Assembly: GCA_020364185.1 (NCBI GenBank)
Contig: GCA_020364185.1_4846.1
DNA from: a phage
Strand: one strand, 5' to 3'
DNA length: 47,086 bases
The notes beneath the pieces were generated by a model. That model did no database searches. It was not told the DNA's origin and saw only the letters and a list, made by a program, of their open reading frames with translations. Made by a program: the position numbers and the translations under genes. Numbering within the stretch: the first letter of the stretch is position 1; the number at the start of each line of letters is the position of its first letter. Below are positions 1 to 47,086 of this stretch, one piece after another.

Positions 1-94
1 AAAAAAAATTTTCGTCAAGGTATTGCGTTTACCAACACGTTGACGTATCTTTAAGTCACACCAGCGATATGCTGAGTTAAATCGAGAGGACACT

Positions 95-937
95 ATGAGC
101 TTATCAATGATTCAAAAACCAAAACCAGCAGCGCCAATCATAACATTGGTTGGTACTCCAGGTGTAGGCAAGACAACTCTTGCGGCGCTATTCCCAAACC
201 CAGTGTTTATTCAGGCTGAAGAGATCACTGGTGTTTTTGATGACTGGGATGATGAAAAGAAACCAGATTCATTTCCTGTACTGAAGCGAGCTGATGCTAA
301 ACGCAAAACAAGCACAAAGGATGATTTGCTGTCACAGCTACGCGCATTAATTACTGAGGAACATAATTACAAAACGCTTGTAATTGACTCAATCACAAGC
401 CTGCATTCAATGTTTGAGCATGAGGTTTGTGAAAATTACGGTGTTGACAACGTAGGTTCTGCGGCTGGTGGTTACAACAAAGGATATATTGTTGTTTCTG
501 AAATGCACGCTGAAATAATAAATGCATGTAAGTATCTTCGCAAAGAAAAAGGGATGAGCATTATTTATCTTGCACACGCAGGTGTTAAAAAGATGAAAAA
601 TCGCCCTGATGCTGATGAATACACTGTTTACACACTTGACATGCATGATGCTTCTGTTTCTGGCTATGTGAATCTTAGCGATGCTGTTATTTACATCAGG
701 AATGAGGAGTTCGTTAAAGGAACTGAGACTGATAAGAAAGGGCAGGTGACCAAGTTTGGAAAGGTTGTTCAGACTGGTCAGCGAGTTCTTATTACATCTG
801 GCGATGGTAGAGTTGGATATGTTAATGCAAAAAACAGATACAACCTTGAGCCTGAAATTCCTTTTGAAAAAGGTGAGAACCCACTTTTGAGTGAGATTAA
901 ATATTATGCATCTCTACGAGATAACCAAGCAGCTTAA
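95..937 (+). CDS. Sak4-like recombination ATPase (AAA_24 / RecA-like P-loop)
   Basis: 280-aa ORF with Walker A GTPGVGKTT near N-terminus and hydrophobic strand followed by D (Walker B-like LVIDSITS); ATG at 95 preceded by GAGAGGA RBS; first gene of a replication operon. Confidence 0.8.
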   Translation: MSLSMIQKPKPAAPIITLVGTPGVGKTTLAALFPNPVFIQAEEITGVFDDWDDEKKPDSFPVLKRADAKRKTSTKDDLLSQLRALITEEHNYKTLVIDSITSLHSMFEHEVCENYGVDNVGSAAGGYNKGYIVVSEMHAEIINACKYLRKEKGMSIIYLAHAGVKKMKNRPDADEYTVYTLDMHDASVSGYVNLSDAVIYIRNEEFVKGTETDKKGQVTKFGKVVQTGQRVLITSGDGRVGYVNAKNRYNLEPEIPFEKGENPLLSEIKYYASLRDNQAA

Positions 938-944
938 TGAACTG

Positions 945-1385
945 ATGGCGATGGAGGATATTCCACGGGAGCAGATTGAAGATACCATCAATCTTATTGA
1001 AGAGGAGTTTGAAGGAAAAGCTGAAATGGTCGCTGCTTACATTCGTGAGCTTGAAGCTGATGAAGCTGGACTTAAATCCGAGATTGACCGTCTTTCTGAG
1101 CGTAAGCGTGTTTTAGTTGCGAAGATTGATAACCTTAAAGATTATCTTCGTCAGAACATGATGGCGTCAGGAAAGACAAATATCAAAGGTAAGTTGTTCA
1201 GTATCACTCTTGGCAAAATGTCACCAGTTCTTGATGTGTTTGTCCCTGTTGAACAGCTTCCTGAGCAGTACCGCGTTGTGAAAGTGTCGGCAGATAACGC
1301 AGCAATTAAAAATGCGATAAAAGCCGGGATTGAAATTAAGGGTTGTGCCATCACCGACGGCAAACCAAAACTGATCATCAAATAA
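945..1385 (+). CDS. Gp157-family-like coiled-coil protein (Sak4-associated); start ambiguous (track start 891 overlaps upstream gene)
   Basis: ORF immediately after Sak4-like gene; charged coiled-coil N-terminal half (EEEFEGKAEMVAAYIRELEADEAGLKSEIDRLSERKR); ATG at 945 is first in-frame ATG after upstream stop at 935-937. Confidence 0.45.
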   Translation: MAMEDIPREQIEDTINLIEEEFEGKAEMVAAYIRELEADEAGLKSEIDRLSERKRVLVAKIDNLKDYLRQNMMASGKTNIKGKLFSITLGKMSPVLDVFVPVEQLPEQYRVVKVSADNAAIKNAIKAGIEIKGCAITDGKPKLIIK

Positions 1386-1402
1386 ATCGAGAGGACACAA
1401 AA

Positions 1403-1924
1403 ATGGGTTTCTGGAATCTTTCTGACGGTAAAGCTGTTGAATCTAAATCTGAATTTGAACTGGGTGGTGGTTTCGAAGTAATTCCTGATGGTAGTCGTGT
1501 TCTTGCTGCCGTTGAAGAATGTAAAGACGACCAGTGGGAAGGTGAGCGATTCTTCAATCTTAAGTGGCGAATCCTTGAGGGTGAGTATAAAAATCGCATC
1601 ATCTTTCAGAAGCTGAAAGTATTTAGCTCAAAAGAAAAGCAGCGCGACAATGCTATCACTATGCTTGCAGCAATTGACGCAAACGCCGGTGGCAAGCTGA
1701 TGGCTTCAGGTAAAGAGCCGACTGATTTTGCTATTGCCAGTGCGCTTGCAAATCGCCCAATGATTCTTCTTCTTCGCGTTTGGGAGTCTGAGGATAAGCA
1801 AAAAACTGGTAACTATGTGGCTGGTGTTTTCAGTCGTCAACAGACAAAAGCATCACCTACTCCTAAGCAATCAGCGCCATCTAACGAGCCTCCGATGGAT
1901 TTCGAAGAAGACGTTCCGTTTTGA
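1403..1924 (+). CDS. SSB-like protein with E. coli SSB-type acidic C-terminal tail (putative ssDNA-binding protein)
   Basis: ATG at 1403 preceded by AAATCGAGAGGACAC leader; C-terminus ...SAPSNEPPMDFEEDVPF closely resembles the E. coli SSB tail ...SNEPPMDFDDDIPF (recalled from memory); N-terminal body not obviously canonical. Confidence 0.55.
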   Translation: MGFWNLSDGKAVESKSEFELGGGFEVIPDGSRVLAAVEECKDDQWEGERFFNLKWRILEGEYKNRIIFQKLKVFSSKEKQRDNAITMLAAIDANAGGKLMASGKEPTDFAIASALANRPMILLLRVWESEDKQKTGNYVAGVFSRQQTKASPTPKQSAPSNEPPMDFEEDVPF

Positions 1925-1940
1925 TTTGGATTAGAATTAC

Positions 1941-1966
1941 GGGGCCATTCGTGGCCCTTTTTTATT
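1941..1966 (+). terminator. intrinsic terminator / attenuator between SSB-like gene and helicase
   Basis: GGGCCA-ttcg-TGGCCC perfect 6-bp stem followed by TTTTTTTAT. Confidence 0.55.
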
Positions 1967-1978
1967 CGAGAGGACACT

Positions 1979-3847
1979 ATGAAAGTACAGCTTAGAACAT
2001 ACCAACAAGAAGCTGTTGATTCTGTTATATGTCATATTCGTTCAAGCGTTTCATCGTGCATGATCATCTTGCCTACAGGGTCTGGGAAAAGCGTTGTTGT
2101 TGCATCAATCGCCGATTGGGTATTTAAAAATACTGGCAAGCGCGTTCTGTGCGTTGCCCCAACAAGCGAGTTAGTTGTACAAAACAGGCAGCGTTTTCTT
2201 TCTCTTACCGGCGAGCCAGCCAGCATGTTCAGTGCAAAGGCTGGCCCCAAAAACCTGCGTCACCCGGTAGTGTTTGGTTCACCAGTTACAATCAAGAACT
2301 CAATAGAGATGTTTGGTGATAAGTATGGTGCTGTCATTATTGATGAATGTGATGGAATAACGCCAACCATTAAATTCATTATTAATGAGATGAAGCGTCG
2401 CAATCCAAAACTGCGTGTTATTGGAATGACCGCTACGCCTTACCGCCTTGGAACTGGATACATCTACAAAGAGCATTACCTCGACGGTCCTACAGATGAA
2501 GAAACAGCCATAGACCCATATTACGACAAAGTCGTTTATGAGCTTGAAGCTAAATTTCTCATCGAAAACGGATACCTTACTCCGCCAGTAACAGAGCCTG
2601 TTTTTGACGAGTATGATACGTCTTGTCTTGAAAAGGATAAGTTGGGTCGGTACACGATAGCTTCAGTTGAAAAGGCGATGGTTGGAAAAGGAAGAAAAAC
2701 ATCACGTATTGTTGAAGATATTATCCGTCGCTCTGTTAATCGGCGAGGAACGATGATTTTTGCCAGCACCAAGAAACACGCTATGGAGATAATGGAGTCA
2801 CTTCCTCCCGGTTCTTATAGTTATGTTTTTGGTGATATGCCGACAACGGAACGCAATAAGGCAATATCAGACTTCAAGGCGCAAAAAGTTAAATACATCG
2901 TTAACCAAAATATCCTTACTGTAGGGGTTGATGTTCCTCATTGTGATCACATAGCAGTAATGAGAGCCACAGAATCACCAAGGCTCTATCAGCAAATAAT
3001 TGGCAGGGGGACGCGTCTTTATGAAGGAAAGGAAGATTTTCTTGTCAGCGATTACGCAGGCAACATTCAGCGCCACTTTTCTGCGACTGGGGACTTATTC
3101 ACTCCAGAAATAAAAGCAACAAGGAAAAAACCATCCGTGCCAATGGATGTCAAATGCCCTCTTTGTGGCTTTATTAATGAATTTGGCGTGCGCCCAAATC
3201 CTGAAAATCTTGAAGTTGACAATGAGGGGTACTGGCTTGATCTGGCTGGTGACAGGGTTATGATTGACATTTTTGATAAATCAGGTGAAAAAGTTGGAAG
3301 AAAGCCAATGCCAGCTCATTTTGGCAGGAGGTGTAAAAACTATGTTATGCAAGGACCATTAAGAGAAATGCACAGATGCACTTATAAATGGTCGGTAAAA
3401 GAATGTCCTGATTGTGGATTTGAAAATGATATAGCGGCAAGAAACTGCACATCATGCGGATCTGAAATCATTGACCCAAACCAAAAGCTAAAAGAAGAAG
3501 CTGACAGGCTTGATTCTTCTCCTTATGCAACCAAGCAATCAAGTGTAACCATGATGAATATCATGAAGCATTACGTTTCAAGCGGAGAAGACTTGGTGCA
3601 CGTGAAATTTGCTATTGAGCACAAGCCATTTTTTGTTAGCAAGTTCTACAATCCAAACTCTGAGAAGGAATGGATGAGGAAGGAGTGGGAAGAGTTTTGC
3701 AGTAAGTGCTTTGATGAATCTGACATGTCAATTGATGATGCAATAGCAAAAAGAGATGAGGCTGTCGCGCCATCAGTGATTATGTTCAGAAGAGATAAGG
3801 GTAGTAAATATTTCAACGTTAAAGGCATGTATTGGGGGGTATTATGA
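1979..3847 (+). CDS. SF2 DEAD/DEAH-box DNA helicase with C-terminal Zn-ribbon motifs
   Basis: 622-aa ORF; Walker A LPTGSGKS, DEAD-box-like IIDECD, SAT-like MTATP; two CxxC pairs (CPLCG, CPDCG / CTSCG) in C-terminal region. Confidence 0.8.
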   Translation: MKVQLRTYQQEAVDSVICHIRSSVSSCMIILPTGSGKSVVVASIADWVFKNTGKRVLCVAPTSELVVQNRQRFLSLTGEPASMFSAKAGPKNLRHPVVFGSPVTIKNSIEMFGDKYGAVIIDECDGITPTIKFIINEMKRRNPKLRVIGMTATPYRLGTGYIYKEHYLDGPTDEETAIDPYYDKVVYELEAKFLIENGYLTPPVTEPVFDEYDTSCLEKDKLGRYTIASVEKAMVGKGRKTSRIVEDIIRRSVNRRGTMIFASTKKHAMEIMESLPPGSYSYVFGDMPTTERNKAISDFKAQKVKYIVNQNILTVGVDVPHCDHIAVMRATESPRLYQQIIGRGTRLYEGKEDFLVSDYAGNIQRHFSATGDLFTPEIKATRKKPSVPMDVKCPLCGFINEFGVRPNPENLEVDNEGYWLDLAGDRVMIDIFDKSGEKVGRKPMPAHFGRRCKNYVMQGPLREMHRCTYKWSVKECPDCGFENDIAARNCTSCGSEIIDPNQKLKEEADRLDSSPYATKQSSVTMMNIMKHYVSSGEDLVHVKFAIEHKPFFVSKFYNPNSEKEWMRKEWEEFCSKCFDESDMSIDDAIAKRDEAVAPSVIMFRRDKGSKYFNVKGMYWGVL

Positions 3848-4299
3848 TTTTTCCAGAAGGCGTTAAGGTATATGGTGATTTAGATTACAGAAACAAAAAA
3901 TGCCCGTCAGAAGATGCTGAGCTGGAGACTTTTGTTAATCAGATAAGGAAGATATATCCTGACTTTGCAAGGGTTATGATTCATGTTCCAAATGAAGGCA
4001 AGCGCAAGGGATATGAAGTTGAAAATCTTAAGAAGAAGGGCGCGTTAAATTTCGGAGCATCAGACATTATCATTAACGGAAAGCAATCATTCGTTATGGA
4101 GATGAAGAGAATGGATCATACTTTATCAAAATGGCAGCCCGGTCAAATGGCATACCTAAAGGCGGCAAAAGAATTAGGTTCCTTCGCGTGTGTATGCCTT
4201 GGTTGGGAGGCTGCAATGATGGCATTTAACGACTGGAGAGCAATGAATTACCCAAACTATAAAAAACCATCAGAGCCATTGATATTTGATGGTTTTTAG
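3844..4299 (+). CDS. VRR-NUC domain nuclease (PD-(D/E)xK)
   Basis: ATG at 3844 overlaps helicase stop (ATGA); preceded by GGGGGG; motif GASDIIINGK...FVMEMKR fits D...E-x-K nuclease core; ends with TAG (amber) at 4297-4299. Confidence 0.7.
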   Translation: MIFPEGVKVYGDLDYRNKKCPSEDAELETFVNQIRKIYPDFARVMIHVPNEGKRKGYEVENLKKKGALNFGASDIIINGKQSFVMEMKRMDHTLSKWQPGQMAYLKAAKELGSFACVCLGWEAAMMAFNDWRAMNYPNYKKPSEPLIFDGF

Positions 4300-4419
4300 C
4301 AACAACGCCAGCAATCAGGCCAGCAACCGCAACGACAGCAGCAACAGCGATCAAAACAACAAAGCCCACAAATAGGCAATGAGCCTCCGGTTGGTTTTGA
4401 TGATTCAATACCCTTCTGA
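4300..4419 (+). other. in-frame 39-codon extension after amber stop encoding an SSB-type C-terminal tail (QQRQQSGQQPQRQQQQRSKQQSPQIGNEPPVGFDDSIPF*)
   Basis: direct translation of frame continuing from VRR-NUC TAG; no internal ATG; ends GNEPPVGFDDSIPF then TGA. Confidence 0.4.
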
Positions 4420-4430
4420 TGATAAAACTA

Positions 4431-4458
4431 ACCCCGCCGAAGCGGGGTTTTTGTTGTT
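4431..4458. terminator. bidirectional intrinsic terminator between convergent replication operon and tail module
   Basis: ACCCCGC-cgaa-GCGGGGT stem-loop followed by TTTTTGTTGTT on plus strand and a U-rich tract on minus strand. Confidence 0.65.
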
Positions 4459-4464
4459 ATAATA

Positions 4465-6609
4465 TTAATCAGCGTAAAACATCAAGAACATAATAAGCTC
4501 ATCATAGCGTATTCCGTACCTTACTCCAGCTGGTTTAACCGTTACAACTTCCTCTAACGTTTCTGGATTAATGCTTCTTTCAGAAGATTCTTCCCACTCG
4601 TCCTTGCACCAGAATGCGTAATCCTCTGGTTTAAGTCCATGCTTTGTTAGGATAGAACCAACGGTTTGCGCACCAACACCGAAGTGTGTCCGTGCAGACT
4701 CTTTTCCCTTAAGTTCTATAGCGTCAGTAAACTTATAGCGAATAATATTCTTGCGAATTTCATTGGCCGCTTCCCTTTCCGCACTCTCGTTTGTTGCCTG
4801 GGCTTTTACCTTCAGCGTTTCATCCGATGTGCTTATTGTGCCCGTGGCAGCATAGACAACAGACCATCTATTTGATGTATATCCTAATACGGTCGCATTG
4901 TCTGTATCAGGCATGAATCCATTGTATCCACTAATCTTAAGGTCGCCATTTGGGTTTCCTGATGATGTTTTACCATCATGGCTGGTCAGGGTTACTCCTT
5001 TTGTCCCGGTAGCGGTTGTTATCAAGATACCGGCGTGGGTAGCACCCAGAAGCTGAATTTCGCTATTATCGTTGCGTAAATCCTGCGCAGGTGCCTCTAG
5101 CACAGATGACGTGAATTTCCATTTCGTATCAGAAAAAAGTTCGACCGGTTGTACGCCATCCTTCTGATACATAATGGCTTTAACCCCGGAGTCCTTGCGT
5201 CTTACACCGATGGCATTTGGTTGCGACCCGGACCAGTTAGACGCGAAAGTAAACCCGTCAAATTCCACCAATGACTCATAAGGATTGCTGGTATCGTTAT
5301 TGATGGGTTCTGTAATAAAAATCCATCCCCAGTCGAAATAGTTATTATAAGTCCCTACGTTAGCATCTATCTGATACGCCCGGGTGCATACCCCCCCATA
5401 GTAACCGTAGAATCTCAGGTTCCCGGCAACTTGTGAGTCGGAGCTTACGGTTTTAACCACGCGCACACCACACGGCACATCTGCGGGACCCGTCGTTTTG
5501 GTTATATTCTCACAAGAGCCGCCAAACACCCGAAGTGAGTCCGTGCTTTCAATCCAGAACGCACAGTTTCCCGTTACGTGAACTGGGTTGTAAATAGTGA
5601 TTCTGGTATTGTTGTTGTCACCTGAAACACTCCGATTGAATCTAAACCCGCAGTCAACGTTTTCAAATACTGGATTTTTTATGGTGTGGTAATACGCGCC
5701 GCTGTTAGCCCCAGAAACTGTTGGTCCTGGTTGCAGTAACACCCCTACAGACACGTCTGTCGCTTTTGGGTTGTTAAGCTGACAAAACTGTTGCGATACA
5801 CGCGTAGTAGTTTGTGTAAGATCTTCTGGGCTTATTGCGTATGCCACTACCTCTGTGAAACCATCTGGATTTATTACCGCAGGGTTGGTTACGATACAGA
5901 AATCATGACTCATTCGTAGACATGTTATGCCAGAAGCTCCTGCTACGATTGTCGTACCAGTGAAATCAATATACCTTGTAGATGTAACATCCTGCGTATA
6001 CGAGCCATCGAACTTCATCACAAGACTTTGTGTTATGCGATATCTCGCACCTACTCTTCCTGTTAATTTACCAAACGGCACCCCTTCCAACCACGACAAT
6101 GCCGCCAGCATCGCGGAGGTATCATTAGTTACCCCGTCGCCAATGGCACCGAACTCTTCAAATGACTTTATTGTCGTAACTCGATGGGCAATCTGGTCAA
6201 TTGTTGCACCATGCTTTGTTAGATCAGTTCTAATAGACGCATCACCAACACTAACCCACGCTCCCAGACCAATGCCACCGGAAGTTTCAGGAGCTGAGCC
6301 AGATGGTACGGTTTTAGGAAACGCACCATCCCAACGGTAATATTCTCCGGTAGCTTCATAACGCAAAACCTGATTTGGTAGTGTCAGTGTCGCCCCATCT
6401 TCAAAGCTATCCATTGTTATGTAGCCATAATTACGGATAGCCTCTTCTGCGGTGTACTGAAAACCAGCAATTGTCCAGCGGCGTACACCGAATCGGTCGG
6501 TGTAGTAATGCGCGTCAGAGTTGACAACTTCGTCAATTTTCCCTGCATTAAATTTCAGGTCTCGCGGGTCTTCTGACGGAATTGGTTTATTGGTTGGTGT
6601 GGTAGACAT
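4465..6609 (-). CDS. tail fibre / tailspike with C-terminal intramolecular chaperone (peptidase S74-like) domain
   Basis: 714 aa from ATG at 6609 (AAGGAG RBS 9 nt upstream); Gly/Ser/Thr-rich beta-rich body; C-terminal region ...SNRWSVVYAATGTISTSDETLKVKAQ...IRYKFTDAIELKG... resembles autocleaving chaperone of endosialidase-type fibres. Confidence 0.7.
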   Translation of the reverse strand: MSTTPTNKPIPSEDPRDLKFNAGKIDEVVNSDAHYYTDRFGVRRWTIAGFQYTAEEAIRNYGYITMDSFEDGATLTLPNQVLRYEATGEYYRWDGAFPKTVPSGSAPETSGGIGLGAWVSVGDASIRTDLTKHGATIDQIAHRVTTIKSFEEFGAIGDGVTNDTSAMLAALSWLEGVPFGKLTGRVGARYRITQSLVMKFDGSYTQDVTSTRYIDFTGTTIVAGASGITCLRMSHDFCIVTNPAVINPDGFTEVVAYAISPEDLTQTTTRVSQQFCQLNNPKATDVSVGVLLQPGPTVSGANSGAYYHTIKNPVFENVDCGFRFNRSVSGDNNNTRITIYNPVHVTGNCAFWIESTDSLRVFGGSCENITKTTGPADVPCGVRVVKTVSSDSQVAGNLRFYGYYGGVCTRAYQIDANVGTYNNYFDWGWIFITEPINNDTSNPYESLVEFDGFTFASNWSGSQPNAIGVRRKDSGVKAIMYQKDGVQPVELFSDTKWKFTSSVLEAPAQDLRNDNSEIQLLGATHAGILITTATGTKGVTLTSHDGKTSSGNPNGDLKISGYNGFMPDTDNATVLGYTSNRWSVVYAATGTISTSDETLKVKAQATNESAEREAANEIRKNIIRYKFTDAIELKGKESARTHFGVGAQTVGSILTKHGLKPEDYAFWCKDEWEESSERSINPETLEEVVTVKPAGVRYGIRYDELIMFLMFYAD

Positions 6610-6648
6610 TATAATAAATGCTCCTTTGTGAATTTGATGCATATTGTA

Positions 6649-9977
<3,329 letters not shown>

Positions 9978-9989
9978 TTATACCTCTCG

Positions 9990-11360
9990 TCAGATGTTGA
10001 ATTTTATTGTTGTGATGTACTTACTACCCCACGCAGAATCAGCTTGCGGGATAGTCGCGTAATCATCTACAGACGGAACGTTTACCACAGTTCCGTCGGA
10101 ATAGGTAATGTCAATGCTTGTTGCGCCATTCATTACTACTTTTGCTGATGTCGTTGGTCTGATTACCGGTGACGCCTCTGTTACTATCGGGGATGTGGCA
10201 AACGGTGATTTTTCTATTTGCATCGCGCACGCTAATATCCCGCTAACCCCGTCACCGGCGAATGAAGCAACAGCTGAGTTGTTGTATACCCATGACGCTA
10301 AAAGCAGAGAAGACGCGCCGCCCGGGCGTATAACTACCGTTTCTGTAAATCGATACCAACCATCACCAAGCTCTGTTATATCGCTACCAGAGCCGCCCGC
10401 GTAAATAGTCCCGGTCGATAAACCAGCAACACAATCCGCGATAAACCCCGCATCATCAGCGGCGCGAAGTCTCGCATAATTATAACCATAAGCCTTAGCA
10501 ACGTAACTGAGGGTGTATACATCACCATCCGCAAAAGCAGAAGACACTGATTGTTGTACGATATGGTTGCCATTTGTCGCGGTCGGAACTAGTGAGAACG
10601 TACCGCCGTTTAGAATTCCGTCAACTGCGTCTGACACTGTTGTGCTAGTTTTTGACCACGATGCGTCGGATAATTTCGACGATTTAATCAGGATATTGCT
10701 GGATGCAGGTTCCGGCGGCACGCGCCCAACGGCAACCCCATCAATAAACGTAAGAGGCCATTCATTAGTGGCGGACTGCACAAGATTGCCGTTGCGGTTG
10801 ATGTAGTATACCTGCGGACCATCGTAAACAATGCGACTATCAAGCGTAGATGACAGCATGTTAATTGGCATATGCAGTATCGGTGTCATATAGACTTGCG
10901 GGAGTTCACGGTTAACAACTTCGTCAAGCCAGCTATACCATCTGTAATCCAGTTCGACAAGAACATCATCGAACTCATCCATCGTGTTATTGAGTTTCTT
11001 GGCGATGACATTGCCGGTCCACGTCACTACGCCGCCATCAATGCTGGTCTGTACAGGGTAATCGGTAAAGTGCAGCGTCTGCTCCTGCAATCCGCTGCCG
11101 CCGAGGTCAATCATCATGGTGAACCAGTTATTACATTTGTTGAGGTAACTCGGACTACGCAACCACTGGATAAATGCACGCTCCTCCGCCAGTGTAAAAA
11201 TCCACGTCAGACTCCATGTGGCTGCAATGTCAGTCGTTAATTTTTGAAATATCGGCGCCCCAACGGCTGGGGTATCCTTCCTGAAAGGGGTCTGAAACGT
11301 AAGGTTTTTGCTAGATCTTTGCGCCAAAGGCAGCCAGTCAGGGTATTTGATGATAGCCAT
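9990..11360 (-). CDS. minor tail protein (distal tail-like)
   Basis: 456-aa ORF immediately downstream of tape measure gene (start codon shares a base with the TMP stop codon at 11360). Confidence 0.45.
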   Translation of the reverse strand: MAIIKYPDWLPLAQRSSKNLTFQTPFRKDTPAVGAPIFQKLTTDIAATWSLTWIFTLAEERAFIQWLRSPSYLNKCNNWFTMMIDLGGSGLQEQTLHFTDYPVQTSIDGGVVTWTGNVIAKKLNNTMDEFDDVLVELDYRWYSWLDEVVNRELPQVYMTPILHMPINMLSSTLDSRIVYDGPQVYYINRNGNLVQSATNEWPLTFIDGVAVGRVPPEPASSNILIKSSKLSDASWSKTSTTVSDAVDGILNGGTFSLVPTATNGNHIVQQSVSSAFADGDVYTLSYVAKAYGYNYARLRAADDAGFIADCVAGLSTGTIYAGGSGSDITELGDGWYRFTETVVIRPGGASSLLLASWVYNNSAVASFAGDGVSGILACAMQIEKSPFATSPIVTEASPVIRPTTSAKVVMNGATSIDITYSDGTVVNVPSVDDYATIPQADSAWGSKYITTIKFNI

Positions 11361-13735
11361 TATTCGGTTGCTCTCCGGTTTGCTGAGTAGTTGCGGCTAA
11401 TGCTTTGCCCAATGGGGCCGTTGTTTTCTATGTCACTAACGATAGTCTCAATTGTCACGCTGCCATCACCATTATCTCTGGCGCTGCTGCTGACCTGAGC
11501 GGAGCTATTGTTGATAACGCTATTATAAACCACAACGCCACTACCACCTCCGGTAATGTCTTTGTTGCTGATAACTGAGCCATCGTTGCCTGGAATCATG
11601 TACTGGCGACCGTTGGACGCCTGGAATATCTCAGGCAAGCCATTCTCTCCCACTTCGTACATGCTTCCGGCACTAACAGGGCCACCATTTTTACGCTTGC
11701 CAGCGATACCCATCGCTAGTGCCCCTAGAACGGCACCTACCCCAATTGCAGCCGCTCCACCGAATGAGCCGATTGATGCTACGATTGCTGCCGGAGTCCA
11801 TGCTGCGGTAGTGGTTGCTGCCGCCGCCGTGGATGCTGCTGTTGTGGTTGCCAGTCCTGCCGTTTGCGCCGCTGTGGTTGTCGCTGTGGCTGCAACCTGT
11901 GCAGTCTGCCCCATAACCGCAGATTTTACCCACTGCACGCCCATTTCGACGAAGCTGTTTACCAGCGAGTTAAGCACCGTAGAGCCGAGGCTACGCATGG
12001 CATCCTGAACGCTCATTGTACCTGTCAGCAATCCGGTAATACTGTTTGAGGCTGTGCTCATCGCGGAATCCAGTGCGGTTCCGAACAGTTGCGCTCCGAG
12101 GCTTTGCTGCTGCCATTCAGCCCACATGGCATCCATTCTCTGCTGGCGGTATTGTGCTTCAATGGACGCGCGAGTCTGTTCAATCTCTGTAATTTTTTGC
12201 GGGTACGCAGCAGCATAGGCTTCAAGGTCAGCCATGCGTTGCTGGTATTCGCTATCAATGCCAGACGTTGGCGATGCAATGGCGCGCAGTCCCTGATATG
12301 ATTTTTCTACACGCTGCCTTTCCTTCTCCGCTTCTGCCTGCTCCTTCAACGCATTCTTCTGGTCCCAAATCTTAGCGGCGTATTCTCCAGCCAGCTTTAT
12401 CTGCTCCTGAGTTGCCGCCTTGCCAAGTGATTGCTGAGCATTGAGAATGGCTTGTTCACGGGATAGTTCGCTGGTAGATGTAGCATTAAGCATGGTCTGC
12501 TGGCGTAACTTCTCCAGCTTTTCAGCGATTGATTCAGCTTGTCGTTCTTCGGCGCTTTTTCCCTTTCCTTTGCCTTTTTTGTCTTTGGTTGGTGCTTGTG
12601 CAATCTTCAGGTGTTTTGTTGCTTCAGCCTGCTTCTTTGTCTGCTCGTAACCTTCAGCGGATGCCTTAACAAATCGCTCAACCTGATCGTTGTATTGTTT
12701 TTGCTTTTCAATGTCGTCATCACCGAAAAGCGCATCCACCCCCATCTGAGCCCATGCGCCGGGGTTTAATTTCGAAATTACGGTTGCAAGAGAGAGAATC
12801 TTATCGCTTGTGCTGGTTGATTTATCGCCGAGAAAATCAATGTATTTTGCCAGTTGGTCGATAATCTCTACCGCTGTTTTTGATGCACCAGTAGCATCGT
12901 TAACGGCAACCACAAGTTTTGAGAATGAAACTTCAAGCGAGCCAACAGCCTGATCCATTGTGCGAGGGAGTTTTTCAAACTCAGCATTAACGACGCTTGT
13001 CCTGTCCTGAATGGCATTTAACGCATCCTCAGCAGTCAGTTTCCCGTCGAGCATTCTGGCGCGGAGTTCACCCATTGAAATGCCAAGTCCCGCTGCAATC
13101 TGGCGAGCAAGTTCCGGCATCTGTTCAAGGATAGAGTTAAATTCTTCGGCGCGGATTGTGCCAGAAGCGATTGACTGACCGAACTGACGCAGTGCGTTCG
13201 CCATTTCCTCAGTTGAAGAGCCTCCGATTCGACCTATTTTTTGTAGTGTATCGGTGAGGTTAAGCACCTGCGCATTCGTCGCGCCAGCCTCTTTCAGTGA
13301 TGATGTTAACGTTTCCCATAACTTCGTTGTATCACTGAGGCTTGCGCCAGTCGTTGATGCGATATTTGCCAGTGAGCTAAATGTTTCGTTCGCAGTTTTT
13401 GCATCAGTTGACAGGCGAGCAATTCTTGCCTGAAGCTGTGTCATGTTATCAGCAACCTCAAGGAATCTTTTCCCCCATTCGATAATCAACGACACGGATA
13501 TTGCACCAGCCAACATGGATATGCTGGTTTTAAGCCCTGAAGCTGCACCGCCAGCATTCTTCATTCCGCTGCCAGCATTGCGTGCGCCTTTGTCCAGTTT
13601 GTTAAGCTCACCAGTGGTTTTATTCAGTGATGATTCAAGGTCATCCAGAGTCTTGTTGGCTGTTGTCGCGCCAGCTTTCAGGCCTTTAACATCCATCCCA
13701 ACTTCATAAACAATTCCGCCGACTTCTTCAGCCAT
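11360..13735 (-). CDS. tail tape measure protein
   Basis: 791 aa, long alpha-helical/coiled-coil N-terminal two thirds, Ala/Gly/Thr-rich hydrophobic segment (AATATTTAAQTAGLATTTAASTAAAATTTAAWTPAAIVASIGSFGGAAAIGVGAVLGAL); between chaperone and minor tail genes. Confidence 0.8.
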   Translation of the reverse strand: MAEEVGGIVYEVGMDVKGLKAGATTANKTLDDLESSLNKTTGELNKLDKGARNAGSGMKNAGGAASGLKTSISMLAGAISVSLIIEWGKRFLEVADNMTQLQARIARLSTDAKTANETFSSLANIASTTGASLSDTTKLWETLTSSLKEAGATNAQVLNLTDTLQKIGRIGGSSTEEMANALRQFGQSIASGTIRAEEFNSILEQMPELARQIAAGLGISMGELRARMLDGKLTAEDALNAIQDRTSVVNAEFEKLPRTMDQAVGSLEVSFSKLVVAVNDATGASKTAVEIIDQLAKYIDFLGDKSTSTSDKILSLATVISKLNPGAWAQMGVDALFGDDDIEKQKQYNDQVERFVKASAEGYEQTKKQAEATKHLKIAQAPTKDKKGKGKGKSAEERQAESIAEKLEKLRQQTMLNATSTSELSREQAILNAQQSLGKAATQEQIKLAGEYAAKIWDQKNALKEQAEAEKERQRVEKSYQGLRAIASPTSGIDSEYQQRMADLEAYAAAYPQKITEIEQTRASIEAQYRQQRMDAMWAEWQQQSLGAQLFGTALDSAMSTASNSITGLLTGTMSVQDAMRSLGSTVLNSLVNSFVEMGVQWVKSAVMGQTAQVAATATTTAAQTAGLATTTAASTAAAATTTAAWTPAAIVASIGSFGGAAAIGVGAVLGALAMGIAGKRKNGGPVSAGSMYEVGENGLPEIFQASNGRQYMIPGNDGSVISNKDITGGGSGVVVYNSVINNSSAQVSSSARDNGDGSVTIETIVSDIENNGPIGQSISRNYSANRRATE

Positions 13736-14450
13736 TATGTATTCCTCGCTTTTTCGCTTTGCGTTCAGCCAGTGCCTTCATGCGCTCCCGGTCTGCTTTA
13801 GCCTGATCGTACTCTGCCGCGCGCTCTTCTTTTGTCAGCCCTTTCGGCTCAGGATATTTATTCTTAATCATCATCTGAAACTCTGTCATGGACAGATTCT
13901 CTGCCTCATCGCGCGACATATCGAAATGCGTGCGTGCCGAGATGATGTATTGCGACGCATGAAACTCGTTTGTGGTTTTCTTGCCCTGCTCCTCCAGACG
14001 CTCAGGCACCTTGAGTGGTGACTTGCCAATGATGCCGTGCTGCATCAGGTTGCGCGCAATAATAATAATGTCGCTCACTGGCATGATGCCTGGAACGTAT
14101 CGCACTCCGCGCGGTGTTGGTTTCCAGCCACCAATCAGCACGGAAGCATCATCTTCACAGCATGACTGCATGACGATATAGGCAGCACTCAGCACGTGGC
14201 GACCATAAGCAGGCTTGCTGATGGTCTTCATAACCTGCATCTGTGCGCCAAATGGCAGGTATTCGACGTGCTGCAATGGCGCAACATAATCAATGCCATT
14301 GAGCTTAGCGTACACCTCGACGATTTCCTTTGGTGTGCCAATTTCGTTCATGGCGCGGAATGATGGCTTAAAGAAAAAACTCTTATCAGCCAGCGAGATG
14401 CGCATCTCCCCGATTTCTGTTAGTGGCGTGCGATTGCTCATGTTTTGCAT
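13728..14450 (-). CDS. tail assembly chaperone (putative)
   Basis: 240-aa ORF between major tail protein side and tape measure gene; basic/acidic C-terminal tail; no frameshift partner examined. Confidence 0.4.
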   Translation of the reverse strand: MQNMSNRTPLTEIGEMRISLADKSFFFKPSFRAMNEIGTPKEIVEVYAKLNGIDYVAPLQHVEYLPFGAQMQVMKTISKPAYGRHVLSAAYIVMQSCCEDDASVLIGGWKPTPRGVRYVPGIMPVSDIIIIARNLMQHGIIGKSPLKVPERLEEQGKKTTNEFHASQYIISARTHFDMSRDEAENLSMTEFQMMIKNKYPEPKGLTKEERAAEYDQAKADRERMKALAERKAKKRGIHNG

Positions 14451-14490
14451 CCTGAATTTGACTGATGTTGATTATATCATCTCAGTGGTG

Positions 14491-14519
14491 TTGACACCTG
14501 CGGGGAGGTGATGTAGATT
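14491..14519 (+). promoter_or_regulatory. sigma70-like promoter (TTGACA - 17 bp - TAGATT) for plus-strand moron cassette
   Basis: TTGACA at 14491-14496, 17-bp spacer, TAGATT at 14514-14519, then GAGGTGAG RBS and ATG at 14555. Confidence 0.5.
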
Positions 14520-14554
14520 CAATTCATCGAAACGAGATATGAATGAGGTGAGTT

Positions 14555-14749
14555 ATGGATGTTGTTATTTTGTTGTTTTTCGCTGGGTTGGTGATATTTG
14601 CTTATCTTCTCCAATCATTTGTGGCATTGCAAAGAAAGCACACAAATACGACCGCAATCTGTGTGCTGAATATTCTTGTAGGGTGGAGCTTTATTGGGTG
14701 GGTTGCAGCACTTGTTTGGTCATTAGTTAACAGTGGCGACAAGAAATGA
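14555..14749 (+). CDS. small membrane protein resembling superinfection-immunity (Imm-type) proteins
   Basis: 64 aa, two hydrophobic helices; motif NILVGWSFIGWVAALVWSL resembles conserved GW-x-IGW core recalled for small Imm-like membrane proteins. Confidence 0.45.
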   Translation: MDVVILLFFAGLVIFAYLLQSFVALQRKHTNTTAICVLNILVGWSFIGWVAALVWSLVNSGDKK

Positions 14750-14889
14750 ACGAACAAACAAAAGCTGACCTGATTTTCTACACTGATTTGTATGTCGATG
14801 CAGGTTACGATTACGAAGAAGCAGAGCGCATGGCCAAAGACTTGCTTCGTGTGATTGGTGTGATTTTTGATAAGGATAAGGTGATATGA
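14746..14889 (+). CDS. hypothetical protein (47 aa), translationally coupled
   Basis: hand-translated ORF MNEQTKADLIFYTDLYVDAGYDYEEAERMAKDLLRVIGVIFDKDKVI; ATG overlaps upstream stop and its stop overlaps downstream ATG. Confidence 0.3.
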   Translation: MNEQTKADLIFYTDLYVDAGYDYEEAERMAKDLLRVIGVIFDKDKVI

Positions 14890-15230
14890 AAAATTATGAA
14901 GACATGAGTGATTTTGAGATTAACTGCGAAGTACTTGCATTGTTTGAGCCAGATGTTAATCACATGTGCCTTAGTGAAAGTAAGGGGTATTTCTATGACT
15001 GTGGACCAGTAGGTGATGGGTGGCATCAAATAGATATCCCTGACTACTGCAATAACCCGGAATACGCATTACCGATTATTTTAGCCAATCGAATTGGAAT
15101 GCTGCCATCAGAAATGAAGTGCAAAGAGCAGTGGATTTCAACTTCTGGTAAGGGCCAGTTCGAATATCATGAGAACCCTTTACGCGCCGCCATGATCGTC
15201 TTCCTGAAAATGAATGAGGATAAATTATGA
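14886..15230 (+). CDS. hypothetical protein
   Basis: 114-aa ORF in plus-strand cassette; ATGA overlaps with flanking ORFs. Confidence 0.45.
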   Translation: MKNYEDMSDFEINCEVLALFEPDVNHMCLSESKGYFYDCGPVGDGWHQIDIPDYCNNPEYALPIILANRIGMLPSEMKCKEQWISTSGKGQFEYHENPLRAAMIVFLKMNEDKL

Positions 15231-15427
15231 GCCAGTGGATTAAGTGCAGTGATAGGATGCCTGAAGAAGGTCAAATGGTTCTCACGTCGTTTCGTGGTGT
15301 TGTTAGAACAGCAGTATGCAAAACAGTCGATGGAATTGGAAGCAAGATATTTGTTAGTGAATTAGACCGCTGTCACGGCATTCCAGCTACCCATTGGGCC
15401 AATACACCAGAGCCACCACAAGAATAA
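15227..15427 (+). CDS. DUF551-like small protein
   Basis: 66 aa with W-x-K/C-x-D-x-MPEE...VL...THWA..PEPP pattern, paralogous in style to 19864-20127 (WIDVNDELPE...VL...THWMYLPELP). Confidence 0.45.
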   Translation: MSQWIKCSDRMPEEGQMVLTSFRGVVRTAVCKTVDGIGSKIFVSELDRCHGIPATHWANTPEPPQE

Positions 15428-15430
15428 AAC

Positions 15431-15457
15431 AAAGCCCCTTTCGGGGCTTTTTCTTTA
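15431..15457. terminator. bidirectional intrinsic terminator
   Basis: AAGCCCC-tttc-GGGGCTT stem-loop followed by TTTTCTTTAT; sits between plus-strand cassette end and minus-strand major tail gene end. Confidence 0.65.
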
Positions 15458-16174
15458 TCAGGATACGGTGCAAGCCGTGCTGATGATAATTTCCGGGTCA
15501 GTAGATGAGTCCGTGACCGTGACGGTATACACGCCAGCGGTAGGGCTTGCCAGTGTTGCGCCAGACTCACCACCAACAACTACGCCATCTTTGCGCCATA
15601 CATAAGTGTAAGGAGCGACGCCACCCTCAACAGCAACGGTTAACGGGCTGCCAGTGCTGCCAGTTGATTGCAGGTCGGTAGTGAACGTCAGAGGTTCAAG
15701 GCTTTCTACGGTAACGCTATCTGAATCGTAAACCTTGAACTCAAGGCTGCCGGTTACGATGTCGTTTGTGCCGCCTTCGTAGCTGATGCTGGTAATGTTA
15801 CAGTACGCAGTAACGATAGTCGCGCCAGTTACTTCACGCACCCACAAGGAAGGCTGGCGACGCGCTTTCAGTTCAGTGGCGTAAATCTCAACCAGACGAT
15901 GGAAGCCAAACTCATCGCTAGGGTCATTCTTGCGGATTTCAACCTCTGCGCTGATGGTCATATCAGAGCTGGTAACGAGAGTGGAAACAAAGCCACCAGC
16001 GGTATCCGCTTCCGACGTGGTGGTCTGCGGAGAGTAGTCAACGCCTTTACTGGTGGTTGATCCTAAATACTTCCAGTCTCCTGCTTCCGGAACTGCGTCG
16101 CCGCACCCTTCAGCAAGGAACAGTCGGGTCATGCGACCGACCAGAACGCCTTTATCATTTGCACAAATAGCCAT
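15458..16174 (-). CDS. major tail protein with C-terminal Ig-like domain
   Basis: 238 aa; C-terminal segment PLTVAVEGGVAPYTYVWRKDGVVVGGESGATLASPTAGVYTVTVTD is a typical phage Ig-like domain signature; located upstream of chaperone/TMP as expected. Confidence 0.6.
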   Translation of the reverse strand: MAICANDKGVLVGRMTRLFLAEGCGDAVPEAGDWKYLGSTTSKGVDYSPQTTTSEADTAGGFVSTLVTSSDMTISAEVEIRKNDPSDEFGFHRLVEIYATELKARRQPSLWVREVTGATIVTAYCNITSISYEGGTNDIVTGSLEFKVYDSDSVTVESLEPLTFTTDLQSTGSTGSPLTVAVEGGVAPYTYVWRKDGVVVGGESGATLASPTAGVYTVTVTDSSTDPEIIISTACTVS

Positions 16175-16225
16175 TTCGATCTCCGAATTGTGTTAGCTGC
16201 TAACGTGGTGATTATATCACAGGTG

Positions 16226-16254
16226 TTGACAGTGATTATTTTGTGGTGTAGATT
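16226..16254 (+). promoter_or_regulatory. sigma70-like promoter (TTGACA - 17 bp - TAGATT) heading the tRNA-containing plus-strand unit
   Basis: TTGACA 16226-16231, 17-bp spacer, TAGATT 16249-16254; region homologous to the 14467-14519 promoter cassette. Confidence 0.5.
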
Positions 16255-16520
16255 AAGATTTAACAGAGATTGGCTCCCTGATTTCATTTAATTACATCCA
16301 ATCCTTCAATTACAATTAGCGGTCGAAAGGCGCCGGACGCGTAACCGGCATACAACAGGTAAGAGCATTGGCGCATATCAGCGGAACTCGAACCCATTGC
16401 GCAGGCGACACAGACGTGTGTTTCAGTGTTCTTTCCGTTGTGGTAATGCCATATTGATTATTTGGATAGGTTTGCATCCATTGTTATGCCAGTTTCAGTT
16501 AATCGCGAAACGCCACAACA

Positions 16521-16586
16521 CTTAATATCCAGCATTATCGCAATCATATGTAGGGGTATGTATGGGTTACGGCGCTGGATATTAAG
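16521..16586. repeat. perfect 13-bp inverted repeat (CTTAATATCCAGC / GCTGGATATTAAG) enclosing a 40-nt loop
   Basis: read directly: left arm 16521-16533, right arm 16574-16586, in ORF-free leader upstream of the tRNA. Confidence 0.6.
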
Positions 16587-16620
16587 AAAGCACGCTGGCA
16601 ATGCTTAAACCAGCACTTAT

Positions 16621-16697
16621 GGACGCGTAGCTTAATTGGTTAAAGCAACCGACTCATAATCGGCTGATTGAAGGTTCAAATCCGTCCGTGTCCACCA
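16621..16697 (+). tRNA. tRNA-Met (anticodon CAU; could be initiator/elongator Met or lysidine-modified Ile2)
   Basis: manual fold: 7-bp acceptor stem (one G-U), U8, D-arm GCTT/AAGC with GG in loop, anticodon loop CUCAUAA, T-loop TTCAAAT, discriminator A and encoded CCA; two stem mismatches. Confidence 0.6.
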
Positions 16698-16702
16698 AAT
16701 TA

Positions 16703-16730
16703 AAAGCCGCTTCATGCGGCTTTATTTATT
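16703..16730. terminator. intrinsic terminator after tRNA (also at 3' end of convergent minus gene)
   Basis: AAGCCGC-ttcat-GCGGCTT stem-loop followed by TATTTATTT. Confidence 0.55.
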
Positions 16731-17133
16731 TCACGACCCGCAAAAGCAACTCATGCACAGGCCGCTTCTCTTCCGTCAACATCGGCCTCCCGAGTGGTGC
16801 CTGCAACTGGATGTAGTTAGCGCATGAATCAATCGGATGTGTCTTGATGTATTCGATAATCTCATTGGCTTTATCGTCAACATCCGACACGTTATACTGC
16901 CCATGTTTGCCGACAATATACAATGAGAAATAGAAGTCACCGCCGAGGCCATCCATCACCTGCGTGCCACCATTGGATTGCAGAACAATAAATTGCTCGT
17001 TGCCATCTCCGGTGTCACTCCAGAACTGTAGCTGCGATGTCCAACCATCATACAATCCCGCATCCTGAAGATATGCGTCAACCAGTTCAAGCGTGTTCAT
17101 ATTAAACCCCAATATTGCAATATCGATGCACAT
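16726..17133 (-). CDS. putative tail completion / neck protein; start uncertain (ATG at 17133 or 17100; track start 17142 is GTG)
   Basis: ORF between HK97 gp10-like gene and major tail gene; function by position only. Confidence 0.35.
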   Translation of the reverse strand: MCIDIAILGFNMNTLELVDAYLQDAGLYDGWTSQLQFWSDTGDGNEQFIVLQSNGGTQVMDGLGGDFYFSLYIVGKHGQYNVSDVDDKANEIIEYIKTHPIDSCANYIQLQAPLGRPMLTEEKRPVHELLLRVVK

Positions 17134-17272
17134 ATCATACACTACCTATGTCACGTAGGCGTGGAACCCGAAACGACACACAAGCAACAATGAATTTAAC
17201 GCCCTTGTCAGTATGGTTTTGTTGCAACCATGTTCCACCTGACAGGGGCGTTACCTTTTTGGAGGCGAGTAA

Positions 17273-17764
17273 ATGATTTCAGAGCGTGATTACATAGCAA
17301 TCGCGTCAAGAGTTAAATACGACCCGATTACCGGATTGTTCACCTGGGCTGTAAGTTGCGGGAAAATATCAAAAGGTGATATTGCAAACTATCACAACGA
17401 CGCAGGATACATAACCCTTGGGAAGAAAAGATTAAGGGCGCACCGAGTGGCTTGGTTTATCCATTATGGATATGTCCCTGAGCATGAAATTGATCACATA
17501 AACAATATTCGTGATGACAATAGAATTTCAAATCTGAGGGAGGCCAGTGACTGCGAGAACGCAAGGAACACAAAGATATCTAAATCAAACACGTCTGGAT
17601 ATAAAGGAGTTCATTTTTGCAAGTGCACTGGGAAATGGAGAGCCACGGTAAAGATGCATGGGAAAACCTATCATCTTGGTAGGTTTTCAGACAAAGAAGC
17701 AGCCCATAAAGCCTATTGCAAAAAAGTAGATGAACTGTTTTTGGAGTTCGCAAACCACGGCTAA
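17273..17764 (+). CDS. HNH homing endonuclease with AP2-like DNA-binding domain
   Basis: GGAGG RBS then ATG 17273; motifs RLRAHRVAWFIHYGYVPEHEIDHINNIRDDNRISNLREAS (HNH) and SGYKGVHFCKCTGKWRATVKMHGKTYHLGRFSDKEAAHKAY (AP2-like); opposite strand to surrounding structural genes. Confidence 0.75.
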   Translation: MISERDYIAIASRVKYDPITGLFTWAVSCGKISKGDIANYHNDAGYITLGKKRLRAHRVAWFIHYGYVPEHEIDHINNIRDDNRISNLREASDCENARNTKISKSNTSGYKGVHFCKCTGKWRATVKMHGKTYHLGRFSDKEAAHKAYCKKVDELFLEFANHG

Positions 17765-18159
17765 ATCTTCATTTCTTTTTTTACCACTGAATCAACGAGG
17801 CTGCGAGTTTTATCGGCAGCCTTTGTTAAGAATCTAGGTTCAGCATTCGGCGACCAGTACGTGCTATTGCCATTGCTGCGCGGTTTACCTGCAAGTTTTC
17901 CGCTGGCGTTATGGACGTACAGTGCATATTTCGCAGAATAACCAACTTTGCCGGTGATTCGCGTCCCGTTAACTTCCACGGTATCAAACTGACTGTTAAT
18001 CAGCGTTGAAGTATCAATTGGCGTTAACGTGGCTGATTCGGTGCGGATGATGTGTGTCGCTGACTTCAGGGCGCGCACAGCTTTTGTGGCGATTATCTCA
18101 TCCACAATTTGCGAAGTTCTCTCTACGGCCTGCCTGACACCTCTTAATTTCGCTGGCAT
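17761..18159 (-). CDS. HK97 gp10-family tail component
   Basis: 132 aa; motif GKVGYSAKYALYVHNASGKLAGKP...YWSPNAEPRFLTKA matches the conserved core recalled for HK97 gp10-family proteins. Confidence 0.5.
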   Translation of the reverse strand: MPAKLRGVRQAVERTSQIVDEIIATKAVRALKSATHIIRTESATLTPIDTSTLINSQFDTVEVNGTRITGKVGYSAKYALYVHNASGKLAGKPRSNGNSTYWSPNAEPRFLTKAADKTRSLVDSVVKKEMKI

Positions 18160-18500
18160 TATGTCACCAGTGCAAAGTCAGGTGGCTCAGCGCGATTGAA
18201 CGTATTGCCGTAGTTAATCACATTCAGAATCTGGTTTGCACCAGCCGCCAGCGGGTCAGCTTCTGTCACTGTGCCAATCATGATGTAATCACCAACATTA
18301 GCGCCAGTGTACTCTGTCCAGAAGGTATTCTTCTGCACAATCTCATTACCTTTCGCATCGGTAGATACATCATCATTAAAGCCGTAATCACACATAATGC
18401 CCACTGGCGCGTCAAAAGTTGGCTTGCCGTACTTGTCAGTGCCGCCTTTGTGCCAGATGGTGCATGGTTGAGTGTAGGAGAACCGAGCCAGCGAAGTCAT
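18159..18500 (-). CDS. putative head closure / head-tail joining protein
   Basis: ATG at 18500 overlaps upstream stop (ATGA); small protein in connector gene block. Confidence 0.4.
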   Translation of the reverse strand: MTSLARFSYTQPCTIWHKGGTDKYGKPTFDAPVGIMCDYGFNDDVSTDAKGNEIVQKNTFWTEYTGANVGDYIMIGTVTEADPLAAGANQILNVINYGNTFNRAEPPDFALVT

Positions 18501-18889
18501 TTGCACTTGCTCCCGCGCACAACCGCAAACCACGGCTTTCCGCTTCCGTCAGGGTCTTCCACCAAATCGCCAGTGCATCCGGCTGTATCCAGTAGCTTCA
18601 TCTGATTGTACAGTGCCACCCACGGCTTACTGCCATACGCGAATGATTGAGATGCCCCAGATGGTGCGCTCTGACTGGTAACGTAGCGCCCTGCGGTATT
18701 TGCGCTAATCAGGATGGAAGCCCACAGCATGATCGCATTTTGTCGGCATTCATCATCAGGATAGTTCAGCTCAAGGCAATCGCTGATTGATGCCACAAGG
18801 CACAGAATGCCAGACGCATCCGTCGTTGTGATGGTCATCCCGCGCGACGCCATCTGACTGACCAGTTCTTCAGGTGTTGGTGCTGCCAT
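18497..18889 (-). CDS. putative head-tail adaptor
   Basis: ATG at 18889 preceded by GGGAG; N-terminus MAAPTPEELVSQ...; position within connector block. Confidence 0.4.
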   Translation of the reverse strand: MAAPTPEELVSQMASRGMTITTTDASGILCLVASISDCLELNYPDDECRQNAIMLWASILISANTAGRYVTSQSAPSGASQSFAYGSKPWVALYNQMKLLDTAGCTGDLVEDPDGSGKPWFAVVRGSKCK

Positions 18890-19154
18890 TTTTCTTTGAC
18901 TCCCGGACTTTCCACCACATTTCAAACAGATTCTTTATCACCAGAGACAGAGCGCCGAGGATTGACGCTACTGCCGCCCACTCTGTCAGGCTGTGTGGAA
19001 TCATAGTCTCAAAATAAGATTGCGTGACAGGTGTTTGCTCTGCAACTTTTAGGCCAATGCCGGTTCCAATAGAAGCATATCCAGCCTTATCAATCACCTG
19101 CCCTGTCGTCCCGCTTATAATCTGCTCTGCGACTTGTCTTAGTGCTCCGTTCAT
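18870..19154 (-). CDS. hypothetical protein with C-terminal hydrophobic helix
   Basis: 94 aa; segment EWAAVASILGALSLVIKNLF is a probable transmembrane helix. Confidence 0.35.
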   Translation of the reverse strand: MNGALRQVAEQIISGTTGQVIDKAGYASIGTGIGLKVAEQTPVTQSYFETMIPHSLTEWAAVASILGALSLVIKNLFEMWWKVRESKKNGSTNT

Positions 19155-19186
19155 TGCGTGTCTCGCTGATGATATGTTTCCAGCAC

Positions 19187-19627
19187 TTATAGATTTGAAT
19201 CAGCGAAAAAACAATGGCGACCACGCCAAGAATAATGTCCAATTTCGCCGCCCCATTTAAAAGTGATGGAAAGGATGAACAGATGGATGCCGATAATAAT
19301 AAATGCGTACTGCGCATGAAGCGGCGTTTCTACAGGCGTGATAAATTCCCATACGAATGACTCTATCGCAACCAGCCATTCGTAAAGGCTCATCGTCAGC
19401 ACGCAGAGCGCCATCTTTGTATTTTTGCGCAGCGCAATAGCCGGAAACAACCAGACCATAGACTGCGCAAGGTAATACAGATATTCGGCGGGAAATGAAT
19501 CAACAAGCACCCATCCAAGATACACAGACATCACCATTGCCGGAATGAACACCAGAAAAGCGACCATGCCCGTGCAGGCAAAACCAAGCACATACATGAT
19601 CATGATGGAAATGTCTGCGCCGAACAT
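19187..19627 (-). CDS. multi-pass membrane protein
   Basis: 146 aa with at least four long hydrophobic segments; preceded by a 39-aa basic ORF (19629-19748, hand-translated). Confidence 0.45.
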   Translation of the reverse strand: MFGADISIMIMYVLGFACTGMVAFLVFIPAMVMSVYLGWVLVDSFPAEYLYYLAQSMVWLFPAIALRKNTKMALCVLTMSLYEWLVAIESFVWEFITPVETPLHAQYAFIIIGIHLFILSITFKWGGEIGHYSWRGRHCFFADSNL

Positions 19628-19793
19628 TATTTCTTACCGCGCGATGGTGAGCGGGTGGAACCGTTTGGCTTCACTGCGCCAGTTTTGCCACCAGTTTTGG
19701 TGTTGCCAGTGGCTCGTGAACGAGACGGACCGTTTGTTGAACCCATGTTTAAATCTCCTGTTGTTTGATTAGCATGATTTTAGCATATTCCTG

Positions 19794-19823
19794 TTGACGT
19801 AGATTGATGAGGTGTTTATAGTT
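19794..19823 (+). promoter_or_regulatory. promoter (TTGACG - 17 bp - TATAGT) with embedded TTGACGTAGATT motif
   Basis: TTGACGTAGATT at 19794-19805, TATAGT about 17 bp downstream of the -35; followed by conserved GAGGTGATAAAAATG leader and ATG 19864. Confidence 0.45.
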
Positions 19824-19863
19824 AGTGGCGTAGAAACAACAATAAATGTTAGAGGTGATAAAA

Positions 19864-20127
19864 ATGGAAATGCGATGGATTGATGTAAACGACGAATTGC
19901 CAGAATCGAAAGACGACTCCGTATTGGTATGCTCTGTTGATGGAAGCAAATACGATGAGAATGGTTTCCCGGAGGGCGGCATTGATATGGTTCATATCCA
20001 AGACTATTTTGATGATATTACTGCTGGTCTTGATGAAAACGGCAATCAGCTTTATACGAAGCGTTACATCGAAATGGGGATAACACATTGGATGTATCTT
20101 CCTGAGTTGCCAGTTTCTGTGAAGTGA
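19864..20127 (+). CDS. DUF551-like small protein
   Basis: 87 aa from ATG 19864 (GAGGTGA RBS); WIDVNDELPE ... VLVC ... THWMYLPELP pattern. Confidence 0.5.
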   Translation: MEMRWIDVNDELPESKDDSVLVCSVDGSKYDENGFPEGGIDMVHIQDYFDDITAGLDENGNQLYTKRYIEMGITHWMYLPELPVSVK

Positions 20128-20149
20128 TAATAAATATTGAGGTGATGAA

Positions 20150-20410
20150 ATGTTTGATATTGATAACCCAAGTGATGACAAAGCCAAGCTGATTGATGCG
20201 GTCGCTTGCAGTTTCGCATCTTGCCAGACAGAAGGTGAATATCAGGTTGTAAAAATGTGCATTGTTGAGTTCTTCTCAGCAATCAACATTCCTGATGATG
20301 AGGCTGTTGATATTCTGCTTAGTGCCGCTGGTAATTGCGCTGAGGCGGACGAATGCATTGATGAACTCGTTGAAGAGTTTGGCGGCATTTTTCAGGGTGA
20401 TGAGGAATAA
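20150..20410 (+). CDS. highly acidic small protein (candidate DNA mimic)
   Basis: 86 aa with about 22 Asp/Glu and 3 Lys; ATG 20150 preceded by GAGGTGATG. Confidence 0.5.
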   Translation: MFDIDNPSDDKAKLIDAVACSFASCQTEGEYQVVKMCIVEFFSAINIPDDEAVDILLSAAGNCAEADECIDELVEEFGGIFQGDEE

Positions 20411-20413
20411 ACA

Positions 20414-21223
20414 ATGAAAACACTAAGCAAAATCTATTCAGACAAAGAAACGCGCAACGGCATCGCTGTGAACAAAACCTATCTCGTGCCAGTTGAACAA
20501 ATCTATCTTGAGCCTGGATACAACATCCGTGAAGCAGATGAGCAGCACGTTGAATATTTCGCGCAGTGCTGGGAATCAGGTCAGCCATTGCCAGCGCTAA
20601 CAGTTATTCCTGATGAGAAAGGAATCCGCATTCTTGATGGTCAGCATCGTTATCTCGGTGCATTGCGTGCCATTGAGCGTGGAGCGCCAATCGTTCGCAT
20701 TGAGTGTAAGGACTTCACTGGCGATGAGGCTGACAAAATTGCTTTCATGGTGTCATCTAGCCAGGGTAAGCAGCTTGACCCGTTTGAACGTGCAAAGGCA
20801 TATACCAGACTGAAAGGCTTTGGCTGGACTAACGAAGAAATCGCCAAGAAGGTAGGCCGCTCAGTATCCGATGTGCAGATGCACCTGTCATTGGGTGATG
20901 TGCCAGCGGAAGTTAAAGCGCGAATCAATGCCGGGCAAATCAGTTATGCAAATGCCGTTGCGGTAACGCGTGAGCATGGCGATGATGCGGTTAAAGTTAT
21001 CGACGAGGCAGTGGAAGAAGCCAAAGCGCAAGGCAAAGATAAAGTCACGGCAAAAGTGCTTAAGTCGAAAAAGGTTAAGCCGGTTGACCGTCTTATTGAG
21101 TTACTCAAACTAGCAGACCATGTGATTCTTCCCGCTGGTCATGTAGTGGCAGAGGATGAGGAATTTATTCAGATTCCTGTTGCTGATATTCACGAGGTTA
21201 TGGCAATTCTGGAGAAGATGTGA
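20414..21223 (+). CDS. ParB-like nuclease domain protein with HTH
   Basis: 269 aa; ParB N-terminal domain signature IRILDGQHRYLGALRA and a central helix-turn-helix-like segment (TNEEIAKKVGRSVSDVQMHL). Confidence 0.7.
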   Translation: MKTLSKIYSDKETRNGIAVNKTYLVPVEQIYLEPGYNIREADEQHVEYFAQCWESGQPLPALTVIPDEKGIRILDGQHRYLGALRAIERGAPIVRIECKDFTGDEADKIAFMVSSSQGKQLDPFERAKAYTRLKGFGWTNEEIAKKVGRSVSDVQMHLSLGDVPAEVKARINAGQISYANAVAVTREHGDDAVKVIDEAVEEAKAQGKDKVTAKVLKSKKVKPVDRLIELLKLADHVILPAGHVVAEDEEFIQIPVADIHEVMAILEKM

Positions 21224-21426
21224 TGAATGAGCGTGATGACAAGTTAATTGCAGGATGGGGCGACCCACTACTGTCTAAGAAGGTTCACTATTTCCGCGAC
21301 GGGAAAATTATCAGTGAATGTGGTAAGTGGATGTTTGGCGGAGGAAGAGAAGATATATCAGCATGGAAGCCTGATGCAATATGCAAACAATGCCTAAGGA
21401 AATTTGAGAAGATGGAGAAGATTTGA
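21220..21426 (+). CDS. hypothetical protein (possible Cys-rich Zn-binding)
   Basis: 68 aa; ATGA overlap with ParB-like gene; Cys spacing ...ECGKW...CKQC. Confidence 0.4.
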   Translation: MMNERDDKLIAGWGDPLLSKKVHYFRDGKIISECGKWMFGGGREDISAWKPDAICKQCLRKFEKMEKI

Positions 21427-21599
21427 TGACGCCAGAACAATTCATCGAAAAACACCTCCGCGTAAAGCTGCCTGACATAGACCAGATGGCAATTGATGCG
21501 GCAATCCAGTATTACAAGCGCAATCAGAGCGCAAAGAAGGGTGGCATTTTTGAAGAATGCCTTAAGGTTGCAAAACAGCACATGATTAAGGTGAAGTGA
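21426..21599 (+). CDS. hypothetical protein (57 aa), translationally coupled
   Basis: hand-translated MTPEQFIEKHLRVKLPDIDQMAIDAAIQYYKRNQSAKKGGIFEECLKVAKQHMIKVK; start codon shares a base with the upstream stop (TGATG at 21424-21428) and its stop TGATG-overlaps the downstream ATG (21597-21601). Confidence 0.3.
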   Translation: MTPEQFIEKHLRVKLPDIDQMAIDAAIQYYKRNQSAKKGGIFEECLKVAKQHMIKVK

Positions 21600-22138
21600 T
21601 GAAACTAAAAATCAGCAAATTATTACTTGAATCAGCATTAATATTTCAGGCGCGCAATGATGTGCGTTACTACCTGAATGGTATCTGCTTCATGCCTGAT
21701 GGCCGCATTGCCTCAACTGACGGTCATCGCGCATTTATTGGTGGCAGCCATGACAACGAGATTGCTGAAAATATAATTGTAAAGGTAAGCAAGTCTCCGA
21801 CAAAGAAATATAACCATGCGATCATCGATACAAAATCTGGAATCGTTACTTATCATTTCGGTCATATAGACACAATGGTTGGTGCTGGTATCTGCGAAGA
21901 GATTGACGGAAGATTCCCTGATATTGATCGCGTGATACCAAAGGAAACGAAAGCAGCAGAGGAAATTGGCTTCAATGCTGGCTATCTGGTTGATATTGAG
22001 AAAGTGGCGAAGCTGTTTAATCCTAAGTTCTGTGGAGTAAAATTTGAACTGAATGGGAACACAAATGCTGCAGTTTGCTGTCTTAGTGCGCCATCTGGCG
22101 AGGCTGCGAAGATTGTTGTTATGCCGATGCGTCTGTAG
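21599..22138 (+). CDS. truncated DNA polymerase III beta sliding-clamp (DnaN) homologue lacking domain I and the middle of domain III
   Basis: 179 aa; colinear matches to E. coli DnaN C-terminal two thirds: NDVRYYLNGICF, STDGHRAF, IDGRFPDIDRVIPK, KFCGVKF and terminal IVVMPMRL (host protein ends YVVMPMRL, from memory). Confidence 0.65.
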   Translation: MKLKISKLLLESALIFQARNDVRYYLNGICFMPDGRIASTDGHRAFIGGSHDNEIAENIIVKVSKSPTKKYNHAIIDTKSGIVTYHFGHIDTMVGAGICEEIDGRFPDIDRVIPKETKAAEEIGFNAGYLVDIEKVAKLFNPKFCGVKFELNGNTNAAVCCLSAPSGEAAKIVVMPMRL

Positions 22139-22143
22139 CAATA

Positions 22144-22172
22144 AAAAGCCCCTTCACGGGGCTTTGTTTTTA
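22144..22172. terminator. bidirectional intrinsic terminator
   Basis: AAGCCCC-ttcac-GGGGCTT stem-loop followed by TGTTTTTAT; between plus operon end (22138) and minus gene end (22173). Confidence 0.65.
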
Positions 22173-23021
22173 TCACGCCAGATAAGTATCATCCTCAAAC
22201 CACGAGACATACGCATTGATATTCTGCGTCGAAGTATCCAGTGATGTTATGCGAAGCAGATACGTCGTATTTGGTGCCATGATAATTTGCTCGCCGAGTT
22301 TCGCCTGCGAGTTACCCTGCCCTTGATTCGATGCGTTACCCTCGCTATATGTTGCTGCGACCGTAAGCTGCCCGATGTTTGTCACAGTAGCGCCAGTAAG
22401 TAGCTGCGCTGTAGCTGCCTGCGGCGTTATGTCGTTTGGGTTGTTAATCTCTGCCGCCGTACCTCCGGTGACAACTGCGCCGCGATAGATTGACGCAATA
22501 ACACCTTTCCCTGTATAACCAATGATGCGCTGGTTGAATATCACCTGTTTTGTTCCGGTGATAAAGATGCTGTCAAGGTTTGAGCCACCTGCAACATCAG
22601 TTACTCTGCGCGACGCGGTGAATAGCTTTCCTTGCTTGTTGGCGCGCTCAATATATGATTGCGTGGTTATATCGCTTAGCGCCACATCAGGATGAAGGTT
22701 TACTACCGATTGCGGAGACACACCAGCGCGCCACACCGAAACGCGCAGCGAGTTTACTGCGGCTGGCAATTCCGTTTTGATTATCTTCAGGCGCAGCGCT
22801 ACGCCGTAATAATTATTATTGTTGACGTCAATCCAGTAGTTGCCAGATTCAAATGGCGACACCTTCACGGACACGGTTCCGCTAACCAATGGCGTGTATG
22901 CACCAGATGAATCAAGTGGCATCACGTTAACCTGCAGCGCCGTCCAGTCAGCAGACATCAGTTCATCAAGCATCACCTCGCCGTCATCCCGCGTGGTGAA
23001 TATGTCGTATCTTACAGCCAT
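22173..23021 (-). CDS. putative virion structural protein (Ser/Thr/Asn/Gly-rich)
   Basis: 282-aa ORF downstream of capsid gene block, flanked by terminators; composition typical of beta-rich structural proteins. Confidence 0.4.
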   Translation of the reverse strand: MAVRYDIFTTRDDGEVMLDELMSADWTALQVNVMPLDSSGAYTPLVSGTVSVKVSPFESGNYWIDVNNNNYYGVALRLKIIKTELPAAVNSLRVSVWRAGVSPQSVVNLHPDVALSDITTQSYIERANKQGKLFTASRRVTDVAGGSNLDSIFITGTKQVIFNQRIIGYTGKGVIASIYRGAVVTGGTAAEINNPNDITPQAATAQLLTGATVTNIGQLTVAATYSEGNASNQGQGNSQAKLGEQIIMAPNTTYLLRITSLDTSTQNINAYVSWFEDDTYLA

Positions 23022-23030
23022 AGAACCCCC

Positions 23031-23056
23031 AATAAAAAACCCGCATAATGCGGGTT
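23031..23056 (-). terminator. intrinsic terminator / attenuator directly upstream of the 282-aa gene RBS
   Basis: 8-bp stem AACCCGCA-taa-TGCGGGTT followed on minus strand by UUUUAUU. Confidence 0.5.
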
Positions 23057-23060
23057 CAGT

Positions 23061-23258
23061 TTACTCTGTTTTCTTTTTCTTTGTCGTCTTTTGTTGTGGT
23101 GTTGCGACTTCGAAAGACTTTTCCAGCTCTGGCATGATGCGCAGCTTTGGTAGCAGATGCTCGTCTGGTTCGGTAATCACCTCGCCAAGCTGCAACTCAC
23201 GAATCTTGCCTTTCTCTTTAACAAAGATTCCGCGAGCGATGACTTCGTATTTAGCCAT
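23061..23258 (-). CDS. hypothetical small protein
   Basis: 65-aa ORF with Lys-rich C-terminus, GAGGTG RBS before ATG at 23258. Confidence 0.35.
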   Translation of the reverse strand: MAKYEVIARGIFVKEKGKIRELQLGEVITEPDEHLLPKLRIMPELEKSFEVATPQQKTTKKKKTE

Positions 23259-23279
23259 TATTCACCTCAAATTCATAAA

Positions 23280-23298
23280 GGGGCTTTCGCCCCTTTTT
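23280..23298. terminator. GC stem-loop with T-run immediately 3' of capsid gene
   Basis: GGGGC-tttc-GCCCC followed by TTTTT on plus strand; on minus strand lies just after the capsid stop codon. Confidence 0.45.
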
Positions 23299-23299
23299 A

Positions 23300-24370
23300 T
23301 TACTGCGGAGTTTGCGTACCGTAGCCGTTGAACACTTTGGACTTGCCAGTAAAATCCTTACGTACCTGGAGGCCAAAAGCAGACCATACCATAAAGTTAA
23401 AGTTATCGTGCGGATTGTCACGGGCTGCCGCGTAGGTGGAAACAGGCTGAGCAACACGCGGTCGGATGTACATGTCGTTGCGAACGTAGCCAACGAAATG
23501 GTTACCAGTCAGCAGGAAGTTGGTGCCAATCTTGCCGATGCGACCATTACCAAACTGCGTGATGTACTGCTCAACTGTGCCACCTTTGAAGCCTGCCGCA
23601 TCAGAATACGGACGCATGAAGCTGCGACGTACTGCCGGGGAAACCCACAGAGTCACCTGCTCAAATACGTTCTGCGCATCAAGAATAGCCTGGAAATCCT
23701 GATTGAAGAATGTCACGATTTCATCTGGCGTTGCAGTTTGCAGGTCGATATTCAGACCACCGGAAGCATTCAGGTTAACCTGAACAGTGTTTGGGTGGTT
23801 GGTGATACCGTAGCCAGTGTAAACGCCGTTCACGTTCAGAGTCTGGTCGCCAGTCAGCAGGTACTGAGCCATGTCGGAACGCAGGTTAAAGGTGACGTTA
23901 GCCTGATCGTCCAGCAGTGGGTCAAAACCTTCAGACTGCATACCCAGCAGTTCGCGCCATTCGCGGCTGTAGCCAGTTTTGAAGATTGGAATCACATCGC
24001 CAGTGTAATCGTAGCGAGTTTTATCCAAATCTTCCGGCTCCTGACCAGACAGAGTGCGGACGACCTTGCCAGCATCGGAAGCAATGCGGCTGATTGCCAC
24101 AGTCTTACCAATGTTGATGTTTGCCGCGATACCCATCAGGTCAGCCATCATGTCCTGACCAGCTTCGTTACGAAAAACTCGGGTGGTGACGTTGTCCACG
24201 TCGCGCCAGTAATCTTTCGTTACCAGAGCGGTGGCGTTAACGCCATAAGTTTTCGCCAGTTCAGCTTCTGCATTGCAGAACACCTTGCGGTCGATGGTGA
24301 GATGTTTCCACTGGTCAGCCACTACTGCGGAGTTAGCTACCAGGTCTTTGGTAAAAATAATCTTTTCCAT
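23300..24370 (-). CDS. major capsid protein (putative)
   Basis: 356-aa ORF following scaffold-like and decoration-like genes and followed by a stem-loop; assignment by size and position only. Confidence 0.55.
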   Translation of the reverse strand: MEKIIFTKDLVANSAVVADQWKHLTIDRKVFCNAEAELAKTYGVNATALVTKDYWRDVDNVTTRVFRNEAGQDMMADLMGIAANINIGKTVAISRIASDAGKVVRTLSGQEPEDLDKTRYDYTGDVIPIFKTGYSREWRELLGMQSEGFDPLLDDQANVTFNLRSDMAQYLLTGDQTLNVNGVYTGYGITNHPNTVQVNLNASGGLNIDLQTATPDEIVTFFNQDFQAILDAQNVFEQVTLWVSPAVRRSFMRPYSDAAGFKGGTVEQYITQFGNGRIGKIGTNFLLTGNHFVGYVRNDMYIRPRVAQPVSTYAAARDNPHDNFNFMVWSAFGLQVRKDFTGKSKVFNGYGTQTPQ

Positions 24371-24372
24371 TA

Positions 24373-26126
<1,754 letters not shown>

Positions 26127-26462
26127 CGCGTAGCTCCACGGTTAGTTTGTGGTCGAATTATAACACAGGGAGATATAGCACCATGAGGCGGTAGCCAGTG
26201 CAAATAATGGCGAATCAGTGAGCGCGTATAGCGTGAGAAAGTAAGTGATAGGGATTATGTTCATGGGCCACCTCCTGCTTAAATGATAGCAGCCCATGAT
26301 GAACAAAAGATATACAGTGTTAGTCTGAAATCACATCATCCATGAATGCGAGTGCGGCACCTGAAAGACAAAACAGAGCGCCATAGCAAATCATCTGGTA
26401 CAGAGTATCAGCCTCAAATACCCTCGCGAATGCGTAGGCTGATAATATCCACAGCAATGGAA

Positions 26463-26651
26463 TCATGGTCTACCCCTGTTTTCTTTGTAGAGTGCATCGC
26501 AGATTTTTTGATACTCCCTCTGAAACCAGTCTATGTTCCTGTTGTAATCACTGCCTATTGCCTCAATCTTCTTTGTCGCCATTGCACTTGCTGCATTAAT
26601 CAATGCAACCTGAACCTCAACAGGAAGCTCTGGAAATTTTGGGGTGTTCAT
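26463..26651 (-). CDS. hypothetical protein
   Basis: 62-aa ORF in minus-strand small-gene block, overlapping stop/start with neighbour. Confidence 0.3.
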   Translation of the reverse strand: MNTPKFPELPVEVQVALINAASAMATKKIEAIGSDYNRNIDWFQREYQKICDALYKENRGRP

Positions 26652-26974
26652 AACCCAGCCTCCTGTTTTGCGCGATGCACGTATGACATAAACTTGCCAA
26701 TAGGCATTTCCTTGCGTATTTGCGCCAGAATCGCCCCGTGAAGCACCCTTTCCTCACCAAAATACAGCTTATCGAGTCGCGTTTTGATGAGTGCTCGCGT
26801 GCGCTTCATGTGGTCGCGTGCTTTAAGTGCTTTCTCATGCCAGACGCGATCATTCTTCTTATCCGCATATTGCAGTTGGCGCTCAACGGTTTCGATTTCA
26901 AACGCCAGTTGCATGTCATAATCTTCAAGCTGAATGATGTCCGCTTTCATAATGTCGTTTAACTGGATAATCAT
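26648..26974 (-). CDS. hypothetical protein
   Basis: 108-aa ORF, ATGA overlap with neighbours. Confidence 0.4.
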   Translation of the reverse strand: MIIQLNDIMKADIIQLEDYDMQLAFEIETVERQLQYADKKNDRVWHEKALKARDHMKRTRALIKTRLDKLYFGEERVLHGAILAQIRKEMPIGKFMSYVHRAKQEAGL

Positions 26975-27222
26975 TTTTTCACCTTTAAGTTGTGTTTTGT
27001 TAATTCATCAATGACATCATTTTGATCGCACAGCAGCAAATGCATATTGCTTAGGTCAACCTCAATTGCTGCACGGGATGCCTGCCACGCCATCCATGCG
27101 AGATTTGTTTGATGGCATTTGTACTGCTGGTCATCCCATTCAGTCATTGGATATTCCGTGCGCCATAAATCAAATCCTGTTTCTTCCTTAATCCACTTTT
27201 CAAACTGCTCTCTACTCGTCAT
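26971..27222 (-). CDS. hypothetical protein
   Basis: 83-aa ORF, overlapping stop/start coupling. Confidence 0.4.
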   Translation of the reverse strand: MTSREQFEKWIKEETGFDLWRTEYPMTEWDDQQYKCHQTNLAWMAWQASRAAIEVDLSNMHLLLCDQNDVIDELTKHNLKVKK

Positions 27223-27445
27223 CTTCTAAATCCTCATCATCTCCTTCTAAATTTACAGTCCATCCATACTCGTCACACCACATGCAAGTATAATGAATGT
27301 AAGGCCATCCTCCGCTGCTAACCCACTCGTGGTCACACTCAACTTCCTCCACTATCCAGCCCATCTTTCTACGGTTATTGGCAATAAACTCATCCGATGT
27401 TTCAAACAGAGTTCTGCCGGATTTGTGCTTAATAGCCCATCTCAT
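27212..27445 (-). CDS. hypothetical protein with acidic C-terminus
   Basis: 77-aa ORF ending ...EGDDEDLEDDE. Confidence 0.4.
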   Translation of the reverse strand: MRWAIKHKSGRTLFETSDEFIANNRRKMGWIVEEVECDHEWVSSGGWPYIHYTCMWCDEYGWTVNLEGDDEDLEDDE

Positions 27446-27570
27446 TTAGTACGTCCTCAGCAAGTTTGCGGAACATAATTTGCACTCTTGCCACCTTTCG
27501 CCACTCCGCCTCGGTGAGAATCACATCCTCCCGTTGCGGCATTCCTGACATTTCGCATGGTGGTAGCGGT

Positions 27571-28059
27571 TCATACTCTTGCTTCTTGCGTTTGGCTTTT
27601 CCCATGCTGACCTCTTGCGCTGCGAAGGAGTGAATTAAACAGTTTGCTCACGTTTACTTCCTGCTCCTGCCATGAGTAACGCCATAGCTTCTTGTGGTGG
27701 TCATAGCTTCGCGTCGCATCGCCGTTATGAAACATGATGCGGATGCGGCTTTTCACGATGCGGTAATCCAATCCAGTGGCTGCGCTAATTTCTTTCACCT
27801 CTGCGCCAGCGTTATCAATCAGGTGACACTTGATTGCATCATCAATTCCTGCAGAATCATCGGAGATGAAATACTTGTACTGCCACTTGCCGCCGCGAAT
27901 CACCGACTTCTCTCGGCGAATGAAGCCAAGAGCAAGCATCTCATGCAAACGATGCGTTGTGGTGCTTGAATGCTTACCGCCGCAATGCTTTTCAATATAT
28001 GCACGCGTTGCTCCGGGATGGTTGAGAATCACGCGCATGATTTGCGATTTATAGTCCAT
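27571..28059 (-). CDS. putative DNA-binding protein; start uncertain
   Basis: ORF downstream of HNH gene; basic helical N-terminal region; start at ATG 28059 chosen to avoid long overlap with HNH gene. Confidence 0.35.
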   Translation of the reverse strand: MDYKSQIMRVILNHPGATRAYIEKHCGGKHSSTTTHRLHEMLALGFIRREKSVIRGGKWQYKYFISDDSAGIDDAIKCHLIDNAGAEVKEISAATGLDYRIVKSRIRIMFHNGDATRSYDHHKKLWRYSWQEQEVNVSKLFNSLLRSARGQHGKSQTQEARV

Positions 28060-28570
28060 AATCGCGCTCCGCTGCTGCCTGATTGAAGTCGTCGGCGGTG
28101 TAGAGGTGTCCGTGATTCTGAAATTCACCTTGTATTTTGTTTCTGTATTCTATCAATGCATTAATTGCTTGTTCTTTTGTTTTAAAGTAACCAAGCGTCT
28201 TTCTCATACAGTCTGCACGCCATTTCATTCGCTTTTGTACAAACCTTACTCCTTTTGCTCCTGATTTATTTGAGGATGGCTGTGGCTTATTCCATTCATT
28301 TTGACTTCTTGTTGCCTTTCTCAGATTGCAAATTCTGTTGTCATCCTTTACACCGTTAATGTGATCTATTTCATGTTCAGGCCATTCACCGTAAACATAA
28401 AACCATGCCAATCTATGAGCCAATCTCTTTTTTCCTAGCAGCCTTATGTGTATATATCCACTGGATGTTTTTGTTCCGCATGCATTACCGTTCTTTCTCC
28501 TAAACTCACCTGTGTCCGTATTATAGTGAATTAACTGTAATACAGTATCGTGATTAAGATCGCATTTCAT
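28049..28570 (-). CDS. HNH homing endonuclease with AP2-like DNA-binding domain (paralogue of 17273-17764)
   Basis: KKRLAHRLAWFYVYGEWPEHEIDHINGVKDDNRICNLRKATRSQNEWN (HNH) and SGAKGVRFVQKRMKWRADCMRKTLGYFKTKEQA (AP2-like). Confidence 0.75.
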   Translation of the reverse strand: MKCDLNHDTVLQLIHYNTDTGEFRRKNGNACGTKTSSGYIHIRLLGKKRLAHRLAWFYVYGEWPEHEIDHINGVKDDNRICNLRKATRSQNEWNKPQPSSNKSGAKGVRFVQKRMKWRADCMRKTLGYFKTKEQAINALIEYRNKIQGEFQNHGHLYTADDFNQAAAERDYGL

Positions 28571-28806
28571 TAGTATTCACCCTCAAAATCACTATCTTTA
28601 TAAGTAAACCCCCCTCTTGTATTCCATGACTTCACCGCCGAATCTGCGTGAAGCCACTCATCAGTACCGCACCCGCACTGCGAACAAGCAACGTAATAGC
28701 CATGAATATTTTTGTCATTGTAAGCATCGTTGCAGCCACAGAATGGGCACTCCAGCAATCCTTCATCATTCATCATCGGCATATGTGGCGCTGTCATTTT
28801 AACCAT
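28570..28806 (-). CDS. Lar-family restriction alleviation-like protein
   Basis: 78 aa; LECPFCGC...HGYYVACSQCGCGTDEW...AVKSWNTRGG resembles the Zn-ribbon pattern recalled for Lar-type restriction alleviation proteins. Confidence 0.55.
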   Translation of the reverse strand: MVKMTAPHMPMMNDEGLLECPFCGCNDAYNDKNIHGYYVACSQCGCGTDEWLHADSAVKSWNTRGGFTYKDSDFEGEY

Positions 28807-29012
28807 TCTCCTAGGTTGTTAAATTTAGGCGTATCGCCAGACCAGTCGATAACATCCTTCTGCTGACTGCGCTTGCATTGCAGGCGGTTGCGCACCTCGC
28901 GAAGTTCGCACTCCAGCCATTCGCGTGTGCGCTCAACTTCATTCAGTCGCTGAATTAACGATTTTTCGTACAGTTCATCAGTTGTCATTGTGTGCTCCTC
29001 AAAATTTACCAA
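28794..29012 (-). CDS. hypothetical protein
   Basis: 72-aa ORF in minus-strand block. Confidence 0.35.
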   Translation of the reverse strand: MVNFEEHTMTTDELYEKSLIQRLNEVERTREWLECELREVRNRLQCKRSQQKDVIDWSGDTPKFNNLGEWLK

Positions 29013-29232
29013 CCGTTGCCATTCTCAGCAGTTCAGGAAGCACCCCGGTCGAGTAATCTACCCGCCCCTGATGATACCCTTCAAGGACCGCGTTTGTGAG
29101 ATGCGTAAGACACAGGTCAATGTCTTCAGCGCTTAATCCGCGAGCTTCAAGCATGGAGCGTAAATACTCACATCTTTCTGCTATTACTTTTTCTGCACTC
29201 ATTTCCACATCACCTTTTTCGTTGTGGTACAA
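28999..29232 (-). CDS. hypothetical protein
   Basis: 77-aa ORF, first gene downstream of divergent promoter region. Confidence 0.35.
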   Translation of the reverse strand: MYHNEKGDVEMSAEKVIAERCEYLRSMLEARGLSAEDIDLCLTHLTNAVLEGYHQGRVDYSTGVLPELLRMATVGKF

Positions 29233-29270
29233 TCTACGTCAATAAGTATTGACTAAATGATGTAGATTGG
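29229..29270. promoter_or_regulatory. divergent promoter/operator region carrying TTGACGTAGATT (minus) and TGATGTAGATT (plus)
   Basis: AATCTACGTCAA at 29231-29242 and TGATGTAGATTGGTCAA at 29258-29274 between divergently oriented ORFs. Confidence 0.45.
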
Positions 29271-29302
29271 TCAACAATAATTTTCGAGAAGGAGTAGTAA
29301 AT

Positions 29303-29512
29303 ATGCCAAGACCACGACGCGAGCCGATGGACATTATCACCAGCATTGTGGAGAAGCGGCAGCCGCTGACACTCCGTGATGTTCGCTACTTTGCCCGTTG
29401 CTATGTGGCGCTGGCTGATATGCCTAAAGATGAGATGTATGATTTGATTCGTGAGAATTTTAATGTTGATGAGTATAACCGCGTCACAATGCCGCGACGC
29501 GAAAATGATTAA
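29303..29512 (+). CDS. hypothetical protein
   Basis: 69 aa from ATG 29303 with AAGGAG RBS. Confidence 0.4.
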   Translation: MPRPRREPMDIITSIVEKRQPLTLRDVRYFARCYVALADMPKDEMYDLIRENFNVDEYNRVTMPRREND

Positions 29513-29524
29513 GTGGAGAAAGTG

Positions 29525-30016
29525 ATGAGTAATTGGGAATATCTGAAGGGTTGCGAGAAGGATTTTGATGGTCATAAAACGGCTTCCGTCGTAGTTAAGT
29601 CAGGACTCACAGGTATAATTTACTACCTGAGTCACTATTACGTAGGGAAAGTCAGCACCATCGAAGGTGCAGGAGATATCGTAATTGCTATTCGCATACC
29701 GGTGAGTGACGAACAAGACCTCAACGATTGCATTGGCGCGCCGGAAGCTGATGCAACAGAGCAACTCATCACCGAACGCGGCAACCGTTACGGCAAATTC
29801 AAAGACGGCGCCGCAATCATGCAGGAACTGAAATTTGTCATGCGCGAAGTTGACGGCTGGCACAACCTGACGCCAAGTCAGCGGGAAGCGCTCGACATGA
29901 TTCAGCACAAGATTGGTCGCATCCTGAATGGCGACCCGGCTTATGATGATAGCTGGAAGGATATTGCTGGCTATGCGACGTTAATTGTTAATGAACTGAA
30001 TGGAGAGATTAAATAA
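29525..30016 (+). CDS. hypothetical protein
   Basis: 163 aa from ATG 29525 (GGAG RBS). Confidence 0.45.
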   Translation: MSNWEYLKGCEKDFDGHKTASVVVKSGLTGIIYYLSHYYVGKVSTIEGAGDIVIAIRIPVSDEQDLNDCIGAPEADATEQLITERGNRYGKFKDGAAIMQELKFVMREVDGWHNLTPSQREALDMIQHKIGRILNGDPAYDDSWKDIAGYATLIVNELNGEIK

Positions 30017-30324
30017 TGGCATTCTGCGACATCACAATCGCGCAACGAAACGCGAACTATACCAACATTGCTGACACATCAGCGCAACTGGTATCACTGA
30101 ACAGCGACGGTAGCGCAGTGCTGAAAATTGGCACCGAAACAGCACAGTTCATCGTGCAGAATCTGTCGCAGGCGAACGCGAAACAGGTGCTGATTAGCAC
30201 GGGCAGCGTTCTGTTTCTGGCTGGTAATTACAATGCGCCGAACCTTGAGTGTTCACTGGTGCGCATCGTTGAAACTGCGGTCGAGGAATCTGTTGATGAG
30301 TCAGCGACCTTGCCAGCAGAGTGA
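30016..30324 (+). CDS. hypothetical protein
   Basis: 102-aa ORF whose start codon overlaps the upstream stop (TAATG). Confidence 0.4.
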   Translation: MAFCDITIAQRNANYTNIADTSAQLVSLNSDGSAVLKIGTETAQFIVQNLSQANAKQVLISTGSVLFLAGNYNAPNLECSLVRIVETAVEESVDESATLPAE

Positions 30325-30451
30325 GCCACCAAAACCATCGGCATGGTGTGAGCAAATGGAGCGCAATGCGAAAGATGGTGATGAGGCGTATACTTATTTT
30401 CAGCTGAAACAGATGTGGAAGCAGAGAGAAAACTCAGAGCAAGCCAATTAA
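30296..30451 (+). CDS. hypothetical protein (51 aa)
   Basis: ATG 30296 preceded by GAGGA; overlaps upstream ORF end; followed by terminator. Confidence 0.3.
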   Translation: MSQRPCQQSEPPKPSAWCEQMERNAKDGDEAYTYFQLKQMWKQRENSEQAN

Positions 30452-30454
30452 AAA

Positions 30455-30482
30455 CAAGCCCCATTACGGGGCTTTTTTATTG
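30455..30482. terminator. bidirectional intrinsic terminator
   Basis: AAGCCCC-attac-GGGGCTT followed by TTTTTAT. Confidence 0.65.
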
Positions 30483-30955
30483 CGTAATGAGTTGTACTGC
30501 GCCTCACACATCAATCCCGCCTCCCTTGCCCTGTCAGCGTAATCTGCCAGCTGTCGATTTCTTTCGACAGATTTGCTGAGCACGTCTCCAAGCAAAACCC
30601 CGGTTTCTGCGGCTGGATTGCCAATGGACTCAGCGGCGGAATATCCGACGAGCTGCTTGCGGATGTTTGCGAGTTGTTGCTGCAACCTGCCAGACTTAGC
30701 AGCAGCGTTAACAGCATCATTACGCGCAGCATCAACCCTTTGCTGGGCGTCGGCCTGAATCTTCTGTAGTTCCGCATTGCGTCGTTGCTCCTCTTTCTCG
30801 TTGGCAGCCTTTTGTTCGGCTACAGCCGTTGCGTACCCGTCGTTATATCTCCGCTCGCCATAGCTGGATACCTTGTTGACAACCCACAACGCGCAGATAG
30901 CGACAATTATAATAATTGCCAGCGGTCGCCAGTATTTAATGAGAGTTGCCATCAT
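30464..30955 (-). CDS. i-spanin (Rz-like)
   Basis: 163 aa; N-terminal TM helix (WRPLAIIIIVAICALWVV) then charged coiled-coil periplasmic domain; contains embedded Rz1-like ORF. Confidence 0.6.
   Translation of the reverse strand: MMATLIKYWRPLAIIIIVAICALWVVNKVSSYGERRYNDGYATAVAEQKAANEKEEQRRNAELQKIQADAQQRVDAARNDAVNAAAKSGRLQQQLANIRKQLVGYSAAESIGNPAAETGVLLGDVLSKSVERNRQLADYADRAREAGLMCEAQYNSLRNKKAP
30511..30732 (-). CDS. o-spanin (Rz1-like lipoprotein) embedded in alternate frame of Rz-like gene
   Basis: signal MLRVMMLLTLLLSLAGC with lipobox L-A-G-C, Pro-rich mature part; entirely within 30464-30955 in another frame. Confidence 0.5.
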   Translation of the reverse strand: MLRVMMLLTLLLSLAGCSNNSQTSASSSSDIPPLSPLAIQPQKPGFCLETCSANLSKEIDSWQITLTGQGRRD

Positions 30956-31175
30956 CGCGCAGCCTCCGGTTTTCTTTGCGCATCACGTTCATCTTGCCGA
31001 GGATGCCAACCAGCATGATGGAGTAGCTCACGCCTTTAACCACGATTGGCGGTAGCGCCGCTTTCAGGTCGTCAGGCATCATTACCCACACATGCATCAT
31101 TGCATCTGGCCATAGCTGCAACAGCGAGCAGAATGAAATCCACGCACCGAGCAGCCAGTTGCTTAGCTTTTTCAT
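30936..31175 (-). CDS. putative class II holin
   Basis: 79 aa with two hydrophobic helices and charged C-terminus; ATGA overlap with endolysin stop. Confidence 0.45.
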   Translation of the reverse strand: MKKLSNWLLGAWISFCSLLQLWPDAMMHVWVMMPDDLKAALPPIVVKGVSYSIMLVGILGKMNVMRKENRRLRDDGNSH

Positions 31176-31636
31176 GCCACAGCCCCGCCAGCCTCTTTGT
31201 ATACCTGAATCAGCTTATCCAGCTTCTGCTCGTGCTGACCATAACCAGCACCCGGCAATGAAGCCCAGCGGGAGCGGCATTTATGGATGGCATCAGCAAT
31301 GCGCCCAGCCTCAATATCTGCGGTTGCTTTGCATTCACGGATTAGCTGCATTGCAATAGCGTCCTGCGATGCGGGGGAGAAGTCAGGCAGGCGCAGTTGC
31401 TTTTTGTACGCATCGTAAAACTTAGCCAGCACCTGATAGCGTCCGGCGGCAGTGGATTTGATACCCAGCTTAGGCAGGCTGACCAGCTTTCGCGGGTGGT
31501 CGGAATAATCAGTAAACAGCGAGCCACCAACAATCACATCGTAGCCATGATTATTGGTCTTCTGCCTGCCATTGTCCGTACCCTCACTGTACGCCAGCAT
31601 ATCCAGAAACGCTTTCATGTTTTTGCTAATAGCCAT
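31172..31636 (-). CDS. endolysin, lambda R-like lytic transglycosylase
   Basis: from ATG 31636 (AAGAGG RBS): KAFLDMLAYSEGTDNGRQKTNNHGYDVIVGGSLFTDYSDHPRKLV...AGRYQ...WASLPGAGYGQHE closely matches lambda R as recalled. Confidence 0.8.
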   Translation of the reverse strand: MAISKNMKAFLDMLAYSEGTDNGRQKTNNHGYDVIVGGSLFTDYSDHPRKLVSLPKLGIKSTAAGRYQVLAKFYDAYKKQLRLPDFSPASQDAIAMQLIRECKATADIEAGRIADAIHKCRSRWASLPGAGYGQHEQKLDKLIQVYKEAGGAVA

Positions 31637-31904
31637 ACCAGTAAACCTCTTTTTCAGCTTTGCGTTTTGCTTTATCGCCAGTCTTCTCTCCCCACACGAT
31701 GAAATGCGCAACAGCACATGAGAAGCAGCGAAGGTTATGTTTCTTCAGAAGTGTTGATTTACGGAACACGTCAATGCCAATGTCGGTGGCAAGACTTGTC
31801 AGTGCATCAAACTGATTCTGTGTTGTCTCGGTAGTGATGTAAGGCGATATATCTACGGCATCGGTGACGCCAAGCGTCTCAGAGCCGCGTTGCGATAGTT
31901 TCAT
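31626..31904 (-). CDS. hypothetical protein upstream of endolysin
   Basis: 92-aa ORF, not convincingly hydrophobic; first gene after promoter region. Confidence 0.4.
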   Translation of the reverse strand: MKLSQRGSETLGVTDAVDISPYITTETTQNQFDALTSLATDIGIDVFRKSTLLKKHNLRCFSCAVAHFIVWGEKTGDKAKRKAEKEVYWYGY

Positions 31905-31932
31905 ACTGCCTCCTGTTCAAACAATAATTAAT

Positions 31933-31988
31933 TCTATCACAATGGCTATTGACGTAGATTGAGTGGTGGTGCATAGTATCTACATCAA
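31933..31988. promoter_or_regulatory. divergent promoter region (plus TTGACGTAGATT; minus TGATGTAGATA and extended -10 TGATAGAAT)
   Basis: TTGACGTAGATT 31949-31960; ATCTACATCA 31978-31987; ATTCTATCA 31931-31939. Confidence 0.45.
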
Positions 31989-32009
31989 ATGATGAGTGAG
32001 GTGATAAAA

Positions 32010-32171
32010 ATGAATCCGCGTGACGTTACTTTTTGCAGTGAGTCAAATCCGAAGGCTGCGAAGGTTGCCAACAGAAAGGCAAAGGTGAAGCAATTGATGG
32101 ACGCCGGTCACACCAAGAAAGCAGCTCAACGCATGGTCAAAGAAATGAAATGGATGAGTGCAAAATGGTAA
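32010..32171 (+). CDS. hypothetical basic protein
   Basis: ATG 32010 preceded by GAGGTGATAAAA leader identical to that at 19852-19866. Confidence 0.35.
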   Translation: MNPRDVTFCSESNPKAAKVANRKAKVKQLMDAGHTKKAAQRMVKEMKWMSAKW

Positions 32172-32308
32172 TGGTCAAATTCAAAGAAAACGGACGCTGC
32201 TCAGTGTTAAGCCTTGAGCAAATCAAAATCCGTCCGTGCGGTAAAGTGGTTGCGCCATTTGGTCTGGTGCAGATGCGTGAAGTTGAGATTATTGAATATA
32301 TTAAGTGA
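32171..32308 (+). CDS. hypothetical protein (45 aa)
   Basis: hand-translated ORF coupled by TAATG overlap. Confidence 0.3.
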   Translation: MVKFKENGRCSVLSLEQIKIRPCGKVVAPFGLVQMREVEIIEYIK

Positions 32309-32316
32309 GGTTGGTG

Positions 32317-32607
32317 ATGGAAGAATTTAAAGGTACGCCGGGTCCGTGGTTTTTTGATGAGGCATTTAATGTTTATGAAGGTGACAGGGATGGACACATT
32401 TGCACTGTCACGTCATGGCTTGATGAGCCAACTGCGGATGCTAATGGCTTCTTGCTTGCGGCATCTCCTGACCTGTTATCCTCGCTCCAGCAGCTTCTGG
32501 AAATCTACGACGACCACTCCGGCAAAGTCTGGACAACATCAAGCAAGCGCCGCGCTCTGGATAATGCGCGTGCGGCGGTTAATAAGGCATTGGGAGAAAC
32601 AAAATGA
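32317..32607 (+). CDS. hypothetical protein
   Basis: ATG 32317 after GAGG RBS; ATGA overlap with next gene. Confidence 0.4.
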   Translation: MEEFKGTPGPWFFDEAFNVYEGDRDGHICTVTSWLDEPTADANGFLLAASPDLLSSLQQLLEIYDDHSGKVWTTSSKRRALDNARAAVNKALGETK

Positions 32608-33176
32608 AACTTATCGACCTGTTAGTTCAAGAATTACCTAAGCGTGGCGGGTGGCCTGATGGTGCAATTTATATCTGCACAGAAAAAGATGGCACTCCAC
32701 GCATTGTTGGTTCTGGTTGGCACGATAATAAATCATTATCATCATTTAAAGTTAATGATGACAAAAGCATAATTGACTTCGATCAATACGAGTCTGCGCT
32801 CGCCGCATCGCAAAAGCAGACATGGAACGGCGAAGGCCTGCCTCCGGTTGGGTGTGAGTGTGAATATCTCGACAACAACGGCAAGTGGTATCCGGTAACA
32901 ATTAAATACGCGTCAAACCAACTGGTTGTTATTTCTGGAATAACTAAAATCCTCGGCGTAGAGCAGGGCACGGAAATAGCAAAAGATATCATCATCGACA
33001 AACCGCAGTTCCGCCCACTACGCACAGAATCAGAGAGGAGGCATGAGGCTGTACTTGAATCTATCTGCGCGGTATTAGAGATGGCAGATCAGGATTACAA
33101 GCGCAGAGATGAGGCCAAACTCATTTATGAAGCCATCGCGGCAGGCAAGATTCCCGGCGTGAAACTGGATGATTAA
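32604..33176 (+). CDS. hypothetical protein
   Basis: 190-aa ORF, last gene of plus cassette before terminator. Confidence 0.45.
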   Translation: MKLIDLLVQELPKRGGWPDGAIYICTEKDGTPRIVGSGWHDNKSLSSFKVNDDKSIIDFDQYESALAASQKQTWNGEGLPPVGCECEYLDNNGKWYPVTIKYASNQLVVISGITKILGVEQGTEIAKDIIIDKPQFRPLRTESERRHEAVLESICAVLEMADQDYKRRDEAKLIYEAIAAGKIPGVKLDD

Positions 33177-33253
33177 AACAATATTCAGCATCCTAGAGAT
33201 ATTGTGCTATGCGATAATAATATTTGTTCTGTGTATGCTGATAAGATAAAACC

Positions 33254-33282
33254 AAGCCCTCACTTCGAGGGCTTTTTGTTTA
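33254..33282. terminator. intrinsic terminator
   Basis: AGCCCTC-acttc-GAGGGCT followed by TTTTTGTTT. Confidence 0.6.
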
Positions 33283-34210
33283 CCGATTGCCATGCTTCAC
33301 GCTGCTTATCAAGTCTTTCCTGCGACGACTCAAGAATGACTGGTCTACCATCCATTAATAACGCAGGAGTTTGTGCGCAATGACAATTATATCTGTTGCC
33401 ATTCTCGCTATAGAACGTGTCAATCTCTTCTGGCGTATAAAACCGTCCGTGTCGCGCCGCGTGCGTCTGGCGGGTTGTGCGCATCAATGCTGACTGCCAC
33501 AGCATCACCGTCTCAATACCTAATTCCTCGCGTGCCTCAATGACTTCCCGCCTGTTAGCCTGCCGCAGTGTTCCGGTGATTTCAGTCTGCGCCAGCTGCT
33601 TAGCGTAGCTGTGAGACACATCGACACGCTTAACGATATCAGCTTCAACATCACGAGGATTAGCGCCACGGGCAATACCTTCCATAATGACAGATGCCAG
33701 TTGCTGGCGGGAATAGTCGCTCAATCCGCGCCAGTCGGAATAGCCAGCGGCATAGGCCAGCTGGAGTCGATTCAGGTAAGGCTCACTGTAGAGTATCGCG
33801 GCAATCGGCCTCTGCTCAGCATAAACCGGAGACAGGCTTGACAGTTCTGAGTTAGCCTTCTGTGTTCCGGCCTGATACGCATCACCGATGAACACATTAG
33901 CCCACATCCTGCCGTGACCGAAATCATCACCTTCCAGCAGAATCTCGTCAATCAGCGCCTGCAACTCATCCATGAAAGTAGCAGCCCGCGCGCTACTGAA
34001 ATCGTAGAAATACAATCCGCTCGATTCCGCGTTAGCCTGACTATGCGGAATGGTGCGGAACGACTCAAGCGCACGAGCCCTGAGTTGTTTGTATTTGCGC
34101 GTTATCACTTTGTCCATCTTTGACAGTCTGGTTGCAGCGCCCAGCGGGTCGGTCAGACTCTGCGATATGCGCGGTTGAGGTAGCCTTGCGTTAAACCGGA
34201 GTATCTTCAT
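33260..34210 (-). CDS. minor head (head morphogenesis) protein, Mu F / SPP1 gp7-like
   Basis: start moved to ATG 34210 (track N-terminal extension overlaps portal by 250 nt); C-terminal half matches the conserved region recalled for Mu F-like proteins (...AQTEITGT...[12 protein letters not shown]...NCHC...). Confidence 0.6.
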
Positions 34211-35603
34211 TTTCGTCTTCCGGCGGTGTGTCTTCGCGGTAGCTTTCGTCAAGTTCAATCGGCTCCATACCAACCATGCCGCGAGCCTCATCGACGCTAA
34301 GTAGCGCAGATTGACCAGCATCAAAGAATGACTTGTTCGCAGTGGCGAGTTTAGCCAGCAATTCAGCCTTATCCAGTTCAGATGGTGCCAGCAAGTCATC
34401 CCACTTAACCTTGTAGCCATTTTCCGGCGCTTTATCGACAATGCCGAACTGAATCATGCGTTCAACGAACATTGAAATAACATAGTCAACCCATGTTTCG
34501 CGGCGCTGCTTGGCGGTCATTGCCTCCTGCATCTTGTCTTCGTCGCTCGCAAGGCGTCCGGTTTGCTGACCAAAAATGACGGTGAAAGGAAGTGCCATTG
34601 ATGCAGCGAACTGGTTGGCGGCCACTTCCCATGTTGGTTTTGGGTCTGCCGGGGTTACAGCCAGAACCTTCGCATCGGCCCCCATCGTGAACATAGCGGC
34701 ATCAATCCCTGAGTTGAGAGCCTCAATGTTCTCATTCATGATGTCGGTGAGTTCTTCAATGTCGACACCCATCGACTGCGCAAGGCTTGCTGGCGTTACG
34801 TTATCCTTCGTGTAGTTAACCGCCAGCTGGCGACTGGCATTTTTCAGGAAGCCCTCCGCAGAGCTACCGGAAACCTTCGCCATGTCGATAAGGCTGTTGT
34901 AGCCAGCACGTAGCATCGGGATGCCACTGAACATGCTTCCATCAAAGCTACCCTCAGCCAGAATGATGATGCGGTCTGGATGAATCTGCACGGAACGCTC
35001 AGGCTTGCCGTCGCTGTCGAAGTCTTCCACGGCGCTCTCCTGATATTCGTACATCTCAGGCATTCCGTAGTCTTCGCTGGTTTCGTTGTTATTCCACGCA
35101 CTGACTTTGAGCTGCTCCTCCCATACCGGAATAAAGCGGACGATGGATTTATCTTTAATGCGGCGGGTTTTGGTGATATCTACCGGCTCACTCCACTTGC
35201 GACCATCCCGGATTTGCAGGATAACGGCGGAATAGCGGTTGATAGCATTGCGCTTATCGGCTTCCTTGATGAACGGGTAGGCGCGCTTCATCATGTTGTT
35301 GATGGACAACTCCCACGTCGTTGAGTTCTTGTCATCCTCGCCATCTTCGACCACTTCGGGGTATTTCTGCCAACATTTATTAATAATGCGGTTAATGCCA
35401 GCTGCGGCTGCTGGGTGCCGTTCGTAGGCATAGCGGAACATCTCAGCGGTGATTTCCTGCGGGTATCCGCATTCCTGCCACAACCTGTCATGTTTCTGGT
35501 CAAGATTCTTCCCTCCAGCGCAAAGCCGTTGTTGCTGAAGTGCCCGGTTATTGTTCGCCACGCGGTCGCGTATGTAGGCGTTTAGTGCATCAATTTTTGA
35601 CAT
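34191..35603 (-). CDS. portal protein (putative)
   Basis: 470-aa ORF between large terminase side and Mu F-like gene; acidic C-terminus; assignment by size and synteny. Confidence 0.55.
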
Positions 35604-35610
35604 ATGTCAC

Positions 35611-35640
35611 CAATAAAAATCCCATCACGTTGGATGGGAT
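35611..35640 (-). terminator. stem-loop / attenuator immediately upstream of portal RBS
   Basis: 8-bp stem ATCCCATC-6 nt-GATGGGAT followed on minus strand by UUUUAUUG. Confidence 0.45.
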
Positions 35641-35660
35641 TATAGCATTAACTAGTAAAT

Positions 35661-35888
35661 TTAATCTTCATCGTCGTCATCGTCGTCATCATAGTCGCAT
35701 CGTTCCATCAGCGGATTCATGCGAGTTGATACCGACCTTGCATATCCATTGCGGCATAAATTATGTAACACGCCGTAAATTTCAAACATTTCAGTTCTTT
35801 CATCTCCCACATCAAGATTACAAGCCAATGCGTGGCACTCTGCTGCGAGAGACGATATTTTTTGCATCAGTTCAATTTTATTCATCAC
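35661..35888 (-). CDS. small protein with poly-Asp C-terminal tail
   Basis: 75 aa ending DYDDDDDDDED. Confidence 0.4.
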   Translation of the reverse strand: MMNKIELMQKISSLAAECHALACNLDVGDERTEMFEIYGVLHNLCRNGYARSVSTRMNPLMERCDYDDDDDDDED

Positions 35889-36070
35889 TCCACCTTTTCC
35901 AGTTTATCAATGATAACGTCGTAGCCTTTTATTTCGTATTTTGCAACCAATTCGCAACCCAAAAACCAATCGAACGCTTCATTGGCGTTTGATGTCGTAG
36001 CTGTCGCGCAAACCTTAGTAACAACATCGCCGCCATCAAGCACCTCAGCATGAATAAAATAAACGCTCAT
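35885..36070 (-). CDS. hypothetical protein
   Basis: 61-aa ORF with ATGA overlaps on both sides. Confidence 0.35.
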   Translation of the reverse strand: MSVYFIHAEVLDGGDVVTKVCATATTSNANEAFDWFLGCELVAKYEIKGYDVIIDKLEKVE

Positions 36071-36237
36071 TGCTCAATCTCCTCGCCATCAACCCAGCGT
36101 TGCAGAACTTCGATTAGTTGCGTGGCTTGGTGTTTGTCGATAACTACAATGTGCGTATCTTGGCAAATCATGCCGCCATCAGTAACACCGCCGCACATAA
36201 CATCAATATCAGGATACTCTTCGCTTTCAATAATCAT
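36067..36237 (-). CDS. hypothetical protein (56 aa)
   Basis: hand-translated MIIESEEYPDIDVMCGGVTDGGMICQDTHIVVIDKHQATQLIEVLQRWVDGEEIEQ. Confidence 0.3.
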   Translation of the reverse strand: MIIESEEYPDIDVMCGGVTDGGMICQDTHIVVIDKHQATQLIEVLQRWVDGEEIEQ

Positions 36238-36241
36238 CACA

Positions 36242-36448
36242 TCACCCTCTCAAAAAATCATTCTTGCAGCAGATACCCTTGTACCCGCGCTTCTCTTGCA
36301 GGTTAACGAAAACATCATCCAGAACGCGCAGCAGGAAATCCTCGTCGATGCCATACCGACGGCAAATCACCTCATCAGGCACGCCAGCCCGTGCCAGTGA
36401 ATAAACCTGTTCTTTTTCCTCCTGTGTGAATCCTGCATAGCTGCGCAT
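36242..36448 (-). CDS. hypothetical protein
   Basis: 68-aa ORF, first gene after promoter cluster. Confidence 0.35.
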   Translation of the reverse strand: MRSYAGFTQEEKEQVYSLARAGVPDEVICRRYGIDEDFLLRVLDDVFVNLQEKRGYKGICCKNDFLRG

Positions 36449-36468
36449 AGTGATATCTCCGATAATCC

Positions 36469-36599
36469 TGATGTAGATATACTATGCGCTCGGTGTAGAT
36501 TGGTCAAGTGTGGTGATGCGGATTTATTAACAGTAATAATAAATGTTGACGTAGATATCTACCGGTCGTAACATGAGTGATGTAGATATGAGAAAGGAG
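36469..36599 (+). promoter_or_regulatory. cluster of four GTAGAT-core motif copies plus RBS in front of PAPS-reductase-like gene
   Basis: TGATGTAGATAT 36469-36480, GTGTAGATTGGTCAA 36493-36507, TTGACGTAGATAT 36546-36558 (GTAGATATCTAC palindrome), TGATGTAGATAT 36578-36589, AAGGAG 36594-36599. Confidence 0.45.
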
Positions 36600-36607
36600 C
36601 GATGGAT

Positions 36608-37483
36608 ATGAATCAAGTTATTAGCTTTTCAGGCGGCAGGACTTCAGCGTTTATGACACTTGAGGTGCTAAAGATACACCCAGAAGCAGAGGTTATCTTT
36701 ATGGACACTGGAGCAGAGCACCCAAAAACGTATGAGTTTATTCGCAACTTCGCAAAGCACTTCAATGTCGCCGTGACATGTCTTCGTGTGGTGCCAAATC
36801 ATGAGATGCGCAAAGCAAGTACGTATGAGCAGTTAACCGTCGATGAGATTGGCCCGGACCTTGAGCCATGGCGTAGAATGTTGCGCAAGTACGGTCACCC
36901 ATATGTTGGTGGGGCGTTCTGCACTGACCGCATGAAAACAGTCCCATTCACAAAATACTGCAATGAAAAATACGGGAAGAGCAATTATGAGAGATGGCTT
37001 GGTATCAGGGTTGATGAACAAAATCGGTTAAAGAATAGAGGTGACGGTTTTCATTACCTTGCAGACATCAGTGACTTTGAAAAGCAGGATATCCTTGACT
37101 GGTGGTCAATGCAAGAGTTCGACCTTGGCATTAAGGAGCATCTTGGCAATTGCGTTTTCTGCATCAAGAAGAGTCTGCAGAAGGTTGCGCTTGCTGCAAA
37201 GGATGAGCCTGAACTTGCCGCTGAATTTTGGCAGATGATTCAGGCTGAAGATAAAAAATCAGACAAGATAATGTATCGTTCAAACAGAAGCCTTGGCGAC
37301 GTTATAGCTTTATTTAACGATGCAAGCAGGGATGAACTGGCATCACGGATGACGTCAATGCGCCAGTACGATACTGGCTCATGCAGTGAGAGCTGCGAGG
37401 CGTTTGGTGGGACCGAGAATTCAATGAAGCATTACTTAAATGACGCTGGTGATGATTATGAAAATCGTGGCGATGACTCATGA
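36608..37483 (+). CDS. PAPS reductase-like PP-loop ATPase family protein
   Basis: N-terminal ISFSGGRTSA PP-loop; start at ATG 36608 (8 nt after AAGGAG) preferred over 36602. Confidence 0.7.
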   Translation: MNQVISFSGGRTSAFMTLEVLKIHPEAEVIFMDTGAEHPKTYEFIRNFAKHFNVAVTCLRVVPNHEMRKASTYEQLTVDEIGPDLEPWRRMLRKYGHPYVGGAFCTDRMKTVPFTKYCNEKYGKSNYERWLGIRVDEQNRLKNRGDGFHYLADISDFEKQDILDWWSMQEFDLGIKEHLGNCVFCIKKSLQKVALAAKDEPELAAEFWQMIQAEDKKSDKIMYRSNRSLGDVIALFNDASRDELASRMTSMRQYDTGSCSESCEAFGGTENSMKHYLNDAGDDYENRGDDS

Positions 37484-37698
37484 ACAACGAAAAGCACGAC
37501 GATGGCTCCATTTCTATAGATACCAATGATGGAAGGCATTTCTTTGCTCATTTCATTAATGGCTCATACAACTTAATAGAGGTTGTATCTGGTGGTTGCG
37601 TGGGAATCGGCAGAATTGAAGATGAGGGAAGCATTAATCACATAATATTGAGGTGGATTGAACTTAATCCAGTGGCCCCAAGCGCCGAACTATTCTAA
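37480..37698 (+). CDS. hypothetical protein
   Basis: 72-aa ORF, ATGA-coupled to upstream gene. Confidence 0.4.
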   Translation: MNNEKHDDGSISIDTNDGRHFFAHFINGSYNLIEVVSGGCVGIGRIEDEGSINHIILRWIELNPVAPSAELF

Positions 37699-37703
37699 AA
37701 ACA

Positions 37704-37730
37704 AGCCCTCATTCGAGGGCTTTATTTTTA
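37704..37730. terminator. bidirectional intrinsic terminator
   Basis: AGCCCTC-attc-GAGGGCT followed by TTTATTTTTAT. Confidence 0.65.
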
Positions 37731-39152
37731 TCTCCTGCGCCTGATTAGCATTCCGCTGCCGCGCTGGACGATGTGGTCATTAAGTGCGTAGCGAACCGCA
37801 TCCCAGTAATGGTTAAATGCATCAACAATATCTGTCAGCACATTGCCAGTCAGCTTATCCACCTTATAGCTGTACATTGCGGCCTCATTCTGCATTTCCT
37901 TGCATCTGTCATGAATAATGATACTGTCGCAGCCACGAAGCCACGTCACACCATCCTCAACGCTTCCCGGCCATTTTGTGCATGGATGAATATCGAATCC
38001 AGAGCGCTTGATGTGGCTGATGGTTTCAGGTCGAGCGCAGTCTGCATACCATCGCGCGCGCTTAGCCATCGGGAATGATTGCTCCATCGCGGCTGGTGTA
38101 TCGGTAATTTCAAGCCCCACCTTGCCGTACTCGCGATTAATATAAATGTTGCGTCGCCCGCCCGGTAATTCTTCGATGTAAACCTCAACCATTGCGGTAG
38201 GATCGGTGGAAAAACCAAAATCCATCCCGAAGTATGGGCCGTGCCATTCAGGTTTGACCTCAAAGTTATCAATGCGCCACTTGCCTCCGAAGACCTGCTC
38301 GTCGCTGCGTTTGTTAAATTTTCCTTCCCATATCCACATGTAGCGATCGAAATCGACGCGCTTCATTTGCTCCATAGCAGACGGCAGAGGTGTATCCCAG
38401 AACCACGGATTGTCTGAATAGTTACATTCGATAATCAGGATTTCATCATTTTCGAATATGCCATCAACCATCTGTGAGTGATATGGGGCAATCCAGTTTT
38501 TCCATGTTGGGTCTGTATCTTTGTTGGGGTTGAATGAGCACCACAATTCGGAATTGGCAGCACGGATGGTAGGAACGAGAATATCCCAGCTTGTCTGGCT
38601 GACGTTCTCTGCTTCCTCTACCCAGCCGACGGTAATGCCAGCAAAACCCTTAACGGTTGTCTGATTGCGATACAGCCCCTTAAAGCGAAATTTAGCCTTA
38701 GTCTTCTTGTGTGTTATCTCGTTGTTGATAACGCGAAACTCTGCCGATTCGCCCTTGCGCGCTATTTCGTCGCACAATTCCTGGTAGCTTGAGTCTTCAA
38801 TGGATTGCTGAATCTCACGAAAGCAGGCAAAGCGGTCAGGTCGAAACCTTGCACGTTCAGTAAGTATAGTGATAATAGTTCTCGTCTTCCCTGACCCACG
38901 GCCGCCGTAGACAAACTTAAAACGCTTCGGGTAAAGCAGTCGCTCCAGCTTTGCGGGAATCAGGTGGTCGGCATCGGTGGTTGCGTTGGTTACGTCATCA
39001 ACGCCAGTGGCTGTCATCCTTAACCGCTTGATGACGTTTTTCTGCATGTCACAGATACCAAAAATGGCAGACTCTGCAACATCCGTCATCGCATCATCAA
39101 TCTGAGCTTCCAGTTTTTCAATTGCCAGAGCGGATAGGCGTTTACGAGCCAT
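37728..39152 (-). CDS. terminase large subunit
   Basis: Walker A FVYGGRGSGKT near N-terminus, about 475 aa, acidic nuclease-type C-terminal half; ATG 39152 chosen (track start 39170 is TTG). Confidence 0.8.
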   Translation of the reverse strand: MARKRLSALAIEKLEAQIDDAMTDVAESAIFGICDMQKNVIKRLRMTATGVDDVTNATTDADHLIPAKLERLLYPKRFKFVYGGRGSGKTRTIITILTERARFRPDRFACFREIQQSIEDSSYQELCDEIARKGESAEFRVINNEITHKKTKAKFRFKGLYRNQTTVKGFAGITVGWVEEAENVSQTSWDILVPTIRAANSELWCSFNPNKDTDPTWKNWIAPYHSQMVDGIFENDEILIIECNYSDNPWFWDTPLPSAMEQMKRVDFDRYMWIWEGKFNKRSDEQVFGGKWRIDNFEVKPEWHGPYFGMDFGFSTDPTAMVEVYIEELPGGRRNIYINREYGKVGLEITDTPAAMEQSFPMAKRARWYADCARPETISHIKRSGFDIHPCTKWPGSVEDGVTWLRGCDSIIIHDRCKEMQNEAAMYSYKVDKLTGNVLTDIVDAFNHYWDAVRYALNDHIVQRGSGMLIRRRR

Positions 39153-39297
39153 GACGCGAAGTCCCAACAATAGTAATTATTGTCGCCGTCAGCATGAACA
39201 TGCATCCCCATATCGCGAAAGCGGTAGCTCCTGAAATACCACCAGCGATAAACATCAACATTGCAAGCGCCATGCTTGAGAGTGCCAGCTTAAGCAT
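39142..39297 (-). CDS. small hydrophobic ORF (51 aa), possible membrane peptide
   Basis: hand-translated MLKLALSSMALAMLMFIAGGISGATAFAIWGCMFMLTATIITIVGTSRHGS between terminase genes. Confidence 0.25.
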   Translation of the reverse strand: MLKLALSSMALAMLMFIAGGISGATAFAIWGCMFMLTATIITIVGTSRHGS

Positions 39298-39300
39298 TAT

Positions 39301-39426
39301 TCACCTCGGCTTAAATTGAGAATAAATAGCCATTGACAGAACAAACAGCCAACAAATGACATGTGAGATGATGTTGTCCGCGGCAAAGAATCCAGCCATT
39401 GCCATCATGCCGCCAATAGTAAACAT
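39301..39426 (-). CDS. small hydrophobic ORF (41 aa), possible membrane peptide
   Basis: MFTIGGMMAMAGFFAADNIISHVICWLFVLSMAIYSQFKPR from internal ATG of track ORF 39301-39561. Confidence 0.25.
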   Translation of the reverse strand: MFTIGGMMAMAGFFAADNIISHVICWLFVLSMAIYSQFKPR

Positions 39427-39430
39427 AAAG

Positions 39431-39850
39431 TCACGCATTCTGCTGCTCCAGCAATTTCTCCAGTCGCTCAAGTCGCGCGGCGAGTTCGGTAACTTCGGCG
39501 ATATCCAGTCCTGTCCTGATAACTTCAGCAAATGTCTTGCCAATGTCCACAGGTATAACACCAGCGGCTATACCACGAATGACGGCATCAATCTTCTGCA
39601 CTGGAGTTCCGTCATCAGGGAAGTCAACCTCAAAAACTGGGGCCACCGGTTTAGGTAGCGGACTGAATCGAACGATTAGTTCCTTCATCATCGCCGTGTC
39701 ACGTTCAATCATCGCCATCTCGACGATGGTGTCATAGAGCTTTTCCTCACTAAATCCCTTTCTCTCAAGAGCCTCAACGAGCAACTTGCGCTTATCTTTC
39801 CCGCGTTTGTTTTGCGGTTGATTTTCTTTACTGAATAGCTTTTTAGCCAT
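39431..39850 (-). CDS. terminase small subunit (putative)
   Basis: 139-aa ORF upstream of large terminase; basic N-terminus, C-terminal coiled coil; positional inference. Confidence 0.4.
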   Translation of the reverse strand: MAKKLFSKENQPQNKRGKDKRKLLVEALERKGFSEEKLYDTIVEMAMIERDTAMMKELIVRFSPLPKPVAPVFEVDFPDDGTPVQKIDAVIRGIAAGVIPVDIGKTFAEVIRTGLDIAEVTELAARLERLEKLLEQQNA

Positions 39851-40330
39851 AGATAAAACCTATCAATATTCCGCTATTTTTCCGTTATTCGATATTGTAA
39901 CAGATTCTACACCATGGCGTTAATGGCAAAAAAGAACCCGCACAAGGCGGGTAAAAGGTTGAGTGATGATATGAGTGAAAGCAATGGTGGTTATGTGCTT
40001 ATTGTACACCATCATTATCACGCTTGCCAGCATAGCACCATGCGTTTTCTGTTCGCGTCTGCACATGGACGATTTCAAGCGCATCAGGGAATGTCTTTGC
40101 TACCTTCGCGATAAAATCGTCCAATTCGTGCTGCTTTGCGAGCTGCCAGACTTTCTGTTTAGTGGTTTGCATTATCAAAAGCCCTCGTTGAGCACATGTA
40201 CTTAATGTCGTGCACGCCGTTATCCGGAACAACTTCAATGCGATTACTGAGCTGCACCATCATGTAATGACAGGTCATCATGCCGTCCCAGTAACGTTTC
40301 CACATGAATTCCATTGCCTCATTGATATCG

Positions 40331-40702
40331 TCAAACATAATGCTTCCACTCCCTTTTAACCCACGCTATGCGATTCTTGTTGGTGTGAATTGCTCCGTTA
40401 ATAGATTCCAAACGATATGAGTTATCTGCGTTATTAAACGGGTAATCACGGCTGAGTCCGGCCTTAATGAATTGCGATTTCATTAACTGCAACGCCATAT
40501 CACTTATCGGGAATTTGCAACCCTTGATTGCAAGGTATGAACATAAAGAGCCGCAAAGCCCGACGCGACGACTAAATGGCTCTCGCTCTGGCGCTCCGGA
40601 ATCAATCCAGTCGGAATATGCTTCATAAAACTCAGCTAATTGATTAAACATAATGCACAACTCCCGCAATAGCTGCCACCAATGACAGCACATATACGAC
40701 AA
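40331..40702 (-). CDS. hypothetical protein
   Basis: 123-aa ORF in minus-strand small-gene block. Confidence 0.35.
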   Translation of the reverse strand: MSYMCCHWWQLLRELCIMFNQLAEFYEAYSDWIDSGAPEREPFSRRVGLCGSLCSYLAIKGCKFPISDMALQLMKSQFIKAGLSRDYPFNNADNSYRLESINGAIHTNKNRIAWVKREWKHYV

Positions 40703-40743
40703 GAAAGATTTTAGCGCCAGTGGTGTATCGGCGTCGTTGGTAT

Positions 40744-41127
40744 TTAGTAATCATCGCTATCATCATCATTGTATTCGATGAACTTTCCAAGGCGCTGCAA
40801 TTCTGCGCCAGCCATGAAGTAACCAAGCGCTTCAGCTCGCTCCGAGTCACTCTTAAATTCAGAAAGCGGATAACGCTCGTAGAATTTGTTAATCAAAAAC
40901 GCCTGGTCGAATTTAGTTGCGTCGTACTTTTCTTCGTCATTCTCCCGCCCGAGGTATGAAAGAGATGTAACTGCTGAGGCTATGAAGCCATCACGATTTA
41001 TTAAACTTTTAAGCACCTCAAGGTCTTCTTGTGATTTAATCCTGAAGTTAAGCTGCGCAATTCCTGACATTGAAGCTGCACCACCTCTTGTTACAGCGTG
41101 GTAATGATAAACATATCTGTTATTCAT
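40744..41127 (-). CDS. hypothetical protein with acidic C-terminus
   Basis: ORF ending ...EYNDDDSDDY; start at ATG 41127 assumed. Confidence 0.35.
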   Translation of the reverse strand: MNNRYVYHYHAVTRGGAASMSGIAQLNFRIKSQEDLEVLKSLINRDGFIASAVTSLSYLGRENDEEKYDATKFDQAFLINKFYERYPLSEFKSDSERAEALGYFMAGAELQRLGKFIEYNDDDSDDY

Positions 41128-41190
41128 GCATACATCTCCCACAAAGCGTGCGCCACGTAGAGCGCACTGATAATTAAGATGAACGGGTAG

Positions 41191-41538
41191 CTATTCACTT
41201 TTCAGGCACTCTACGCAAGTGCCATTGATGAAGTGATGCTTGTGGTTGCTTAGGCTTTCAAATTGCTGCGCGGTAGTATCAAACTGAACCAGTTTAACTA
41301 CATCATCAAACAGAACGAAGTCACCATCATTGTCTTCAGTCATGTCAGCGCCACAATCCTGACCGCACGAGTCACAACCACCCATATCAAGTTCGTATCG
41401 CTTGAGTTTTGCGATATCTGATAAATTCAGCGCCAGTACAGCTAGGTCATAAACCTCGTCAGCGGTATAGCCTGCACCATGCCCATACATTTCAATGCGG
41501 GATATGATTTCTTCTACACGTTGTTTTGTGATTGTCAT
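41191..41538 (-). CDS. hypothetical Cys-rich protein
   Basis: 115-aa ORF with CDSCGQDCG and CVEC motifs. Confidence 0.4.
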   Translation of the reverse strand: MTITKQRVEEIISRIEMYGHGAGYTADEVYDLAVLALNLSDIAKLKRYELDMGGCDSCGQDCGADMTEDNDGDFVLFDDVVKLVQFDTTAQQFESLSNHKHHFINGTCVECLKSE

Positions 41539-41783
41539 ACCCTTACCCCCATAATTTCTTCGTAATAACCATCTTCTTCAAACTCAATCTTAGCGATTTT
41601 CATCGCATCCTCATCAGTGATGTCAACCGCTTTGAATTTGCACTTTGCCAGCACCATGCATCCTGATAGCAATAGCCACTTGTTCCACCAGCATGCTCGC
41701 TTGATTGTTCTTGACGAGTACATTTTGTTTTGCACAAACCAGTACTCGTATTTTTTTACTTTTGCCACATCATCACCAGTCAA
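41535..41783 (-). CDS. hypothetical protein (possible lipoprotein signal LLSGC)
   Basis: 82-aa ORF; internal segment KWLLLSGCMVLA resembles a lipobox context. Confidence 0.3.
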   Translation of the reverse strand: MTGDDVAKVKKYEYWFVQNKMYSSRTIKRACWWNKWLLLSGCMVLAKCKFKAVDITDEDAMKIAKIEFEEDGYYEEIMGVRV

Positions 41784-42420
41784 AATAAACGCGCTGAATC
41801 GAGGTCAGAACACAATAATCAGCTCATCCATTACTCTTCGCTTGCCTTCACCGTTAAACACACGCACAACACGATTTACGCGGATAGATTTCATTGCATT
41901 GCGCGCCTTCTTGCTCATAAAGTTCTGCGCGCCAACGTGACCGAGTTCCGGCTCCAGTTTCTCGCGACGATAGATAGTTTTTGCCATGTATTATTTCTCC
42001 ACGTGCACCTGATACATTGCTTGCCAGATTAACACAACAGCATCGCTTAGCTCATCATCAGTAAGGTAGTCGATATCGAAGTTTTCAATAACTTCACGAA
42101 TACCCGCCTCAATCATTTCTTCTGTTGGTTGGATTGGTTTGTTGCTCATTTTGTTACTCCTTATACCCTGATTTAGAAACTGCCACTGCGATAATGATGA
42201 ATGCCACGATAACCAGACTGGCGATAAGTTCGAATGTTGCGCCTGTCATTTGCTTAACCCATACGCTGAGATTAAAGCCTGCATTGCTGCGTTCCAGAAT
42301 GCTTCTGCGGGAATGCTGTTGTTGGTGCGCTCAACTGCAATGCGTGCCATAGCCTGTGCATCTTCAAATTCTTCACGTTCTTTGATTTTCATATCTTCAC
42401 CCTCGTTTGTTTCGATGAAT

Positions 42421-42451
42421 TCAATCTACATCAATGAAGATTCTACGTCAA
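42421..42451 (-). promoter_or_regulatory. promoter region with TTGACGTAGAAT and TGATGTAGATT on minus strand
   Basis: GATTCTACGTCAA 42439-42451 and TCAATCTACATCA 42421-42433. Confidence 0.45.
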
Positions 42452-42479
42452 TATACAGAGAAAGAAAAAACACAACCAA

Positions 42480-42660
42480 ATGTTAGTGTACGCTAGCTAA
42501 CATATATAGTTACATATATTACTAATAGTAACCTTTGTTTATTAACTCTATAAAGTATATTAAGATCTTCTTTATATTTATTATAGATATTAACACCTTA
42601 CGCTACAGAAACACGAAAACCAGCAATTAAGCTGGTTTATTTGTTAATGAATTTAGTTAA
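42480..42660. other. AT-rich low-complexity region (possible DNA-unwinding element)
   Basis: runs such as CATATATAGTTACATATATTACTAATAGTAACC and TTTATATTTATTATAGATATTAAC; no ORF of 60 aa or more. Confidence 0.4.
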
Positions 42661-42674
42661 TTTTGAATCCCAAG

Positions 42675-42940
42675 TTATCGGGAAGCCAAATTCCTTTTGT
42701 TTTCAGTATTTTCCGTTCGCTTCCCAGCTTCCCGAAAATACCCCACCCTTTTTTTTATGATGAGCTTTTGTTTATCCATTTTTTTTGACTCGGGAAGCGA
42801 ACACCTAAACTATTGATTTTGCTTAATATTGGCTTCCCGAGAATTTTTCTCATTTACCTGTATACTATTGAAAGATAAAGGAAAAATTAAGCTCTGAAAT
42901 ATTAATACGCTTTTTCGGGAAGCGTGTCAACTCAGGAAGC
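42675..42940. repeat. iteron-like array: five copies of TCGGGAAGC in alternating orientation plus two degenerate copies
   Basis: TCGGGAAGC at 42678-42686, 42790-42798, 42915-42923; GCTTCCCGA at 42727-42735, 42832-42840; degenerate at 42719-42727 and 42932-42940. Confidence 0.6.
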
Positions 42941-43046
42941 AAAGTATGTAGGTTGCTATTAAGTGTTGCTTCTCTTACTTGCTGAATTATAGAAAAGTTG
43001 ATATATTAAATTGAGTTTACTGCTAATTGATTGTCTGGAGGTTGTC

Positions 43047-43262
43047 ATGTACAGGTTTGGTAGCGCAATGGCTGAGGTGTATGAGTTTGTTAGCGGGATG
43101 TCGATTGGAGAGGTGCGATTTTTTGTGGTAGATGATTTCCGTGCCAATAACAGTATTGAAAAATTCAGGGCGAGCCTGTGCTGTGTTGCGAAAGATAATT
43201 CGTGGCTTTTTGTAACCAGAAAGATGGAAGAAGGCGAAGTGTCTGTTCGGAGGATTAAATGA
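43047..43262 (+). CDS. hypothetical protein
   Basis: 71 aa from ATG 43047 (GGAGG RBS); stop overlaps primase start (ATGA). Confidence 0.4.
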   Translation: MYRFGSAMAEVYEFVSGMSIGEVRFFVVDDFRANNSIEKFRASLCCVAKDNSWLFVTRKMEEGEVSVRRIK

Positions 43263-45592
43263 TGATTGGTTATGAAGATTACCGCAAATGTGGCTTCCCT
43301 ATTATTGGAATCCATGCAATGGATATCGACCGCAATTGCACATGCGGTGATCCAGAATGCAATGCTGCCGGTAAGCATCCGGTTATGAGTAACTGGCAGC
43401 TTGGAGTTATATGGGCTGATGACCAGATTGAAAATATGGCTGAATATGGTCAATTGCAGTCATTCGGTGTCCTTGTGAATGGTTATCTGGTAGTTGATAT
43501 TGATCCACGCAACGGAGGTAATGATGGATATGAATCACTTTGTGATGCCTTAGACGTAGAGCTTGCTGACGAAGCTGGCTTTACTGTTAAGACTGGTGGT
43601 GGTGGTCGCCACATCTATTACAAACTTCCTGAAGGAATAAAGCTGCGCTCTCATGACAGAAGGTTTAAGGGTATTGACTTTAAATCATCTGGTTTTGTTG
43701 TTGGCTGCGGCTCATTCCATAAGTCAGGTAACTTTTATGAAGCTGAGCATGGCTCTCCTTCAGAGATAACTGAATGCCCTTCTGAACTTATTGAGCTTTT
43801 GTTGCGTCCTGAGAGAACGGAAGACGAGGTTTTCACGCTTGATAGTAAAAATTACAGCATTGCCGAAATGGAGGATATGCTCAAATACATCAAAGATGGT
43901 GATGAGTATGACCCATGGCTTCATGTGGGCATGGCTATCCACGAAGCTACAGAAGGCAATGGTTTTGAACTTTGGGATAGGTGGTCATCGCAGTTCAGCA
44001 AGTACAGAGCTGAAGAAATGGACGCAAAATGGCATTCCTTTGGAAAGGACGGTGTTAACGAAAAGATAACCGAAGCAACGCTGGTTTATCTCGCGCAAGA
44101 GGGAGGGTGGGTAAGGCAAGTAACTTTTGAGGCTACTCCAGAGGAAATTGAGAAACTTGAGTCTTTCGAACGAGAGATGGCAATGGGTGTTGGTGAATGC
44201 CCTGTAGAGTACAAAAGTGTTGATGTCCGTTATCCGCCTGGATTTGTTGGTCGCCTTACGGCGTGGATTAATAAGAACTGTGCAGAGAAGCGAGAGAATA
44301 TTGCAGCACTTGCTGCATTGCACGCTGCATCCATGATTTGTGGGGCGTCATCTGATATTTATCTTACAAACAGGAAAGCCTTACCAAACCTGTTTGCTGT
44401 TGGTATAGCTGGTTCAGGTTCAGGTAAGGGTGATGTCCTTGCTGCGCTACAAAAGATAATTGATTGCTCAGGATTGAGTAAGACTGTCGCCGGTAAGATA
44501 CGTTCAGAGCGTGCGATATATGAAGGTCTTTGCGCTAACCAGATGTTTAATATCATCATGGATGAGATTGGGATAAAACTTGGGAGTGTTGTTGGTCAGA
44601 AAGTAAGCGAGTACAACATGGCAACCGCTGGTGCGATCATGGAGGCTTACACGTCAGAAGTTCTTTATTGTGACCAGCGGGTTACTGAGGATTTCATTAA
44701 GTCTTTCGAAAAGAGAAAGGCTATGCTGTTGATGGCTATTGAGGAAAATGAGATACAGGCAGACCCCGTTGACATTAAGTGTCAGTTTGATGATGTGATA
44801 AACAGAATTGACGGAGCTATAAGGAATCCATTTTTTTCAATCTTTGGTGTGTCTACTGATGATCAGTTTAAGCGACTTATTACTGAAGAAAACATTAAGT
44901 CAGGTCTTATGGGTCGTGCAATGATTATGCAGGAGTTACAGGAGATTGCTGACGAAAACGAAAACGTCAACTACTGTGATCTACCTATGGATATGCAACT
45001 GACCATAAAAACAATAATAAATGGAGGAACAGCTGGGCACAAAAACTGGACAGACTCAATAATCAGTCAAAAAGAAAGACGGATTATAAAAGCTACGCCT
45101 GAAGTTTCTCAGCTCGCTAAGGAGTTCTTCTCATGGATTAAAACCGTTGCAAGAAAGCATGTAGAAAATGGTACTGGTTATCACCCATTGATAAACAGAT
45201 GCGCCGTGAAGGTGGCAAAGATTGCTGGCATTCTCGCGTGCGATACTGGCGTCATAACCATGGAGCACTTGAGGTATGCGGTAGCATTAACAATTAAATC
45301 AACAAGCGATCTGATGATGCGTGCTGACAGTATCGCCGGAGCGAAGTCTAAAGCTATGGAAGAACGAATTGAAGGTATTTTCTCCATGGTTAAAGAATAT
45401 GTGAAGCGTGGAATGACCAAAACAGCAATGGTTAGAGGGGTAGCAAAAGAAGGTGGGTATAAACGTGCTGATGTCGAGAGGTGCGTAGAGAAGTTGTTAT
45501 CAGATGGTATTATTTGCATTGATGAAAATGCAAAAAGAACATCTCACAACGTAATAATTTACAAATTAACAAATGATGAGGTTGAGATATGA
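43259..45592 (+). CDS. primase-polymerase (AEP-type) replication protein with central P-loop NTPase region
   Basis: 777 aa; N-terminal Prim-Pol-like motifs (VVDIDPRNGG, TVKTGGGGRHIYYKLP, GIDFKSSGFVVGCGSFHKSGNFYE), PriCT-like WLHVGMAIH...LWDRWS, Walker A GIAGSGSGKG. Confidence 0.65.
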   Translation: MMIGYEDYRKCGFPIIGIHAMDIDRNCTCGDPECNAAGKHPVMSNWQLGVIWADDQIENMAEYGQLQSFGVLVNGYLVVDIDPRNGGNDGYESLCDALDVELADEAGFTVKTGGGGRHIYYKLPEGIKLRSHDRRFKGIDFKSSGFVVGCGSFHKSGNFYEAEHGSPSEITECPSELIELLLRPERTEDEVFTLDSKNYSIAEMEDMLKYIKDGDEYDPWLHVGMAIHEATEGNGFELWDRWSSQFSKYRAEEMDAKWHSFGKDGVNEKITEATLVYLAQEGGWVRQVTFEATPEEIEKLESFEREMAMGVGECPVEYKSVDVRYPPGFVGRLTAWINKNCAEKRENIAALAALHAASMICGASSDIYLTNRKALPNLFAVGIAGSGSGKGDVLAALQKIIDCSGLSKTVAGKIRSERAIYEGLCANQMFNIIMDEIGIKLGSVVGQKVSEYNMATAGAIMEAYTSEVLYCDQRVTEDFIKSFEKRKAMLLMAIEENEIQADPVDIKCQFDDVINRIDGAIRNPFFSIFGVSTDDQFKRLITEENIKSGLMGRAMIMQELQEIADENENVNYCDLPMDMQLTIKTIINGGTAGHKNWTDSIISQKERRIIKATPEVSQLAKEFFSWIKTVARKHVENGTGYHPLINRCAVKVAKIAGILACDTGVITMEHLRYAVALTIKSTSDLMMRADSIAGAKSKAMEERIEGIFSMVKEYVKRGMTKTAMVRGVAKEGGYKRADVERCVEKLLSDGIICIDENAKRTSHNVIIYKLTNDEVEI

Positions 45593-46011
45593 TCAATTAC
45601 AAGTATCTGGTGATGAGAGGTTTGTATGACTATTTTGAGTCAGAAAATCCTGAGCGCGCACATGATAACGCAATATCCATGATGACAGGGAAACACCTGA
45701 TGGAAGTTTACTACTGGAAAATGCCCGTATTCCGCTGCAATATGGGTATCTGCATTGATGATGACGTACTGTTTTGTCGAATACAATATGAAAACAATGT
45801 AGGTATAGTGACAGCATCGTACAGGGATGTTGCAAGAAAATCCGGGAACTGGCATCCAAGCGAAGTTTTTGCGGGTGACGCACTATTTAATTTCTGTAAG
45901 GCGTTTGGTGTTTTGTATGAGGATGTAAGCAAAGAGTATAGCGGAAGGCGTGAGAAAGATAGCTTGAGTTCTAAAGGTGTTACTAACTACAAGGATAAAA
46001 ACCATGTGTAA
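45589..46011 (+). CDS. hypothetical protein
   Basis: 140-aa ORF, ATGA overlap with primase gene. Confidence 0.4.
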   Translation: MINYKYLVMRGLYDYFESENPERAHDNAISMMTGKHLMEVYYWKMPVFRCNMGICIDDDVLFCRIQYENNVGIVTASYRDVARKSGNWHPSEVFAGDALFNFCKAFGVLYEDVSKEYSGRREKDSLSSKGVTNYKDKNHV

Positions 46012-46207
46012 CACAATGAGAACAATATCAGGCGAACTTTGCCGCTCAGAAGGTTCATGGCATTTCAGACCGCATGGTTATTCGACGTGGTTTTTCTGGA
46101 GTGGGATTAACAAAGTATGGCTTCGCTCTAATTACCACGAGCTTGATGATTACTGGCACAGATTTTGTGTTGGTCAAGTTGATATTTCAAAGTTGATGAT
46201 TAAGTGA
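46004..46207 (+). CDS. hypothetical protein
   Basis: 67 aa from ATG 46004 overlapping upstream stop. Confidence 0.35.
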   Translation: MCNTMRTISGELCRSEGSWHFRPHGYSTWFFWSGINKVWLRSNYHELDDYWHRFCVGQVDISKLMIK

Positions 46208-46217
46208 GGGTAAGGAA

Positions 46218-46472
46218 ATGGATGTGAAGGATAAAGTTTTATATGTGATGAGAAAGAGAAAATCTATTGAGGAGGAACTTGGGATTTGTGGCAAGTTCTC
46301 CGTGGCTACGTGGAGTTTGCGTCTATCTATGGTGAATGAATTTCCTGATGATGAATGGACAGCAGCAAAGTTACGGAAGGTTCTGATTTCTCTTTGTAAT
46401 GATGGGGTTGTATCAAATGATTTAAATAATAGTCGTATTGGTAATTCAGTTTGGGTTCTGGAGGAAAACTGA
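46218..46472 (+). CDS. hypothetical protein (possible winged-helix)
   Basis: 84-aa ORF with GGTAAGG RBS. Confidence 0.4.
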   Translation: MDVKDKVLYVMRKRKSIEEELGICGKFSVATWSLRLSMVNEFPDDEWTAAKLRKVLISLCNDGVVSNDLNNSRIGNSVWVLEEN

Positions 46473-46777
46473 TGGCTAACTTGCAACTTGCCGTAAAAGG
46501 TGAATACTTCGATGCCATGATTCGCGGGGAGAAAACGGAAGAGTATCGCCTTTTCAATGACTACTGGAAGAAACGCCTTATTAACTTTAAAGATAGCGGA
46601 CAGATTGGAAGGAAGTACGAAAGGTTAATTATCACAAAAGGATATCCAAAGAAGGACGATAAATCCAGGCGTATTGATATACCATACGATGGATGGACGG
46701 TTAAAACCATCACACACCCTCACTTCGGCCCTAACCCAGTGGAAGTGTTCGCAATAAAAGTTAACATCAAAGCATAA
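46472..46777 (+). CDS. ASCH/PUA-like domain protein (tentative)
   Basis: 101 aa from ATG 46472 (GGAGGA RBS); pattern L.VKGEYFDAMIRGEKTEEYR....W.KRL resembles ASCH-like small beta-barrel proteins. Confidence 0.4.
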   Translation: MANLQLAVKGEYFDAMIRGEKTEEYRLFNDYWKKRLINFKDSGQIGRKYERLIITKGYPKKDDKSRRIDIPYDGWTVKTITHPHFGPNPVEVFAIKVNIKA

Positions 46778-46782
46778 CAAAA

Positions 46783-46810
46783 AGCCCGCAAACGCGGGCT
46801 TTATTATTTA
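46783..46810. terminator. bidirectional intrinsic terminator
   Basis: AGCCCGC-aaac-GCGGGCT followed by TTATTATTT. Confidence 0.6.
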
Positions 46811-47076
46811 ACAATCCATTTTGTGACAGCTGGCCTTAAATCTTCCTTTCTGAAAACTCCACCAGTAAGCGCCTCGGCATCAATTGCTGCTGTAGCGCTA
46901 ATTCTGCCTCTTGACACCCACTGATTAACAGCCTGTTTTGACACACCAAGAAACCTTGCCAGTTGTGATTGCCCTCCAACATAATCAATCAGCTCTGACA
47001 GCTTCGTCTGTTCCATTTCTCTTATCTGTTCTGCGATGCTTTTCATGTGTTTACCTCTGCTATCTGTATGCAGCAA
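46804..47076 (-). CDS. Cro/YdaS-family helix-turn-helix DNA-binding protein
   Basis: 90 aa; LIDYVGGQSQLARFLGVSKQAVNQWVSRGRIS is a classic HTH with downstream ...GVFRKEDLRP as recalled for YdaS/Cro-like proteins. Confidence 0.55.
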   Translation of the reverse strand: MLHTDSRGKHMKSIAEQIREMEQTKLSELIDYVGGQSQLARFLGVSKQAVNQWVSRGRISATAAIDAEALTGGVFRKEDLRPAVTKWIVK

Positions 47077-47086
47077 TAATGAACTC

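Follow-up and report, generated by a model that had tools for sequence, protein, structure and literature searches.

A 12-nt sequence conserved well beyond its Shine-Dalgarno core precedes the intergenic start codons of a five-gene early operon in an Sf11-like siphophage

The left end of the window analyzed here (the whole stretch of DNA under study, 47,086 nt, which is a complete Sf11-like siphophage genome) raises the question of why one and the same short sequence stands immediately before several start codons of a single operon. A sequence-only reading had noticed this sequence before the starts of a Sak4-like, an SSB-like and a helicase gene, and we indeed found three exact copies of the 12-mer TCGAGAGGACAC there, all on the coding strand and in the same orientation (Table 1). 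No further copy exists in the 47-kb window, and 100 dinucleotide-preserving shuffles yielded no exact match. The 15-mer AAATCGAGAGGACAC is exact at positions 79-93 and 1384-1398 and reads TATTCGAGAGGACAC at site 3, and the strings AGAGGAC, GAGGACA and GAGGACAC are confined to the same three sites on checking both strands. An independent repeat finder run on positions 1-4600 ranked the motif family first, with 22 nt in register. Additional copies, including copies in non-leader contexts such as would speak against a leader function, were absent from the three complete genomes searched (the window, Sf11 and VLCpiS13c). A scan of IMG/VR for the motif followed by ATG returned mostly single chance matches and is uninformative on other phages, because two to three copies were seen in relatives only.

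The operon is early and comprises five genes. Pfam and PHROG searches upheld the gene identities proposed from the sequence (AAA_24/Sak4, DUF669 SSB-like and SF2 helicase), although the description of the three genes as consecutive holds only loosely, because the Sipho_Gp157 (Gam-like) gene sits between the Sak4 and SSB genes. This gene and the nuclease-like gene, which is annotated in relatives as VRR-NUC or "type III restriction endonuclease", each begin within the gene before them and are devoid of the motif. Within the operon, translation starts in an intergenic gap at the three motif sites only, and at each of them the GAGG inside the motif is the sole available Shine-Dalgarno (SD) sequence. 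The DUF669 SSB-like protein ends in an acidic C-terminal tail (...DFEEDVPF), and DUF669 proteins have been described as distant SSBs that are cognate partners of Sak4 (PMC4889955, PMC5928155). The early transcript would start near position 58, downstream of a putative promoter whose hexamers and spacing are kept in an alignment of nine relatives with a variable spacer; this promoter falls below the thresholds of a simple promoter scan and is not listed there. The small hairpin close to the 5' terminus of the leader has a conserved stem and a loop that is different in each lineage (GATAT, AACAAC, AAACAC, GAAAT, GAGAT, AAGAC), the stem being a perfect 5-bp CCAGC/GCTGG in one relative (L146), and it is missing in lineage F (L163), where the motif is nonetheless present. 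The terminator abutting motif copy 3 has a fold z-score of -2.06, and the same hairpin occurs in lineages A, B and E.

Table 1. Features of the early operon and its surroundings in the window
Feature	Coordinates	Strand	Details
Putative early rightward promoter	23-51	+	-35 TTGCGT (23-28), 17-nt spacer, -10 TATCTT (46-51)
Small hairpin near leader 5' end	61-76	+	Stem CAGC/GCTG (62-65 with 71-74), loop GATAT
Motif copy 1	82-93	+	TCGAGAGGACAC; 1 nt before Sak4 ATG (95)
Sak4-like (AAA_24) single-strand annealing protein gene	95-937	+	PF13479, E=1.9e-27; PHROG 124
Sipho_Gp157 / "Mu Gam-like" gene	906-1385	+	PF05565, E=4.7e-38; PHROG 253; start within Sak4 3' end; no motif
Motif copy 2	1387-1398	+	Starts 1 nt past Gp157 stop codon (1383-1385); 4 nt before SSB ATG (1403)
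DUF669 SSB-like gene	1403-1924	+	PF05037, E=1.7e-5; PHROG 9002, E=1.8e-68
Intrinsic terminator	1941-1964	+	GGGGCCATTCGTGGCCC + T tract (terminator scan); abuts motif copy 3
Motif copy 3	1966-1977	+	1 nt before helicase ATG (1979)
SF2 (ResIII/Helicase_C) helicase gene	1979-3847	+	PF04851, E=1.2e-20; PF00271; PHROG 16
Nuclease-like gene	3844-4299	+	PHROG 824, no Pfam match; start overlaps helicase stop (ATGA); no motif
Bidirectional terminator closing the operon	4430-4449	both	8-bp stem, 6 GC pairs; detected on both strands
Cro/YdaS-like HTH regulator gene	46804-47046	-	PF15943, PF14549; divergently transcribed neighbor of the operon

The conservation of the motif was analyzed in 36 related loci that belong to six lineages and contain 93 motif instances. 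At sites 1 and 2 the core CGAGAGGA and the consensus WCGAGAGGAMWY were present in 36/36 loci, the variants being TAGAGAGGACAC and ACGAGAGGACAT at site 1 and ACGAGAGGACAT, TCGAGAGGAATT and TCGAGAGGAAAT at site 2, and site 3 was occupied in 21/36 loci. Over all sites, CGAGAGGA was unchanged in 92 of the 93 instances, which share the same orientation and start-codon placement, and the spacing to the ATG is kept site by site (1 nt at sites 1 and 3, and 3-4 nt at site 2). The relatives are deeply diverged, the four-fold degenerate sites of Sak4 being 40-45% identical, near saturation, in comparisons of lineages A, B and C. As a control, in other intergenic leaders common to lineages A and B only 4-9 of 16 nt agree, versus 14-15 of 16 at the motif leaders, and lineage F (L163) retains ACGAGAGGACATT-ATG behind an unrelated 5' UTR. 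Synonymous variation is nearly nil in codons 1-10 of Sak4 (1/7 versus about 75% elsewhere), and this suppression, together with the constant spacing, fits an RNA element of the size of a ribosome footprint. Thus, the claim that conservation extends past the GAGG core was confirmed, the flanks being under strong purifying selection with no pairing to 16S rRNA.

Extended pairing with 16S rRNA was rejected, since only the 4-bp GAGG pairs: the anti-SD interaction amounts to -5.8 kcal/mol versus -18.5 for a full SD, no extended motif duplex above shuffled controls was found anywhere in E. coli 16S rRNA, and the best motif-16S duplex was weaker than those of 27 out of 30 shuffled motifs. An antisense partner in the phage was likewise discarded, as the best non-self duplex (-15.3 kcal/mol; RNAduplex, both strands) was not better than those of shuffled motifs. 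No structure is common to the three leaders, and a shared RNA fold was rejected as the unifying feature; the fold z-scores were not significant (-0.17 at site 1 and -0.03 at site 2). A possible pairing that would sequester the SD with the F-W-N codons was observed at site 2 only. Rfam gave no match at E<=1 in positions 1-2200, where three matches up to E=5 lie far below their gathering scores, and in the whole window a single match, a tRNA at 16621-16694, attains its gathering score.

The predicted lack of structure in the leaders is what would be expected if the motif were a cis-only optimum, i.e. a well-performing, unstructured and purine-rich ribosome-binding site (RBS) that works with no dedicated factor, was copied between sites (e.g. 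by short-homology recombination) and is kept fixed by very efficient selection on how strongly these much-needed proteins are expressed. The motif does contain an SD at workable spacing, no factor was found, and suppression of synonymous changes at the 5' end is common in highly expressed genes. However, an expression optimum should vary with the coding sequence that follows, and this is not the same in the three genes. The SD, with only 4 bp, has not been maximized, and the remaining leaders of these phages all drift without constraint from one lineage to another. In addition, CGA and ACA give no rRNA pairing, and yet CGAGAGGA is invariant in 92/93 instances. We regard this explanation as doubtful, albeit one to be taken seriously.

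We give about even odds (roughly 50%) to the reading that the 12-mer serves as an extended signal for translation initiation specific to this operon, a "start-associated sequence" whose flanks are most probably contacted by a sequence-specific factor. This reading builds on the established position and uniqueness of the motif, its role as sole SD, the selection acting on bases outside the SD and the lack of pairing with rRNA or an antisense partner. Because the leader is unchanged across deeply diverged relatives, it probably coordinates the translation of Sak4, SSB and helicase. GAGG would act as the SD of the cistrons that start in gaps, namely Sak4, the DUF669 SSB and the gene after the internal terminator, and the flanks (CGA upstream and A-M-A-Y downstream) would act at the mRNA level. 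One common initiation signal could provide a fixed translation ratio of the recombinase and its cognate SSB, and a sequence-specific factor bound to the flanks would most probably tune or repress initiation. We infer that the element works at the RNA level and that a trans-acting factor exists, candidates being a protein of the operon itself, for instance the SSB, or a host factor conserved in enterobacteria. Among the three options offered by the sequence-only reading (a shared translational operator, an RNA processing site or a recombination-derived junction), the translational operator fits best in view of the sole SD, the fixed spacing and the selected flanks, whereas no binding factor was found to complete it. 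Against the start-associated signal stand this same lack, the dispensability of site 3 and the fact that strong expression-level selection alone could in principle freeze an RBS.

Phages provide well known models for such a control. In the T4 RegA regulon, and in the cases of T4 gp32 and of the f1 gene V protein on gene II/X mRNA, a cis element overlaps the RBS and a protein represses several messages or its own, and SSBs act as translational repressors in both T4 and f1. Similarly, the motif overlaps the RBS and precedes the genes of an SSB and its partners, which by analogy with gp32 and gene V protein makes the DUF669 SSB a candidate repressor. The resemblance has its limits, since RegA sites are loosely conserved and centered on the AUG, and the gp32 operator is an unstructured AU-rich tract beside a pseudoknot with no defined 12-mer, unlike the motif; moreover, in contrast to the RegA system, no RegA homologue was found in a Pfam scan of the 47 ORFs. 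In its most specific form, the proposal would be a dedicated post-transcriptional circuit in which an RNA-binding activity with sequence specificity, ideally the DUF669 SSB when free of ssDNA, recognizes the CGAGAGGA leaders and jointly represses Sak4, the SSB and the helicase slot, i.e. a gp32-like feedback extended to a small regulon, which we consider unlikely in this precise form. In favor of the translation signal, the motif co-occurs with one type of SSB, an association drawn from a single evolutionary transition: on passing from the last lineage with the motif to the first one without it, SSB identity drops from 74% to 42%, and Sak4 identity only from 76% to 70%. A repeated leader of their own, convincing enough to be a counterpart, was not found in L148, L150, L166, ST22, H103 or Vibrio 1223. 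The sak4-ssb pair of HK620 encodes the same partners, Sak4 and a DUF669 SSB, which are linked there by a stop/start overlap (PMC5928155), and this overlap coupling is a precedent for coordinated Sak4-SSB translation; in the operon studied here Gp157 is interposed, and the link would be the identical leader.

As to other possible readers of the motif, the Pfam scan of the 47 ORFs, many of which lack any family, revealed no RegA, CsrA, Hfq, KH, S1 or Com-like domain. The ASCH "RNA-binding" protein (46472-46777) was rejected, as it is absent from VLCpiS13c, which has all three copies. Recognition of the CsrA, Hfq, MazF or GcvB type presumably shares with the motif only A-GGA, ACA or the CA-rich tail, and would leave CGA unexplained. 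The Cro/YdaS-like regulator was also judged an unlikely reader, since it diverges between lineages (69% identity between A and B) together with the repeats of the promoter region, and the motif does not.

The same regulator, an HTH protein encoded next door, lends some appeal to a DNA-level operator or roadblock, in which a DNA-binding protein of phage or host origin on asymmetric 12-bp sites would attenuate transcription elongation. Such an arrangement would recall the stoperators of mycobacteriophage L5 and cluster A (PMC3203893), which like the motif are asymmetric 12-13-bp sites in short intergenic regions oriented with transcription, and site 1 follows the inferred transcript start by about 24-35 nt. 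Nevertheless, stoperators number about 24-30 per genome, share the promoter-operator sequence, are bound by the repressor and are not tied to start codons (PMC3203893), whereas the motif has three copies only, all at fixed spacing from start codons, and none in the promoter region (47047-47086 plus 1-60), where the repeats are CGTCAA/TTGACG-like and vary between lineages. Furthermore, the Cro-like protein and these repeats differ between lineages A and B while the motif is invariant, and the conserved island runs into the first 10 codons, which fits an element the size of a ribosome footprint. A DNA operator thus appears very improbable.

An RNA processing signal, by which a phage or host endoribonuclease cutting at or near the motif would free stable cistrons or inactivate early messages, was the second option of the sequence-only reading. 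T4 RegB cuts early messages at GGAG, and MazF could cut at ACA, a triplet that at sites 1 and 3 precedes the ATG by 2-3 nt; in addition, AU-rich tracts (TTAAA, AAATAAA and TTTTTTAT) lie directly upstream of each copy. But there is no match to a known RNase consensus, some functional copies no longer contain ACA (GGAATT, GGAAAT), and no motif-linked nuclease candidate was found, the ASCH protein not being co-distributed with the motif. Processing is in our opinion among the least credible explanations.

Site 3 deserves separate consideration because it forms the left edge of a variable gene slot, an insertion hot spot whose contents in relatives are no insert, a 72-aa ORF, a 125-aa ORF, endonuclease VII or other ORFs, and at which two helicase 5' variants occur. 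Copy 3 stands in relatives before at least five different downstream ORF starts, and in several genomes the terminator and the motif are constant while the downstream ORF differs. In three relatives (L145, L140 and L153) TCTAAAGGAA takes the place of the motif behind the same terminator, so that one junction falls at the motif. These observations favor a recombination linker or cassette boundary that promotes module exchange, of the kind represented by the linker sequences proposed for lambdoid phages and by the PeSL cassettes of T4-type phages. However, gene content at sites 1 and 2 shows no turnover in any lineage, and the inserts at site 3 are not bracketed by two motif copies: no insert with copies on both sides was seen in the slot of the relatives, where inserted ORFs have the motif at most on the left and the downstream helicase then uses GAGGGnTTTGATTT-ATG. 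A linker would require neither a fixed spacing to the ATG nor co-orientation, and 12 nt is very short for homologous exchange. The arrangement is also older than the motif, because Sak4 lies upstream of the SSB gene in distant relatives that lack it (L148, L149, L150, L166 and ST22), the helicase being kept as well in L150, L166 and ST22, whose contigs are long enough. More generally, relatives with 70% Sak4 identity or less keep the gene order and lack the motif. Since gene order predates the motif, the motif is not a relic of module assembly, and an origin as a recombination-derived module junction, as suggested by the sequence-only reading, is not supported; a linker function is likewise improbable. 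Site 3 is in fact dispensable, being absent in 15/36 loci, where the helicase uses another RBS.

The closest known counterpart of the start-associated signal is the SAS of cluster K mycobacteriophages, whose function is unknown, translation being suspected (Pope et al. 2011, PMC3203893), and had yet to be tested in 2025 (PMC12699233). SAS and the motif are both short asymmetric repeats (13 bp for SAS and 12 bp for the motif) in one orientation a few nt before the ATG of non-structural genes, both contain an SD core within strongly conserved flanks incapable of pairing with 16S rRNA, both are conserved yet rare elsewhere, and both are kept across diverged subgroups, sometimes before different genes. 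They differ in number, since SAS has 11-19 copies over the right genome arm and the motif two to three copies in one operon, as well as in host phylum and phage lineage, and the motif lacks the company of ESAS-like 17-bp inverted repeats. As the sequence also differs (cluster K consensus GGGATAGGAGCCC versus TCGAGAGGACAC), the motif is an analogue and not a homologue of SAS (PMC3203893).

In mycobacteriophages, start-adjacent repeats with conserved bases out of reach of 16S rRNA have been on record since 2011 and are still unexplained, and the motif offers a much smaller and cleaner case, with two to three copies in one operon of a phage of E. coli, Shigella and Klebsiella, hosts for which reporter assays, toeprinting and the engineering of phages are standard. 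A protein reading the extra bases would reveal a new circuit that controls the translation of phage recombination genes, and would make the motif a tractable model for SAS; if there is no such reader, the motif would illustrate the degree to which selection can hold an RBS fixed. Should the feedback circuit outlined above prove true, it would be the first functional explanation of SAS-type elements.

Two minor observations concern the surrounding sequence. A second repeat, AAGCTGTTGAWTCT, which lies 44 nt past copies 2 and 3, is coding (KAVES and EAVDS) and is not conserved in the SSB gene of lineage B, and it was judged to be due to chance. Finally, some deposited annotations assign wrong starts to these genes, and the motif shows which start codons are the true ones.

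The window spans the entire genome, circularly permuted, of a siphophage of the Sf11/Sa179lw type; over positions 1-4385 it shares 94.8% identity with Shigella phage Sf11 (Cedarrivervirus). It begins in a divergent promoter region, with a Cro/YdaS-like regulator gene on one side and the rightward early operon on the other. As the sequence-only reading had claimed, the same leader, the exact 12-mer TCGAGAGGACAC, precedes the Sak4, SSB and helicase start codons by 1-4 nt; these are three motif-led genes of one operon, but they are not consecutive, because the Gp157 gene sits between the first two. The motif sites are the only intergenic starts in the operon, both motif-less genes beginning inside the preceding gene.

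Features of the early operon and of its three leader copies
Feature	Coordinates	Strand	Remark
Cro/YdaS-like regulator gene	46804-47046	-	Divergent neighbour of the operon
Motif, site 1	82-93	+	1 nt to ATG
Sak4 (AAA_24)	95-937	+	Gene 1 of 5
Sipho_Gp157 'Gam-like' gene	906-1385	+	Starts within Sak4 end; no motif
Motif, site 2	1387-1398	+	4 nt to ATG
DUF669 SSB-like gene	1403-1924	+	Gene 3 of 5
Intrinsic terminator	1941-1964		Between SSB and helicase genes
Motif, site 3	1966-1977	+	1 nt to ATG
SF2 helicase	1979-3847	+	Gene 4 of 5
Nuclease-like gene	3844-4299	+	Overlaps helicase stop; no motif
Bidirectional terminator	4430-4449		End of operon

Exact matches to the motif were obtained in none of 100 shuffled sequences, and sub-words such as GAGGACAC did not occur outside the three sites on either strand of the window. 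The proposed genome-wide search yielded no further start-associated copies with up to one mismatch to TCGAGAGGA in the window, Sf11 or Klebsiella phage VLCpiS13c. Among 80 Sf11 gene leaders, the longest common strings were those of these three with each other (16, 13 and 12 nt), the typical value being 4-5 nt. A second start-proximal repeat, GGAGAAGATNTGATG (21211-21225 and 21414-21428; chance expectation 0.03), occurs in the ParB-RusA operon where small ORFs adjoin, at two stop/start junctions in succession; in contrast to the main motif, it is coding, and VLCpiS13c does not keep it. The string AAGCTGTTGAWTCT (1431-1444 and 2010-2023), exactly 44 nt past copies 2 and 3, was judged a coincidence because it encodes KAVES or EAVDS and is not kept in the lineage B SSB gene.

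For the conservation analysis, 36 related loci were gathered from phages in GenBank, from IMG/VR and from metagenomes, some of the genomes entering twice through separate collections. Six lineages (A-F) can be distinguished, between which Sak4 is about 76-80% identical in DNA and 76-90% in protein. All 36 loci carried the motif at sites 1 and 2, with the consensus WCGAGAGGAMWY, and CGAGAGGA was invariant in 92 of 93 instances, despite near saturation of the Sak4 four-fold degenerate sites (only 40-45% identical between three lineages). The sequence directly upstream of copy 1 is variable (TTAAA, GTGAT, GTTAT, GGTAA, CATAA), and locus L163 (lineage F) has a wholly unlike 5' UTR yet retains ACGAGAGGACATT-ATG. 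The Sak4 and SSB leaders share 14-15 of 16 nt between lineages A and B, whereas other intergenic leaders of orthologous genes share only 4-9 (major capsid protein, 9; portal, 9; primase, 8). The motif-to-ATG spacing is particular to each site and conserved among relatives. Synonymous variation in Sak4 codons 1-10 affects one of seven codons, against about 75% elsewhere, and the conserved island therefore spans about -13 to +30, approximately the size of a ribosome footprint. The claim of conservation beyond the Shine-Dalgarno core thus held, and judging from these comparisons the motif is under selection beyond that core; as a start-associated leader it is genuine, strongly conserved and specific to its lineage.

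The deposited Sak4 and helicase starts in Sf11 (locus L001 3107 and 4936; record 4392 and 6221) look mis-called, the ATGs at 4380 and 6263, directly after the motif, matching the conserved RBS; the helicase start of Klebsiella phage YX3973 (locus L004 3059) looks mis-called as well. A small hairpin near the leader 5' end (window 61-76; locus L146 about 3468-3483) keeps its stem (CAGC/GCTG; CCAGC/GCTGG in L146) with a different loop in every lineage, and may be an mRNA-stabilising 5' stem-loop.

Pairing of the motif with the anti-Shine-Dalgarno sequence is limited to GAGG (-5.8 kcal/mol, compared with -18.5 for a full Shine-Dalgarno). Extended 16S pairing was rejected, the best motif duplex anywhere in E. 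coli 16S rRNA being weaker than those of 27 of 30 shuffled motifs. No sequence complementary to the motif was found in the phage, the three leaders, predicted to be largely open, had no common fold, and Rfam gave no family match; as alternatives, the element could be an RNase site or a DNA roadblock. The motif serves all three cistrons as their ribosome-binding signal, and a shared mRNA-level constraint is the simplest account of its extra bases: this would be a common initiation signal that holds the ratio of Sak4 to its cognate SSB fixed, probably read by a sequence-specific factor. All of this, beyond a selected RBS-linked element, we infer.

Annealing by Sak4 is stimulated by its DUF669 SSB (PMC5928155). 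The sak4 and ssb genes of HK620 are overlap-coupled. T4 gp32 and f1 gene V protein provide the model for an SSB as repressor, and by analogy the SSB would be the most attractive repressor candidate; the invariance across Escherichia, Shigella, Salmonella and Klebsiella phages would fit a conserved host factor just as well. The neighbouring ASCH protein was discarded as reader because it is missing from a phage with all three copies; the Cro-like regulator is an unlikely reader, as it varies between lineages together with its promoter-region repeats whereas the motif is constant. No RNA-binding regulator could be recognised among 47 ORFs scanned against Pfam. A rival explanation is an optimum acting only in cis, copied and then frozen.

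Site 3 carries the motif in 21 of the 36 loci, nearly always joined in a single block to the terminator GGGCCATTCGTGGCCC; the copy of VLCpiS13b (locus L008) follows an endonuclease VII gene instead, and GGGCCATTCGTGGCCC is absent. Relatives differ in what comes next: the slot may be empty or hold a 72-aa ORF, now led by the motif, a Cys-rich ORF of 125 aa, endonuclease VII or other ORFs, and the helicase 5' end exists in two versions (MKVQL... and MKYTL...). Where the motif is missing another RBS serves the helicase, which therefore does not need it. The suggestion of a module junction, and with it the rival of a recombination linker, finds partial support at copy 3, beside which recombination occurs, but not at sites 1 and 2. 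The SSB-helicase gap is an insertion hot spot (window 1925-1978; related loci L005 2924-3175, L006 2924-3356, L008 3223-3780 and L161 about 5877). The YX3973 helicase gene (L004 2978-5884), annotated 'terminase large subunit', is about 1 kb longer than that of the window, which may reflect an intein or inserted domain.

In six loci with Sak4 identity of at most 70% (L148, L149, L150, L151, L166 and L167) and in Enterobacter phage ST22, Sak4 is still upstream of the SSB gene; a terminator directly follows the latter in L148, L150 and ST22, and the helicase lies downstream in L150, L166 and ST22, the contigs reaching far enough. Because these distant relatives keep the gene order with Sak4 and SSB leaders unlike each other and unlike the motif, the motif is a derived feature placed at pre-existing gene starts, and its origin as a module-assembly scar can be dismissed. 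Across the motif boundary SSB identity falls from 74% to 42%, and Sak4 identity only from 76% to 70%; the appearance of the motif thus coincides with a switch of SSB type, which, as a single evolutionary event, is only a hint. An intrinsic terminator abutting the next start codon after the SSB gene (window 1941-1978; L010 about 7740-7782; L011 about 6300-6337; L012 about 6550-6587) is kept even in distant relatives (ST22, H103, Vibrio phage 1223, L148 and L150), which suggests a conserved attenuation point before the downstream replication genes.

The closest described element is the Start-Associated Sequence (SAS) of cluster K mycobacteriophages, a 13-bp asymmetric repeat 3-7 bp before the ATGs of non-structural genes, with a Shine-Dalgarno core inside conserved flanks unable to pair with 16S rRNA (PMC3203893). 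Its function was unknown (PMC3203893) and still untested in 2025 (PMC12699233). In position and conservation the phage motif matches SAS, but its sequence, its host, its copy number (2-3 versus 11-19) and its confinement to one operon set it apart, and it is an analogue rather than a homologue; it lacks the features that define L5-type stoperators and flanking recombination cassettes. It represents a new form of an element type that is known but unexplained, and its mechanism is directly testable in E. coli.

Elsewhere in the window are two endonuclease genes with HNH_3 and AP2 domains (17273-17764 and 28049-28570) and genes for a Lar-like restriction-alleviation protein (28570-28806) and a PAPS-reductase-domain protein (36602-37483). 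In the Klebsiella lineage the primase gene (window 43259-45592; related locus L154 21138-23456) adjoins the regulator on the minus strand and, with the Sak4 operon as reference, has the opposite orientation to that in the window; this difference is a rearrangement that left the motif-bearing operon intact.

Follow-up and report, generated by a model that had tools for sequence, protein, structure and literature searches.

The window, by which we mean the whole 47,086-nucleotide stretch of phage DNA that was analysed, is about 95% identical to Shigella phage Sf11 (Cedarrivervirus) and its relatives. It carries one rightward block of genes for Sak4-like, Gp157/Gam-like, single-stranded-DNA-binding (SSB), superfamily-2 (SF2) helicase and nuclease-like proteins, with the following features in and next to it.

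95-937, plus strand: Sak4-like RecA-fold ATPase or ssDNA annealase (Pfam AAA_24, E=1.9e-27; PHROG 124, 'Sak4-like ssDNA annealing protein', E=5.9e-46)
906-1385, plus strand: Siphovirus Gp157 or Mu Gam-like protein (Pfam PF05565, E=5.2e-38; PHROG 253)
1389-1395, plus strand: Shine-Dalgarno-like GAGAGGA, 7 nt 5' of the ATG of the next gene, read from the sequence
1403-1924, plus strand: putative DUF669-family phage SSB gene, 173 aa plus stop (PF05037; PHROG 9002; homolog gp9 of Sf11 annotated as SSB)
1475-1837, plus strand: predicted OB-fold core of the SSB, residues ~25-145 (AlphaFold2 model)
1838-1873, plus strand: predicted disordered linker, residues ~146-157
1874-1921, plus strand: SSB-type C-terminal tail, residues 158-173, APSNEPPMDFEEDVPF
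1941-1963, plus strand: intrinsic-terminator-like hairpin with stem at 1941-1958, loop ATTC and six T (terminator scan; folding)
1979-3847, plus strand: SF2 helicase with a zinc-ribbon C-terminal region (Pfam ResIII, Helicase_C and DEAD; PHROG 16)
3844-4299, plus strand: small nuclease-like protein ending ...PLIFDGF before a TAG stop (PHROG 824, function unknown; VRR-NUC in the annotations of relatives)
4300-4419, plus strand: putative scar of a displaced canonical ssb, 39 codons (Q-rich linker and IGNEPPVGFDDSIPF) plus TGA (tblastn with E. coli SSB; match to intact phage ssb 3' ends)
4430-4449, bidirectional: terminator hairpin AACCCCGCCGAAGCGGGGTT between the rightward replication module and the tail-fibre gene (terminator scan)
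4465-6642, minus strand: convergent tail-fibre gene

The Sak4-like protein matches the same Pfam family (AAA_24) as the Sak4 of phage HK620. The frame of the Gp157/Gam-like gene opens at GTG 891, and its ATG at 906 agrees with the Sf11 annotation. A 12-nt string, TCGAGAGGACAC, contains the GAGAGGA upstream of the SSB gene (1387-1398) and recurs 5' of the helicase start (1966-1977). The product of 3844-4299 has no match in Pfam, and its nuclease name rests on the annotations of relatives. In Sf11, a primase-polymerase is annotated and no replicative DNA polymerase is listed. A tblastn search of the 47-kb window with E. coli SSB recovered two tail segments and no other OB domain; there is no other complete ssb in the window.

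Body and tail of the candidate SSB

The open reading frame at 1403-1924 runs from ATG 1403 to TGA 1922-1924 and comprises 173 codons. We discarded an upstream TTG at 1343 as its start, since every homolog begins M-[GS]-F-W-N, which places the start at 1403. The product ends ...PTPKQSAPSNEPPMDFEEDVPF, as quoted in the preliminary description, with the C-terminal peptide PSNEPPMDFEEDVPF and F173 as the last residue.

A preliminary description of this DNA had reported a 173-residue product with a tail close to that of E. coli SSB on a body that does not obviously resemble canonical SSBs, and had asked whether this is a divergent SSB or a protein that uses the tail to engage the partners of SSB. 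The tail is as described: APSNEPPMDFEEDVPF aligns with APSNEPPMDFDDDIPF of E. coli SSB with 14 of 16 residues identical, the differences being conservative, and a phmmer search of all PDB sequences returned E. coli and Klebsiella SSB chains as its sole meaningful matches (E ~1e-3), confined to residues ~130-173. The similarity extends to the DNA. Of 5,426 complete E. coli genomes searched by blastn with the last 85 nt of the gene, 5,166 gave a match at the 3' end of ssb (53 nt, 86.8%, E=6e-8), and the last 54 nt aligned codon by codon with E. coli ssb are identical at 46 positions. The canonical D-D-D-I-P-F tip reads EEDVPF in the window, and DDDIPF in Sf11 and in the metagenomic relative L011.

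The body indeed lacks resemblance to the canonical protein. Residues 1-145 gave no BLASTP match to the OB domain of E. coli SSB, a Pfam search found no PF00436 at E<=1, and the NCBIfam SSB model PRK09010 covers residues 138-173 only, scoring 24.5 bits against a cut-off of 260. The protein belongs instead to another family of SSBs. Pfam DUF669 (PF05037) matches residues 23-137 at 25.4 bits, only 4 bits above the gathering threshold (GA) of 21, and PHROG 9002, 'single strand DNA binding protein', matches residues 1-173 with E=1.8e-68. Proteins 95-97% identical to it in Sf11, YX3973 and Sa179lw are labelled SSB in RefSeq. The family profile matches 909 clusters at 50% identity, and homologs occur in 161 phage records of GenBank, most of which belong to phages of Vibrio, Brucella, Klebsiella and Escherichia. 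DUF669 proteins have been predicted to act as replication SSBs in phages that have no other SSB, and their acidic tails were noted (Kazlauskas et al. 2016, PMC4889955). The DUF669 or N4-SSB-like family is established, and near-identical proteins are already annotated as SSB.

We modelled the protein with AlphaFold2 from 54 homologs. Overall confidence is moderate (mean pLDDT 76, pTM 0.64), with pLDDT 84-93 over residues 31-140; residues 148-173 are disordered (pLDDT <50), and the linker that precedes the tail varies in length and sequence across the family alignment. The predicted OB elements are strands b1 (31-45), b2 (48-57) and b3 (66-71), a three-helix insert (78-115), and strands b4 (120-128) and b5 (135-143). 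The strand residues W55, R65, F68 and W127 are invariant among homologs and would sit where OB-fold SSBs stack bases. The nearest structural neighbours of the model are nucleic-acid-binding OB domains. When the PDB was searched with a profile of the aligned family, nothing significant came up, the best hit (E=0.17) being spurious. On the model, we are confident that the body is a highly diverged OB fold with an enlarged helical insert.

Profile search and structure prediction therefore both point to an SSB, and the reading of the gene as a divergent SSB gains support from the profile matches, the predicted fold, synteny and public annotation. The second proposal, that the tail engages SSB-binding partners, stands in that it is compatible with an SSB role and with a tail conserved across the family; it falls only as an alternative to the protein being an SSB.

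Origin of the host-like tail

The tail appears to have two layers. Among 156 representatives of the family, 120 end in hydrophobic-[PG]-F, with IPF as the ending in 81, and two to four acidic residues usually precede this motif. An SSB-type tip is therefore, on these sequences, ancestral to the DUF669 family. The host-like NEPPMDF stretch, and with it the ten further host-identical residues, is specific to the enteric lineage: neither NEPP nor MDF occurs in any of the 156 representatives outside that lineage. The 19 related genomes have a tail of the form SAPSNEPPMDF[DES][DES]D[IV]PF or EEPP[VM]DFDDD[VI]PF.

In Sf11 and L011, all 16 tail residues are identical to those of E. coli SSB. Over the same 16 codons, nucleotide identity to E. 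coli ssb is 47/48 in L011, 44/48 in Sf11 and 41/48 in the window. Matching 14 degenerate codons by chance has a probability of about 4e-6, as estimated from typical E. coli codon frequencies. The L011 identity, set against this chance, suggests that the host-like stretch was acquired by DNA exchange with canonical ssb genes, whether of the host, prophages, plasmids or co-infecting phages; such exchange has probably refreshed it repeatedly.

The strongest DNA evidence for exchange of the tail comes from the relatives L011 and Sf11 rather than from the window. We considered, and dropped, the idea that the window phage had itself recently captured the host tail as a whole: at 41/48 nt, its copy carries synonymous differences in four of the 14 codons for identical residues, and three nucleotide differences change amino acids (D to E twice, I to V). 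The window copy thus looks older or more diverged, and exchange in this genome does not look very recent.

Selection on a short motif could also have produced a host-like tail by convergence, with no transfer of DNA from canonical ssb. The acidic ...D-D-[IV]-[PG]-F tip is found family-wide, including in Vibrio, Brucella and Pseudomonas phages, more distant enteric relatives have the intermediate forms EEPPVDYDDDIPF and EPSVDYDEDIGF, and the four synonymous differences of the window copy fit this explanation as well. We nevertheless think it rather unlikely that convergence is the whole story. The codon-level identity of L011 and Sf11 to E. coli ssb and the confinement of NEPP and MDF to one lineage argue against it, and so do two patterns that involve the putative ssb scar at 4300-4419. 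In clade A, the tail of the scar and that of the DUF669 gene share synonymous variants more within than between genomes (permutation p=0.006), which is compatible with gene conversion or a common donor. In the same clade, the scar tail has diverged far more at synonymous sites (0.79) than the nuclease gene beside it (0.22), as expected of imported segments and not of evolution in situ.

The hairpin and the displaced ssb

The preliminary description had also placed a hairpin terminator directly after the SSB gene. It is there: GGGGCCATTCGTGGCCCT occupies 1941-1958 and six T follow at 1958-1963, the span of 1941-1966 given earlier being the stem plus the T-run. The region folds with -16 kcal/mol (z = -2.5). 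A GC-rich hairpin with a T-run lies 13-25 nt 3' of the SSB stop in 19/19 relatives, as GGGCCATTCGTGGCCC in 14 of them and, in the remaining five, as an unrelated GCCCC-loop-GGGGC that is followed by an inserted small ORF. The presence of two non-homologous hairpins at one position argues for selection on function and not on sequence. The helicase ribosome-binding site begins 4 nt 3' of the T-run, too close to accommodate a promoter, and no promoter-like site was found between the T-run and the helicase, so the helicase and nuclease genes would be expressed by read-through. From this arrangement it is reasonable to suppose that the hairpin attenuates transcription and leaves SSB in excess over the helicase.

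Other readings of the hairpin are that it stops transcription completely, the helicase then being transcribed from another place, that it stabilises the 3' end of the mRNA, or that it arose by chance. In favour of such readings, a consensus scan counts 9 terminator-like sites against 5.9 +/- 2.6 in shuffled sequence, and the stem is invariant among genomes with the first hairpin type, so that covariation lends no support. We regard them as unlikely, given a hairpin and T-run in every relative, a non-homologous version in five of them, and a helicase start that seems to need read-through.

The second tail segment found by tblastn lies directly behind the nuclease stop (TAG 4297-4299), where a 39-codon frame, QQRQQSGQQPQRQQQQRSKQQSPQIGNEPPVGFDDSIPF, continues in register to a TGA, has no start codon of its own and ends ...GNEPPVGFDDSIPF. 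Over its whole length this segment is 82-89% identical to the 3' end of an intact bacterial-type ssb carried by roughly a hundred related siphoviruses, among them Segz_1, KFS-SE2, SeSz-2, HC6 and ASO78B. In those phages the intact ssb belongs to an exonuclease-recombinase-SSB module and closes the series of rightward genes, with the same terminator and tail-fibre gene coming after it; the hairpin at 4430-4449 is identical to the annotated terminator after the intact ssb of ASO78B. The match and the shared position suggest that the lineage of the window swapped an exonuclease-recombinase-SSB module for its Sak4-Gam-DUF669-helicase-nuclease module, leaving the fragment as a scar. Simple deletion from an ASO78B-like genome was rejected as its origin, as ASO78B gene 066, which occupies the corresponding position, shares just 29% identity with the window nuclease and has a different end; the junction reads as a mosaic breakpoint and not as a recent internal deletion. 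Sf11 gp12, a 60-aa ORF annotated over the scar, was likewise rejected as a gene: it lies in another frame, crosses the terminator hairpin and shrinks to 29 codons in the window.

The scar is present in 18/18 unique related genomes with this nuclease type. In the window clade (10 unique genomes) it always follows in register after TAG (8) or TAA (2), all its indels have lengths divisible by three, and in one genome a TAG interrupts it. In the eight genomes of a sister clade, whose nuclease is ~65% identical, a version of 22-24 codons, MKPSNTQKPPANEPPMDFDDDIPF, directly follows the stop, with an ATG in seven. The frame is open and in register in 17/18 unique genomes across two clades. By the Nei-Gojobori method, pN/pS of the last 13 codons is 0.11 and 0.03 in the two clades; that of the clade-B linker is ~1.1. 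The window copy has PVGF where PMDF stands elsewhere, with several linker changes, and looks like decay.

Such coding-like features raise the question of expression. In the window clade, a leaky UAG-C or UAA-C could add a 39-residue SSB linker and tail to some of the nuclease, and in the sister clade termination-reinitiation at the abutting ATG could release a free SSB-tail peptide of 22-24 residues. If so, the product would fit SSB-tail pockets and might recruit the nuclease to Sak4, to the helicase or to host clients of SSB, or might compete with host SSB for these partners. Judged by sequence, expression by either route strikes us as improbable, and the scar is probably untranslated; in our reading, its coding-like state would be kept by recombination at the edge of a frequently exchanged tail-fibre cassette. 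The raised synonymous divergence of the scar tail and the variants that it shares with the DUF669 tail both favour such a passive origin.

Proposed role and comparison with known systems

Taken together, our analysis suggests, with a probability of about 0.88, that the gene at 1403-1924 encodes the phage's own DUF669-type SSB with a partner-docking tail. The OB core (residues ~25-145) would coat ssDNA arising from replication and recombination, while the linker of ~12 residues, disordered in the model, would present the acidic tip MDFEEDVPF, which ends in phenylalanine, to SSB-tail recognition pockets. By analogy with HK620, the likely phage partner of the tail is the Sak4-like annealase two genes upstream, and possibly the downstream helicase. 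The tail is essentially that of the host and no DNA polymerase is annotated in Sf11, so host SSB clients, for example the chi subunit of Pol III, primase and PriA, are probably recruited as well; that the phage depends on the host polymerase we infer solely from the missing annotation in Sf11. In the enteric lineage, DNA exchange with canonical ssb would keep the tail-coding end host-like, and the hairpin after the gene would attenuate transcription and give more SSB than helicase and nuclease. We infer ssDNA binding, oligomeric state, partner identity and terminator strength alike.

It is highly improbable that the protein is instead a decoy, a non-SSB protein whose host-type tail soaks up or redirects ExoI, RecQ, PriA, chi and other SSB-binding proteins as a takeover or anti-defence factor: a tail almost the host's own and refreshed from canonical ssb DNA, on a body without sequence similarity to canonical SSB, would suit that role, but the body is a confidently predicted OB fold whose nearest neighbours bind nucleic acids, its aromatic and basic strand residues are invariant, the same architecture is kept across the family in phages of many hosts, the window offers no other SSB and places this gene within a recombination/replication operon near Sak4, and a conserved OB core of 120 residues would be superfluous in a decoy. 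A literature search for phage SSB-tail mimics or decoys found nothing relevant.

We propose that 1403-1924 be named phage SSB, DUF669 type. Its probable partnership with a Sak4-like annealase would be useful if the module is mined for recombineering tools. More broadly, the SSB docking tail of ~16 codons appears to behave as a portable cassette, grafted and updated by DNA exchange between unrelated OB-fold bodies, and the putative ssb scar 2.4 kb downstream would exemplify non-orthologous displacement of an SSB in which the host-compatible interaction motif was retained.

The closest functional model is the SSB of phage HK620 (HkaK), which carries the DUF669 label and is encoded beside sak4. 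It binds ssDNA and is apparently tetrameric, and its last six residues are required for Sak4 to bind SSB-coated ssDNA and for the stimulation of annealing and recombineering (Hutinet et al. 2018, PMC5928155). Both are phage SSBs found with a Sak4-family annealase, and both have a disordered C-terminus ending in P-F. In HK620, however, the tail reads NDYPPF and not DDDIPF-like, and hkaK adjoins hkaL (sak4), whereas a Gp157/Gam-like gene lies between the two here. NCBI names homologs of the HK620 protein 'DUF669 domain-containing protein', yet it falls into PHROG 743 and the window protein into PHROG 9002. BLASTP between the two gave no signal (E=33), hhalign gave 0.1% probability with single sequences or a 35-sequence profile (shallow alignments, Neff ~2.7), and a Pfam search with the HK620 protein found no match at E<=1. 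We therefore dropped homology and keep an analogy and a shared label. The AlphaFold2 models of the window protein and of the HK620 SSB, the latter modelled through the 98% identical P0268, share no more than a general OB-like order of elements (three strands, one or more helices, two strands), a stretch of low confidence rich in glycine at residues 17-23, and a tail predicted to be disordered. HK620 thus serves as a model for how the window protein may act, not as a family assignment.

The window protein resembles E. coli SSB (PF00436) and the bacterial-type SSBs of phages and plasmids in its last 16 residues, which are nearly identical and whose coding DNA is related too, in the disordered linker that leads to the tip and, presumably, in the mechanism of partner docking. 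It differs in its OB domain, which is unrelated in sequence and has a three-helix insert in place of one helix, and in the linker before the conserved tail, ~12 residues against ~50 in E. coli SSB. The best structural match of the model is PrgE of plasmid pCF10 (PDB 8S4S/8S4T), at 15-17% identity. Its authors present PrgE as an OB-fold protein that departs strikingly from prototypical SSBs; it binds ssDNA in a beads-on-a-string manner through an N-terminal tail, and binds dsDNA equally well (PMC11137577). Unlike in the window protein, its visible C-terminal residues continue as a helix, and an SSB-type tip is not reported. The SSB of phage N4 (gp45), a replication and recombination SSB with a functional C-terminus, has been linked to DUF669 with 98% HHsearch probability (Kazlauskas et al. 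2016, PMC4889955).

The direct homologs are the DUF669/PHROG 9002 phage SSBs, such as Sf11 gp9, ORF45 of Listonella phage phiHSIC and the homolog in Brucella phage Pr. Identity to the window protein is 95-97% in Sf11-like phages and 37-47% in marine and Brucella phages, and all share length, OB core, linker and an acidic tail with an aromatic end; the extended host-identical NEPPMDF occurs in the enteric lineage only. Earlier work had described both the family and what its tail does, and what we add is the chimerism of the tail at the DNA level and the scar of the displaced ssb. The window protein is, then, a typical representative of an already recognised family, and its chimeric history is of mild interest.

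Scar of a displaced ssb gene behind the nuclease

Directly 3' of the nuclease-like ORF (3844-4299), the window encodes a second SSB-type Q-rich linker and tail, ending …IGNEPPVGFDDSIPF*, which has counterparts in related genomes:

4300-4419, + strand: second SSB-type Q-rich linker and tail
L001 (Shigella phage Sf11) 7288-7470: annotated gp12 (YP_010053056.1), a 60-aa "hypothetical protein" overlapping the segment
L008 (Klebsiella phage RSU-F4K5) 5110-5187: mini-ORF of the sister clade B, 22-24 codons across the clade
L018-L026, from ~3969: the same clade-B mini-ORF, 22-24 codons across the clade

The segment lies in the frame of the nuclease behind its TAG stop and lacks its own start codon; a bidirectional terminator comes next. 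All unique related genomes with this nuclease type contain the segment (18/18), and its substitution pattern across related genomes is coding-like. It is the 3' scar of a bacterial-type phage ssb that has since been displaced. Sf11 gp12 occupies a different frame from the scar and extends through the terminator hairpin; we reject it as a genuine gene, and it is probably a spurious call, because in the window the corresponding frame spans only 29 codons before it is cut off.

In clade B, the scar takes the form of a mini-ORF reading MKPSNTQKPPANEPPMDFDDDIPF, and in 7 of the 8 genomes its ATG follows the nuclease stop without a gap (TGA-ATG); the exception is L022, with ATT at that position. The linker of the mini-ORF has a pN/pS of ~1.1 and its last 13 codons one of 0.03, values that point to neutral evolution of the linker and strong constraint on the tail.

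Exchange of tail-coding DNA and replication genes

Over its 16 final codons, the DUF669 SSB gene matches chromosomal E. coli ssb at 47/48 nt in L011 (IMGVR_UViG_3300045988_027122) and at 44/48 nt in Sf11 (L001 4877-4924), a level of identity that directly attests to movement of tail-coding DNA from one SSB gene to another, unrelated one. L014 (IMGVR_UViG_3300045988_071939) is a mosaic genome: it couples a clade-A nuclease, 97% identical to that of the window, to a clade-B type DUF669 SSB of 178 aa ending …EEPPMDFDEDIPF, which demonstrates recombination within the replication module itself.

The SSB-helicase gap and the tRNA gene

Comparison of window 1925-1978 with the same interval in L005, L006, L007, L011-L013, L016, L020, L022 and L026 shows the gap between the SSB and helicase genes to be a hotspot for insertions. 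An additional 71-aa ORF is present there in Sa179lw; gmqsjt-1, L011-L013 and L016 share an ORF beginning MYEVICDYCN, with a different terminator, and L020, L022 and L026 carry a related ORF. The helicase ORF of YX3973, mis-annotated as "terminase large subunit", is ~960 nt longer and may contain an intein or a mobile insertion.

The 12-nt string TCGAGAGGACAC precedes the start codons of both SSB (1387-1398) and helicase (1966-1977) and is conserved in most relatives; it is a translation-initiation context common to the two genes.

A sole tRNA gene was found in the window:

16621-16697, + strand: tRNA-Met (CAT)

Sf11 differs in this respect, with tRNA-Ser and tRNA-Arg annotated, whereas the window has the single tRNA-Met.

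Follow-up and report, generated by a model that had tools for sequence, protein, structure and literature searches.

Does a phage nuclease gene that is followed, in its own frame, by the codons of an SSB-type tail ever produce a nuclease carrying that tail, or is the tail what is left of another gene? The question is raised by a 47,086-nt stretch of phage DNA, referred to here as the window. A preliminary description of the locus had offered three options: amber readthrough or suppression of the nuclease stop, the relic of a second ssb gene, or a longer fusion gene interrupted by an amber mutation or a sequencing error. Its account of the reading frames is borne out by sequence and translation: the nuclease ORF ends with TAG at 4297-4299, and the 39 in-frame codons that follow (4300-4416) contain neither a stop nor an ATG before they end in TGA. 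These codons translate as QQRQQSGQQPQRQQQQRSKQQSPQIGNEPPVGFDDSIPF, and in-frame GTG and TTG are absent from them as well. We conclude that 4300-4425 is very probably the stranded, untranslated 3' end of a bacterial-type ssb gene, made up of linker, acidic tip and stops, and that the locus is most likely an ordinary scar of phage mosaicism. The features concerned are the following.

95-937, plus strand: Sak4-like AAA_24 ATPase (Pfam AAA_24, E 1.9e-27).
1403-1924, plus strand: DUF669 protein, PHROG 9002 'single strand DNA binding protein' (database matches).
3844-4299, plus strand: VRR-NUC-type nuclease gene, 151 aa (ORF and translation).
4297-4299, plus strand: native stop of the nuclease gene and mosaic junction (a stop in all related loci; left edge of blastn homology).
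4300-4377, plus strand: probable ssb relic, part 1, a Gln/Pro-rich linker of 26 codons (65-67 of 75 nt identical to ssb of Segz_1 and ASO78B).
4378-4416, plus strand: probable ssb relic, part 2, the acidic tip NEPPVGFDDSIPF (a near-match to Segz_1 ssb).
4417-4425, plus strand: TGA TGA TAA, stops probably inherited from ssb (identical triplets follow the ssb genes of Segz_1 and ASO78B).
4430-4449, both strands: bidirectional intrinsic terminator hairpin AACCCCGCCGAAGCGGGGTT (terminator scan).
4465-6642, minus strand: convergent tailspike gene, 725 aa (ORF; Pfam Tail_spike_N and Peptidase_S74).
6219-9135, minus strand: second block of homology to ssb-type siblings, comprising the tailspike anchor and an 828-aa baseplate hub (blastn, 85-89%).

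The nuclease ORF begins at ATG 3844 or TTG 3832, and hypothetical readthrough of a chain begun at ATG 3844 would yield 191 aa. The gene is the final member of a module with the order Sak4, gp157, DUF669-SSB, helicase, nuclease. The VRR-NUC label that it had been given finds no echo in Pfam, where a search with the protein returned no match even at E up to 10, and the protein belongs to PHROG 824, which is listed as 'unknown function'. The label is supported, however, by three other lines of evidence: a profile built from 23 nuclease sequences matched PDB 4qbl ('VRR-NUC') at E 3.7e-4; the AlphaFold model (pLDDT 85.8) gave 4qbl_F, 4qbl_B and 4qbl_C as its best Foldseek matches, with 4qbl_F first (probability 1.0, TM 0.60/0.73); and D74, E86 and K88 are invariant in the alignment of 23 homologues. 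The nuclease is thus predicted to have the VRR-NUC fold of the PD-(D/E)XK superfamily, together with its D...E-x-K catalytic residues.

The resemblance of the tail to an SSB tail had been judged too strong for chance, and comparison with other phages confirms this. Over some 150-160 nt, positions 4298-4460 share 82-89% of their nucleotides with annotated 3' ends of bacterial-type ssb genes and their terminator (E values as low as 2e-51), and an ssb 3' end is annotated in most of the 192 phage records that match this segment. In the sibling phages Segz_1, ASO78B and BUCT541 the gene order is helicase, VRR-NUC homologue, exonuclease, recombinase, ssb, terminator and convergent tailspike; the ssb product is recognised by Pfam SSB at E 7.5e-38, and the VRR-NUC homologue shares 30% amino acid identity with the window nuclease. 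What the window retains of such a gene is the last 39 of about 161 codons: the SSB OB-fold (PF00436) is absent from the locus, and the 151 aa upstream of the tail are nuclease. The window tip, VGFDDSIPF, departs from the consensus MDFDD[DS]IPF by M to V and D to G. It had also been described as almost identical to the tail of the upstream SSB-like DUF669 protein, which overstates the case, as only 7 of 13 residues match NEPPMDFEEDVPF; siblings such as Segz_1 and ASO78B have ssb tails that resemble the tip far more. A duplicated DUF669 tail was rejected as the source of the segment on this count and because linker and tip together are 88% identical in nucleotides to sibling ssb. The DUF669 protein ends in a genuine E. 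coli-SSB-like tip of its own (...SNEPPMDFEEDVPF) and, judged by its sequence, would be the phage's own working SSB-like protein.

Two further ORFs overlap this segment. The +1-frame ORF annotated as gp12 in Sf11, where it has 60 aa, lacks conservation and spans only 28 codons in the window, from ATG 4289 to a TAG; Sf11 gp12 overlaps the relic and is probably a spurious annotation. The other, a hydrophobic antisense ORF of 60 aa at 4226-4408, arises as a side effect of the CAA/CAG repeats.

Where the homology to ssb-type siblings begins is informative. Comparison of window positions 1-12000 with Segz_1 and ASO78B by blastn returned two blocks only, one at 4298/4300-4452/4468 (88%) and the other from 6219 onward (85-89%), and no homology to either phage was found left of the nuclease stop. 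Because this edge falls exactly at the nuclease stop, we take the site to be the junction of a module swap. The second block runs to the ends of the fetched loci, at 8259 for Segz_1 and 8572 for ASO78B; it covers the tailspike N-terminal anchor, which is common to the window and the ssb-type siblings, and part of the baseplate hub ORF (6649-9135, 828 aa), whose Sf11 homologue, gp14, is BHUB2 (PMC12724387). Together, the tailspike anchor and the hub (6219-9135) define the structural module to which the relic belongs. The rest of the window genome is about 90% identical to both ssb-type and Sf11-type phages.

The pattern of identity also led us to reject a simple deletion within one genome, in which the interval from nuclease to ssb would have shrunk to nuclease plus tail. 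The helicase and nuclease of ssb-type siblings share 26-30% protein identity with those of the window, whereas the SSB-type tail and the phage tail genes share 85-89% of their DNA; such divergent genes beside near-identical DNA argue for replacement of a module rather than for deletion. The Sak4-like ATPase gene is the first in the module that replaced exonuclease, recombinase and ssb. In P400 and RS51pmB, distant carriers of the Sak4-type module, the nuclease gene abuts convergent tail genes and the SSB-type tail is absent. Several marks of a gene remnant are thus seen at the locus: firstly, an intact homologous gene occupies the syntenic position upstream of the convergent tailspike; secondly, homology is lost sharply at the junction, the block starting at 4298/4300; thirdly, both the OB-fold and a start codon are missing. 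That an ssb 3' end occupies the same position in sibling phages supports the second option of the preliminary description, the relic of an ssb gene.

Among relatives, the end of the tail is well preserved. All 23 distinct loci examined that carry a tip beside VRR-NUC keep its last six residues (D[DS]IPF), and 22 of them have an open tail ORF; the exception, L016, has an internal TAG inside the tail. Of the three junction classes, the E. coli and Klebsiella groups have the tail in the nuclease frame, and the VLCpiS13b-like group has it in the +1 frame (L013, L039 and L040). Three lineages (ECO95/S.Kent, gmqsjt-1 and the P0002 group) have no tip. Unrelated sequence or the lack of a conserved frame in related phages had been named beforehand as evidence against a meaningful in-frame tail; this is seen in part, ECO95, gmqsjt-1 and the P0002 group being tipless and the VLCpiS13b group having the tip in another frame.

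The substitutions that separate these copies bear on whether the tail is under selection. Singletons in the tail are spread over the three codon positions as 10/8/14 (12 synonymous, 19 nonsynonymous, 1 stop), as compared to 5/5/42 in the adjacent nuclease gene, and their density in the tail (0.27 per site) is about that of nuclease third positions (0.28). Recent substitutions in the tail look neutral-like. A bias toward third positions is confined to the shared, older variants (3/3/16), which is what an origin in working ssb genes would lead one to expect. Most singletons (22 of the 32) lie in alignment codons 1-26, the linker part. Within the final 7 codons, the E. coli group shows a single one against about 5.7 expected if they were evenly spread (Poisson estimate about 0.02); in the Klebsiella group, all five singletons in the last 8 codons are synonymous.

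Haplotypes shared with intact ssb genes offer a source for this conservation. The tip and first stop of the window (4378-4419) are identical to the real ssb of Segz_1 at 37 of 42 positions, but to the relics of its closest relatives, Sf11, Sa179lw and ECO111, at only 28-30 of 42. Similarly, the tip and terminator of Sf11 are 95% identical to the real ssb of ZCEC08, and the short tail of the Klebsiella type shares 91-94% identity with the ends of genuine ssb genes in BUCT541, ZC2 and KlebP_265; a tip and terminator of the Klebsiella type are found in YX3973. We attribute the conservation of the tip to import from working ssb genes, to which weak selection on a translated product may add.

The segment is also found beside tailspike genes outside these siphoviruses. 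In a terminator scan of both strands, the hairpin at 4430-4449 is common to the nuclease and convergent tailspike transcripts, and its 20 nt are matched by blastn beside tailspike genes of Kuttervirus, Gamaleyavirus and Kayfunavirus. The receptor-binding part of the window tailspike is an exchanged one, about 91% identical to Kuttervirus tailspikes (blastn). In the T7-like podovirus IMEP24, the copy comprises the final 33 nt of nuclease sequence, the TAG and a shortened tail whose tip is intact; it adjoins the tail-fibre gene, is antisense to all IMEP24 genes and is non-coding. The stub of the nuclease gene points to a Cedarrivervirus-like siphovirus as the donor. Decayed copies of the relic lie downstream of the tailspike genes of the N4-like phages PhAPEC5 and phi G17. 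These copies suggest that tailspike cassettes take the ssb-derived stretch with them when they move into T7-like and N4-like podoviruses.

Whether the stop codon is real, and whether it is ever passed, can be weighed against the related loci. Orthologous loci were compared for a sense codon at the position of the nuclease stop, and none was found among roughly 35: all keep TAG, TAA or TGA, with TAG or TAA in the E. coli group and TGA or TAA in the Klebsiella group; Sf11, Sa179lw and RSU-F4K5 are among those with TAA. Nor was a fused nuclease-tail protein present among 56 homologues retrieved with the 191-aa query, all of which are <=152 aa and none of which covers the tail. A longer nuclease-SSB-tail fusion gene broken in this isolate by an amber mutation or a sequencing error, suggested by the in-frame arrangement only, is refuted by these comparisons and has next to no probability: every relative stops at exactly that codon, TAA and TGA included, in independent isolates and metagenomic assemblies alike, and no homologue is over 152 aa. 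A recoding event is improbable rather than refuted. In such an event a few ribosomes would read through TAG, TAA or TGA or, in the VLCpiS13b-like class, slip by +1 at TTT TGA C; equally improbable is the product, a nuclease whose SSB-type tip docks on proteins that bind SSB tails, for instance the Sak4 ATPase, the helicase, or host PriA, RecG or RecQ. A T-run before a stop (a 'shifty stop') favours slippage, and one lies directly 5' of the stop in every tip-bearing class (GGT TTT TAG, AGT TTT TGA, GAG TTT TGA C), the base after the stop being C in the E. coli and VLCpiS13b-like classes and A in the Klebsiella class; where the tail is in the +1 frame, that frame continues open through the nuclease stop. 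The open, in-frame tail of the E. coli and Klebsiella groups is consistent with recoding, as are the uniformly intact D[DS]IPF and last 7-8 codons that change almost only synonymously. The module moreover includes a Sak4-type ATPase, and one member of the Sak4 family binds its cognate SSB via the last six residues of the latter (PMC5928155). Yet the identity of the stop varies, the extension is interrupted in L016, shifted in the +1-frame subgroup and gone from the three tipless lineages, and fused homologues are lacking. Recent substitutions are even across codon positions, and the tip variants are common to real ssb genes. IMEP24 holds the identical junction and an intact tip as non-coding DNA, and the window tip has itself lost the Met and one Asp.

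The hallmarks of programmed readthrough are likewise missing from the locus: we found neither a conserved leaky stop with its context, nor an open extension conserved under purifying selection in all relatives, nor a stimulatory RNA element or suppressor tRNA. ARAGORN detected no suppressor tRNA in the window, where the sole tRNA is a tRNA-Met (16621-16697); the fold of 4285-4425 was no better than that of shuffled sequences (z -0.28); and an Rfam scan of 3700-4700 returned no family above threshold, its sub-threshold matches being driven by the terminator hairpin. The Sf11 study that included virion mass spectrometry (PMC12724387) mentions neither gp11 nor gp12, and the nuclease is non-structural. 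Readthrough or suppression of the amber codon, the first option of the preliminary description, is thus unsupported, and a shade less probable still is its more elaborate form, in which T-run and stop would act as a low-efficiency recoding site, the borrowed SSB tip would tether a minor fraction of the nuclease to partners of SSB tails (the phage Sak4 ATPase or host fork-repair proteins), and a stranded fragment would have been reused. We regard as very unlikely that termination-reinitiation in the Klebsiella group yields a free SSB-tip peptide of 22-24 aa competing with host SSB. TGA ATG or TAA ATG does occur in XY3, VLCpiS13c, 6991, RSU-F4K5 and most of L022-L029; against this, the tails of the E. 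coli group begin without an in-frame start at or close to their first codon (in the window, the whole tail is free of one), L026 has ATT in place of ATG, and the VLCpiS13b-like group has no ATG. The 'ATG AAA' of these loci aligns with CAG CAA in the real ssb of BUCT541, and therefore looks like relic drift.

A stranded ssb 3' end remains our preferred reading, and its origin may be pictured as follows. The phages form a pool of siphoviruses of roughly 46-48 kb, with structural genes about 90% identical in nucleotides and one of two alternative recombination modules upstream of a convergent tailspike: either helicase, VRR-NUC homologue, exonuclease, recombinase and ssb, or Sak4, gp157, DUF669-SSB, helicase and VRR-NUC. 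In the window lineage, we infer, the Sak4-type module now occupies the former site of the exonuclease/recombinase/ssb module. The right-hand crossover would have fallen inside the ssb linker, immediately 3' of the nuclease stop, and the last 38-39 ssb codons would have stayed behind with the ssb terminator. Translation of the nuclease would stop at TAG 4297, and the relic, including the linker codons at 4300-4377, would be 3' UTR of the nuclease mRNA up to the shared terminator at 4430-4449; its in-frame placement would be luck, at one chance in three. The relic may still be recognisable because it is young and has been repeatedly overwritten. Tip and terminator would provide a stretch of homology common to ssb-bearing siblings and tailspike cassettes, crossovers that swap tailspike receptor-binding domains may occur there, and the relic would later have been carried along with the swapped tailspike genes.

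The main value of the locus is cautionary: a motif-bearing, in-frame extension past a stop can mimic programmed readthrough and yet be the scar of a module exchange. It also pins to the base a swap of alternative recombination modules within a backbone that is roughly 90% identical, and places the terminator motif downstream of tailspikes, in these phages, within a longer ssb-derived stretch. Recognising the relic helps with annotation, as for Sf11 gp12, and with tracing the exchange of host range. Were recoding true, the locus would stand as a rare example of an SSB interaction tip borrowed by a phage nuclease.

Known systems resemble the locus only in part. Programmed readthrough and shifty stops are exemplified by the Q-beta A1 protein and by CUU UGA C in prfB. 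Like these, the locus has an in-frame (or +1) extension after a stop preceded by a T-run; unlike these, its stop varies in identity, it is without a stimulatory structure or a Shine-Dalgarno-like element, and the extension has suffered nonsense or frameshift damage in some relatives and is missing from others. E. coli SSB combines a disordered linker with an acidic C-terminal tip, ...MDFDDDIPF. The linker and tip of the relic are homologous at the DNA level to phage ssb genes of this bacterial type (PF00436), but the relic has neither the OB-fold nor a start codon, and the frame upstream of it is that of an unrelated nuclease.

A parallel to the 3' side of the locus comes from a survey of motifs flanking RBP genes, which were proposed as recombination hotspots (PMC10408124). 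Its section on motifs describes 'motif three', a predicted terminator of 20 nt that follows RBP genes in Gamaleya-, Kutter-, Justusliebig-, Kayfuna- and Nouzillyviruses, and makes no mention there of an ssb-derived or nuclease extension (PMC10408124). The hairpin at 4430-4449, also 20 nt long and 3' of a tailspike, may correspond to motif three, judged by length, site and genera. Unlike motif three, the conserved stretch here extends roughly 120 nt more, into the ssb fragment and, in IMEP24, into the 3' end of the nuclease gene.

Mosaic junctions in tailed phages, lambdoid and other, are a product of modular evolution and leave behind gene remnants and boundary sequences. The locus shares with them a sharp break in nucleotide homology at a gene boundary, a leftover gene fragment and variable presence among close relatives; its recent drift looks neutral, though the last 7 codons are poor in singletons. 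It differs from the usual remnant in that its fragment happens to continue the reading frame of the gene before it and codes for a well-known interaction motif, and so looks functional, and in that the fragment is kept fresh by exchange with intact sibling ssb genes.

The nuclease gene closes a module that reads, in order, Sak4-like AAA_24 ATPase, gp157-family protein, DUF669/PHROG 9002 SSB-like protein, DEAD-box helicase and nuclease, and its reading frame continues beyond the stop codon as follows:

1403-1924, + strand: DUF669/PHROG 9002 SSB-like gene, with an E. coli SSB-like tip, ...SAPSNEPPMDFEEDVPF
3844 (ATG; or TTG 3832) to 4297-4299 (TAG), + strand: nuclease ORF, from ORF search and translation
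4300-4416, + strand: in-frame tail of 39 codons, reading QQRQQSGQQPQRQQQQRSKQQSPQIGNEPPVGFDDSIPF
4430-4449, both strands: predicted bidirectional intrinsic terminator hairpin
4465-6642, - strand: convergent tailspike ORF, 725 aa

Translation bore out the preliminary description of the tail, which is free of stops and of in-frame start codons and runs to TGA TGA TAA. From sequence comparison, we read it as a genuine feature that calls for no unusual explanation: what is left of the 3' end of a bacterial-type ssb gene where two modules were exchanged. On this reading its frame agrees with that of the nuclease by chance (one in three), and recombination with sibling phages would keep it recognisable. 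The DUF669 protein upstream ends ...SNEPPMDFEEDVPF; its tip is kept in all relatives, in variants that look functional (MDFDDDIPF, MDFDSDVPF, VDFDDDVPF, VDYDDDIPF). The Sak4-type ATPase adjoins this protein with a non-canonical SSB fold and a host-type interaction tail. A 60-aa antisense ORF over the relic (4226-4408, - strand), whose product is very hydrophobic, is a by-product of CAA/CAG-rich sequence on the opposite strand. Phage Sf11 carries an annotated 60-aa hypothetical protein, gp12 (4690-4872 of the fetched locus), in the +1 frame across relic and terminator; its equivalent in the window is just 28 codons long (ATG 4289), and gp12 is probably a spurious gene call.

The likeness to an SSB tail, earlier judged very unlikely by chance, proved to be homology: in a blastn search of 50,697 phage records (192 matching, most with an ssb annotation), 4298-4460 matched the 3' end and terminator of annotated single-stranded DNA-binding protein genes at 82-89% identity, with E down to 2e-51. 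Pfam identifies one such product, from ASO78B, as a full SSB (E 7.5e-38). The window, a siphovirus, lies near Shigella phage Sf11, Escherichia phage Sa179lw, Klebsiella phage YX3973 and ECO111 5-P (~91% nucleotide identity across the locus), and its 9000-30000 interval is ~90% identical to Sf11-type phages and equally to ssb-type siblings such as IME207, swi2, Akira and Seszw_1. At the same position these siblings carry helicase, a VRR-NUC homologue (30% amino acid identity to the window nuclease), exonuclease, recombinase, ssb, terminator and convergent tailspike. Comparison of window 1-12000 with two ssb-type siblings (blastn) gave only two blocks of homology:

4298/4300-4452/4468: 88% identity
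6219 to the end of the fetched loci: 85-89% identity, covering the tailspike anchor and an 828-aa hub protein

No match lay left of the nuclease stop codon in this comparison, which makes the stop codon the left edge of structural-module homology. The 39 codons would be the final part of a sibling ssb gene, stranded when one recombination module replaced the other. Homology to ssb 3' ends, synteny and the homology edge at the stop codon thus favour the proposed relic of a second ssb gene. Among orthologous loci, none of ~35 has a sense codon at the stop, and the ssb-type siblings have a full ssb gene in the same place. The more distant Sak4-module carriers Yersinia phage P400 and Proteus phage RS51pmB, in which the nuclease gene abuts convergent tail genes and the tail is absent, fit a tail that belongs to the structural/ssb side and not to the nuclease. 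The 'Salmonella phage seszw' series (MZ375326, MZ375330, MZ375334 and others; 36.5-46 kb) comprises progressively smaller genomes of one ssb-type sibling; in the smaller ones only the terminator is left and the match to the ssb tail has gone, a sign that this backbone may do without ssb.

The ~35 related loci, drawn from GenBank, IMG/VR and other assemblies, all end the nuclease here, with TAG or TAA in the E. coli group and TGA or TAA in the Klebsiella group; a stop in every relative excludes an isolate-specific amber mutation or sequencing error in a longer fusion gene, as had been considered. What follows the stop varies. One locus (L016) has a second in-frame stop within the tail (QQRQQSG*QPQ...), the VLCpiS13b-like subgroup (L013, L039, L040) carries its tail (..PPMEDDIPF) in the +1 frame, only a 21-nt remnant is left in the P0002 group, and in ECO95/S.Kent and gmqsjt-1 the stop runs directly into the terminator. 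In the +1 subgroup the relic directly follows GAG TTT TGA C/A (locus position ~2950-3010), its frame open across the stop. The UNVERIFIED records ECO95 1-6-1 (L007, 3668-3670) and S.Kent 1-2-1 have an in-frame TAG at nuclease codon 142, followed by 10 more homologous codons to the usual stop, possibly a genuine truncation or an assembly error. The tail of the Klebsiella group is shorter (MKPS..KPPxNEPPMDFDDDIPF), its DNA 91-94% identical to the real ssb ends of BUCT541, ZC2 and KlebP_265; opposite its 'ATG AAA' the BUCT541 ssb has CAG CAA in the alignment, and one locus (L026) reads ATT, not ATG.

Tips are likewise shared with working genes. The window tip (4378-4419) is identical at 37/42 positions to the real ssb of Segz_1 and at 28-30/42 to the relics of Sf11, Sa179lw and ECO111; the Sf11 tip and terminator are 95% identical to the ZCEC08 real ssb, and YX3973 joins an E. 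coli-group nuclease to a Klebsiella-type tip and terminator. Tip variants common to relics and real ssb genes mark the tail as a place where recombination with ssb-bearing siblings recurs and would keep the tip looking fresh.

Fragments of tail and terminator also occur in unrelated podoviruses, directly downstream of tailspike or tail-fibre genes. N4-like PhAPEC5 and phi G17 hold decayed copies (MGPDNSIPF with an upstream TAA, and MGFSDDIPL), and T7-like IMEP24 (Kayfunavirus, 2967-3089 of the fetched locus) holds the final 33 nt of the nuclease gene together with the TAG and a shortened tail whose ..NEPPMDFDDDIPF is intact, downstream of the tail-fibre gene and antisense to every neighbouring gene. 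An intact tip in an antisense copy means that selection on a product is not needed to explain one. IMEP24 shares a further stretch of homology at the tailspike anchor (window 6201-6348). Its copy is direct evidence for transfer of a tailspike cassette linking a Cedarrivervirus-like siphovirus with a T7-like phage, and the whole junction can move as baggage of such a cassette. These copies fit the published tailspike exchange across these genera and the conserved 20-nt terminator motif downstream of receptor-binding-protein genes, a proposed recombination hotspot (PMC10408124), and the P22/Sf6-like tailspike of the Sf11 tail (PMC12724387). The window tailspike has a Peptidase_S74 intramolecular chaperone domain at its end, and its C-terminus with the terminator (4430-4700, - strand) shares ~90-91% identity with the tailspike genes of Kuttervirus myoviruses of 157 kb (Salmonella phage 38, PhaxI, SS3, SS9).

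We tabulated variation in the E. coli group, dividing variants into singletons and shared, a division more telling than the totals.

Variation by codon position (1/2/3)
Nuclease (151 codons), variable sites: 7/6/59
Tail (39 codons), variable sites: 13/9/24
Nuclease, singletons: 5/5/42
Tail, singletons: 10/8/14
Tail, shared variants: 3/3/16

The 32 tail singletons (12 synonymous, 19 nonsynonymous, 1 nonsense) have a density of 0.27 per site, equal to that of nuclease third positions (0.28); this density and the spread over positions suggest that recent tail mutations accrue as in unconstrained DNA. Older tail polymorphisms look as if they had been filtered in a working gene.

The nuclease itself belongs to PHROG 824 ('unknown function') and was not recognised by Pfam. 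A 23-sequence profile matched PDB 4qbl 'VRR-NUC' (E 3.7e-4), the AlphaFold model (pLDDT 85.8) gave 4qbl chains as top Foldseek matches (probability 1.0, TM 0.60/0.73), and D74, E86 and K88 are invariant among homologues, supporting a predicted VRR-NUC-type PD-(D/E)XK nuclease. Residues 134-151 (4243-4296) form an extra C-terminal extension of ~18 residues, predicted to be unstructured (pLDDT 62-73) and present also in a close subgroup (L007-L013, L036-L040); Phe is always last (..LIFDGF, ..IQIDSF, ..TTINNF, ..NVINEF, ..IDIESF), and we take it to resemble a C-terminal docking motif (clamp-binding-like Q-L-x-x-F). Readthrough, if true, would bury this extension.

Amber readthrough or suppression, raised in the preliminary description, is unsupported, and the varying stop identity, the internal stop, the +1 subgroup and the tail losses speak against it; when the hypothetical 191-aa product was compared with 5.8 billion proteins, the 56 homologues retrieved had a maximum length of 152 aa, and the tail was covered by none of them. 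ARAGORN found a single tRNA in the 47-kb window, tRNA-Met (CAT; 16621-16697, + strand), the fold of the RNA spanning and following the stop did not surpass that of shuffled controls (z -0.28), and no Rfam family reached threshold. A rare recoded product under weak selection seems to us improbable. It would account for a tail ORF open in 22/23 distinct tip-bearing loci (L016 excepted), a final D[DS]IPF intact in all 23 and one singleton in the last seven codons of the E. coli group against ~5.7 expected under even spread; the tail is in frame in two of the three junction classes, and a T-run precedes the stop in every tip-bearing class. One Sak4 protein depends on the six C-terminal residues of its SSB (PMC5928155), which also counts towards a tail function. 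So does the GAG TTT TGA C/A context of the out-of-frame, VLCpiS13b-like class, which resembles the CUU UGA C shifty stop of prfB. In our reading, the tip is conserved through import from working ssb genes and because the relic is young.

Follow-up and report, generated by a model that had tools for sequence, protein, structure and literature searches.

Two look-alike intergenic cassettes, here called sites A and B, border the accessory cargo that interrupts the tail genes in a 47,086-nucleotide stretch of phage DNA (the whole stretch is termed the window), and each is probably a pair of abutting, opposed sigma-70 promoters of different classes that belongs to the phage backbone and behind which the cargo is swapped. 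A leftward extended -10 element, TGATATAAT, which has no usable -35, would restart tail-gene transcription after an opposite-strand insert and its terminator, serving the DUF6246 and tape-measure genes at site A and the major tail protein gene at site B. A rightward promoter, TTGACA-N17-TAGATT, would transcribe accessory cargo up to a terminator: an Imm-like block at site A, and at site B an RNA array made up of a leader, an LPR2-type structured RNA and a tRNA-Met. BLAST groups the window with Vi II-E1-like siphophages, and not with the T1-like phages that had been considered for its identity; the promoter pair would be part of the conserved backbone of that group and, because it is conserved, would offer homology for cargo exchange between phages. 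Four things are read directly from the genomes and set out below: which motifs are present, how they are conserved, how they are spread genome-wide, and where the cargo-swap junctions lie.

Results

Sites A and B resemble each other well beyond chance

Three shared blocks stand in the same order in 14469-14519 and 16209-16254, as a sequence-only reading of the window had claimed: TGATTATATCA (A 14469-14479, B 16209-16219; identical at 11/11 positions), GGTGTTGACA (A 14487-14496, B 16222-16231; 10/10) and TGTAGATT (A 14512-14519, B 16247-16254; 8/8). The first gap is longer at site A (7 nt) than at site B (2 nt), and the second is 15 nt at both, which yields TTGACA-N17-TAGATT. The spacing of 17 bp given in that reading is thus right for the hexamers and wrong for the longer blocks, and the leading G that it placed on GTGATTATATCA is found at site B and is absent at site A. 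A search for GGTGTTGACA-N15-TGTAGATT with up to three mismatches returned two matches in the window, sites A and B, where 0.01 would be expected. Pairwise alignment of A with B gave a local score of 30, as compared to 12.6 +/- 2.2 (maximum 25) for 2000 shuffles of B; across both strands of the window, the best non-self match of site A is site B, and the two are mutually best. The similarity between the cassettes is therefore real and well beyond chance.

Whether the cassettes are homologous, as had also been proposed, is a separate matter. About 21 of the 29 shared bases fall in TGNTATAAT, TTGACA and GRYGTAGAT, motifs that recur at many sites genome-wide, and descent from a common ancestor is for this reason not demonstrated by the resemblance. 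It is possible, if somewhat unlikely, that A and B are alike solely because each needs these three short motifs, with neither duplication nor recombination involved; sites C and D, which share the architecture and show little further similarity, fit such convergence. Flanking bases held in common within lineages speak against it, however. In the Salmonella/E. coli lineage, A and B share GGTG 5' of the -35 and all 11 positions of the left block, and in the Klebsiella lineage they share AGG after the -35 (the left block has 8-9/11 positions in common in Klebsiella and Citrobacter pairs). Also at odds with pure convergence, the -10 region of A together with the first 14 leader nucleotides (14520-14533; 25 nt in all, 14509-14533) matches a minus-strand promoter region at 42409-42433 at 96% identity, forming inverted repeat I7, which suggests that promoters of one genome have exchanged sequence.

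Leftward extended -10 elements are predicted to head the structural operons

On the minus strand, TGATATAAT is a perfect extended -10 (9/9) at both sites and is correctly placed for the tail genes, in agreement with the sequence-only reading. At site A the element predicted to serve the DUF6246/tape-measure operon spans 14471-14479 (hexamer running from 14476 to 14471), with a predicted start at about 14464 and, following an AGGA Shine-Dalgarno sequence, a start codon at 14450. At site B the element predicted for the major tail gene spans 16211-16219, with a predicted start at about 16204, a GGAG Shine-Dalgarno sequence and a start codon at 16174. No recognisable -35 is present at the corresponding positions, which read AGGTGT at A (1/6) and ATAATC at B (2/6). 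The TGNTATAAT elements lie 29 and 36 nt 5' of start codons that have ribosome-binding sites, and they are kept at orthologous positions: in the Klebsiella and Citrobacter lineages, the site B element is retained and that of site A persists as TGGTATAAT. The 240-aa product previously called a tail chaperone is a DUF6246 protein; its gene does occupy the chaperone position, and a chaperone role is putative.

Perfect copies of TGNTATAAT occur at four orthologous places in the window, ASO78B and ZX4, namely before the portal gene, the head operon, the major tail gene and the DUF6246-tape measure genes. In the window, the copies other than those of sites A and B are at 26165 and 35647. In each of these three genomes the portal and head operons carry the element although no insert diverges from it there, and the portal promoter is the only one with a hairpin directly 3' of its -10. 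We predict from this distribution that TGNTATAAT marks a genome-wide promoter class heading the four structural operons.

A minus-strand palindrome, GTTAGC(N)GCTAAC (16192-16204), begins where the major-tail transcript is predicted to start and is likely a 5' stem-loop of that mRNA. In the Klebsiella lineage GTTTAGCTAAAC takes its place, such that two lineages put a hairpin exactly at the predicted +1 using differing sequences. That the ParB/KorB-like protein might use this palindrome, GTTAGCNGCTAAC, as an operator of the KorB type was also considered; it is present in one copy per genome, which leaves that assignment unsupported, and it is simpler to read the palindrome as a 5' mRNA hairpin.

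Predicted rightward promoters carry a genome-wide box

The plus-strand promoters likewise bear out what had been claimed, scoring 10/12 each in a promoter scan and being correctly placed for the flanking genes. Predicted cargo promoter A (14491-14519) has its -35, TTGACA, at 14491-14496 and its -10, TAGATT, at 14514-14519; in predicted promoter B (16226-16254), these lie at 16226-16231 and 16249-16254. Starts are predicted near 14526 and 16261, respectively. Both promoters combine a 6/6 -35 with a 17-nt spacer, within the 16-18 nt of sigma-70 promoters, and among relatives the hexamers are constant and the spacer varies, as expected of sigma-70 promoters. TAGATT matches the -10 consensus at four of six positions, including the key A2 and T6; its non-consensus G3 and T5 are conserved because they form part of a longer box, GRYGTAGAT (A 14510-14518, B 16245-16253). 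A generic scan of the window found 21 promoter-like sites, compared with 19.8 in shuffled sequence, and consensus matching by itself is therefore no proof of promoters.

GRYGTAGAT occurs 12 times in the window, 13 times in ASO78B and 11 times in ZX4, where window shuffles predict 0.81 and a uniform-base estimate about 1.4 per genome. All 12 copies in the window, all but two in ASO78B and all but three in ZX4 lie at intergenic TTGAC-type promoters, behind which stand genes for Imm, tRNA, DUF551, anti-restriction, ParB/KorB-like and PAPS-reductase-like products. The enrichment belongs to the 9-mer: the GTAGAT hexamer was observed 27 times against about 25 expected and was rejected as a motif. 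TTGAC-type promoters with a GRYGTAGAT box are thus predicted to form a genome-wide class heading early and accessory units, and a phage regulator may use the box as its operator.

The predicted divergent starts lie about 57-62 bp apart, and polymerase footprints should therefore overlap and the two promoters compete for RNA polymerase. A more elaborate possibility, which we hold as tentative and rather unlikely, is that a phage protein binds the box over the cargo -10/-35 and frees the overlapping extended -10 in an early-to-late switch, with the conserved cassettes serving in addition as homology arms of two cargo slots. The early ParB/KorB-HTH protein (20414-21223) would be one candidate binder, and the back-to-back unit would flip from accessory-gene to virion-gene transcription. 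The slots would trade immunity genes, tRNAs and LPR2-type small RNAs with interchangeable cores, the latter also occurring in lambdoid prophages.

Cargo is exchanged behind a conserved pair of predicted promoters

Cargo A opens with a 5' leader (14520-14554) and holds four plus-strand genes (14555-15427): an Imm superinfection-immunity-like gene (14555-14749), a 47-aa ORF (14746-14889), a NinX/DUF2591-like gene (14886-15230) and a DUF551 gene (15227-15427). An intrinsic terminator at 15431-15450, which scores on both strands, separates it from the end of the minus-strand major tail protein gene (15458-16174; phrog_853, E=4.6e-86) and is kept in relatives as the right bookend of site A. Cargo B ends in a plus-strand tRNA-Met (CAT; 16621-16697), and the terminator closing it (16703-16723) abuts the stop codon of the minus-strand tail-terminator gene (16726-17142). 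The sequence-only reading had set a bidirectional terminator opposite each cassette, which is so for 15431-15450 and not for 16703-16723, the latter scoring on the plus strand only. Its "tRNA unit" does contain the tRNA, along with about 370 nt of structured RNA that includes the LPR2-type element. Many Klebsiella-lineage phages have, at the end of the site B cargo, a tRNA that no terminator follows; termination thus does not strictly force a restart promoter.

Both cassettes are kept across the Salmonella/E. coli, Klebsiella and Citrobacter lineages, with invariant boxes and varying spacers in about 70 related contigs, most of these loci having been retrieved by a pattern that fixes the boxes, so that the cross-site comparisons alone are free of bias. 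One such comparison concerns 21 Klebsiella-lineage site A sequences, which are unbiased because site B alone was used to retrieve them: ATTATACCA, TTGACA and GACGTAGATT are present in every one, with a spacer of 18 nt that varies in sequence. ZX4 and K1M show the three-part layout at both A and B with a major tail protein just 50-54% or so identical, and the depositors of ASO78B independently annotated promoters in both orientations at site A. The back-to-back layout appears again at 19785/19794 and 31939/31949, and in mirror image at 29225/29230. A search of the literature on these phages for studies of promoters or transcriptomes returned genome reports only.

What lies behind the cassettes differs widely. 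Cargo in relatives ranges from 601 to 1305 nt at site A and from 108 to 1255 nt at site B, many contents being unrelated, and its tRNA and hairpin content varies between relatives. Directly after TGTAGATT at site B, at least four unrelated sequences follow in the Salmonella lineage and at least seven in the Klebsiella lineage. In phage BS5, site A joins a Salmonella-type left half straight to a Klebsiella-type right half; in Vi II-E1 and one further contig (L084), the plus-strand half of site B has been replaced and the TGATATAAT element stays with the major tail gene. Recombination junctions thus fall either immediately 3' of the -10 or where the two halves meet.

These junctions bear on the proposal that the inserts arrived as promoter-gene-terminator modules that also supply promoters to the tail genes. 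Exchangeable, terminator-closed cargo is what we find; the predicted tail-gene promoter, by contrast, is backbone, and the idea that inserts supply it fails, since the TGNTATAAT class also stands at the insert-free portal and head operons and the two halves are separable in nature. An arrival of insert and bidirectional cassette together, with A and B as copies of one cassette, would account for their being mutual best matches, for the GGTG and full left block that they share beyond the functional boxes in the Salmonella/E. coli lineage, and for the terminators that bound the units. Comparison with the sole insert-free relative, the distant Erwinia phage Midgardsormr38, also turns out as such an arrival would have it, inserts and promoters being absent together at both junctions. 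We nevertheless regard joint arrival as improbable: besides the separable halves and the insert-free operons, both cassettes are found in every lineage with differing cargos, which makes the cassettes older than the present inserts, and an IMG/VR scan placed 113 of 114 matches (85 loci) at sites A or B, the exception (contig L064) having an unrelated flank.

Least probable of all is that only the plus-strand promoters are real, with TGATTATATCA an UP-like element or regulator site and the tail genes read through from upstream late promoters. AT-rich TGATTATATCA does lie at the UP-subsite position (-42 to -52 at B, -47 to -57 at A), where some of its conservation could be due to the plus-strand promoter, and read-through into the major tail gene is conceivable where the post-tRNA terminator scores on the plus strand only or, as in those Klebsiella-lineage phages, is missing. 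Against this, three lineages retain the TGNTATAAT 9-mer, TG included, at A and at B, with 9-14 nt between it and the -35 in some and 1-3 nt in others, a shift that a fixed-position UP element would not tolerate. The 9-mer also stands alone before the portal and head operons and persists in Vi II-E1 where the adjacent plus-strand promoter is gone, and the 15431-15450 hairpin is also a good minus-strand terminator. A backbone pair of opposed promoters, with cargo swapped behind it, is the reading that we favour.

Cargo B contains an LPR2-type structured RNA

The structured element of cargo B (16347-16450, plus strand) encloses a hypervariable core between arms at 16352-16370 and about 16424-16441, and it shares its conserved 18-pair stem with lambda 44788-44861. 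LPR2 is a small RNA that is Hfq-associated in lambda (Silverman et al., bioRxiv 10.1101/2024.10.31.621285), and its published northern probe maps to lambda 44816-44850, inside the lambda element. As in LPR2, the arms ACAACAGGTAAGAGCA... and ...GCTCTTTCCGTTGT pair into a stem with a bulged A and a U-U mismatch. Covariation supports the stem: two-sided changes are seen in 9 of the 18 pairs and 97.4% of cells are paired, as compared to 35-64% with slid partners, and the observed values were reached in none of 500 shuffles. Both RNAs lie directly 3' of a promoter and terminator, beside tRNA slots. The core between the arms is unrelated to that of lambda and falls in a different one of 64 core families; moreover, the window element is a predicted RNA, whereas Hfq association is known for lambda only.

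An Rfam search with the element gave no match at E up to 1, and Y RNA, c4 antisense RNA, integron attC and ERIC repeats found no support as its identity. Another lambda small RNA, PreS/LPR1, maps between ea10 and ral, away from the matching locus, which is that of LPR2. About half of the matches to the LPR2-type element in the genome collection lie outside Enterobacterales, mostly on small or low-coverage contigs, and several of these contigs are about 48.4-48.5 kb long with a lambda-length match of 74 nt. We read these as probable lambda DNA contamination and not as the true distribution. Lambda LPR2 is, by these comparisons, one allele in a family of RNAs that combine a conserved scaffold with a variable core and are present in many enterobacterial temperate and virulent phages.

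Discussion

The cassettes are a tidy, and fairly ordinary, piece of phage genome organisation. Judging by analogy, the closest known counterpart would be the PeSL cassette, a promoter-early stem-loop regulatory element of T4-type phages (Arbiol et al. 2010, PMC2839356; Comeau et al. 2014, PMC4122927). Like PeSLs, sites A and B combine short repeated sigma-70-type promoter motifs with stem-loops or terminators, stand at the borders of variable non-essential genes in conserved phage genomes, and have exchange junctions at or in the motif. They differ in that promoter and terminator sit at opposite ends of the cargo instead of in one compact motif, and in being double, with a second promoter class facing essential virion genes; they also come from a 47-kb siphophage, not a T4-type myophage, and are known from sequence alone. 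Mini-circles formed by recombination between cassettes are a further trait of the PeSL type.

The units resemble morons as well. Morons, described by Hendrix and co-workers in lambdoid and other siphophages, are accessory genes with their own promoter and terminator. The units here likewise have a predicted promoter and a terminator of their own, lie between late-operon genes, and are present, absent or replaced in collinear relatives. Unlike morons, they are on the strand opposite to the operon that they interrupt and occupy two fixed slots with conserved borders and replaced content, one slot carrying RNAs (tRNAs, LPR2-type RNA) and not protein genes. Nor are they autonomous units with all control signals, because the left control region is conserved backbone and the two halves are separable.

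Bacteria also have symmetrical bidirectional promoters, in which -10 elements on opposite strands coincide (Warman et al., bioRxiv 10.1101/2020.01.31.928960; PMC12825309). The cassettes would share with them divergence from one short intergenic region and an expected mutual exclusion of the two RNA polymerase orientations. Sites A and B instead have two separate, back-to-back -10s, each promoter's -10 standing next to its partner's -35 or vice versa, and 35-40 bp separate the two -10 elements. The predicted starts are 57-62 bp apart, compared with about 18 bp in symmetrical promoters.

We infer that the promoters are active, that they differ in timing, that they compete, and that a regulator binds the box. 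If these predictions hold, the group would have a readable transcription plan, in which the TGNTATAAT class heads every virion operon, the box-marked class heads early and accessory units, and the two stand back to back wherever cargo interrupts virion genes. Such a plan would ease the annotation of about 150 Salmonella, E. coli and Klebsiella phages that are therapeutic candidates, would provide two natural, well-bounded slots for cargo replacement in phage engineering, and would supply a testable case of promoter competition. The LPR2 family, a by-product of this analysis, may outweigh the promoter cassettes in importance.

Two sites in the tail module share a predicted divergent promoter pair

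The window, a nearly complete Vi II-E1-like siphophage genome, carries on its minus strand the genes for the tape measure (11360-13735), a DUF6246 protein at the tail assembly chaperone position (13728-14450), the major tail protein (15458-16174), the tail terminator (16726-17142) and the tail completion protein (17761-18159). Three plus-strand units interrupt these virion genes: an Imm-like/47-aa/NinX-like/DUF551 block (14555-15427), an RNA unit that ends in tRNA-Met (16621-16697), and an HNH/AP2 homing-endonuclease gene (17273-17764) between the tail terminator and tail completion genes. By BLAST, 156 records match the 4.5 kb surrounding the two sites described below, among them, at 90-93% identity, Escherichia phage swi2, Salmonella phages Akira, VSt472 and IME207, Shigella phage Sf11 and E. 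coli phage ASO78B. The endonuclease gene, the third opposite-strand insert of the module, is found in swi2 and Akira but not in Sf11 or ASO78B, and scans of the window revealed no TGNTATAAT or TTGAC-type promoter adjoining it.

Site A (14469-14519) and site B (16209-16254), next to the Imm-like block and the RNA unit respectively, share the order TGATTATATCA, GGTGTTGACA, TGTAGATT, as read directly from the sequence; this composite pattern occurs in the window at these two sites only, against 0.01 expected. Gapped local alignment of A with B gave a score of 30, as compared to 12.6 +/- 2.2 (maximum 25) for 2000 shuffles of B, and, apart from A itself, no stretch on either window strand matches A as well as B does. 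The similarity proposed in the sequence-only reading is thus real. On the plus strand, a promoter scan finds TTGACA-N17-TAGATT at both sites; on the minus strand, TGATATAAT reads as a perfect extended -10, located 29 nt (DUF6246) and 36 nt (major tail protein) upstream of start codons that are each preceded by a Shine-Dalgarno sequence. The corresponding -35 positions, AGGTGT and ATAATC, are not -35-like. The predicted divergent starts lie 62 bp apart at A and 57 bp at B, and two polymerase footprints of standard size would therefore overlap at each cassette. In the symmetrical bidirectional promoters described for bacteria, the -10 elements coincide on the two strands; A and B are not of that kind.

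The predicted promoter pair is conserved across lineages

Scanning IMG/VR with the composite motif gave 77 loci; two lie on shorter contig fragments and the other 75 on contigs of 26-51 kb. All but one of 114 motif matches (85 loci in all) fall at site A or B, six of the 113 having been assigned by flanking sequence where the locus is cut at the match; the sole exception, L064, is flanked by unrelated sequence and matches no tail gene. Because the scan pattern itself fixed the boxes, the unbiased comparison is the one across sites, for which 21 distinct Klebsiella-lineage contigs were recovered through site B and inspected at site A. Every one of the 21 carries ATTATACCA (minus strand TGGTATAAT), TTGACA and GACGTAGATT, the last two separated by a spacer of 18 nt in which many positions vary. 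This three-part arrangement is also present at both sites in Citrobacter phage K1M and Klebsiella phage ZX4 (major tail protein ~50-54% identical). The AT-rich block might be viewed as merely a fixed-position UP element of the plus-strand promoter, but the distance from the minus-strand -10 to the plus-strand -35 ranges from 1-3 nt in ZX4 and K1M to 9-14 nt in the window, which argues against this alternative.

Additional evidence supports reading the block as a promoter. The depositors of ASO78B annotated site A promoters in both orientations by consensus search, and in two lineages the predicted +1 of the major-tail mRNA coincides with the first base of a hairpin, whose sequence differs between them: GTTAGC(N)GCTAAC (16192-16204) in the window and GTTTAGCTAAAC at the same place in the Klebsiella lineage. 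This leader palindrome, present in one copy per genome, is similar to a KorB operator half-palindrome but is more simply read as a 5' stabilising hairpin. The comparative evidence lends good support to the predicted promoters, in both the plus-strand and the extended -10 form originally proposed.

The minus-strand element belongs to a wider class. The window holds five perfect copies of TGNTATAAT (1.8 expected), four of which directly precede the portal gene (35639-35647, minus), the first head gene (26157-26165, minus), the major tail gene and DUF6246; ASO78B and the distant Klebsiella phage ZX4 also have a perfect copy at each of these four orthologous positions. Near-perfect copies, likewise on the minus strand, precede the 828-aa tail protein gene (9222-9230) and genes at 19785 (19777-19785) and 31939 (31931-31939). 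At the portal gene, a terminator-like hairpin (CCCATCCAACGTGATGGG plus a T-run) immediately follows the element, and the predicted start sits within its 5' arm, a design that could block read-through yet pass locally started transcripts.

Cargo is exchanged behind a conserved border

Cargo differs widely among relatives. At site A it measures 601-1305 nt, preceded by a leader and ribosome-binding site common to the relatives and closed by a conserved bidirectional terminator. At site B it measures 108-1255 nt and comprises zero to four tRNAs (Ser, Thr, Arg, Met, Ile), zero to two structured hairpin elements and small ORFs; site B sequences are identical through TGTAGATT and then split immediately into unrelated continuations, at least four in the Salmonella/E. 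coli lineage and at least seven in the Klebsiella lineage, one being common to both. Natural recombinants show that the promoter halves are separable. In Vi II-E1 and a locus of the same type (L084), site B keeps TGATATAAT plus CAG and thus the minus-strand half, after which the plus-strand half gives way to a roi antirepressor unit whose upstream region is different; in Salmonella phage BS5, a Salmonella-type TGATTATATCA at site A is joined directly to a Klebsiella-type TTGACAGGGAGTGCAGGACTGATGTAGATT. All of these junctions fall exactly between the two halves. In Erwinia phage Midgardsormr38, the tail terminator, major tail protein and next gene are contiguous, with no promoter-like sequence between them.

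We had earlier proposed that the inserts arrived as promoter-gene-terminator modules that also supply promoters to the flanking tail genes. The evolutionary part of that proposal needs correcting. The predicted promoter pair is instead a conserved backbone feature framing two cargo slots: the tail-gene promoter belongs to the structural-operon class and was not delivered by an insert, and the cargo promoter forms a conserved border on the left, where one cargo is swapped for another. What stands is that the units, lying in slots framed by such a backbone, are moron-like and their cargo exchangeable. Their nearest known parallel is with the promoter-early stem-loop (PeSL) cassettes of T4-type phages, from which they differ in that promoter and terminator lie at opposite cargo ends, in that the cassette is double, and in being known as sequence predictions.

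The likeness of A and B may stem from descent, gene conversion or convergence; most of the bases that they share are functional. Positions 14509-14533 are 96% identical over 25 nt, as an inverted repeat, to 42409-42433 on the minus strand. At promoter A this stretch consists of the -10 region and first 14 leader nt, GATGTAGATTCAATTCATCGAAAC, and its partner lies at a minus-strand promoter near 42451, with an ORF of 48 aa under its control; ASO78B retains the shared stretch. Together with lineage-specific shared flanks, this match hints at within-genome promoter exchange. Nearby, an AT-rich, gene-free stretch (42678-42940) holds five exact copies and one near copy of TCGGGAAGC on alternating strands, with no exact copy in the rest of the window. 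These repeats lie just upstream of the primase/PriCT gene (43259-45592) and are therefore candidate replication-origin iterons.

A recurrent box marks promoters of early and accessory genes

The 9-mer GRYGTAGAT, to which the TGTAGATT block belongs, is present in 12 copies in the window against 0.81 in window shuffles, and in 13 and 11 copies in ASO78B and ZX4, where uniform base composition predicts ~1.4 per genome. All 12 window copies (plus strand: 14510, 16245, 19796, 29259, 31951, 36470, 36492, 36548, 36579; minus strand: 29240, 31986, 42432) are intergenic and fall in seven promoter regions; all but two or three sites in ASO78B and ZX4 occupy the same kind of promoter. Within TTGAC-type promoters the box overlaps the -35 in some cases (TTGACGTAGAT) and the -10/+1 in others (GATGTAGATT); it often comes in pairs 19-31 nt apart, and five copies cluster at 36470-36587 upstream of a PAPS-reductase-like gene. 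Since its placement with respect to the start differs between promoters, it is not itself a core promoter element, and we consider it a candidate operator of a phage regulator. Box-carrying promoters drive Imm, the tRNA unit, DUF551, an anti-restriction protein, a ParB/KorB-HTH protein and the PAPS-reductase-like protein, an early/accessory set. Both promoter classes are also paired back to back at 19785/19794 and 31939/31949, and in mirrored form at 29225/29230; this brings the number of such pairs, A and B included, to at least five, among which A and B are the most similar.

The site B cargo contains an LPR2-type RNA element

The interval from promoter B to tRNA-Met contains an unannotated structured RNA element (16347-16450) with a stem of the phage lambda LPR2 type, whose conserved arms ACAACAGGTAAGAGCAYTG and CAGTGCTCTTTCCGTTGT (16352-16370 and ~16424-16441) enclose a hypervariable core that spans 25-120 nt among instances. 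At least 120 IMG/VR contigs from many phage and prophage types have the arms, as do Enterobacterales genomes and lambda itself (44788-44861), where they come directly after the 6S RNA terminator tR'. LPR2 is a lambda Hfq-associated small RNA with a published northern probe (bioRxiv 10.1101/2024.10.31.621285), which maps to 44816-44850, within the lambda copy. Covariation supports the stem: both sides have changed in nine of 18 pairs, and 97.4% of cells are paired versus 35-64% for slid partners. Of the two strands, only that of promoter B would give an RNA compatible with a prevalent U-G pair. An Rfam search returned no match for the element.

The 185 instances, from phages and prophages of Enterobacterales, hold 116 distinct cores in 64 families. 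Nine core families are common to these virulent siphophages and unrelated prophages, lambdoid ones included; the commonest core is that of lambda, also seen in ASO78B and DS8, and the window's family was seen in three Vi II-E1-like phages only. To our knowledge, this pattern of a conserved scaffold with interchangeable cores is undescribed. Several genome-contig matches (including L201, L219 and L225) are low-coverage contigs, a number of them ~48.4-48.5 kb, with a lambda-length element, in Pseudomonas, Shewanella, Oceanobacillus and other assemblies; these look like contamination of public assemblies with lambda DNA. Another conserved hairpin module (16520-16620; CACTTAATATCCAGC...GCTGGATATTAAG, then GCACGCTGGCAATGCTTAAACCAGCA) separates the LPR2-type element from the tRNA and forms the right end of site B cargo in relatives without a tRNA.

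The promoter pairs themselves follow known principles in a neat but unsurprising way; more promising as leads are the LPR2-type RNA family and the GRYGTAGAT box.

Follow-up and report, generated by a model that had tools for sequence, protein, structure and literature searches.

A four-gene cassette headed by an Imm-family protein in the tail module of an Sf11-group siphophage

Organization of the locus

The window, that is, the whole stretch of DNA that was analyzed (47,086 nucleotides), is the roughly 47-kb genome of a siphophage of the Sf11/C1/BS5/swi2 group. A compact cassette of four small genes lies on its plus strand, between the minus-strand gene for the major tail protein and the minus-strand genes in the tail assembly chaperone and tape measure positions. 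The features of this region are as follows.

11360-13735, minus strand: tape measure protein, 791 aa, named as such in annotated relatives
13728-14450, minus strand: DUF6246 "putative tail protein" in the tail assembly chaperone position (PF19759, E = 6e-73; phrog_791)
14470-14479, minus strand: extended -10 element TGATATAAT(C), some 20 nt upstream of the DUF6246 gene
14491-15457, plus strand: the cassette (promoter, four translationally coupled ORFs, and hairpin terminator)
14491-14519, plus strand: predicted sigma-70-type promoter, TTGACA-17-TAGATT, with 10 of 12 consensus matches
14555-14749, plus strand: ORF1, 64 aa, PF14373 Imm family; candidate superinfection-exclusion factor
14746-14889, plus strand: ORF2, 47 aa, acidic, clade-specific; ATGA overlap with ORF1
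14886-15230, plus strand: ORF3, 114 aa, NinX/DUF2591; ATGA overlap
15227-15427, plus strand: ORF4, 66 aa, DUF551; ATGA overlap
15431-15457, both strands: predicted bidirectional intrinsic terminator, 8-bp stem AAAGCCCC/GGGGCTTT, loop TTTC, T-run on each strand
15458-16174, minus strand: major tail protein with a C-terminal Ig-like domain (phrog_853, E = 5e-86), convergent with the cassette

Inspection of the sequence identified ATGA stop/start overlaps at all three ORF junctions. The gene content and its orientation are those described in an earlier note on this DNA, which listed ORFs of 64, 47, and 114 aa and a DUF551-like protein, linked by overlapping stop and start codons and encoded opposite to the tail genes. 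The DUF6246 gene is divergent from the cassette and lies directly upstream of the tape measure gene, whose product has hydrophobic segments at residues 67 to 86 and 648 to 680 in hydropathy analysis.

The variable sites at codon positions 1, 2, and 3 number 17, 9, and 46 in the ORF1 frame, 9, 8, and 29 in the ORF2 frame, and 12, 11, and 36 in the ORF4 frame. Variation is thus found mainly at third codon positions, and these three frames are therefore coding. A 63-aa ORF at 14539-14730, which overlaps ORF1 in another frame, was dropped because the Imm frame has the Pfam match, the ribosome-binding site, and the codon-position pattern. The annotation of vB_AbaM_AB4P2 places a further ORF, of 143 aa, behind the major tail gene; no intact version of it exists in the window, and it seems to be spurious. 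An Rfam search of both strands of the cassette produced no match.

Transcription signals

Taken by itself, the match of the promoter to the consensus is at chance level, with 6 such sites in the region versus 4.6 expected. However, both hexamers are retained in all 41 cassette-bearing loci, where they are separated by 17 distinct spacers of 17 to 18 nt, and it is this conservation, not the consensus match, that makes the case for the promoter. The identical hexamer pair is also found at 16226-16254, and a copy with a single mismatch is located at 42423-42451 on the minus strand.

The terminator is common to the cassette and the convergent major tail gene; on the plus strand, the hairpin and the T-run that follows it occupy positions 15431-15450. 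The hairpin has a folding energy of -13.1 kcal/mol (z = -3.4) and, like the promoter hexamers, is retained in 41 of 41 cassette loci, including a compensatory G-C to C-G change in the stem in loci L036 and L037. Conservation of the hexamers and of the terminator in every one of these loci supports the prediction, already made in the earlier note, that the cassette forms an independent promoter-to-terminator unit, i.e., a transcription unit of its own.

The TGATATAAT(C) element is arranged back-to-back with the cassette promoter, and an exact second copy of it is found at 16210-16219, upstream of the major tail gene. All 41 loci contain the pattern TGnTATAAT; in L036 and L037, n is altered. This element presumably acts as a minus-strand promoter element.

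ORF1 is a member of the Imm family

The ORF1 product matches the Imm_superinfect model (PF14373) with 57.3 bits (cutoff, 27.9; E = 1.4e-15) over profile positions 2 to 42 of 42; T4 Imm scores 58.2 bits on the same model. It also matches PHROG 1039 (phrog_1039), "immunity to superinfection," with an E value of 3e-21, and aligns with T4 Imm in BLASTP (36% identity over 53 aa; E = 5e-11). Judged by these alignments, ORF1 is a true homologue of phage T4 Imm. This bears out its reported resemblance to superinfection-immunity proteins; the profile search had been set beforehand as the point on which that reading could fail, through lack of Imm-type similarity, and it revealed clear Imm similarity instead. 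In the Pfam scan at E <= 1, PF14373 was accompanied only by a sub-threshold DUF3302 hit, with no match to YebO. The exact ORF1 sequence is deposited as EIH4118658.1 under the NCBI name "superinfection immunity protein," and the Imm proteins of the relatives bear the same label. Given that the gene already carries this label in public databases, the find is real but ordinary and adds little as a discovery.

The GW-x-IGW motif noted previously in this 64-aa protein consists of G43, W44, S45, F46, I47, G48, and W49, and the two helices attributed to it are predicted both by hydropathy (hydrophobic segments 1 to 27 and 32 to 59) and by an AlphaFold2 model, a helical hairpin with helices at 2 to 27 and 32 to 59 (pLDDT 75.6). 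The loop that joins the two helices, QRKH, is positively charged. A sequence-based search for a solved structure of ORF1 found none. Residues R27 and W44 align with T4 Imm R33 and W50, and the R33A and W50A replacements lower exclusion by T4 Imm (bioRxiv 10.64898/2026.03.06.709160). In the clade, W44 is invariant and R27 is nearly so.

Position 20 of ORF1 is Gln, whereas a Pro is nearly invariant here in the family (P26 in T4); it is found in T4, in all related loci, and in each of the other 21 sequences of alignment A1. This is a single-residue departure and not a family-defining failure, albeit one that may have weakened or altered the copy in the window. Carried further, the same observation leads to the view that this ORF1 is a decaying or inactive Imm that contributes nothing, the cassette being kept by its other genes, chiefly the invariant 47-aa protein. 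Several findings point in that direction: A56S is another change unique to the window's copy, the exact ORF1 sequence is present on only 2 contigs, and Imm is missing from 10 of the 41 cassette-bearing loci (8 of these 10 being close relatives) and therefore dispensable, whereas the 47-aa gene is always there. However, ORF1 is intact, has a strong ribosome-binding site (the Shine-Dalgarno sequence GAGGTGA just 5' of the ATG), and differs from its relatives in very few residues; its variation in the clade falls mainly at third codon positions, as described above, and it retains the residues tested in T4 Imm. One Pro-to-Gln replacement in a transmembrane helix does not necessarily destroy function, and inactivity of ORF1 appears unlikely.

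PF14373 is a broad family, with matches in 1172 of the 50,697 phage records, including N4-like podophages, which lack a tape measure protein. Within it, only T4 Imm has a tested function. This breadth, together with the predicted shape of ORF1, a small two-helix membrane protein of the kind common to many holins and antiholins, leaves room for a role in the phage's own cycle, either as a holin or antiholin partner that tunes lysis timing or in protection from lysis-from-without. Such a role is less likely still, considering that ORF1 matches the Imm model over its full length, retains both T4 exclusion residues, and adjoins tail genes, not lysis genes; in Sf11, the lysis genes (holin, endolysins, and spanin) are annotated about 15 kb from the cassette.

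The downstream genes of the cassette

ORF2 matches phrog_17424 (E = 1e-35) and has no match in Pfam, NCBIfam, or PADLOC. An exhaustive profile search of 1.84 billion proteins retrieved only 10 representative clusters of relatives at E <= 1e-3, and a word-index search retrieved 10 proteins. By these searches, ORF2 is a near-orphan restricted to this phage clade. Nevertheless, no cassette-bearing locus is without it, not even those from which Imm is missing, and it is the only invariant gene of the cassette. Wherever the Imm and ORF2 genes are both present, they are adjacent.

The 114-aa ORF3, which had no assignment in the first description, is a NinX/DUF2591 protein. It matches Phage_P22_NinX (DUF2591; PF10765) over 113 of 114 profile positions (E = 2.7e-7; 31.3 bits versus a cutoff of 22.6) as well as phrog_444 (E = 4e-29), and the exact sequence is named "DUF2591 family protein" in NCBI. 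Its slot is optional and highly variable, with NinX present in 16 of 41 loci at only 35 to 46% identity. Among the 50,697 phage records, the best match of ORF3 has 58% identity. Its 90%-identity cluster is located mainly on enterobacterial chromosomal contigs, and those that share the ORF3 allele at >=90% identity are likely to be prophages. ORF4 proved to be the DUF551 protein that it had been taken for, matching the full-length PF04448 profile with 45 bits (cutoff, 22; E = 2e-11). In 38 of 41 loci, the slot is filled by a DUF551-like gene with 31 to 100% identity.

The best explanation for ORF2, ORF3, and ORF4 is that they are passenger accessory genes that share the promoter and are not demonstrable partners of Imm. 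A common promoter and terminator, coupling through ATGA overlaps, and the constant vicinity of the Imm and 47-aa genes might suggest instead that the four genes form one host-takeover or anti-defense module with the membrane protein as one component, but this is highly improbable, given that the makeup of the cassette varies freely (Imm and NinX are each missing from many loci, alleles only 31 to 46% identical occupy the NinX and DUF551 slots, and genes for 91-aa and 97-aa proteins are inserted upstream in many relatives), that NinX and DUF551 are widespread in unrelated phage contexts, and that PADLOC yielded no credible match for the four proteins, the only marginal one being ORF1 with 2TM-TIR (E = 0.005).

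Distribution of the cassette and its moron-like character

The comparison with relatives proposed in the earlier note revealed the cassette in 41 loci and its absence from the same site in 14 more distant relatives. The DUF6246 proteins of the latter are 30 to 47% identical to that of the window, and the gap between their major tail and chaperone genes is approximately 66 to 330 bp. The GC content of the cassette is 41.8%, compared to 50.6% and 53.1% in the flanking genes, which places it in the lowest 12% of stretches of the same size. The lack of the cassette in distant relatives and a GC content about 10 points below that of the flanks indicate a moron-like unit, and both findings, together with the NinX allele shared with enterobacterial chromosomal contigs, speak for its insertion at this site.

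In the strict sense, a moron is a unit expressed from a repressed prophage to the benefit of the lysogen (Juhala et al. 2000; PMC3594210). No integrase is annotated in Sf11, the closest annotated relative, and swi2 is described as virulent; the phage group appears to be virulent. With no integrase in Sf11, early expression during lytic growth, as with T4 imm, fits better than expression from a prophage. Accordingly, the designation "moron cassette" in the earlier note holds with respect to the predicted promoter and terminator, the patchy presence, and the lower GC content but not with respect to prophage expression. Similarly, the four-gene cassette exists here as four coupled genes but does not represent a fixed functional set, as only the 47-aa gene is constant.

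The additional upstream gene in many relatives encodes either a 97-aa protein with a signal peptide, which is not found in the window, or a 91-aa tail-anchored protein. The 97-aa protein was considered as an analogue of T4 Spackle on account of the same length and two cysteines. This candidate was rejected: BLASTP against T4 Sp gave an E value of 9.1, a sequence search of the PDB gave nothing credible, and a Foldseek search of the PDB with the AF2 model, a four-helix bundle (pLDDT 79), gave no hits at E <= 0.001 and did not return Spackle. No mention of the cassette or of superinfection was found in the Sf11 tail-structure paper or in the swi2 paper, and literature searches for PF14373 retrieved only incidental mentions of this family.

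Proposed function

The explanation favored here, with moderate confidence, is that the cassette is an accessory unit led by an Imm homologue that excludes later phages at the stage of DNA entry. [quoted passage not shown] Soon after infection, host RNA polymerase would read it from the near-consensus sigma-70 promoter, and it is the promoter type that suggests this early timing. A single polycistronic mRNA would then give rise to four translationally coupled small proteins, of which ORF1 is predicted to insert into the inner membrane as a helical hairpin. The most likely function of ORF1, to judge from homology, is early-expressed superinfection exclusion by blocking DNA entry. Phages of its own or a related kind that arrive later would be unable to move their DNA across the inner membrane, and the infected cell would escape superinfection. 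A literature search found no exclusion, localization, or binding results for any siphophage member of the Imm family.

The T4 tape measure protein copurifies with T4 Imm and is bound by it (bioRxiv 10.64898/2026.03.06.709160). By analogy, exclusion by ORF1 probably proceeds through the tape measure protein, with ORF1 binding the membrane-active part of the incoming one, and we infer from this analogy that the protein encoded at 11360-13735 could be a target. However, since Imm homologues also occur in N4-like podophages, tape measure binding cannot be how all members of the family act. Within the clade, the tape measure protein is strongly mosaic, with four N-terminal and two C-terminal types, whereas Imm is nearly invariant and almost unchanged across all of these types, so a search for covariation between Imm and tape measure alleles yielded no support. 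Whether Imm is present, by contrast, is associated with the N-terminal type of this protein (Imm in 18 of 18 loci of one type versus 7 of 17 of the others; Fisher p = 1e-4) and with its length (p = 0.0012); common descent and physical linkage may be all that lies behind these two associations.

Every cassette of this clade has at its head at least one gene for an envelope protein, namely Imm, a signal-peptide protein of 97 to 116 aa, or the 91-aa tail-anchored protein. A broader and rather doubtful reading is that the space separating the major tail gene from the chaperone and tape measure genes is a dedicated swap site for envelope-acting exclusion factors that remain linked to their tape measure target. 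In that case, the Imm proteins of siphophages would be comparable to colicin immunity proteins, as tape-measure-specific "immunity proteins," and the 97-aa and 47-aa proteins would represent novel factors for exclusion or counter-exclusion.

Should ORF1 work like T4 Imm, infected cells would be closed to sibling and related phages within minutes. This would affect the reading of competition among cocirculating siphophages as well as the design of phage cocktails, since many of the relatives have been proposed as biocontrol agents against Salmonella, E. coli, and Shigella. A 64-aa Imm encoded about 800 bp from its presumed target gene would also offer a compact test system for tape measure blocking as a general strategy.

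Comparison with known systems

The same cassette is found in Shigella phage Sf11 (gp20 to gp23), Escherichia phage C1 (ORF10 to ORF14), Salmonella phage BS5, and vB_AbaM_AB4P2, at the same position and with the same promoter and terminator. The Imm proteins of these published relatives are 86 to 97% identical to ORF1, and their genes are annotated "immunity to superinfection," the note for Sf11 gp21 citing pfam14373. Many relatives differ in content, with an added 97-aa or 91-aa gene or without NinX or Imm. The window stands apart from them in the Q20 substitution and in its NinX allele, which is at most 58% identical to that of any deposited phage.

Beyond this group, gp24 of the Jerseyvirus (Guernseyvirinae) vB_SenS-Ent2 is an Imm homologue with 38% identity (E = 4e-13). 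[quoted passage not shown] However, the downstream genes of that cassette (exonuclease, HNH, and Ant) are unrelated to those described here, the major tail protein has no detectable similarity, and similarity of the tape measure protein is confined to the C-terminal ~170 aa. Both the Jerseyvirus, which belongs to an unrelated siphophage lineage, and HK97 place their known or putative DNA-entry blockers at nearly the same spot.

T4 Imm (NP_049660; UniProt P08986) belongs to the same Pfam family as ORF1 and shares with it two hydrophobic helices and the motif (G/N)W-S-(F/I)-I-G-W, and lytic growth is common to T4 and this phage group. In contrast to T4 Imm, which has 83 aa, ORF1 has 64 aa and lacks the C-terminal tail. 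Further, T4 is a myophage and carries imm close to genes 42 and 43 in its early region; ORF1 comes from a siphophage, where it belongs to a reverse-strand unit within the tail module.

HK97 gp15, the product of the archetypal moron, is described as an inner membrane protein that blocks DNA entry in a manner dependent on the tail of the incoming phage, and its gene, reported to have a promoter and a terminator of its own, is a neighbor of the tape measure gene (Juhala 2000; Cumby et al. 2012; summarized in PMC3594210). It is a member of the YebO family, not homologous to ORF1, and it is encoded by a single, prophage-expressed gene, in contrast to the four genes on the opposite strand of an apparently virulent phage in this case. 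Nevertheless, in both systems a small membrane protein (a predicted one in the case of ORF1) is encoded by an add-on unit in the tail operon near the tape measure gene, and by this analogy HK97 gp15 is the closest analogue of the cassette in architecture and proposed mechanism.

Organization of the cassette

The features of the cassette and its surroundings are as follows.

Features of the cassette, its flanks and the second + strand island (window coordinates)
11360-13735, − strand, tape measure gene (791 aa)
13728-14450, − strand, gene for the DUF6246 protein (putative tail protein), flank, directly ahead of the tape measure gene
14491-14519, + strand, promoter-like site TTGACA-17-TAGATT
14555-14749, + strand, ORF1, 64 aa
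14746-14889, + strand, ORF2, 47 aa
14886-15230, + strand, ORF3, 114 aa
15227-15427, + strand, ORF4, 66 aa
15431-15450, hairpin with T-runs on both strands (−13.1 kcal/mol, z = −3.4)
15458-16174, − strand, major tail protein gene, flank
16226-16254, + strand, promoter of the second island
16621-16697, + strand island, tRNA-Met (CAT)
~16702-16725, hairpin ending the second island

These coordinates, and the ATGA overlap at every junction from ORF1 to ORF4, agree with the earlier note, which described four genes linked by overlapping stop/start codons on the strand opposite to the tail genes. The exact sequences of the four proteins are found in NCBI as EIH4118658.1 to EIH4118661.1 (E. coli assembly). 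Across relatives, most variable sites are at the third codon position; the counts for positions 1/2/3 are 17/9/46 in ORF1, 9/8/29 in ORF2, and 12/11/36 in ORF4. The promoter match by itself is not significant (6 sites versus 4.6 expected); both hexamers are exact in all 41 cassette-bearing loci, while the spacers between them, 17 or 18 nt long, come in 17 versions. Together with a compensatory change in the terminator stem of the two most divergent loci and the stable hairpin, this supports the proposed promoter-to-terminator unit.

The window has two copies of a back-to-back promoter module (14470-14519 and 16210-16254). In each, the − strand carries TGATATAATC, an extended −10 element (TGnTATAAT), which sits a short way ahead of the DUF6246 gene in the first copy and ahead of the major tail gene in the second, and the + strand carries a TTGACA-17-TAGATT promoter. 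The − strand extended −10 element is retained in 41 of 41 related loci, which suggests that transcription of the tail genes uses promoters that do not depend on a −35 element. A third promoter-like copy, TTGACg-17-TAGATT, is found at 42423-42451 (− strand). The DUF6246 gene is a single 240-aa ORF in the tail-chaperone position; siphophages usually have two tail-chaperone ORFs linked by a programmed frameshift. A second + strand island within the − strand structural genes (16226-16725) contains tRNA-Met, and the ~370 nt between its promoter and the tRNA gene yielded no credible ORF and no Rfam match. It looks like another variable slot, as the corresponding position in Sf11 is occupied by tRNA-Ser, tRNA-Arg, and a 58-aa ORF.

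ORF1 and the Imm family

ORF1 matches Pfam PF14373 (Imm_superinfect) at E = 1.4e-15 and 57.3 bits (the cut-off is 27.9 bits, and T4 Imm itself scores 58.2 bits), and PHROG 1039, “immunity to superinfection,” at E = 3e-21. It aligns with T4 Imm over 53 residues (36% identity, E = 5e-11), so the suspected likeness to Imm holds, and hydropathy and AlphaFold2 (pLDDT 75.6) predict helices at residues 2-27 and 32-59, in line with the two-helix protein envisaged. In RefSeq relatives, the gene already carries the annotation “immunity to superinfection,” the note on Sf11 gp21 cites pfam14373, and the exact ORF1 protein has been named “superinfection immunity protein” by PGAP. Imm homologues are present in 1172 phage records; no functional study of siphophage members of the family was found in the searchable literature.

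According to a 2026 preprint (bioRxiv 10.64898/2026.03.06.709160), T4 Imm copurifies with the T4 tape measure protein gp29 and binds its helical-bundle domain, and the R33A and W50A substitutions lower exclusion. These residues align with R27 and W44 of ORF1; within the clade, W44 is invariant and R27 nearly so. It is fairly probable that the cassette is an accessory unit expressed early after infection, whose ORF1 product would reside in the inner membrane and keep the DNA of superinfecting phages from entering, probably through an action on the incoming tape measure protein, while ORF2 to ORF4 would be independent passengers. Family membership and the arrangement of genes and signals are observed; the other steps are what we infer.

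Codon 20 of ORF1 (14612-14614) is CAA (Gln); in T4 (P26) and in all relatives examined, this position of the first helix is Pro. A second change, A56S, is likewise confined to the window's copy, and the exact Q20 sequence is found on two contigs only. Q20 may represent either a genuine variant in function or a change that weakens the protein; that it renders this copy inactive is rather improbable. Slightly less probable again is that this predicted two-helix protein serves the phage's own cycle, in lysis or in membrane physiology.

ORF2 to ORF4

The sole match of ORF2 is PHROG 17424 (function not assigned). ORF4 matches DUF551 at E = 2e-11, as the earlier note had it, and ORF3 belongs to NinX/DUF2591 (PF10765, E = 2.7e-7). 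The ORF3 allele (14886-15230) has no match above 58% identity among 50,697 phage records, and most members of its 90%-identity cluster are encoded on enterobacterial chromosomal contigs, likely prophages; proteins at least 90% identical come from E. coli, E. fergusonii, Salmonella, Shigella, and Cronobacter. This distribution points to recent exchange between the window's lytic-type phage and temperate phages or prophages.

The cassette in related phages

The window is a whole phage genome and matches siphophages of the Sf11/C1/BS5/swi2/IME207 group (genera Cedarrivervirus, Deseoctovirus, and Skatevirus), with Shigella phage Sf11 as the best match, covering 80% of the first 25 kb at 91% identity. 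OR544125.1 (“Acinetobacter phage vB_AbaM_AB4P2,” locus L001) is ~90 to 95% identical to this enterobacterial group in the compared regions, and its host and morphotype labels may be wrong; a 143-aa ORF after its major tail gene looks spurious. An HNH endonuclease gene (17273-17764, +) interrupts the run of head-tail connector genes on the − strand. Some relatives (BS5 and AB4P2) have it, and Sf11 and C1 lack it at this site, a patchy presence that fits the expectation for a mobile homing endonuclease.

Presence and absence of the cassette were compared in 55 viral-contig loci, anchored on the DUF6246 protein, plus annotated GenBank regions. The cassette of close relatives encodes, in order, an optional 91-aa tail-anchored protein, a signal-peptide protein of 97 to 116 aa (PHROG 2315) that is also optional, Imm (31 of 41 cassette loci), the 47-aa gene (41/41, leading the cassette in two more divergent loci), the NinX-like gene (16/41, only 35 to 46% identical to the window allele), and, nearly always, the DUF551-like gene. 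With gene content varying this freely, a single four-component module is very unlikely. The swi2 Imm has 104 aa, with an additional N-terminal hydrophobic segment. Extra envelope proteins lie upstream of imm or replace it in many relatives, such as C1 ORF10 (L002:2660-2953), BS5 gp34 (L003:2641-2916), and those at L019 and L023. The PHROG 2315 protein has two conserved cysteines and a predicted 4-helix bundle with no fold match in PDB, and the 91-aa C-terminally anchored protein is mislabelled “ABC transporter permease”; neither is encoded in the window.

Where the DUF6246 protein is only 30 to 47% identical, just ~66 to 330 bp separate the major tail gene from the chaperone gene, and these short stretches contain a hairpin and, after it, a GATAAT element. 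Given these short gaps, the lower GC content of the cassette (41.8% versus 50.6% and 53.1% in its neighbors), and its variable gene content, the unit is an inserted element that carries regulatory signals of its own and a shuffled set of genes. The proposed term moron thus suits the architecture (own signals, insertion, GC), but sits less well with a phage that appears not to lysogenize; no integrase is annotated in Sf11, and swi2 is virulent according to its abstract.

Imm and the tape measure protein

Two segments of the tape measure protein encoded in the window, residues 67-86 and 648-680, are hydrophobic. In loci L004 to L039, tape measure proteins are mosaics of four N-terminal and two C-terminal hydrophobic types, reassorted in most combinations and ranging from 778 to 1097 aa (plus a 642-aa ORF in the divergent L036), next to DUF6246 proteins that are mostly 96 to 98% identical (91% in two loci and 66 to 67% in two). 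Imm is present in 18 of 18 loci with the window's N-terminal type versus 7 of 17 with other types (Fisher p = 1e-4), and long tape measure proteins predominate among Imm-less phages (p = 0.0012). Since the Imm sequence does not vary with tape measure type, the genes lie <1 kb apart, and the phages are not independent samples, this association is suggestive only. That the junction between the major tail gene and the chaperone/tape measure genes serves for the exchange of exclusion factors linked to the tape measure protein seems unlikely.

Comparison with known systems

T4 imm lies in an early/immunity region rather than in the tail module, as do its counterparts in N4-like phages, Obolenskvirus, and cluster A mycobacteriophages. 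The Imm homologue of Jerseyvirus vB_SenS-Ent2 (38% identity to ORF1, E = 4e-13), similarly to ORF1, heads a cassette on the reverse strand that separates the major tail gene from the chaperone/tape measure genes; the major tail protein of that phage has no detectable similarity to the window's, and its tape measure protein is alike only in the C-terminal ~170 residues. [quoted passage not shown]

Follow-up and report, generated by a model that had tools for sequence, protein, structure and literature searches.

In the window, by which we mean the whole 47,086-nt stretch of phage DNA analyzed here (GenBank assembly GCA_020364185.1, contig GCA_020364185.1_4846.1), an ORF-free gap at 16175-16725 between two minus-strand tail genes very probably holds a plus-strand unit with its own promoter, in which a structured RNA of a lambda-type family is joined to a tRNA. 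Judged by its sequence, the RNA core at 16332-16519 represents a modular RNA element of Enterobacterales phages and prophages; this module is widespread, yet it has neither an Rfam family nor an annotation in the records inspected. The fuller proposal, that this own-promoter non-coding unit of structured RNA and tRNA acts as a processing and stability scaffold, we put at a little below an even chance.

The original prediction, made from the letters of the window, described the gap as free of ORFs of at least 60 aa on both strands, and the ORF list bears this out; the longest ORFs there are of 53 aa (16316-16477, minus), 52 aa (16129-16287, minus, partly outside the gap), and 48 aa. Every feature listed in that prediction is present (Table 1), and its interpretation stands as far as a real tRNA with its own promoter and terminator and a structured leader are concerned, whereas tRNA-Met is probably not the right identity, the hairpin it named is one of several conserved elements, and the recombination it considered was not demonstrated. 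A micro-ORF within the leader is probably no conserved peptide; its codon 6 varies (R, G, or S) among relatives, and we rejected a leader peptide because a 1-nt insertion in relative L090 breaks the frame.

Table 1. Features in and around the ORF-free gap of the window
Feature	Position	Strand	Sequence or structure	Basis or remark
Major tail protein gene	15458-16174	minus		Left flank of gap
Sigma-70-type promoter	16226-16254	+	TTGACA (16226-16231), 17-nt spacer, TAGATT (16249-16254)	10/12 matches
AU-rich 5′ segment	16261-16331	+	Ends in mini-hairpin GUC-GAAA-GGC (16322-16331, GNRA-type loop)	Read from sequence
Hairpin H0	16332-16349	+	GCCGG (16332-16336)/CCGGC (16345-16349), loop ACGCGUAA	Position conserved
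Lambda-type long stem	16351-16442	+	About 20 bp, UACAAC...GUUGUG	Covariance model R1
Long stem, 5′ arm	16351-16370	+	UACAAC-A-GGUAAGAGCAUUG	
Hypervariable insert V1	16371-16423	+	Caps the long stem	
Long stem, 3′ arm	16424-16442	+	CAGUGUUCUUUCC-GUUGUG	
Domain 2	16437-16519	+	83 nt; closing helix GUUGUGG (16437-16443)/CCACAAC (16513-16519)	
Domain 2, T-arm-positioned hairpin	16492-16511	+	GUUUC (16492-16496)/GAAAC (16507-16511), loop AGUUAAUCGC	
Domain 3	16521-16586	+	Perfect 13-bp hairpin 16521-16533/16574-16586 around 40-nt loop	
Domain 3, inner hairpin	16544-16552/16557-16565	+	9 bp, GGGG loop (16553-16556)	
Micro-ORF	16558-16608	+	16 codons (MYGLRRWILRKHAGNA) behind AGGGG Shine-Dalgarno-like motif	Read from sequence
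Short hairpin directly 5′ of tRNA	16594-16614	+	GCUGG/CCAGC	RNAalifold consensus, 9 relatives
tRNA	16621-16697	+	Anticodon CAU (CAT in DNA), CCA encoded	ARAGORN; Rfam RF00005
Intrinsic terminator	16703-16723	+	AAAGCCGC-UUCAU-GCGGCUUU, then T run	8-bp stem
Tail terminator gene	16726-17142	minus		Pfam PF23842, E=2e-39

The promoter had been proposed at the position given in Table 1, and although a promoter scan alone is at chance level (1 found versus 1.8 expected), both hexamers are kept in relatives; they are identical in L001-L006 and are also kept in L023 despite a different spacer. Transcription would start near 16261. The terminator expected after the tRNA is likewise there, and a terminator scan alone is also at chance level (1 found versus 1.4 expected); the stem is kept in relatives except for single mismatches (Bas80 and Skate), and the loop varies. 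It could work on the minus strand too, where UUUUAAUUU follows the stem. The 465-nt transcript is more stable than shuffled sequences (folding z = -2.6) and so is the opposite strand (z = -3.7); both strands fold well, and folding energy therefore cannot assign the strand.

The most informative structural element of the leader is the lambda-type long stem, which had been missed by the original prediction. We defined a stem module with a CACAAC/GUUGUG base, a bulged A, an upper helix of about 13 bp with a U·G wobble, and a variable cap, and its covariance model, R1, includes the window copy in its training alignment. That copy shows all of these features, and as a member of the training set it scores 35.8 bits (E=2.7e-7) on the plus strand and 15.9 bits on the minus strand; elsewhere, the lambda copy scores 45.3 bits and three copies in the P1 ban operon score 28.9-39.7 bits, with the plus strand above the minus strand by 7.8-20 bits in every copy. 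The 19 register positions of the window stem comprise 18 standard pairs and the U·U mismatch of the family, together with one bulged A (16357) and the conserved U·G wobble; at the base of the stem, U16351·G16442 is also a wobble pair.

Compensatory changes support this helix. Across 65 distinct copies, 92.9% of cells pair and compensatory changes are seen at 15 of 21 pairs, values reached by none of 500 shuffles, while slid controls pair at 33-57%; these pairing statistics are inflated, in that the divergent copies were gathered by a search requiring complementarity. In these divergent copies the helix reaches a perfect 20 bp, as in GUUGAGAACACUGG/CCAGUGUUCUCAAC, and where the base of the stem changes to CACAGC, the strand in the GUUGUG position reads GCUGUG and complementarity is kept. 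U·G occupies the wobble position in 54 of the 65 copies, with G on the 3′ arm, and from the G·U pairs we conclude that the functional strand is the plus strand. The insert V1, in contrast to the arms, is hypervariable, with 95 versions among 139 copies and lengths of 30-230 nt; the V1 of the window has no match in any other copy, and T-loop motifs in V1 across copies number 11 in sense and none in antisense.

The module is spread across lambda, P1, 9NA/Sasha-like phages, E1-like phages, and prophages of many enteric genera, and a near-exact 18-mer is conserved from Yersinia prophages to lambda. Its motif ACAACAGGTAAGAGCATT occurs in more than 120 IMG/VR viral contigs, in prophages of many Enterobacterales genera (Salmonella among them), and, without annotation, in 989 of 5,426 complete Escherichia coli genomes. 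In the lambda prophage of BL21(DE3) the module begins between Q and S, 8 nt past tR′; three copies lie in the P1 ban operon, and it is present in Sashavirus phages. Scanned with Rfam up to E = 10, 16175-16620 has no hit that reaches any gathering score, and the sole overlap is snoZ103 (15.6 bits, gathering score 44, E=9.3). Searches of 17 related loci (E up to 5 or gathering) returned nothing at or beside the module except tRNAs and one isrJ, and GOLLD, ROOL, YrlA, and AgvB were all without a match to the leader. The lambda GenBank records have no feature for the module, it is unannotated in all other records inspected, and a full-text literature search for the arm sequences found no paper.

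It had been suggested that the leader might encode an additional small RNA or a processing structure, and a multi-domain structured RNA of about 360 nt is what we found. Its AU-rich 5′ segment is common to the window, Sashavirus Sergei, and L019, and the mini-hairpin at its end reads GUC-GAGA-GAC or GUC-GAAA-GAC in relatives, with a U-A pair at the position of the U·G. A kissing pairing of a CUCC loop (at about 16274) with the GGGG loop was dropped because the CUCC loop changes in relatives. Hairpin H0 ends 1 nt (A16350) upstream of the long stem; a hairpin of at least 5 bp is found at this position in 45 of 95 distinct contexts, compared with 10.6 in shuffles, and the stems covary (GCCUG/CAGGC, GCUGG/CCAGC, GCCAC/GUGGC, and others). 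The first nine nucleotides of the tRNA had been reported to recur in the leader, and they do, with GGACGCGTA at 16335-16343 and 16621-16629, although the first position had been placed one base off; the leader copy falls inside H0. By our own arithmetic about 0.09 shared 9-mers are expected between a 77-nt tRNA and a 360-nt leader, and the repeat is thus weak on its own. A remnant of tRNA-associated recombination, as had been proposed, was not demonstrated, the repeat lying in a hairpin of conserved position; the stem-module family as a whole looks as if assembled from tRNA-like pieces.

On the other side of the stem, domain 2 is closed by at least 7 bp in 73 of 134 copies, against 2.5 in shuffles. 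Closure was counted as Watson-Crick pairs only, since a test allowing G·U had a very high background from the GU-rich strand. An adjacent hairpin in the T-arm position is present in 41 of 54 distinct domains 2; that of the window ends 1 nt before the 3′ closing strand, and in L015 the hairpin is GUCUC/GAGAC, a compensatory change. With H0 upstream and a closed domain 2 with its adjacent hairpin downstream, the flanking architecture of the window fits the module. The perfect 13-bp inverted repeat that had been singled out, which forms domain 3, is indeed 100% complementary with its arms 40 nt apart, but it is just one of at least four conserved structural elements. Its 40-nt loop is nearly invariant among relatives, the domain has two compensatory pairs in L090, changes to G·U in Skate and Akira, and one broken pair in L127, and its GGGG-loop hairpin is also found in Sashavirus Sergei. 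The short hairpin directly 5′ of the tRNA is almost invariant, so covariation speaks neither for nor against it.

The module is linked to tRNA genes. Same-strand tRNAs lie within 600 nt of 25 of 132 motif copies, where the tRNA density of the loci gives a rough expectation of about 3. A real tRNA begins directly after GUUGUG in L014, L093, and L029, a tRNA-Thr ends 3 nt before ACAAC in L010, L013, and L123, and in other phages the slot of the second domain holds either a tRNA-like domain or a genuine tRNA. Bas78 (L006) and L015 lack a tRNA and keep the RNA and the terminator, with the promoter also kept in Bas78; since tRNA-less relatives keep the RNA, it is a unit of its own.

ARAGORN and an Rfam covariance-model scan agree on the tRNA-like gene with a CAU anticodon and an encoded CCA that had been described (RF00005, 63.4 bits against a gathering score of 29, E=3.6e-13). 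The accompanying label of tRNA-Met, however, is probably wrong: from its sequence this is most likely a tRNA-Ile2, which would decode AUA after lysidine modification. All 174 of the 174 E. coli matches listed or counted are annotated as tRNA-Ile, and the block CGACUCAUAAUCG is common to the window tRNA, ileX, and P1 trnI. Read from the sequence, the tRNA has C4-G69, U12-A23, C29-G41, and A73, reportedly the identity set of IleRS. The acceptor-stem determinants of TilS are said to be C4-G69 and C5-G68, and of these the window tRNA has C4-G69, whereas its 5-68 pair is G·U, not C-G. Skate carries the same tRNA gene with an AAU anticodon. An initiator tRNA-fMet would show a C1·A72 mismatch and, at the base of its anticodon stem, three G-C pairs, and this identity was rejected; G1-C72 is paired, and the anticodon stem is ACCGA/UCGGC, with no initiator hallmarks. 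Overall identity to elongator tRNA-Met and to ileX is similar (59/81 aligned columns versus 56/77), and the anticodon fits; the pairs that discriminate Met-type from Ile-type bodies are Ile-type here, with E. coli metT presumably having U4-A69 and U29-A41, a Met-type body. AUA makes up 13.2 per 1,000 codons and 19% of Ile codons in the window ORFs, about three times the E. coli usage of this rare isoleucine codon.

In the explanation that we favor, host RNA polymerase would read the unit on the plus strand, antisense to the flanking tail genes, from the sigma-70 promoter through about 360 nt of multi-domain RNA and the tRNA(CAU) to the intrinsic terminator, and the tRNA, probably tRNA-Ile2, would supply AUA decoding. 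The module has three parts, a short hairpin followed by a single A; a stem of about 20 bp, CACAAC-A-GGUAAGAGCAUUG ... CAGUGCUCUUUCC-GUUGUG, under the hypervariable insert, which may have a role of its own; and a second domain with a GUUGUGG/CCACAAC closure and a hairpin in the position of a tRNA T arm. We propose that it could be a scaffold on which polycistronic non-coding transcripts are processed and stabilized. Its long double-stranded stem would offer an RNase III-type site, RNase P and 3′ trimming enzymes would act on the tRNA and the tRNA-like parts, and the primary transcript would yield defined structure-protected pieces, the mature tRNA being one of them. Extensive folding would, in addition, protect a long RNA that is not translated from Rho and RNase E. 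To our knowledge RNase III requires no conserved sequence, and the near-exact 18-mer therefore points to some sequence-specific partner, which the scaffold model does not name. With 19 stacked positions and one bulge, the stem has the geometry of an RNase III substrate (about two turns of double-stranded RNA), and cleavage itself is predicted; the subject of Daniels et al. (1988, cited in PMC7547250) is in vivo RNase III processing sites in the Q-dependent late RNA of lambda. The hexamer GUUGUG belongs to two covariation-supported, mutually exclusive helices, the long stem and the closure of domain 2, a dual use that the scaffold model leaves unexplained.

A different function, which we regard as unlikely, is that the module imitates the acceptor end of a tRNA and is not a processing signal; with the insert removed, the end of the stem would show a G·U at about the third pair, as an Ala acceptor does. 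The RNA might be a decoy or sponge for host tRNA-binding enzymes or tRNA-cleaving defense nucleases, or copies with a tag template might be part of a two-piece tmRNA-like RNA, and our estimate covers both variants jointly. Such mimicry is suggested by a 10-codon frame ahead of the stem in the sister phages Bas80, Akira, and Bas78 and in many prophages. The frame lies 111-311 nt ahead of the stem in 22 of 23 copies, most often about 112 nt, and has 14 nucleotide versions, all of them SsrA-like (ANDDVVLMAA, ANEEMYLAVA, ANDEQFLAVA, and others), with synonymous changes in Ala codons. The Rfam model tmRNA_permuted scores 27.9 bits over the tag region of the sister loci (E=8e-4), a value below gathering; domain 2 of Skate, Akira, and L117 has D-arm-like and T-arm-like parts, and the sense-only enrichment of T-loop motifs in V1 and the conserved wobble with G on the 3′ arm also fit. 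However, no tag-frame motif was found in the window, nor a canonical T-loop in its V1 or domain 2, the acceptor-like helix of domain 2 has U3-A70 and not G3·U70, and CCA follows inconsistently. ARAGORN finds no tmRNA, E. coli ssrA shares just 8-9-nt words with Bas80, Akira, and the window in BLAST, and a 20-bp stem exceeds the 12-bp acceptor/T minihelix. We are as doubtful about the more general proposal that the cassette belongs to an unrecognized, horizontally shuffled phage RNA family built on tRNA/tmRNA mimicry, with a sequence-conserved stem with an Ala-acceptor-like G·U wobble as universal scaffold, exchangeable cargo in the cap and the tRNA-like slot (in sister phages an SsrA-like tag template), and tag-less copies such as those of the window and lambda acting as decoys or adaptors toward host factors that handle or cleave tRNAs. 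If true, the tag-carrying sisters would run their own two-piece tmRNA-like tagging or subvert host trans-translation.

The mosaicism of the locus raises the prospect, in our judgment decidedly unlikely, that the leader is a patchwork of decayed tRNA-gene fragments, with arms kept as DNA homology patches for cassette exchange and an RNA that would have no role beyond tRNA carriage. Close relatives do differ by swaps exactly at the conserved arms, identical V1 cassettes recur in different contexts amid the many V1 versions counted above, and the arm sequence is near-exact across unrelated phages. Debris of this kind is nevertheless hard to square with helices maintained by compensatory changes, and the G·U-compatible changes and the strand asymmetry of the scores imply selection on one RNA strand. 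Moreover, the element persists with promoter and terminator where the tRNA is lost, and the domain 3 loop hardly varies.

The flanking tail genes lie on the opposite strand, and the plus-strand RNA could therefore tune them; either this RNA or convergent transcription with a two-way terminator might adjust read-through into the major tail gene or trigger double-stranded RNA cleavage of the late mRNA. Gene order and strands fit such antisense regulation, no sigma-70-like minus-strand promoter for the tail gene was found in 15900-17000, a U-rich run follows the terminator stem on both strands, and the minus strand folds stably too. We nonetheless consider it very unlikely, as the module stands in sense orientation within the late operons of lambda and Sashavirus and the P1 ban operon, so that antisense placement is no property of the family. 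Finally, that the gap codes for short minus-strand proteins akin to Skate genes 053-055, Bas80_0055, and Bas80_0056 is almost certainly wrong: the window has minus-strand ORFs of 37-53 aa, and Skate, Bas80, and Bas78 annotate hypothetical proteins in the gap, but relatives do not conserve the ORFs, no gene is called in Akira, where the Bas80_0056 region carries a 1-nt indel, several other relatives leave the gap unannotated, and plus-strand RNA helices account for the substitutions.

Annotation usually treats phage tRNA genes as isolated features, whereas the tRNA described here forms the end of a larger conserved RNA. A family model would clear spurious small ORF calls, such as P1 plp and upl and Skate 053-055, and would assign a role open to testing to a part of the lambda late leader that has no annotated or published function that we could find. 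It would also provide a natural RNA-expression scaffold with a freely exchangeable insert, and the SsrA-like tag templates in sister loci, if functional, raise the question of phage-directed protein tagging.

Several known RNAs resemble parts of this unit. Long double-stranded stems and tRNAs punctuate untranslated polycistronic RNA in the leader-trailer stems of rRNA operons and in the precursors of the T4 tRNA cluster; the stem of the module differs from these in being local, a hairpin over an insert of 30-230 nt, and in being conserved in sequence. The usual 3′ arm of the module, UGCUCUUU, resembles boxA, although the boxA-like string is lost in divergent copies. In tmRNA and two-piece tmRNA, the likeness is to sister loci, which have the 10-codon tag frame in a tmRNA-like context (AUAAAU-GCA-AAC-GA...) and a tmRNA-like order of tag frame, then stem, and sometimes a tRNA-like domain; for the window we rejected a tmRNA, as there is no tag frame, no acceptor with G3·U70 and CCA, no ARAGORN call, and no Rfam tmRNA hit.

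Y RNAs of the YrlA type, known from Salmonella and some phages, pair a helix with a tRNA-like module (Chen et al. 2014; PMC4201824); YrlA adjoins rsr, encoding Ro60, and contains a permuted tRNA-like domain whose D and T arms are canonical (PMC4201824). The YrlA motif GNCGAAN0-1G is fitted by GUCGAAAG at 16322-16329 of the window, but at this site relatives read GUCGAGAA, GUCGAGAG, and GUCGAUAG, and conservation thus does not extend to the GAA core. A TROVE domain is absent from the 10 window proteins scanned, including seven larger ones (393-777 aa), and no T-loop motif was found in the window leader. With the motif unconserved, no rsr product among those proteins, a different topology, and no Rfam hit, YrlA was rejected. 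The EHEC prophage anti-sRNAs AgvB and AsxR (Tree et al. 2014; PMC4104026) share the niche of the module, an insertion site downstream of PR′, and both they and the module have CACAACA, which matches the GcvB R1 seed target consensus. AgvB (RF02702) is, unlike the module, a 51-60-nt Hfq-binding sRNA, and it was rejected in spite of the shared CACAACA, there being no Rfam AgvB hit at or next to the module.

The closest counterparts are copies of the module itself. In the P1 ban operon (dicF-like region, trnA, trnT, and trnI), tRNAs are interleaved with three same-strand stem copies, partly under the antisense ORFs annotated plp and upl, and a tRNA-Ile2(CAU) is present, as is probably the case in the window; P1 differs in having several modules, three tRNAs, and the protein genes tciABC and ban in one C1-controlled operon. 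The best-studied copy is in the late leader of lambda (PR′ - 6S RNA/tR′ - S), directly after tR′, where the same long stem with nearly the same sequence occupies lambda 44787-44862 and is followed by a domain closed by GUUGUGCUG/CAGCACAAC, a counterpart of domain 2 of the window, although the variable insert and the contents of domain 2 are unrelated. In lambda the copy sits in the leader of a Q-antiterminated mRNA, oriented as the lysis genes are and without a tRNA, whereas that of the window is served by a sigma-70 promoter of its own, is followed by a tRNA and a terminator, and runs antisense to its neighbors.

The ORF-free gap between the major tail protein and tail terminator genes of this E1/swi2/C1/SeSz-2-like siphophage of E. 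coli and Salmonella (Escherichia phage vB_EcoS_swi2 is ~90% identical over 24 kb) holds a tRNA gene that we class as ordinary and, ahead of it, a structured leader RNA. An ORF scan of the region bears out the absence of any ORF of at least 60 aa, and scans recover the promoter and terminator of the original prediction. Taken alone these scans are no better than chance, but both elements are supported by conservation in relatives: locus L023 (L numbers denote related loci) keeps both promoter hexamers despite an altered spacer, and the terminator stem is mostly kept while its loop varies. The nearby HNH-AP2 gene, ~550 nt from the RNA cassette, lies on the strand opposite to the surrounding tail genes, and Akira and 64795_sal3 carry it at the same place.

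Features of the RNA cassette, its flanks and a sister locus
Feature	Position	Strand	Remark
Major tail protein gene	15458-16174	minus	One flank of the cassette
Promoter	16226-16254	+	TTGACA-17-TAGATT
H0 hairpin	16332-16349	+	
Long stem	16351-16442	+	
Domain 2	16437-16519	+	
13-bp inverted repeat, domain 3	16521-16533 / 16574-16586	+	Perfect
tRNA gene	16621-16697	+	Anticodon CAU, CCA encoded
Terminator	16703-16723	+	
Tail terminator gene	16726-17142	minus	Other flank; Pfam PF23842, E=2e-39
HNH-AP2 endonuclease gene	17273-17764	+	Homing-endonuclease-like; next after tail terminator gene
10-codon tag frame	L004 (Bas80) 1145-1180		

One module plan recurs across copies of the leader, with a hairpin, an A, a ~20-bp stem (CACAAC-A-GGUAAGAGCAUUG ... 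CAGUGCUCUUUCC-GUUGUG) and a second domain; PSH-1, Bas78, L123 and L127 have tandem modules. The stem is capped by a variable segment, V1, of 31-226 nt, with 95 versions among 139 copies. In an alignment of 65 distinct arm pairs, 92.9% of cells are paired and 15 of 21 stem pairs show compensatory changes, values reached by none of 500 shuffles and compared with 33-57% pairing in slid-register controls, with the caveat that the divergent copies were gathered by a search requiring complementarity. These divergent copies form perfect helices from different sequences, and the base hexamer covaries (CACAGC/GCUGUG, CACAAU/AUUGUG, ACUAUC/GAUAGU). A covariance model from this alignment, which includes the window copy, scores that copy at 35.8 bits (E=2.7e-7) and found no second one in the window; it prefers the + strand by 7.8-20 bits in every copy. 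The same strand is indicated by a U·G wobble, present at one stem position in 54 of the 65 copies. T-loop motifs in V1 number 11 sense and 0 antisense (~0.5 expected). The usual 3′ arm, UGCUCUUU(C/A), is similar to the boxA element found in rrn operons and in lambda nut sites; this string is missing from divergent copies, and the window has UGUUCUUU at 16424-16436 instead. An insert in the L108 stem (stem start 1208) has a hammerhead-like core, GCGCGC-CUGACGAG-UCC..GGA-CGAAAC-GC..GC-GUC-GCGCG, with no Rfam hammerhead call at the gathering threshold.

The predicted nine-nucleotide repeat is present, with GGACGCGTA at 16335-16343 and again at 16621-16629. It contains the palindrome ACGCGU (16337-16342 and 16623-16628), so the H0 loop matches tRNA nucleotides 3-8 in sequence and is also complementary to them. 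Of 95 contexts, 45 have a 5-6-bp hairpin ending one nucleotide (A) ahead of the stem, whereas shuffles yield 10.6. Domain 2 has a closing strand Watson-Crick complementary to GUUGUGG(NN) in 73 of 134 copies (2.5 expected), and a short hairpin abuts its 3′ closing strand in 41 of 54 distinct domains, placed as the T-arm is against the acceptor strand of a tRNA. In Skate, Akira and L117, domain 2 contains D-arm and T-arm sequences and is clearly tRNA-like, and in L014, L093 and L029 the second slot is a real tRNA beginning directly past GUUGUG.

The 13-bp hairpin of domain 3, perfect as predicted, is restricted to E1-like phages; it has two compensatory pairs in L090, substitutions giving G·U in Skate and Akira, and one broken pair in L127. 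Its 40-nt loop is nearly invariant and includes a 9-bp inner hairpin with a GGGG loop, also present in Sergei. AGGGG-AUG in this loop opens a 16-codon ORF, which we do not take for a conserved peptide because L090 has a frame-breaking 1-nt insertion in it. Bas78 and L015 keep the RNA without the tRNA, with a terminator directly 3′ of the short hairpin, which points to a leader RNA independent of the tRNA. Close relatives differ from one another in mosaic fashion at this locus, with the conserved arms as exchange points.

The family extends well beyond these phages. A 52-nt leader segment (16320-16371) matches an ORF-free gap of the unrelated Sashavirus Sergei, a gap equipped with a promoter-like site and a terminator of its own. 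The 18-mer ACAACAGGTAAGAGCATT is found in >120 IMG/VR contigs, in prophages of Serratia, Yersinia, Pectobacterium, Klebsiella, Pantoea, Erwinia, Citrobacter and others, and in 989 of 5426 complete E. coli genomes, annotated in none. The BL21(DE3) match is phage lambda, between Q and S and starting 8 nt past tR′; although this copy was sequenced long ago, the family has, as far as we found, never been described. Three stem copies surround trnA and trnT in the P1 ban operon, and the P1 ORFs plp and upl, downstream of trnT (L130 2401-2970; P1 69472-70041), are antisense to two stem copies and may be spurious gene calls. Non-enteric matches (Pseudomonas, Shewanella, Oceanobacillus, Bacteroidales bins and others) are on ~48.4-kb contigs or tiny low-coverage ones (L136, L166, L177, several short) and probably reflect assemblies contaminated with lambda DNA.

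Many prophages, and Bas80, Akira and Bas78, have a 10-codon frame 111-311 nt ahead of the stem, most often ~112 nt (L004-L006, L017-L019, L023, L031, L042, L044, L057, L070, L088, L090, L096, L103 and L117); it is absent from the window. All 14 nucleotide versions code for an SsrA-like tag (such as ANDDVVLMAA, ANDDVILMAA, ANDDLMLMAA, ANEEMYLAVA and ANDEQFLAVA), with synonymous variation of Ala codons and tmRNA-like context upstream. Rfam tmRNA_permuted scores 27.9 bits over the tag region (E=8e-4), under the gathering threshold, and ARAGORN called no tmRNA at these loci. L019 joins a window-type 5′ hairpin to the tag module.

The tRNA gene has the CAU anticodon and encoded CCA as predicted, but it is probably not tRNA-Met; ARAGORN labels it Met because of the anticodon, and several features argue for a predicted tRNA-Ile2. 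It has C4-G69, U12-A23, C29-G41 and A73, which form the IleRS identity set; the E. coli Met tRNA has other pairs at positions 4-69 and 29-41. A 13-nt block of the phage tRNA, CGACUCAUAAUCG, is also found in ileX and P1 trnI (annotated Ile2), its E. coli matches are all annotated tRNA-Ile, and initiator features sought in it are absent. The ortholog in Salmonella phage Skate (L001 2073-2149), annotated tRNA-Ile, has anticodon AAU through a single C-to-A change. AUA makes up 13.2 per 1000 codons and 19% of Ile codons in the window's long ORFs, ~3x the host level. Rare codons are common overall (AGA, 8.0 per 1000), and this is the phage's sole tRNA despite frequent AUA and AGA codons; AUA is absent from major tail and major capsid-size genes and reaches 17-27 per 1000 in helicase, primase and tail fibre-size genes. 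In 64795_sal3 and Akira the tRNA ends in CGCGUCA-A-CCA, giving a G1·A72 mismatch and a weaker T stem, and these tRNAs may be decaying or altered.

Neither YrlA nor AgvB, both tried as identities of the leader, fits. The leader matches no Rfam family and we found no paper with its arm sequences in published full text, and we therefore file it as a variant structured phage leader/tRNA-operon RNA. We favor a processing and stability scaffold, in which RNase III would cleave the long stem, RNase P and 3′ trimming enzymes would act on the tRNA and tRNA-like parts, and tight folding would protect a long untranslated RNA; the one outside support for this scaffold model is the title of Daniels et al. 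1988, which reports that lambda late RNA is processed by RNase III. A simple scaffold fits poorly with the almost exact conservation of the arms, with the conserved U·G wobble, and with GUUGUG being common to two mutually exclusive helices; these points leave room for a mimicry or decoy role. An isrJ sRNA match in L074 (2710-2786, 60.2 bits) ends just ahead of the stem module, which there follows a terminated short RNA, much as the lambda module follows 6S RNA and tR′.
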